Virus record (IMG/VR): IMGVR_UViG_2537561937_000013
Span: 1-20,192 of that record
DNA from: a virus
Lineage: Duplodnaviria > Heunggongvirae > Uroviricota > Caudoviricetes
Reading direction: 5' to 3' (one strand)
DNA length: 20,192 nucleotides
Numbering within the stretch: the first letter of the stretch is position 1; each line of letters begins with the position of its first letter. The notes beneath the pieces are model-generated. The model did not search any database. It had not been told where the DNA came from and saw only the letters and a list, made by a program, of their open reading frames with translations. Of this stretch, positions 1-20,192 are shown piece by piece. Both the position numbers and the translations under genes were made by a program.

Positions 1-7495: not shown

Positions 7496-8625
7496 AAATC
7501 ATTGAAGGTGCAACAAAGGCAAATGCTTCGATGGCTAGTAATTATGCTGGGTTGCTGGCAGATAAGCTCGAACAAAAAGGGGAGGTCAAGCAAGCCAGAA
7601 TGATAAGAGAAAGGTTGCTTAGAGCTCCCCAGGCGTTGGCAGGAGCTCAAAGGGCTGGAGGTGGGATATCTCTGGGCTCATTACCGGTAGATATTGATAG
7701 TCGACTCAACACTGTTGATGTCAGTTATCCTAAATTAGACAGTTCAGAGATTTTTCTGCCTGCAGCAATCAGTACCCGTGTTGAAGAGTTTATCACTAAT
7801 GTTCAACGTTATGATGAGTTTGTTAAAGCTGATGCAGCATTGCCGAGTCGTATGCTCGTGTATGGAAAGCCAGGAACAGGTAAGACTATGTTATCTAAGT
7901 ACATCGCTACCCGCTTAGATTTTCCACTTCTTACAGTGCGTTGCGATACTTTGATTAGTAGTTTATTGGGACAAACCAGCAAAAATCTTAGACAGGTTTT
8001 CGATTATGTAATGCAGAGGCCATCAGTGCTTTTTTTAGACGAATTTGATGCTTTAGCTGGAGCAAGAGGTAATGAGAGAGATATAGGTGAGCTTCAGCGA
8101 GTTGTCATTTCACTATTGCAGAATATGGATGCGGCATCAGAGGATACGGTAATTATTGCCTCAACTAACCATGAGCAACTTCTGGATCCTGCAATCTGGA
8201 GGCGATTTAGCTTCAGAATTCCAATGCCTCTGCCTGACATACATCAGAGAGAGTTAATTTGGAAAAATCGTTTAAAGAATATGATATGTAGCGATCTAGA
8301 TTTAAGTGATTTATCAAGAAAATCGGAGGGATTATCCGGAGCAATAATTGAACAGGTGAGCTTGGATGCACGTAGGGATGCAGTTATTGAAGGTGCAAGT
8401 GTGATAAATCACCATAAATTGTATAGGCGTTTGTATCTTGCGCAATCGCTTATGGAAGGTGTAAATTTAAGCACTTACGAAGATGAAATTCGTTGGTTAC
8501 GTTCTAAAGATAAAAAATTATTTTCTATCAGAGTTCTTGCTAATTTGTACAAACTTACATCAAGAGTAATTTCAAACATTCTGAAGGAGTCAGGAGCATA
8601 TGAGCAGAAGGGGTACACAGTTTAG
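7471..8625 (+). CDS. AAA+ ATPase (classic AAA clade), upstream partner of the S8 protease; IetA-like architecture
   Basis: 384 aa. GGGAG RBS. Walker A GKPGTGKT (K138, nt 7864-7887), Walker B LFLDEFD, sensor-1-like IIASTN, Arg-finger-like AIWRRF. AT-rich codon usage distinct from flanking phage genes. Confidence 0.9.
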   Translation: MDYLSEVLKIIEGATKANASMASNYAGLLADKLEQKGEVKQARMIRERLLRAPQALAGAQRAGGGISLGSLPVDIDSRLNTVDVSYPKLDSSEIFLPAAISTRVEEFITNVQRYDEFVKADAALPSRMLVYGKPGTGKTMLSKYIATRLDFPLLTVRCDTLISSLLGQTSKNLRQVFDYVMQRPSVLFLDEFDALAGARGNERDIGELQRVVISLLQNMDAASEDTVIIASTNHEQLLDPAIWRRFSFRIPMPLPDIHQRELIWKNRLKNMICSDLDLSDLSRKSEGLSGAIIEQVSLDARRDAVIEGASVINHHKLYRRLYLAQSLMEGVNLSTYEDEIRWLRSKDKKLFSIRVLANLYKLTSRVISNILKESGAYEQKGYTV

Positions 8626-10864
8626 TAACGCAAAAGTTACAAACCCAATGTTAAGAATCCCTTTTTCCAGTAGTGACTTGGGTGCAATAGTAAACGCTGG
8701 CGGTGGGGCAAAGGTATTGGTTGATGTAACAGCCGAATATAGACAAGGGCTAGTAAGAAATTTAACAACCAGTAAACATTATTTAGAATCCAAACTTTCA
8801 GAGTACCCTGGAAGCTTGGGTACTTTGGTTTTCAAATTAAGAGACCAGGGAATAGCCAAAACGCATAGGCCGAACAAAATTGCTCAAGAGGCTGGATTGC
8901 AAAATGCCGGTCATGCCAAAATAGATGAAATGTTGGTTGCTGCTCATGCCGGCTGTTTTGACGTATTAGAGTCAGTCATTTTACATCGGAATATTAAAGC
9001 GATTTTGGCTAATCTAAGCGCGATTGAGCGCATTGAACCTTGGGATGAGAATAGGAAGGTTCCAGGAGGCACTGATGGTTTGTTTGAATCATCAAACATC
9101 CTTGTACGACTATTTGAGTACACAGGTGAAGATGCAACTTACAACAACTATGAAAACGTTATTTCTATATTAGAACAACACGGAGTTAAATATGATGAGA
9201 TTAGACCAAAATGTGGTCTTCCCTTATTAAGGATAATGGATTTATCCCCAAATGATAGATATATATTAGACATTCTCATTGATTACCCGGGTATAAGAAC
9301 GTTAATTCCAGAACCAAAATATTCAGCATTCCCGGTTAGTGTAAGTGATTCTGTTGGCATTGAAACAAATAGCTTTCCCGTACCATCAGAAGAATTACCC
9401 ATTGTTGCTGTATTTGACACTGGGGTAAGCCCCATCGCGGCAACAATTACTCCTTGGGTAGTGAGTAGGGAAACATACGTAATTCCTCCTGATACGAGTT
9501 ATGAACATGGGACTATGGTGTCTTCATTGATATCAGGCGCTCATTTTTTAAATGACAATCATCCATGGATTCCTGATACAAAATCTAAAATCCATGATGT
9601 TTGTGCTTTAGATGAAAATGGATCTTATATATCAGATTTAATTCTGAGGCTAGCAGATGCTGTAAATAAAAGACCAGATATAAAAGTCTGGAATTTGTCT
9701 TTGGGAGGCGGACCATGTAATGAGCAGATGTTTAGTGATTTTGCGATGGAGTTAGATCGGCTCAGCGATAAATTTGGTATTTTGTTTGTAGTTGCTGCAG
9801 GTAATTATGTAGATGAACCTATACGTACATGGCCAAATCCTGATCCGCTTGGAGGTGCTGATTTAATTTCCTCTCCTGGAGAGTCAGTCCGAGCACTAAC
9901 AGTTGGTTCAGTTTCTCATATGGAAGCTAATGATGCTTTAAGTGAAATTGGAACACCGACACCATATACTCGTCGTGGCCCTGGGCCTGTATTTACTCCA
10001 AAGCCAGATATAATCCATGCTGGCGGTGGGGTTCATAGACCTTGGAATGTAGGAGCAAGCAGTTTAAAGGTCGTAGGGCCAGATAATAGGCTTTGCTCTA
10101 ATTTTGGTACTAGTTTTGCTGCTCCAATTGTGGCAAGTTTAGCTGCGCATACATGGCAGAGAATAGCCACTAATTCAGACTTTAATGTTTCACCATCATT
10201 GATTAAAGCATTATTAATTCATTCCGCTCAATTATCTTCTCCTGATTACTCGCCAAGTGAAAGACGCTATTTGGGAGCGGGAATTCCTAATGAGGTTATT
10301 GAGACCTTATATGATAGTGATGATAGGTTTACTCTGATTTTCCAAACATTCTTGGTTCCTGGGGTGAGGTGGAGAAAGGAAAACTATCCCATACCATCGG
10401 CACTTATTCAAAATGGAAAATTTAAAGGTGAGATTGTAATTACTGCTGCATATGCACCACCACTGAACTCTAATGCCGGCAGTGAATATGTTCGCGCGAA
10501 CGTAGAGCTAAGTTTTGGCTTAATTGAGAATAATACTATAAAAGGAAAAGTACCTATGGAAGGAGAAAACGGTCAATCTGGATATGAGAGAGCTCAAATT
10601 GAGCATGGTGGAAAGTGGTCACCAGTAAAAATTCATCGCAAGGCATTTAATAAAGGAATTACTTCGGGTAACTGGGCTCTTCAAGCTAAAACAACGTTGA
10701 GAGCGAATGAACCGGCCTTAATGGAGCCTTTACCTGTAACTATTGTAGTAACTTTAAAATCATTAGATGGAAACACACAAGTTTATGCTGATGGCGTAAG
10801 AGCTTTAAATGCTAATAACTGGGCTCACTATCCATTGCCTGCTCGTGTGCCAGTTTCCGTATAA
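8600..10864 (+). CDS. Subtilisin-like serine protease (peptidase S8), cytoplasmic, with extra N- and C-terminal domains; IetS-like architecture
   Basis: 754 aa. AGGAG RBS 5 nt before ATG. Start overlaps the ATPase 3' end by 26 nt. Catalytic motifs in D-H-S order: VFDTGVS (Asp273, nt 9416-9418), HGTMVSS (His303, nt 9506-9508), GTSFAAP (Ser505, nt 10112-10114). No N-terminal signal peptide. Confidence 0.9.
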   Translation: MSRRGTQFSNAKVTNPMLRIPFSSSDLGAIVNAGGGAKVLVDVTAEYRQGLVRNLTTSKHYLESKLSEYPGSLGTLVFKLRDQGIAKTHRPNKIAQEAGLQNAGHAKIDEMLVAAHAGCFDVLESVILHRNIKAILANLSAIERIEPWDENRKVPGGTDGLFESSNILVRLFEYTGEDATYNNYENVISILEQHGVKYDEIRPKCGLPLLRIMDLSPNDRYILDILIDYPGIRTLIPEPKYSAFPVSVSDSVGIETNSFPVPSEELPIVAVFDTGVSPIAATITPWVVSRETYVIPPDTSYEHGTMVSSLISGAHFLNDNHPWIPDTKSKIHDVCALDENGSYISDLILRLADAVNKRPDIKVWNLSLGGGPCNEQMFSDFAMELDRLSDKFGILFVVAAGNYVDEPIRTWPNPDPLGGADLISSPGESVRALTVGSVSHMEANDALSEIGTPTPYTRRGPGPVFTPKPDIIHAGGGVHRPWNVGASSLKVVGPDNRLCSNFGTSFAAPIVASLAAHTWQRIATNSDFNVSPSLIKALLIHSAQLSSPDYSPSERRYLGAGIPNEVIETLYDSDDRFTLIFQTFLVPGVRWRKENYPIPSALIQNGKFKGEIVITAAYAPPLNSNAGSEYVRANVELSFGLIENNTIKGKVPMEGENGQSGYERAQIEHGGKWSPVKIHRKAFNKGITSGNWALQAKTTLRANEPALMEPLPVTIVVTLKSLDGNTQVYADGVRALNANNWAHYPLPARVPVSV

Positions 10865-10877
10865 CAACTATATAAAT

Positions 10878-10908
10878 CAAACCCGCTGTAGCGGGTTTGA
10901 TTTATTTG
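10878..10908 (+). terminator. Rho-independent terminator closing the ATPase-protease operon
   Basis: Stem AAACCCGC / GCGGGTTT with loop TGTA, followed by a T-rich tail (gatttatttg). Begins 14 nt after the protease stop. Confidence 0.6.
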
Positions 10909-11193
10909 TGGGTGTGTTTTATAAAAATACCGCCCATACACAACAAAATACAAAAAGTATTACAGATAAAAAAGGAGCGTAATGTGCAGATTTGTTGTTT
11001 TCCATATTTACTCACCTTAATATGATTAATCCCGATAAGATTGTTATTTCAGCGGTTTTCAAATGAAATATTATGCTAATTTGGCAGATTTGCATAACAT
11101 TAAAATTTAATTTATCTAACCGCTTTTAATAATAAGCGTTGTATTTTTATCCCAGCAATCTGTTGTTTGGTTTTTATTCCATTAAGGTGGGGC

Positions 11194-11221
11194 TTTACAC
11201 TGGAGCCAGTTTATTTATACT
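11194..11221 (+). promoter_or_regulatory. Candidate sigma70 promoter (TTTACA-16 bp-TATACT) at the right edge of the AT-rich cargo
   Basis: -35 TTTACA at 11194-11199 and -10 TATACT at 11216-11221, reading into the downstream nin-like genes. Prediction by eye only. Confidence 0.3.
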
Positions 11222-11272
11222 TCATACGTCAGCCTGAACAACTGGCACCTGCTGCGCCAGCAGAGAAAACAG

Positions 11273-11551
11273 ATGGCGCACGATACCAAATTTTACAATT
11301 CGGATAACTCTGCCGCCCCTGCCAGCAGGCACGGGCGGCGTTCTCATGCATTCAAATCTGACTGGTATCAGCACGACCCCTGCACCGAAGAACAGGCTGA
11401 ATGGCTCATTCAGTGTTACCGCGGGCGCGGATGCGAGGTTAAAAAAGCCCTTAGCCTCGACTACCGTCACTGGATAATCTCCGTCAGGCTCCCTTACTCA
11501 GAACGGCCAGCGCGTCCGTCCCGCACATTCCAGCAACGGATCTGGAGGTAA
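11273..11551 (+). CDS. Hypothetical small protein (92 aa), possibly a gene remnant
   Basis: Track ORF. Weak RBS. Stop abuts the start of the DUF968-like gene. GC-rich like the phage backbone. Confidence 0.3.
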   Translation: MAHDTKFYNSDNSAAPASRHGRRSHAFKSDWYQHDPCTEEQAEWLIQCYRGRGCEVKKALSLDYRHWIISVRLPYSERPARPSRTFQQRIWR

Positions 11552-11552
11552 T

Positions 11553-12611
11553 GTGCGGGTATTACTTCGATCTGTTCTGGTACCGGAACTCGGTCTGGTT
11601 ATCGTTAAGCCAGGCCGTGAATCAATGTCAGCATTCCATAACGGCAGAATACTGGTGGAGCCGGAACCAAAAAGCATGCGTAATCTGCCGTCCGGGGTCG
11701 TTCCTGCCGCTCGCCAGCCGCTGGTGGAAGACAAAACATTGCTGCCGTTTTTCAGTAACGCACGGGTGATTCGTGCTGCTGGTGGTGCTGGTGCATTGTC
11801 TGACTGGCTGTTGCGCCATATTAAATCCTGCCAGTGGCCACACGGCGATTATCATCACAGCGAAACCGTCATTCACCGTTATGGTACCGGCGCAATGGTG
11901 TTGTGCTGGCACTGCGACAACCAGCTGCGTGACCAGACATCCGAATCACTCGGGCAACTTGCTCATCAAAACCTGTCAGCATGGATGATTGACGTCATCG
12001 GTCACGCAATAAGCGGTACGCAGGAGCGTGAATTATCTCTGGCTGAATTATCCTGGTGGGCGGTCCGCAATCAGGTGGCGGACGCGCTACCGGAAGCGGT
12101 ATTACGTCGTTCGCTGGGGTTGCGTGCGGAAAAAATTCGCTCTGTGTACAGTGAAAGCGACATCATACCGGGAGAGCAGACCGCCACCAGCATACTGAAA
12201 CAGCGCACAAAAAATCTTGCGCCGCTGCCTCACGCCCACCAGCAACAGAACCCACCACAGGAAAAGACGGTGGTCAGCATTGCCGTTGATCCCGAGTCAC
12301 CGGCTCAGTATCTCCAGCGCCAGAAATCACAACGGGAAGAGATGCCTGTATACACGCGCTGGGTAAAAACGCAGAAATGCATGACGTGTGGCAATCAGGC
12401 AGATGATCCGCATCACATCATTGGTCATGGACTGGGAGGGATGGGAACAAAGGCTGATGATTTGTTTGTTATTCCGCTGTGCCGTAAATGCCATAGCGAA
12501 CTACACGCCGGGGTAAAAGATTTTGAAGAAAAACACGGCAGCCAGCTGTTGTTGCTGATTCGTTTTTTAATGCACGCGAGAAATTCGGGTGTTCTGAAGT
12601 GGAAAGCATAA
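11553..12611 (+). CDS. DUF968-family prophage protein with C-terminal HNH-like Cys/His motif
   Basis: 352 aa from GTG 11553 (GGAGG at 11541-11545). Alternative ATG at 11625. C-terminus CMTCGNQADDPHHIIGHG...CRKCHSELHAG. Sits upstream of rusA as in Qin/DLP12-type prophages. Family name by recollection. Confidence 0.7.
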   Translation: MRVLLRSVLVPELGLVIVKPGRESMSAFHNGRILVEPEPKSMRNLPSGVVPAARQPLVEDKTLLPFFSNARVIRAAGGAGALSDWLLRHIKSCQWPHGDYHHSETVIHRYGTGAMVLCWHCDNQLRDQTSESLGQLAHQNLSAWMIDVIGHAISGTQERELSLAELSWWAVRNQVADALPEAVLRRSLGLRAEKIRSVYSESDIIPGEQTATSILKQRTKNLAPLPHAHQQQNPPQEKTVVSIAVDPESPAQYLQRQKSQREEMPVYTRWVKTQKCMTCGNQADDPHHIIGHGLGGMGTKADDLFVIPLCRKCHSELHAGVKDFEEKHGSQLLLLIRFLMHARNSGVLKWKA

Positions 12612-12992
12612 ATGACTGAACGCATAGAATTTGTTTTGCCTTACCCGCCAACGGTGAACACTTACTGGCGTCGTCGTGGCAGCACATATTTTGTATCAAA
12701 AGCCGGGGAGCGTTATCGCCGGGCAGTGGCGCTTATTGTTCGCCAGCAGCGGCTGAAATTAAGCCTGTCCGGAAGGTTGGCAATAAAAATTATTGCAGAA
12801 CCACCGGATAAGCGCCGCCGTGACCTGGACAATATTCTGAAAGCGCCGCTGGATGCGCTGACGCATGCGGGGTTGCTAATGGACGATGAGCAGTTTGATG
12901 AAATCAATATCGTTCGTGGTCAGCCAGTATCTGGTGGACGTCTGGGGGTGAAGATTTACCCCATAATGCATGAAGAGCAGGTCAAAAAATGA
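12612..12992 (+). CDS. rusA: Holliday junction resolvase RusA
   Basis: 126 aa. Matches by eye the pattern of E. coli RusA (PYPPTVNTYW vs LPWPPSNNRYY; PDKRRRDLDNILKA vs PDRRRRDLDNLQKA; LDDEQFDEINIVRG; GGRLGVKIY). Confidence 0.9.
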   Translation: MTERIEFVLPYPPTVNTYWRRRGSTYFVSKAGERYRRAVALIVRQQRLKLSLSGRLAIKIIAEPPDKRRRDLDNILKAPLDALTHAGLLMDDEQFDEINIVRGQPVSGGRLGVKIYPIMHEEQVKK

Positions 12993-13810
12993 AACTGGAA
13001 GATTTACCGAAATACTACTCCCCAAAATCCCCCGGCCTGACTGATGCATCGGCCTCAACGTCGAAAGATGCGCTGAGTATCACTGATGTGATGGCCGCGC
13101 AGGGCATGACACAGAATCGGGCTGAGATGGGGTTTTCTGCGTTCCTGGGGAAAATGGGCATCAGTATGAATGACAGGGCGCGGGCAACAGAATTACTGGC
13201 AGATTATGCACTCAGTCGGTGCGATCGTGTGGCGGCGTTGAGAAAACTTCCGGCAGAAATAAAACCGGTAGTGATGCGCATTATGGCTTCGTACGCTTTT
13301 GAGGATTATGCCCGCAGCGCAGCGAGTAAAAAGCAGTGCCCCTGTTGCCGAGGGGAAAAATTTATTGAAGGCGAAGTTTTTACAAACAAGGTTCAGTATC
13401 CGGATGGCAAGCCGCCAGTGTGGGCAAAGTGCACAAAAGGCGTGTATCCGTCTTACTGGGAAGAATGGAAAAAAGTCAGGGAGGTGGTAAAAGTTGCCTG
13501 TCCGGAGTGTGGCGGAAAGGGTGAGGTTTCCACCGCCTGTAAGGATTGCCGTGGGCGTGGTGTCGCCATTCATCGTGAAGAGTCGGTAAAACGTGGTATG
13601 CCTGTTATCAGAGATTGCCAGCGTTGTGGTGGTCGTGGCTGTGAAAGGCTGCCATCAACGGAGGCATTTAATGCCATATGCAAAGTGACGAGTGCTATCA
13701 CGCTTGATACGTGGAAAAAATCAGTGAAACGCTTTTACGATACGTTGGTGGTTCGGTTTGACATTGAAGAGGCATGGGCGGAGCGGCAGTTAAAGAGGGT
13801 AACGCGATAG
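12989..13810 (+). CDS. Putative late antiterminator Q (QuuQ-like) with four CxxCxGxG zinc-finger repeats
   Basis: 273 aa. ATGA overlap with rusA. Repeats CPCCRGEK, CPECGGKG, CKDCRGRG, CQRCGGRG. Position immediately upstream of a promoter plus terminator and the late region. Family assignment is positional and by recollection. Confidence 0.55.
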   Translation: MKLEDLPKYYSPKSPGLTDASASTSKDALSITDVMAAQGMTQNRAEMGFSAFLGKMGISMNDRARATELLADYALSRCDRVAALRKLPAEIKPVVMRIMASYAFEDYARSAASKKQCPCCRGEKFIEGEVFTNKVQYPDGKPPVWAKCTKGVYPSYWEEWKKVREVVKVACPECGGKGEVSTACKDCRGRGVAIHREESVKRGMPVIRDCQRCGGRGCERLPSTEAFNAICKVTSAITLDTWKKSVKRFYDTLVVRFDIEEAWAERQLKRVTR

Positions 13811-13812
13811 TG

Positions 13813-13843
13813 TTGTTGATTTTTCCCGAATCTGTGGTAAATT
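13813..13843 (+). promoter_or_regulatory. Candidate late promoter pR' (TTGATT-16 bp-TAAATT)
   Basis: -35-like at 13816-13821 and -10-like at 13838-13843, just after the Q-like stop and before the terminator at 13891. Confidence 0.35.
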
Positions 13844-13890
13844 TGCTCTAACGATGGGCGTTTTATGCCTGACGTTAGAAGATTTTTTAC

Positions 13891-13916
13891 ACCCCGCCGC
13901 CTGGCGGGTTTTTTAT
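13891..13916 (+). terminator. Rho-independent terminator (tR'-like) downstream of the late promoter
   Basis: Stem CCCGCC / GGCGGG with loop GCCT, followed by TTTTTTAT. Confidence 0.6.
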
Positions 13917-14046
13917 GACTGAAATCGCGTCAGTACAGTAAACGCGCTGGTGGCGGTGAATACCTGTCTTTCAGCTTGCTGGCTTTTTCGACAAGAGTTA
14001 TTGGTGTGTCACGTTAACCGGAAAAGGGAAAAAGACATGCTAAAAC

Positions 14047-14234
14047 AGCAGGATATGACAGAAACCGCCAGAGTGGTGTTTAATGAATTAAGCGTTACCG
14101 AACCGGCGACAGTCGGGGAGATAGCGCAGAATACTTACCTTTCACGCGAACGCTGCCAGTTAATACTGACCCAGCTGGTTATGGCGGGTCTGGCAGACTA
14201 TCAGTTCGGTTGTTACAGACGCCTTCCGCAGTGA
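14047..14234 (+). CDS. Small hypothetical protein (62 aa), possible winged-helix DNA binder
   Basis: ATG at 14047 with a GGGA-type RBS (track ORF starts at 13950). Segment TVGEIAQNTYLSRERCQLILTQLVMAGLADY looks HTH-like. The stop lies inside a terminator hairpin. Confidence 0.4.
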
Positions 14235-14249
14235 AGGCTTTTTTATTTG
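14221..14249 (+). terminator. Rho-independent terminator
   Basis: Stem GCCTTC / GAAGGC with loop CGCAGT, followed by TTTTTTATTTG. Confidence 0.5.
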
Positions 14250-14384
14250 TGGTAAATGGGCGGCTGGTGGGTGTTAGGGGCACCCACCAGCCATCTGCTC
14301 ATGCGTTGGGTTCACAAGCAAACCTCAGGCCCACTGCTTTGCGCAAAAGCAGAATGAGCCTATCAGAGACAGGCTTAATGATCC

Positions 14385-15434
14385 ATGCTTGATACTGTAA
14401 AAATATCCAGTTGTGAGTTAATCAACGCCGACTGCCTGGAATTTATCCGGTCGTTACCCGAAAATTCTGTTGACCTGATAGTCACGGACCCGCCGTACTT
14501 TAAAGTGAAGCCTGAGGGCTGGGATAACCAGTGGAAGGGCGACGATGATTACCTGAAGTGGCTGGACCAGTGTCTGGCGCAGTTCTGGCGGGTGCTGAAA
14601 CCTGTCGGAAGTCTTTACCTGTTCTGTGGTCATCGCCTGGCATCTGATATCGAAATCATGATGCGTGAACGCTTCAGTGTGCTGAACCATATTATCTGGG
14701 CGAAGCCGTCCGGACGCTGGAACGGATGCAACAAGGAAAGCCTGCGGGCGTATTTCCCCGCCACAGAGCGCATTCTGTTCGCGGAACATTATCAGGGGCC
14801 GTATCGTCCGAAAGATGCCGGGTATGCGGCGAAGGGCAGTGCACTGAAACAGCATGTGATGGCCCCGCTGATTTCTTACTTTCGTGATGCGCGCGCGGCC
14901 CTGGGGATAACGGCAAAACAGATTGCAGATGCCACAGGAAAGAAAAACATGGTGTCGCACTGGTTCAGTGCCAGTCAGTGGCAGCTACCGAACGAAAGCG
15001 ATTATCTGAAATTACAGTCGCTGTTTGCCCGGGTGGCAGAAGAGAAACATCAGCGCGGTGAACTGGAAAAGCCCCACCACCAGCTGGTGGATACGTATAC
15101 GTCACTGAACCGGCAGTATGTGGAGCTGCAGAGTGAATATAAGCATCTGCGGCGGTATTTTGGTGTGACGGCGCAGGTGCCGTACACGGATGTGTGGACA
15201 CATAAACCGGTGCAGTTCTATCCCGGGAAACATCCGTGCGAAAAACCGGCAGAAATGCTGCAGCAGATAATCAGCGCAAGCAGTCGTCCGGGTGACCTGG
15301 TTGCAGATTTTTTTATGGGCTCAGGTTCAACGGTAAAAGCTGCACTGGCGCTCGGGCGTCGTGCGATTGGCGTTGAACTGGAGACCGGACGTTTTGAGCA
15401 GACAGTCAGGGAAGTTCAGGATTTAATCGTTTGA
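14385..15434 (+). CDS. Orphan DNA methyltransferase (N6-adenine or N4-cytosine; DPPY catalytic motif before FxGxG motif I)
   Basis: 349 aa. DPPY at nt 14487-14498. C-terminal FFMGSGST (AdoMet motif I). No adjacent restriction endonuclease. Stx-type phages carry a methyltransferase at this position between Q and the tRNAs. Confidence 0.9.
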   Translation: MLDTVKISSCELINADCLEFIRSLPENSVDLIVTDPPYFKVKPEGWDNQWKGDDDYLKWLDQCLAQFWRVLKPVGSLYLFCGHRLASDIEIMMRERFSVLNHIIWAKPSGRWNGCNKESLRAYFPATERILFAEHYQGPYRPKDAGYAAKGSALKQHVMAPLISYFRDARAALGITAKQIADATGKKNMVSHWFSASQWQLPNESDYLKLQSLFARVAEEKHQRGELEKPHHQLVDTYTSLNRQYVELQSEYKHLRRYFGVTAQVPYTDVWTHKPVQFYPGKHPCEKPAEMLQQIISASSRPGDLVADFFMGSGSTVKAALALGRRAIGVELETGRFEQTVREVQDLIV

Positions 15435-15483
15435 AACGGATGAGATTGCAGAATTAATTACGCACCATTATTATTCTGCTTCC

Positions 15484-15559
15484 GGCCCTTTAGCTCAGTG
15501 GTGAGAGCGAGCGACTCATAATCGCCAGGTCGCTGGTTCAAATCCAGCAAGGGCCACCA
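15484..15559 (+). tRNA. tRNA with CAU anticodon (ileZ-like tRNA-Ile2 reading AUA, or tRNA-Met)
   Basis: 76 nt. Acceptor stem GGCCCTT / AAGGGCC, D-arm AGCTCAGTGG, anticodon loop CTCATAA, T-arm GGTTCAAATCC, 3' CCA encoded. Close to E. coli ileX/ileY by eye. Confidence 0.85.
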
Positions 15560-15659
15560 TCACAAACCGCCATTAGCTTATCAGGAAGAGCAGACGACAC
15601 GATAACAGGGTTGTTGGTGCGGGGGCGGGTCCCCGATGGCGGTCCATTATCGGTATTCA

Positions 15660-15736
15660 GCGTTGTTAGCTCAGCCGGACAGAGCAATTGCCTTCTAAGC
15701 AATCGGTCACTGGTTCGAATCCAGTACAGCGCGCCA
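15660..15736 (+). tRNA. tRNA-Arg (UCU anticodon, argN-like, reads AGA)
   Basis: 77 nt. Acceptor GCGTTGT / ACAGCGC (one G-U pair), anticodon loop CTTCTAA, T-arm GGTTCGAATCC, 3' CCA encoded. Confidence 0.85.
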
Positions 15737-15873
15737 TATTCATTCTTCCAGATTCCTTTCGGCAGAGCCTTATACTGAAATATACCTGGCTCAGGATATT
15801 GTTGAAAATATTATATGTTTGTCAAAAATAAAAGTTCTGTTAAGTGTTGATTGAGTGTTTGTTATACGGTCTA

Positions 15874-16200
15874 ATGGTTTTTTCAGCATTAAATATTTAT
15901 CATTCATATGGTGTGGGTAGAGTGAATATTGATGAGGCGTCGGGGTGTTTCATCCTTAGGCAGCGTATTGATATAGTCAATGCAGAACGAGCAAAGGCCT
16001 TCAGCCGTTTGACAGTTTTGTTCTGTACTCCTGATCGTCTTTCGGGAAGAGACGTTATTATTCTGAATAGTGATGCTATACAGAGGGTTTGCGATGAGTT
16101 CATGGTTGCTAATTCAGAATTATTTGCTCTTGTTCAGGAGTACAACAGAATAGCCAGGACCTGTGGTATGGATGAACTTCGGATTACTCATCTGGGGTAG
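15874..16200 (+). CDS. Hypothetical moron protein in the stx-equivalent locus (start uncertain)
   Basis: Track ORF 15844..16200 (GTG). First in-frame ATG at 15874 has no clear RBS. AT-rich. No family recognised. Confidence 0.35.
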   Translation: MVFSALNIYHSYGVGRVNIDEASGCFILRQRIDIVNAERAKAFSRLTVLFCTPDRLSGRDVIILNSDAIQRVCDEFMVANSELFALVQEYNRIARTCGMDELRITHLG

Positions 16201-16592
16201 ATACATATCTGGATTATCACCGGTTACGGTAAAAAGTGATTGCTTACTGTTTTTGTGAATGGCATTGCAGCAGCCGGATAATGTCAGTGCTGGCTGACGG
16301 TGTGCTGGTGGCGGGTGTGGTGGTTGCTGCTTTCCCGTTGCTGAAAAAGAAAACGCCAGACTGTTAGCCGGGTATCAGTTAGCGGGAGAAATTTTTAAAT
16401 ACTTCACAATTCAGGCGGTTGACTGTTGTCTGGTTTGCGGGGAGTTTGTTAAAAGAAACTGGCATGGTGAATCCCCCTGTGCGGAGGGGCAATCAGCGAG
16501 TAGGTATATGGGATAATCGCGGATTCAGGTGCTGGTACTGAATTCACCGGGAGGCACCCGGCACCATGCAATGGCACATAGCGCCACTCTCC

Positions 16593-16625
16593 AGCCCCTC
16601 TCCGGAGGGGCTGTTTATATTGATT
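16593..16625 (+). terminator. Strong hairpin, likely intrinsic terminator
   Basis: Stem AGCCCCTC / GAGGGGCT with loop TCCG, followed by GTTTATATTGATTTT. Confidence 0.45.
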
Positions 16626-16647
16626 TTGTCAGATGTGAGTAAACTCC

Positions 16648-16983
16648 TTATGGACTTTGTTGTTTTAGCCCATAAGGACATATTTGCAGAGTGCAACGGT
16701 TATTAAAGCATTCATTCAATACGTTATCTGTATTTGTAGGGCATTCCTGGCTGTTTTTGATTAAATTCCAGAATGTTTTATTGAATGGTACTACGTTGTA
16801 AATGGTTACAGGCAGCACTTTGTTATTGAGCATGATGCCTGTGTGAGTCAGTGTAAATATACTTTCAGGAGGTAAGAAAGCATCCGATTGATACCAGATT
16901 ATTAATTTTATTTTACTCCATATGACTGAAAAAGATATTCCGCATGATGGCTGGATAACTGTATCAATCACAATCCACTTCAT
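16648..16983 (-). CDS. Hypothetical AT-rich moron protein (111 aa), antisense to late transcription
   Basis: Track ORF. ATG at 16981-16983 with AGGA about 9 nt upstream. Cysteine-containing. No family recognised. Confidence 0.4.
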
Positions 16984-17228
16984 TTAGTTTCCTTGTTTAT
17001 GCCTTGCTGGTGATGTTCTGAAAAGTATAAATGATATTTTTGATTGTAAACCATAGAGCAGAATTATTTTTCTGATGTTGTTTATTGTTTATTTAAATGC
17101 AGGGTGGTTTATATCTCGTCTTGTAGTTTATCCATGCATATCTGCTTGATGATGAGGTTTTTAATTAAGGTATGGTTTTGTGTTTTTTCTGTATTACATG
17201 TCAGGTATTTTAAAGAATCATTTTTCAG

Positions 17229-19097
17229 ATGGTGAAAAGAACCATGGCATTTAAACACTATGATGTTGTCAGGGCGGCGTCGCCGTCAGATCTTGCGGAA
17301 AAGCTGACACATAAACTGAAAGAGGGCTGGCAGCCGTTTGGTAGTCCGGTGGCCATAACCCCTTATACCCTGATGCAGGCGATTGCAGCAGAAGGTGATG
17401 TGGTCGTCAGTGGTGCAACTGAGCCGGAGTGGTACTACGTCATCGTACTGGCCGGGCAGTCCAATGCCATGGCTTACGGTGAAGGGCTTCCGCTTCCGGA
17501 TTCATACGATGCGCCCCATCCGCGCATTAAGCAACTGGCCCGTCGTAACACAGTGACTCCCGGTGGTGAAGTATGCGTATTTAACGACATCATTCCTGCT
17601 GACCATTGTCTGCATGATGTTCAGGATATGAGTACGATTAACCATCCCCGGGCTGACCTGAGCAAAGGGCAGTACGGCTGTGTCGGCCAGGGCTTACATA
17701 TTGCCAAAAAACTGCTTCCGTATATCCCTAATAATGCGGGGATCCTGCTGGTACCATGCTGTCGTGGTGGTTCGGCATTCACCCAGGGCACGGAGGGGAC
17801 ATTCAGCGAGTCCACGGGGGCCAGTCAGGATTCGGCTCGCTGGGGAGTGGGTAAGCCGTTATATCAGGATCTGCTTTTCCGCACGAAGGCAGCATTGCAG
17901 AAAAACCCGAAAAACGTTTTGCTGGCGATATGCTGGATGCAGGGGGAATTCGATATGACGAATGCCAGTTACGCCCAGCAGCCAGCAGCATTTCTTGCAA
18001 TGGTACAGCAGTTCCGTGCTGACCTTGCCGGGCTGGCAGCGCAGTGTCACGGTGGAAGTCCGGCATCAGTCCCCTGGATTTGTGGCGACACGACATACGC
18101 GTGGAAACAAGAACACGGTACGCAATATGAAGTGGTATATGGTGCATATAAAGGTAAAGAATCCCAGCAGATTTATTTTGTTCCCTTTATGACCGATGGT
18201 AGCGGAGTTAATACACCGACAAACAACCCGTCAGAAGATCCTGATATTGCCGGGTCTGGTTATTACGGTTCGGCATCCCGAACGAACAAAAACTGGGTAT
18301 CATCAAATCGCCCGACGCATTTCAGCTCATGGGCGCGTCGTGGCATTATTCCCGATCGTATGGCAACTGCTATTCTGAACGTAGCCGGGCGCACCTCAGC
18401 CTTCATCAGTGGTAAGGCACCGGAAATCAAACCCTCGCCCGGCGGCGACACGCCATCGGGTCCGTCTGCAGATACGTCCGTTCGCACAATCTCCCTGCTG
18501 CCGACAGCCGGAGAGGCTGCTGCGCAGGGCTGGACCATTAAGGACGGCGGAATTCAGTTGTCGGGTGGTGTATTTAAGATCGCCAAGCAGAGCAATAAAG
18601 CCTGGTCCCTGACGCGCCCGGTGGATGACGCAGTCTCCCTGCTGACACGGGGTGGCAGACTGAGCTGTAAGTTTCGACTGTCAGGCGCACTGACCAACAA
18701 TCAGTTCGGTCTGGGAATTTATCTGTATACCGATGTAGCGTTACCTGACGTCGTGGCGATGACCGGGACTGGTAACCCGTTCCTGATGTCGTTCTTCACC
18801 CAGACCACAGACGGCAAACTGAATCTGATGCATCACAAGAAAGCAGGAAACACAAAGTTGGGCGAGTTCGGGAATTACAGTAACGACTGGCAGACGCTGG
18901 AGCTGGTGTTCCCCGCCGGCAGTGCCACGGTTACTCCGAAACTGAATGGAGTGGCTGGCCCGGCATTCCAGGCCATAAAAGACAGTCTGGCAGTGGGACT
19001 AAATGCACTGACGCTGACGGATATTACCAAAAATGCAACGTATGGCGTTGAGATAGAAAGTCTGGTGCTGGAGATAAATGCACCGGCATCATCATAA
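17229..19097 (+). CDS. nanS: Prophage NanS-p-type sialate O-acetylesterase (SGNH/SASA hydrolase with N-terminal phage-specific domain)
   Basis: 622 aa. SGNH block-I-like motif VLAGQSNAMAYGEG. Stx-type and related lambdoid phages carry this gene between the stx locus and the lysis genes. Recognised from recollection of the family. Confidence 0.85.
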   Translation: MVKRTMAFKHYDVVRAASPSDLAEKLTHKLKEGWQPFGSPVAITPYTLMQAIAAEGDVVVSGATEPEWYYVIVLAGQSNAMAYGEGLPLPDSYDAPHPRIKQLARRNTVTPGGEVCVFNDIIPADHCLHDVQDMSTINHPRADLSKGQYGCVGQGLHIAKKLLPYIPNNAGILLVPCCRGGSAFTQGTEGTFSESTGASQDSARWGVGKPLYQDLLFRTKAALQKNPKNVLLAICWMQGEFDMTNASYAQQPAAFLAMVQQFRADLAGLAAQCHGGSPASVPWICGDTTYAWKQEHGTQYEVVYGAYKGKESQQIYFVPFMTDGSGVNTPTNNPSEDPDIAGSGYYGSASRTNKNWVSSNRPTHFSSWARRGIIPDRMATAILNVAGRTSAFISGKAPEIKPSPGGDTPSGPSADTSVRTISLLPTAGEAAAQGWTIKDGGIQLSGGVFKIAKQSNKAWSLTRPVDDAVSLLTRGGRLSCKFRLSGALTNNQFGLGIYLYTDVALPDVVAMTGTGNPFLMSFFTQTTDGKLNLMHHKKAGNTKLGEFGNYSNDWQTLELVFPAGSATVTPKLNGVAGPAFQAIKDSLAVGLNALTLTDITKNATYGVEIESLVLEINAPASS

Positions 19098-19182
19098 AAA
19101 GTGAGCCAGTCAAATGGAAGGTATCGTTAAACTCACCGGTAGTGTCAGTGGGTCGTCTGAGATGCCTGCATGAGTTATCAGA

Positions 19183-19213
19183 GCCATCAGTACTTAACTG
19201 GTGGCTTTTTTTA
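19183..19213 (+). terminator. Rho-independent terminator between the esterase and holin genes
   Basis: Stem GCCATCAG / CTGGTGGC (one G-U pair) with loop TACTTAA, followed by TTTTTTTA. Confidence 0.55.
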
Positions 19214-19247
19214 TTGTTGTCAGCTTCCGGATAACGGGAGACGGGGT

Positions 19248-19463
19248 ATGTACCAGATGGAAAAAATCACAACAGGTGTGTCATACACCACGTCAGCGGT
19301 GGGAACGGGCTACTGGTTCCTGCAGTTGCTGGACAGGGTTTCCCCGTCTCAGTGGGCGGCAATAGGCGTGCTGGGGAGTCTGCTGTTTGGGCTGCTGACA
19401 TATCTGACTAACCTGTATTTCAAAATCAGAGAGGACCGTCGTAAGGCTGCACGGGGAGAGTAA
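19248..19463 (+). CDS. S: Holin (lambdoid S-type) with dual-start motif
   Basis: 71 aa from ATG 19248. Begins MYQM with a second ATG at 19257. One predicted transmembrane helix ([23 protein letters not shown]) and a charged C-terminus. GGAGACGGGG RBS. The track ORF starts further upstream. Confidence 0.85.
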
Positions 19464-19467
19464 TTCA

Positions 19468-19812
19468 ATGACTCAAAACTATGAACTGATTGTGAAAGGG
19501 ATCCGCAATTTTGAGAATAAAGTTACGGTAACTTTAGCGTTACGGGACAAAAAACGCTTTGACGGTGAAATTTTTGACCTGGACATCTCGCTGGACCGTG
19601 TTGAAGGTGCCGCGCTGGAGTTTTATGAGGCAGCAGCCAGAAGGAGCATCAGACAGGTCTTCCTGGATGTTGCTGCCGGGTTATGTGAAGGGGATGAGCA
19701 GTCGCCGGAAAAGCGCCCCGTAATTTTAGAGGCGCAGGATGTGTTGATAACCTACAGAGGAAAACTACCGGGAATAATTACTGGTTCTCTGAAGAGTCCG
19801 CCGAAATGGTAA
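19468..19812 (+). CDS. Lysis-cassette accessory protein (DUF1327-like, by recollection)
   Basis: 114 aa. ATG 5 nt after the holin stop with a GGGGAGAG RBS. Position between holin and endolysin. Confidence 0.5.
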   Translation: MTQNYELIVKGIRNFENKVTVTLALRDKKRFDGEIFDLDISLDRVEGAALEFYEAAARRSIRQVFLDVAAGLCEGDEQSPEKRPVILEAQDVLITYRGKLPGIITGSLKSPPKW

Positions 19813-20050
19813 TTTTACCAGCATATTTTTCATCCAGTAATACAGCAAGCCGCCTGAAAGAGTCTTGTTGTTCCTGAGACCATTTGGGATTGCATGATTC
19901 AAACTGGATTGATGCCAGCGTTGATTGCATCTGTTCCCTTGGAATTGAGAATGCCAGATATGAGAAGGCGACGGTAAGGGTATTCACGTCTTCCCGAAGC
20001 CTGGAAATGCTGTCGAGCAACTCCTGTAGAGAAATGGTGTTATTGTCCAT
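19778..20050 (-). CDS. Hypothetical protein (90 aa) on the opposite strand inside the lysis cassette
   Basis: Track ORF. AGGA 7 nt upstream of ATG. Overlaps the 3' end of the preceding plus-strand gene by 35 bp. Confidence 0.35.
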   Translation of the reverse strand: MDNNTISLQELLDSISRLREDVNTLTVAFSYLAFSIPREQMQSTLASIQFESCNPKWSQEQQDSFRRLAVLLDEKYAGKITISADSSENQ

Positions 20051-20155
20051 AAATAATCCTCATGATTGTATTGACCTGTTAGCAGCCTGAGGCAACAGGC
20101 TGGAACTGATAAACATATCCAGGGCTCAGAAACCGATAAATCCTGATAAATATCC

Positions 20156-20192
20156 ATGAACGCAAAAATCAGATACGGCCTGTCGGCTGCCG
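20156..20192 (+). CDS. R: Endolysin R, first 12 codons only (continues beyond window end)
   Basis: ATG at 20156 opens MNAKIRYGLSAA, which matches my recollection of the N-terminus of Stx-phage-type lysozymes. Only 37 nt are visible. Confidence 0.55.
   Translation, partial: MNAKIRYGLSAA

Follow-up and report, generated by a model that had tools for sequence, protein, structure and literature searches.

Pro-peptide-like modules and a jelly-roll-like domain are predicted to flank the subtilase core of IetS, the protease of the IetAS defence system

Introduction

The stretch of viral DNA considered here (the window, 20,192 nucleotides) carries at 8600-10864 on the plus strand, from an ATG start, an open reading frame for a 754-aa S8 subtilase, and the locus raises the question of what the long regions on either side of the protease core are and what they could do. 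A sequence-only reading had taken the product for a defence protease paired with the ATPase encoded upstream, had recognised no motif in the large flanks and had proposed them as sensor, autoinhibitory or substrate-recognition modules, the opposite outcome being that they are the ordinary pro-domain and accessory folds of secreted subtilases.

Protease and ATPase pairs of this kind have been described before. IetAS was first reported as a toxin-antitoxin system of the Agrobacterium plasmid pTiC58 and afterwards as a system acting against phages (Gao et al. 2020, as far as it is cited in PMC13069673). In work on homologues, IetS is toxic, IetA neutralises it, protease activity is needed, and attempts to clone a mutated ietA failed (PMC13069673); the same paper, from 2026, states that the anti-phage "mechanism remains unknown". 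IetAS leads to abortive infection upon a phage-protein trigger, and one phage protein is enough to trigger its toxicity, as with the YosG-type trigger of a Bacillus IetAS, direct and indirect activation not being distinguishable in that study (10.1101/2022.08.27.505566). In Mycoplasma, the same pair (TA132/133) forms a toxin-antitoxin system in which deletion of the ATPase only is lethal (PMC8562856).

Results

The two genes and the signals around them are arranged in the window as follows.

7471-8625, plus strand: ietA (iteA), 384-aa AAA+ ATPase, antitoxin partner (Pfam AAA, E=2.6e-30; PADLOC; NCBIfam; RefSeq iteA)
8584-8589, plus strand: AAGGAG, Shine-Dalgarno-like, 10 nt upstream of the ietS ATG
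8600-8625, plus strand: 26 nt shared by ietA (3' end, stop TAG at 8623-8625) and ietS (5' end)
8600-10864, plus strand: ietS (iteS), 754-aa predicted cytoplasmic S8 subtilase, toxin/effector (PADLOC, NCBIfam, RefSeq iteS)
10872-10905, no strand assigned: perfect 15-bp stem-loop followed by a T-rich tract, beginning 8 nt past the ietS stop

We regard the frame at 8600-10864 as a true and strongly conserved gene rather than a chance ORF, because 315 homologues were found, and those listed, 120 in number, are nearly uniform in size (748-771 aa in all but three) and align over 94-100% of the query. Its product scored 1040.7 bits with the NCBIfam equivalog IteS_antiphage (NF042956; cutoff 900; aa 15-752 covered) and E=4e-300 with the PADLOC model of IetS (PDLC02197; aa 12-753), and the upstream ATPase scored 526.6 bits with IteA_antiphage (NF042959; cutoff 510) and E=8.9e-143 with PADLOC IetA. 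By these family matches the ORF is IetS (IteS), the subtilase half of the two-gene system IetAS (IteAS), which bears out the defence protease and ATPase pairing of the sequence-only reading, although that reading missed the published name. Loci labelled iteA/iteS in RefSeq, in an E. coli lambdoid prophage, are 100% identical at the DNA level, and ietAS lies as low-GC cargo between the replication module and the nin/Q module of such a prophage. The GC content of ietAS is 0.39-0.43 versus about 0.5 in the flanking DNA. The locus is present in 78 of 5426 complete genomes, and the 90% cluster of the IetS protein holds 1093 member sequences. On sequence identity, the window copy is the common E. 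coli allele, correctly annotated, of a system already known; as the result of a genome scan it is a member of a known system from a well-sampled species and no discovery. Phage-encoded look-alikes of IetS were also considered and rejected, as a BFVD fold search with the full-length model returned just generic S8 proteins and weak matches to jelly-roll capsid proteins.

The 26-nt overlap noted earlier was confirmed. Residues N15 and P16 lie ahead of Met17, an alternative start, and reach at least 90% conservation across 48 homologues, so the upstream ATG is favoured and with it an overlap of this length. Homologous pairs in Comamonas and Pseudomonas overlap by 29 nt and 41 nt, and the arrangement indicates ordinary translational coupling within an operon; it provides no evidence for the fixed stoichiometry or coupled folding suggested earlier. 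A consensus scan found no sigma-70-like promoter upstream of ietA, and the stem-loop after ietS is likely the operon terminator.

The motifs of IetA were read from an alignment of 23 homologues.

Within 7471-8625, plus strand: Walker A (G132-T139), Walker B (D190/E191), sensor-1 (N233), followed by R244/R245

All of these, including the arginine residues, are intact and invariant in the alignment, and conservation extends to the N-terminal helical domain. Within the AAA+ proteins IetA falls into the classical clade, with proteasome-activating nucleotidase, Cdc48 and FtsH as its best matches outside IetA itself. Pore loop 1 (S163-S-L-L-G-Q-T169) is likewise invariant and lacks an aromatic residue; because the LLG of this loop is non-aromatic, a role for IetA as a processive unfoldase is uncertain.

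The catalytic features of IetS are the following.

9398-10279, plus strand: S8 catalytic domain, aa 267-560 (Pfam Peptidase_S8 spans aa 268-544)
9416-9418, plus strand: catalytic Asp, D273 (FDTGV)
9506-9508, plus strand: catalytic His, H303 (EHGT)
9803-9805, plus strand: oxyanion Asn, N402
10112-10114, plus strand: catalytic Ser, S505 (GTSFAAP)

The Asp and Ser had been placed correctly by the sequence-only reading, and all four residues are invariant across 48 homologues. Since Pfam coverage is confined to aa 268-544, about 267 aa on the N-terminal and 195-210 aa on the C-terminal side remain unmatched, and separate Pfam and PDB profile searches with the flanks, which returned nothing consistent, agree with the earlier impression that they hold no recognisable motif. 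No signal peptide was detected, the peak 19-residue Kyte-Doolittle hydropathy being 1.2 over the first 40 windows. A secreted protease was rejected for want of a hydrophobic signal sequence, and IetS is predicted to be a cytoplasmic subtilase. Structure prediction of the full protein, proposed with the original reading, was carried out with AF2 (pLDDT 84.3, pTM 0.87), and the predicted fold resolved modules in the N-region and a beta-sandwich at the C-terminus.

The N-terminal region divides into these parts.

8600-8731, plus strand: N-tail, aa 1-44; homologues conserve the motif NP-x-x-x-[IV]-x-x-x-x-x-D-[LY] at aa 15-27, and the tail also holds a Gly-rich loop
8732-8803, plus strand: long helix, aa 45-68 (AF2 models, pLDDT >90)
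8804-9040, plus strand: ferredoxin-like module 1, aa 69-147, predicted fold beta-alpha-beta-beta-alpha-alpha-beta
8849-8872, plus strand: motif A84-[IL]-A-K87-S-H89-R90-P91, within the loop that follows strand 1 of module 1 (family-wide conservation)
9098-9310, plus strand: ferredoxin-like module 2, aa 167-237, predicted fold beta-alpha-beta-beta-alpha-beta, adjoining the catalytic domain
9311-9397, plus strand: variable linker, aa 238-266, with a PEPxY-like start in close homologues (pLDDT <50 at aa 247-249)

The extreme N-terminus is basic and poorly ordered (pLDDT <50 at aa 1-7). Residues 11-30 of the N-tail form strands in the full-length AF2 model (pLDDT about 81) and are unstructured when the N-region is modelled in isolation (about 50); from this difference we infer that the tail packs on the S8 core or on the C-domain. 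In module 1, all of 48 homologues share K87, H89, R90 and P91, and among 63 divergent representatives, whose median overall identity is 29%, conservation of the motif A[IL]AKSHRP is still at least 85%. Module 1 is conserved like the catalytic core among close homologues and, together with the C-domain, nearly so across divergent IetS. The S8 domain, the C-domain and module 1 are conserved to a similar degree and much more strongly than module 2 and the linker. Module 2 is a candidate I9-like pro-peptide that evolves fast, and the linker, the least conserved part (median identity 0.25), is possibly an autoprocessing region. A specific autoprocessing site at PEPxY (aa 237-241) was rejected, as the motif is not maintained across divergent IetS.

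The N-region as such seems to belong to this family. Its profile matched 293 proteins among 1.84 billion representatives, and in the 150 matches listed every full-length protein measures 722-787 aa and starts with the region. By this exhaustive profile search, which found only IetS-sized S8 proteins or fragments, the region is limited to IetS-type S8 proteases or their fragments, and the idea of a shuffled module used elsewhere was rejected. A Pfam search at E<=10 with aa 1-262 from 18 homologues gave nothing consistent and no I9 (PF05922), and PDB sequence profiles for aa 1-262 gave nothing consistent either; the lone PDB match (7uek, "OT3") covers 44 residues and was taken as chance. The whole 267-aa unit of two modules, helix and tail is matched as a unit by no PDB subtilase.

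Structural comparison suggests a relation of this region to pro-peptides. The IetS model aligned over 302-378 residues with subtilase pro-forms versus 231-255 with compact mature cores such as those of thermitase and proteinase K, and unprocessed pro-subtilisin E and ProN-Tk-SP co-align with it over 65-100 residues more than mature cores do. At least one ferredoxin-like module therefore appears to sit like an I9 pro-peptide, a placement judged from aligned lengths and pLDDT alone.

The remaining part of the protein is the C-terminal region.

10280-10861, plus strand: C-terminal region, aa 561-754, with a predicted mainly-beta sandwich at about aa 576-750

Its invariant residues are WRK (591-593), E629-Y-V-R-A633 and K672-W673. 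With aa 561-754 from 18 homologues, Pfam at E<=10 returned nothing, including PPC (PF04151), and a PDB profile search returned nothing. The predicted beta-sandwich resembles the C-terminal beta-jelly-rolls of Tk-SP and KP-43 and the collagen-binding domain of ColH. Aligned lengths of IetS with the Tk-SP and KP-43 structures were 378, 337 and 363, an indication that the flanking domains co-align.

Discussion

At the level of the predicted fold, the flanks of IetS appear to be in part of the pro-domain and accessory kind, with I9-type modules on one side and a jelly-roll-like region on the other. They do not appear to be ordinary parts of a secreted subtilase, because there is no signal peptide and no I9 or PPC match, the long N-region is found in IetS only, and conservation is core-like. 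An autoinhibitory or recognition role, as the sequence-only reading had suggested, remains plausible. We consider it fairly probable that IetS is a self-inhibited cytoplasmic protease toxin held by IetA, a single explanation that covers both its identity and a zymogen-like mechanism. IetS would be made as a covalent zymogen-like protease, whose pro-peptide-like N-region would act as folding chaperone and inhibitor and close off the active site while IetS is in the cytoplasm, possibly with help from the N-tail and the AKSHRP loop, which is invariant. A position of either of these, or of module 2, at the active site may be inferred from aligned lengths and pLDDT. The conserved module 1 and the C-domain could offer surfaces for IetA and/or for the choice of substrate. 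IetA would hold IetS latent in an ATP-dependent manner until a phage-derived cue disturbs this control, and the freed IetS would then cut cellular proteins so that the infected cell stops growing.

The same folds could be ordinary subtilase accessories, in which case the N-region would chaperone folding and then be autoprocessed off, the C-terminal sandwich would stabilise the protein as in Tk-SP, and IetA alone would control the protease. The fold classes agree with the pro-peptide and jelly-roll domains of secreted subtilases, and module 2 and the linker diverge rapidly, like pro-peptides. However, this explanation leaves aside that the N-region also contains another module, a helix and a tail, a unit without match in PDB subtilases, and it does not fit with the near core-level conservation of module 1, AKSHRP and the C-domain in a family of about 29% identity, nor with a predicted cytoplasmic protein whose N-region is exclusive to IetS, and we hold it to be rather unlikely. 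It is more improbable still that IetA is an activator, its AAA+ ring gripping the IetS N-terminus upon a phage cue and unfolding or extracting the inhibitory region to give the active protease. The membership of IetA in the classical unfoldase clade, the basic and poorly ordered extreme N-terminus of IetS and the translational coupling of the two genes would suit such a role, but the genetics point the opposite way (IetA neutralises, the ATPase deletion in Mycoplasma is lethal, mutated ietA is unclonable), and pore loop 1 has no aromatic residue.

Module 1 and/or the C-domain could also be a direct phage sensor that binds, for example, a YosG-type protein and thereby opens the protease. That a single phage protein triggers IetAS toxicity and that surfaces exclusive to IetS are strongly conserved speak for it. 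However, sensor surfaces of defence proteins tend to diversify, yet the surfaces in question rank as the most conserved in IetS, and the trigger study left direct and indirect activation undistinguished; we give this explanation little credence. Within the favoured reading of a self-inhibited protease held by IetA, a more elaborate version is conceivable but doubtful: a multiply locked zymogen, in which the AKSHRP loop of module 1, the N-tail and the I9-like module would together plug the active site, and the IetA ring would use module 1 and the C-domain to read or reset this lock. AKSHRP suggests itself as a pseudo-substrate because Arg-Pro is a poor scissile bond. If this version were true, IetAS would be an ATP-driven "protease safety catch", undescribed for any defence system.

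IetAS is a validated defence and toxin-antitoxin system, and the dissection of the fold provides experimental targets, namely the N-tail (aa 15-27), the AKSHRP loop (aa 86-91), the pro-peptide-like module with the linker (aa 167-266) and the conserved C-terminal beta-sandwich.

Among proteases of known structure, Tk-SP from Thermococcus kodakarensis (3afg, 9ues) is the best PDB match to IetS by both sequence and structure and has the same layout of N-terminal pro-peptide, S8 core and C-terminal beta-jelly-roll, while KP-43 (1wmd) consists of an S8 core and a C-terminal beta-domain. In contrast to IetS, these proteins are secreted with a single pro-peptide and without an AAA partner, and at about 20% identity to IetS the sequence detects the core only. 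I9 pro-peptides and inhibitors (POIA1, 1v5i_B; the PCSK9 pro-domain; pro-subtilisin E, 3whi) are comparable to the N-region in fold, a fold also common to ACT domains and ribosomal protein S6, but in IetS the fold occurs twice, accompanied by a helix and a tail, the region is about 3.5 times as long as a pro-peptide, and a Pfam I9 match is lacking. The intracellular subtilisin proteases (ISPs) are S8 enzymes of the cytoplasm, like IetS, and also conserve a tail at the N-terminus, in their case an inhibitory extension (LIPY/F) with the motif [LVI][IFLV]P[YFH] (PMC6220982). Close IetS homologues carry a similar [IV]-P-[FY] with Arg or His in the first position instead, and R19-I-P-F22 of the window protein matches three of the four motif positions. 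However, the ISP extension is only about 18 aa long and comes without pro-domain modules, and an ISP-like inhibitory tail was downgraded to a weak lead since divergent IetS proteins have lost the motif.

The Mycoplasma pair TA132/133 is a distant relative from another host, likened here by its description, which does not include phage defence; it consists of a 353-aa AAA-ATPase and a 757-aa subtilisin-like protease toxin and shares the architecture, the sizes and the toxin/antitoxin logic of IetAS (PMC8562856). Closest of all is IetAS/IteAS itself, from which no feature sets the window pair apart and with which it agrees in family scores, full-length architecture, gene order, overlap, catalytic triad and location in a mobile element.

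Identity and prophage setting of the gene pair

The protease and ATPase genes belong to the already known IetAS system (also named IteA-IteS), and the RefSeq name is correct. In PADLOC, the protease (IetS) gave a full-length match to IetS (E=4e-300), and the ATPase (IetA) a match to IetA (E=8.9e-143). Both also exceeded the curated cutoffs of NCBIfam equivalogs, IetS with 1040.7 bits vs 900 ('S8 family anti-phage peptidase IteS') and IetA with 526.6 bits vs 510 ('anti-phage ATPase IteA').

Features of the cassette (window positions)
7471-8625, upstream of ietS: ietA ORF, 384-aa AAA ATPase
8600-10864, + strand: ietS ORF, 754 codons
8849-8872: motif A-[IL]-A-K87-S-H89-R90-P91 (IetS aa 84-91), in a loop of module 1 of the protease
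10872-10905: perfect 15-bp palindromic stem-loop (ATAAATCAAACCCGC...GCGGGTTTGATTTAT), beginning 8 nt past the ietS stop

Over window 7000-11300 (4.3 kb), identity to E. coli TW10722, in which the genes carry the RefSeq names iteA and iteS, is 100%. At least 80% of this stretch is present in 78 of 5426 complete E. coli genomes. The neighbourhood is a lambdoid (Rac/Qin-like) prophage: the pair is preceded, in order, by genes for an exonuclease, dicB, repressor-like HTH proteins, YdaT, replication proteins, DUF1627 and DUF977, and followed by DUF968, RusA, a Q-type antiterminator and a DNA methyltransferase, and later by two tRNAs, IraM, an esterase, a holin and a lysozyme. GC content is 0.39-0.43 over window 7000-11000 vs about 0.50-0.54 in the prophage genes on either side, which fits cargo acquired horizontally and placed after the replication module (DUF977) and before the DUF968/RusA/Q module. 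The stem-loop is followed by a T-rich tract, together likely the terminator of the cassette. Prophage neighbours, GC dip and the hairpin after the stop thus indicate that ietAS is a cargo cassette of two genes carried by the prophage.

Downstream of the stem-loop lies ~370 bp of AT-rich non-coding DNA. Further cargo-like genes are the DNA methyltransferase (14385-15434), the anti-adapter IraM (16648-16983, - strand) and a SASA-family carbohydrate esterase (17229-19097); here the window departs from TW10722, and its best match is WP7-S17-ESBL-04 (92% coverage, 98% identity). The two tRNA genes follow those for the antiterminator and the methyltransferase, at 15484-15559 (tRNA-Met (CAT) by ARAGORN, tRNA-Ile in the RefSeq equivalent) and 15660-15736 (tRNA-Arg (TCT)).

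Protease gene and overlap with the ATPase gene

All factual elements of the sequence-only reading were borne out. The subtilase signatures of IetS are D273 (FDTGV), H303 (EHGT), N402 (AAGNY) and S505 (GTSFAAP), and Pfam Peptidase_S8 covers residues 268-544 only, leaving large regions on both sides of the protease core. The last 26 nt of ietA are the first 26 nt of ietS. An AAGGAG lies 10 nt upstream of the ietS ATG, and conserved N15 and P16 precede the alternative start Met17, which argues for the upstream start and hence for a genuine overlap. The overlap is kept in distant homologues, with 29 nt in a Comamonas locus (L002) and 41 nt in a Pseudomonas locus (L005). It is ordinary translational coupling, common to many toxin-antitoxin operons, and not the sign of fixed stoichiometry or coupled folding that it had been taken for. 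The Comamonas pair (L002 1-14250) is cargo of a Tn7-like transposon, adjoining TnsA, Mu-type transposase, TniB and TniQ genes, and the Pseudomonas pair (L005 1-14280) lies in a defence island beside Fic, NERD and AAA_15/AAA_21 genes.

Flanking regions of IetS

The first 270 residues had been described as lacking a recognisable motif, and neither flank matched a Pfam family or PDB sequence, even in profile searches at permissive thresholds. Sequence conservation extends over the whole 750-770-aa architecture: all but 3 of the 120 homologues listed are 748-771 aa, with alignments spanning 94-100% of the query. When aa 1-262 were searched as a profile, 293 of 1.84 billion representative proteins matched. 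Among the 150 listed, full-length matches are all 722-787 aa with the region N-terminal, and shorter ones reaching the core continue into the S8 Asp/His motifs, the remainder being too short to judge; the N-region thus appears exclusive to IetS. Its occurrence at the N-terminus of IetS-sized proteins among these 150 also rules out a shuffled sensor module. Because other PADLOC IetS sub-family models extend across the C-domain, as far as about aa 729-739, and some of them also cover the N-region (from aa 31-49), the flanks are a hallmark of the family.

The AlphaFold2 model of IetS, built from 48 homologues, is confident (pLDDT 84.3, pTM 0.87).

Domain map of IetS in the AlphaFold2 model (residues)
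1-44: N-tail
45-68: long helix
74-147: module 1, ferredoxin-like, beta-alpha-beta-beta-alpha-alpha-beta
148-166: short connector
167-237: module 2, ferredoxin-like, beta-alpha-beta-beta-alpha-beta
238-266: linker, low confidence
267-560: S8 core
about 576-750: mainly-beta domain (C-domain)

Structures keeping the pro-peptide align more residues to this model (unprocessed pro-subtilisin E 315/355, EpiP 325, PCSK9 302) than compact mature cores (thermitase, proteinase K and intracellular proteases, just 231-255). Enzymes with a C-terminal beta-domain likewise align longer (KP-43 363/434, fervidolysin 366, and Tk-SP without its pro-peptide 337/409). Matching structures to modules by aligned length, we predict from the model that the N-region holds pro-peptide-type folds, of which at least one probably sits canonically, and the C-region a jelly-roll-type accessory domain. 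Residues 11-30 form two short strands (pLDDT about 81) ordered only with the remainder of the protein in the model, which suggests that the N-tail packs against the core or against the C-domain.

By median identity to the window protein in 48 close homologues (50-84% identical to it), the S8 core (0.60), C-domain (0.62) and module 1 (0.59) are best conserved, and the N-tail (0.42), module 2 (0.34), helix (0.33) and linker (0.25) less so. The order is kept in 63 divergent family representatives (overall median 29%): S8 0.36, C-domain 0.31, module 1 0.28, others at most 0.20. Close homologues keep A-[IL]-A-K-S-H-R-P without variation, and the motif is at least 85% conserved in the divergent set, where it is the sole strongly conserved N-region element; our guess is a putative pseudo-substrate loop or IetA docking site. 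C-domain residues kept in the divergent set are E629, Y630, R632, N634, K672, W673, P675, K677, W692 and R701.

The ATPase partner

The Walker A, Walker B, sensor-1 and arginine residues of IetA are invariant, and its N-terminal helical domain is highly conserved. Around pore loop 1, 20 residues (aa 155-174, window 7933-7992) are nearly all invariant, including the non-aromatic S-S-L-L-G-Q-T; substrate-threading AAA+ unfoldases typically have an aromatic residue in this loop. The final ~45 residues, which include the stretch 'FSxRxLAxLYxLSxRxIxNxLK' (aa 349-373, window 8515-8589), are helix-turn-helix-like. Sub-threshold Pfam matches (HTH_28, HTH_23, HTH_36, HTH_11, Sigma70_r4 and others) were found in 5 of 8 IetA homologues, and the window IetA gave no Pfam HTH match there, even sub-threshold. 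Through this end the antitoxin could bind DNA or autoregulate its operon.

Proposed mechanism and comparison with known systems

We infer that IetS would be a cytoplasmic zymogen-like toxin, whose pro-peptide-like N-region may assist its own folding and block the active site, with the conserved module 1 and C-domain as interfaces to IetA and/or substrates. IetA would restrain it in an ATP-dependent manner until a phage cue frees the protease, at the cost of the infected cell. Passive accessory domains, as in ordinary secreted subtilases, would agree with the pro-peptide and jelly-roll fold types, but a signal peptide was looked for in IetS and none is present, the N-region is IetS-exclusive, module 1 and the C-domain are conserved nearly as well as the core, and the N-tail becomes ordered in the full-length model. 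The flanks thus seem more than ordinary accessories, and we consider a passive role unlikely. The earlier interpretation is partly supported, within an already known system, and an autoinhibitory or recognition role of the flanks is plausible.

In our literature search no structural or domain-level study of IetAS was found, and the added value here is the domain map of IetS, with a few residues that lend themselves to testing. IetAS was originally reported as a plasmid-stabilising toxin-antitoxin pair (protease toxin IetS, ATPase antitoxin IetA), its anti-phage role being demonstrated later (PMC13069673). The ietAS of E. coli ECOR52 has been assayed in synergy experiments. One IetAS from Bacillus works through abortive infection and is toxic once a single phage protein is expressed, by direct or indirect sensing (10.1101/2022.08.27.505566); for the IetS flanks, a role as direct phage sensors seems to us very improbable. 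Equally little weight is given to IetA as an activator of IetS; in Mycoplasma, an AAA-ATPase/subtilase pair of equal sizes works as a toxin-antitoxin system, and deletion of the ATPase alone is lethal (PMC8562856).

Follow-up and report, generated by a model that had tools for sequence, protein, structure and literature searches.

What occupies the place of the Shiga toxin genes in a lambdoid prophage whose late region is laid out as in Stx phages? The window analyzed here, a stretch of 20,192 nt from a virus record (IMGVR_UViG_2537561937_000013), raises this question at positions 15737–17228. From the letters of the sequence, an earlier note had described this locus as about 1.5 kb of unannotated, AT-rich cargo with two open reading frames (ORFs), neither of which resembled anything nameable, and had pointed out that toxins, effectors and defence genes tend to sit at this position and to be highly expressed on induction. 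We find that the stx-equivalent position of this E. coli prophage is taken up by a locus that is common and the main parts of which have already been described. Within the late operon of a non-Stx lambdoid prophage, it very probably forms a composite moron region of four separable elements: a gene of the family phrog_2873, a small gene encoding a DUF3927/TciB-like protein and an STnc100-family sRNA on the plus strand, and the anti-adaptor gene iraL on the minus strand. The locus is already known, and three of the four elements are named in NCBIfam, Rfam and Pfam.

The locus lies at the position of stx2AB

The left boundary is formed by an ileZ-like tRNA-Met(CAT) at 15484–15559 (plus strand), which is called tRNA-Ile in RefSeq relatives. 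It is followed on the same strand by a degenerate remnant of a middle tRNA (15560–15659), recognized by alignment with O104:H4, mEp460 and a Stx2a phage, and by a tRNA-Arg(TCT) (15660–15736); the two intact tRNAs were called by ARAGORN and match the tRNA family of Rfam. Upstream of the tRNAs lies a gene for an N6/N4 DNA methylase (14385–15434; Pfam), preceded by terminator-like sites (13844–13908; terminator scan) and by a 273-aa ORF (12989–13810) that aligns with an O104:H4 ORF annotated as an antitermination protein. The right boundary is the plus-strand gene for a 622-aa nanS-p-type sialate O-acetylesterase (17229–19097; Pfam DUF1737, SASA and DUF6645), the O104:H4 counterpart of which is annotated as a SASA family carbohydrate esterase. 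The Stx-phage layout that the earlier note had read in the flanks, with tRNAs on the 5’ side, the methylase upstream and a nanS-p-type esterase on the 3’ side, is therefore borne out. The same holds for the statement that stxA and stxB are missing, as scans of the three ORFs of the locus against Pfam, NCBIfam and PHROG matched no Shiga toxin family.

The base composition also agrees with the earlier description of AT-rich DNA with GC-rich segments, with 28–37% GC on either side of a GC-richer core. In the composition scan, the GC content was 35% at 15700–16000, 50–54% in the core at 16300–16600 and 28.5–36.5% at 16600–17200; the flanking genes have 47.5–60%. The first cargo gene is preceded by an AT-rich leader on the plus strand (15737–15921, 35% GC). 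At the other end of the locus, the divergent iraL and nanS-p genes are separated by an intergenic region (17057–17228, 28–38% GC), in which the scan for RNA families (Rfam) gave no match. This region, which is presumed to contain the upstream regulatory region of iraL and the translation start region of nanS-p, is conserved with CFT073, inside a block of 97% identity (15445–17463).

An alignment with a Stx-positive phage, as the earlier note had proposed, defines what replaced what. The Stx2a phage Stx2_EH2201 (LC567829) aligns with the window at 13894–15744 with 93.6% identity, a block that contains the small ORF, the methylase and the tRNAs, and aligns again at 16404–18377 with 68% identity, a block that contains STnc100, a minus-strand IraM-family gene and nanS-p. 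Between the two blocks, the cargo slot of the phage holds stx2A-stx2B (1368 bp) and that of the window holds the phrog_2873 and DUF3927 genes (15745–16403, 659 bp), a segment with no homology to the Stx2a phage. Since the collinear blocks flank stx2A-stx2B, the stx-equivalent reading of this moron position is correct and can be stated to the base, stx2A-stx2B corresponding to 15745–16403 of the window. Jointly, the DUF3927 and phrog_2873 genes occupy exactly the slot of stx2AB in a collinear Stx2a phage.

The minus-strand gene is iraL

The minus-strand ORF at 16648–16983 encodes 111 aa, and the ribosome-binding site that had been noticed before it corresponds to AAGGAA 7 nt upstream of the ATG. 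The protein is identical in 111 of 111 residues to IraL of CFT073 (WP_000871291.1; positions 13466–13801 of our locus L006, in the potB prophage), for which the locus tag is c1429 (PMC4045071), and it is identical to the O104:H4 copy as well. Thus, one of the two ORFs said to resemble nothing nameable is a characterized gene, iraL, which encodes an RssB anti-adaptor of the IraM/IraL/RssC family. The family assignment is reflected in the NCBIfam IraM model NF007393 (score 162 bits, cut-off 121; residues 1–110 on profile positions 1–113 of 114) and in a match to crystallized IraM (PDB 8twd, E 9e-32), in which the N-terminal 78 residues are aligned gap-free. To be counted as the IraL subtype, a gene must be at least 95% identical to iraL of CFT073 along its whole coding region (PMC4045071), and the window gene, with its 111/111 protein identity, belongs to this subtype. 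A K-12-type IraM would have at least 95% identity to the K-12 gene together with the K-12 promoter context; here, 66 of 111 residues (59%) are identical to K-12 IraM, in agreement with the 58.9% between IraL and IraM given in the IraL paper (PMC4045071), and the DNA similarity is restricted to the coding sequence.

The promoter can be placed by comparison with CFT073, in which the iraL mRNA’s 5’ end was mapped by 5’-RACE as ACATCACCAGCAAGGCATAAACAAGGAAACCA, 32 nt (PMC4045071). We found this sequence on the minus strand of the window with one mismatch, which places the transcription start at 17016 and the 5’ UTR at 16984–17016. The core promoter, TTTACA ... TATACT/TACTTT, lies on the minus strand within 16984–17056 and is conserved with CFT073. 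Within about 80 nt of promoter and UTR, the window differs from CFT073 by three substitutions, and these could alter expression. One of the three falls between the Shine-Dalgarno sequence and the ATG.

In CFT073, IraL acts as an anti-adaptor for RssB, binding RssB and stabilizing sigma-S in log phase (Hryckowian et al. 2014, PMC4045071); it contacts the N-domain of RssB only, and its regulation differs from that of IraM (PMC4045071). Later work on CFT073 found the IraL level raised in a fur mutant and the iraL mRNA raised upon a shift to 37 °C. In the prophage studied here, iraL would be read from a sigma-70-type promoter of its own, in antisense to the Q-dependent late transcription and without depending on it. 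IraL would then bind RssB’s N-terminal domain and block the delivery of sigma-S (RpoS) to ClpXP, so that the lysogen would keep sigma-S raised in exponential growth, which would amount to lysogenic conversion. We infer this sigma-S function in the source strain from the protein and promoter identity with CFT073.

STnc100 and its terminator form the structured core

The GC-rich structured segment and the strong hairpin, listed in the earlier note as parts of the unannotated cargo, are a known sRNA with its terminator. The segment at 16433–16622 (plus strand) is an STnc100-family sRNA (Rfam RF02076), scoring 132.4 bits against a gathering threshold of 47 (E 4.5e-30) over model positions 1–206 of 206. 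The hairpin reported at 16593–16612 was detected by the terminator scan at 16592–16613, where 9 pairs, 7 of them G-C, are followed by TTTATATT; it is the intrinsic (Rho-independent) terminator of STnc100. In nine STnc100 copies from related loci, the closing stem, three internal hairpins and the terminator are common to all. RNAalifold on these copies kept every helix, with most pairs invariant and six showing compensatory changes, and the fold has a minimum free energy of −74.6 kcal/mol (z −2.3). The product would be a structured plus-strand sRNA ending in a Rho-independent terminator. A minus-strand pseudo-CDS that RefSeq places over STnc100 was judged spurious.

In Stx phages, an STnc100 copy is located directly downstream of stxB (PMC12370729; PMC12711010), and in published work such a copy lies 75 nt downstream of stx2B and overlaps the Hfq-bound sRNA EcOnc27/sRNA103. 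Members of the family are transcribed in EHEC; for EDL933, 11 STnc100 copies are listed, all with transcriptome reads and one confirmed by Northern blot. According to a 2026 preprint, STnc100 is related to PasD; this RNA likewise sits just upstream of an esterase gene.

In the window, iraL and STnc100 are convergent and 25 nt apart, and they share the hairpin, which has a U-tract on the plus strand only. With the U-tract on that strand alone, iraL transcripts may run antisense into STnc100.

Two small plus-strand genes fill the stx slot

The plus-strand ORF described earlier is present at 15874–16200, with an ATG start and 108 aa; a GTG-extended form begins at 15844. In the PHROG scan, it matched phrog_2873 over positions 1–108 of 108 (E 1.2e-70), and it had no match in Pfam, NCBIfam or PADLOC. 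Across nine members of the family, Pfam and NCBIfam returned nothing even at E ≤ 1. Relatives of the protein were found at 54–62% identity, and the family is narrow, since a search of 1.84 billion cluster representatives yielded only 20 clusters. The members of 91–95 aa begin at the position equivalent to GTG 15922 of the window, and the gene probably starts at this codon rather than at ATG 15874, the start of the longest ATG ORF, giving a protein of about 92 aa (15922–16200); no strong Shine-Dalgarno sequence precedes GTG 15922. In a comparison with the allele of locus L007, the 92 shared codons contain no indels, and the differences fall mostly at the third codon position (25, 22 and 43 at positions 1, 2 and 3, respectively; dN/dS 0.27). 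As judged from these two alleles, the ORF is under purifying selection; it is probably a real gene, with translation predicted.

The AlphaFold (AF2) model made with the family alignment is confident (pLDDT 88) and has two helices of about 30 residues joined by a short loop; the predicted fold is thus a hairpin of two antiparallel helices. Searches by fold with models of the phrog_2873 protein returned generic helical hairpins only, and Foldseek against the PDB with the first model (pLDDT 72) gave no match at E ≤ 0.001. GapR/UPF0335 appeared among weak PDB-sequence profile matches (E 0.04–0.2); since neither fold search agrees, GapR is kept as a lead only.

The description of the cargo as unannotated is right for this gene and wrong for its neighbors. 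RefSeq annotates the IraM-family gene and DUF3927, but the phrog_2873 ORF is uncalled, with no annotated feature in 13 of 13 sampled full-length RefSeq matches; the CFT073 and O104:H4 records are likewise without annotation at this ORF. It is the only uncharacterized part of the locus and a probable missing gene call, apparently routinely left unannotated in RefSeq E. coli genomes. The gene would presumably share the expression of the late operon, or else have its own weak promoter. That its product is a new late-expressed phage accessory factor, for example for host takeover, anti-defence or superinfection exclusion, is a speculation to which we give a low probability; such a factor would possibly stand in for TciA as a partner of the TciB-like membrane peptide.

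A second small ORF in the slot, at 16236–16367 (plus strand, 43 aa), had been overlooked in the earlier note. It encodes a DUF3927/TciB-like protein, with 92.7 bits to PF13064 in Pfam (cut-off 25) and a match to phrog_1470 (‘TciB-like’) in the PHROG scan, and is annotated as DUF3927 in RefSeq. Its hydrophobic core segment looks like a single membrane span. TciA(TerB)-TciB pairs are present in JLK-2012 and PPyecE_EH1910 (loci L012 and L013); in the window, the ORF adjacent on the upstream side is the phrog_2873 gene, which has no TerB match in Pfam or PHROG.

The promoter scan found one weak sigma-70-like match on the plus strand, at 15802–15829 in the AT-rich leader, and nothing convincing for STnc100 or the plus-strand ORFs. 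The scan yielded no more sites than in shuffled sequence, and hence the 15802–15829 site is not evidence of function. Moreover, the scan missed the experimentally mapped iraL promoter and is therefore uninformative on the plus-strand genes. Q-antiterminated late transcription would pass across the three plus-strand elements, and the earlier proposal of cargo driven by late transcription may still hold for them. For iraL, this drive is unsupported because the gene is antisense to the late operon and has its own mapped, conserved promoter.

Alternative explanations

The earlier note had suggested toxin, effector or defence cargo, and a new cargo of this kind that replaced stx and is highly expressed by late transcription on induction would fit the stx-equivalent position, the presence of two proteins with no assigned function (phrog_2873 and DUF3927) on the late-transcript strand, and the purifying selection on phrog_2873. 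We saw no sign of it in the proteins themselves: PADLOC (PADLOC-DB 2.0) reported 0 families for all three, and none of the three matched a toxin family in Pfam, NCBIfam or PHROG. In addition, the model of the phrog_2873 protein shows a plain helical hairpin, for which the fold matches were generic only, and the part of the locus that is largest and richest in AT is explained by iraL with its promoter. We therefore regard such a cargo as very unlikely. Less credible still, and already largely refuted, is the view that the locus is a decaying remnant of known phage sequence in which the ORFs are due to chance or are pseudogenes. The degenerate middle tRNA just upstream, the DUF3927 gene without its usual TciA partner and the RefSeq pseudo-CDS over STnc100 would all suit decay, but the three ORFs have all stayed intact, iraL has an identical and functional counterpart, STnc100 fits the full-length model, the 1.5 kb is retained at 99.9% identity in the best genomes and at a coverage of at least 80% in 863, and the dN/dS of the plus-strand ORF is 0.27. 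The earlier note had itself named a degraded remnant and ORFs without homologues as what would overturn its reading; we found homologues and intact ORFs.

The remaining alternative concerns the identity of the minus-strand gene, which RefSeq names ‘anti-adapter protein IraM’ and which passes the NCBIfam IraM model. From this, one could take it for a strict orthologue of K-12 IraM, induced through PhoP upon Mg2+ starvation and binding both domains of RssB. The gene has 66/111 identities to K-12 IraM, however, compared with 100% identity to IraL, and the DNA similarity to the K-12 locus is limited to the coding region (16664–16985, 71%), indicating that the promoter differs from that of K-12 iraM. 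IraL is also regulated differently and interacts with the N-domain of RssB only (PMC4045071). An orthologue with the K-12 properties is thus highly improbable, and we refer to the gene as iraL. The same DNA comparison was used to reject the idea that the K-12 iraM neighborhood is a remnant of the same locus, as it has no STnc100 and the similarity (16664–16985, 71%) is CDS-only.

Prevalence and significance

In a set of 5426 complete E. coli genomes, 863 carry the whole 1492 bp at a coverage of at least 80%, 1446 carry iraL and 1185 (about 22%) carry the phrog_2873 ORF. The best whole-locus matches, O104:H4 outbreak strains among them, are 99.9% identical, and the CFT073 version of the locus is 97% identical. 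The lead can thus be closed: in the place of stx, the ‘mystery cargo’ consists mainly of iraL and STnc100, both described before. Some Stx2a phages have IraM-family anti-adaptor genes next to stx2 and are thereby tied to the control of sigma-S, which links toxin phages to the stress response.

Comparison with known systems

Comparison of the related loci gives a clean cassette map, in which STnc100 is the constant element between two exchangeable slots. To the left of STnc100, Stx2_EH2201 has stx2A-stx2B, the window and mEp460 have phrog_2873 plus DUF3927, and JLK-2012 and PPyecE_EH1910 have TciA(TerB)-TciB(DUF3927). To the right, the minus strand carries iraL in the window, CFT073 and O104:H4, a third IraM-family allele in Stx2_EH2201, and the AgvB sRNA in the Stx1 phage 75/02 and PPyecE_EH1910; mEp460 has a TolA C-domain protein there. 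STnc100 would accordingly serve as the conserved anchor of the locus, with cassettes exchanged on both sides.

The backbone order that Stx2_EH2201 has in common with the window runs from Q through the small ORF, the methylase, the tRNAs, the cargo, STnc100 and the minus-strand IraM-family gene to nanS-p and the holin. Its IraM-family gene (17131–17454 of LC567829) represents a third allele, sharing 72% identity with IraL and 65% with IraM. As in JLK-2012 and PPyecE_EH1910, STnc100 directly follows the TciB-like ORF in the window, but compared with the TciA-TciB module of lambdoid and P1-like phages, the TerB-like TciA is missing and the phrog_2873 gene is found upstream instead. Compared with STnc100/EcOnc27 (sRNA103)/PasD, the window copy is full-length and has the same type of terminator and the same position just upstream of an esterase gene; it follows DUF3927, whereas the Stx-phage copy follows stxB. 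The STnc100 copies differ in variable 5’ and internal segments, and for this reason their targets may differ.

K-12 IraM (b1160) belongs to the same NF007393 family as the IraL of the window, with 59% identity, but has a different promoter and a different context, beside e14 and with no STnc100 nearby, and differs from IraL in its regulation and its mode of RssB binding (PMC4045071). The iraL locus of CFT073, in contrast, also has STnc100 and is located, like that of the window, in the late region of a lambdoid prophage; in the potB prophage, the order of tRNAs, a gap, DUF3927, the IraM-family gene and DUF1737 is as in the window. The two differ in detail: all three tRNAs are intact in CFT073 but the middle one is degenerate in the window, the nanS-p gene is truncated in CFT073 but encodes a full-length esterase in the window, and CFT073 has an IS200 upstream whereas the window has the methylase gene.

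Missed and spurious gene calls at the locus

The plus-strand ORF of the locus (window 15874–16200), a member of the small-protein family phrog_2873, is conserved in 1185 genomes, and in all thirteen full-length RefSeq matches that we sampled from these (13/13) it carries no annotated feature. The ORF is likewise without annotation in CFT073 and O104:H4. The pattern suggests that annotation misses this gene systematically. At STnc100, the sRNA that forms the fixed anchor of the locus, the RefSeq annotation has a partial minus-strand pseudo-CDS (‘hypothetical protein’) lying directly over the sRNA in the O104:H4 locus (L001 6716–6841) and the CFT073 prophage locus (L006 13270–13395); the window equivalent is at about 16452–16577. 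This pseudo-CDS is most likely a spurious call on a structured RNA.

Related arrangements in other phages

In phage vB_EcoS-640R1, a tandem pair of STnc100 copies (L004 3061–3254 and 3530–3718) lies upstream of an IraM-family gene, and a DUF3927-like ORF precedes the first of the two copies. The IraM-family gene is a close relative of iraL, the RssB anti-adaptor gene of the window, with 96.6% DNA identity across the region. A third IraM/IraL-family allele was found in the Stx2a phage Stx2_EH2201, directly after stx2B and STnc100 (L011 9471–9794, minus strand, corresponding to LC567829.1 17131–17454). Its identity is 80/111 to IraL and 70/107 to K-12 IraM, and our search of the literature on iraM, Stx2 and phage found no paper discussing this allele. 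Two STnc100 copies are also present in the moron region of L007, the contig with a divergent phrog_2873 allele. There, an IS3-family element is inserted immediately upstream of the divergent allele, and the region also contains a TolA-C protein and a regulator of the AraC type; the coordinates concerned are L007 2762–3990 and 1933–2658.

Other elements of the window prophage

The early region of the prophage contains the DicF sRNA (window 1444–1495, minus strand; RF00039, 76.7 bits). A small plus-strand ORF that separates the methylase from the Q terminator region (window 13950–14234) has a weak TrmB-like HTH match that is below the cut-off (E 0.0065); in phiP27, the aligned region bears the annotation ‘TrmB family transcriptional regulator’.

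Comparison with other phages and strains at the middle tRNA and in the slot after STnc100

At the left boundary, the second of the three tRNAs in the ileZ-argN-argO set (window 15560–15659) is degenerate: it retains its acceptor arms but has rewritten anticodon and T arms, and it goes uncalled by ARAGORN and Rfam alike. Phage mEp460 shares this variant, but the tRNA-Arg at this position is intact in O104:H4, CFT073 and the Stx2a phage. The slot after STnc100 also differs between phages. While the window has iraL in this slot, Stx1 phage 75/02 (L005 3666–3725) and PPyecE_EH1910 (L012 8462–8523) carry the anti-GcvB sRNA AgvB on the minus strand, immediately 3’ of STnc100.
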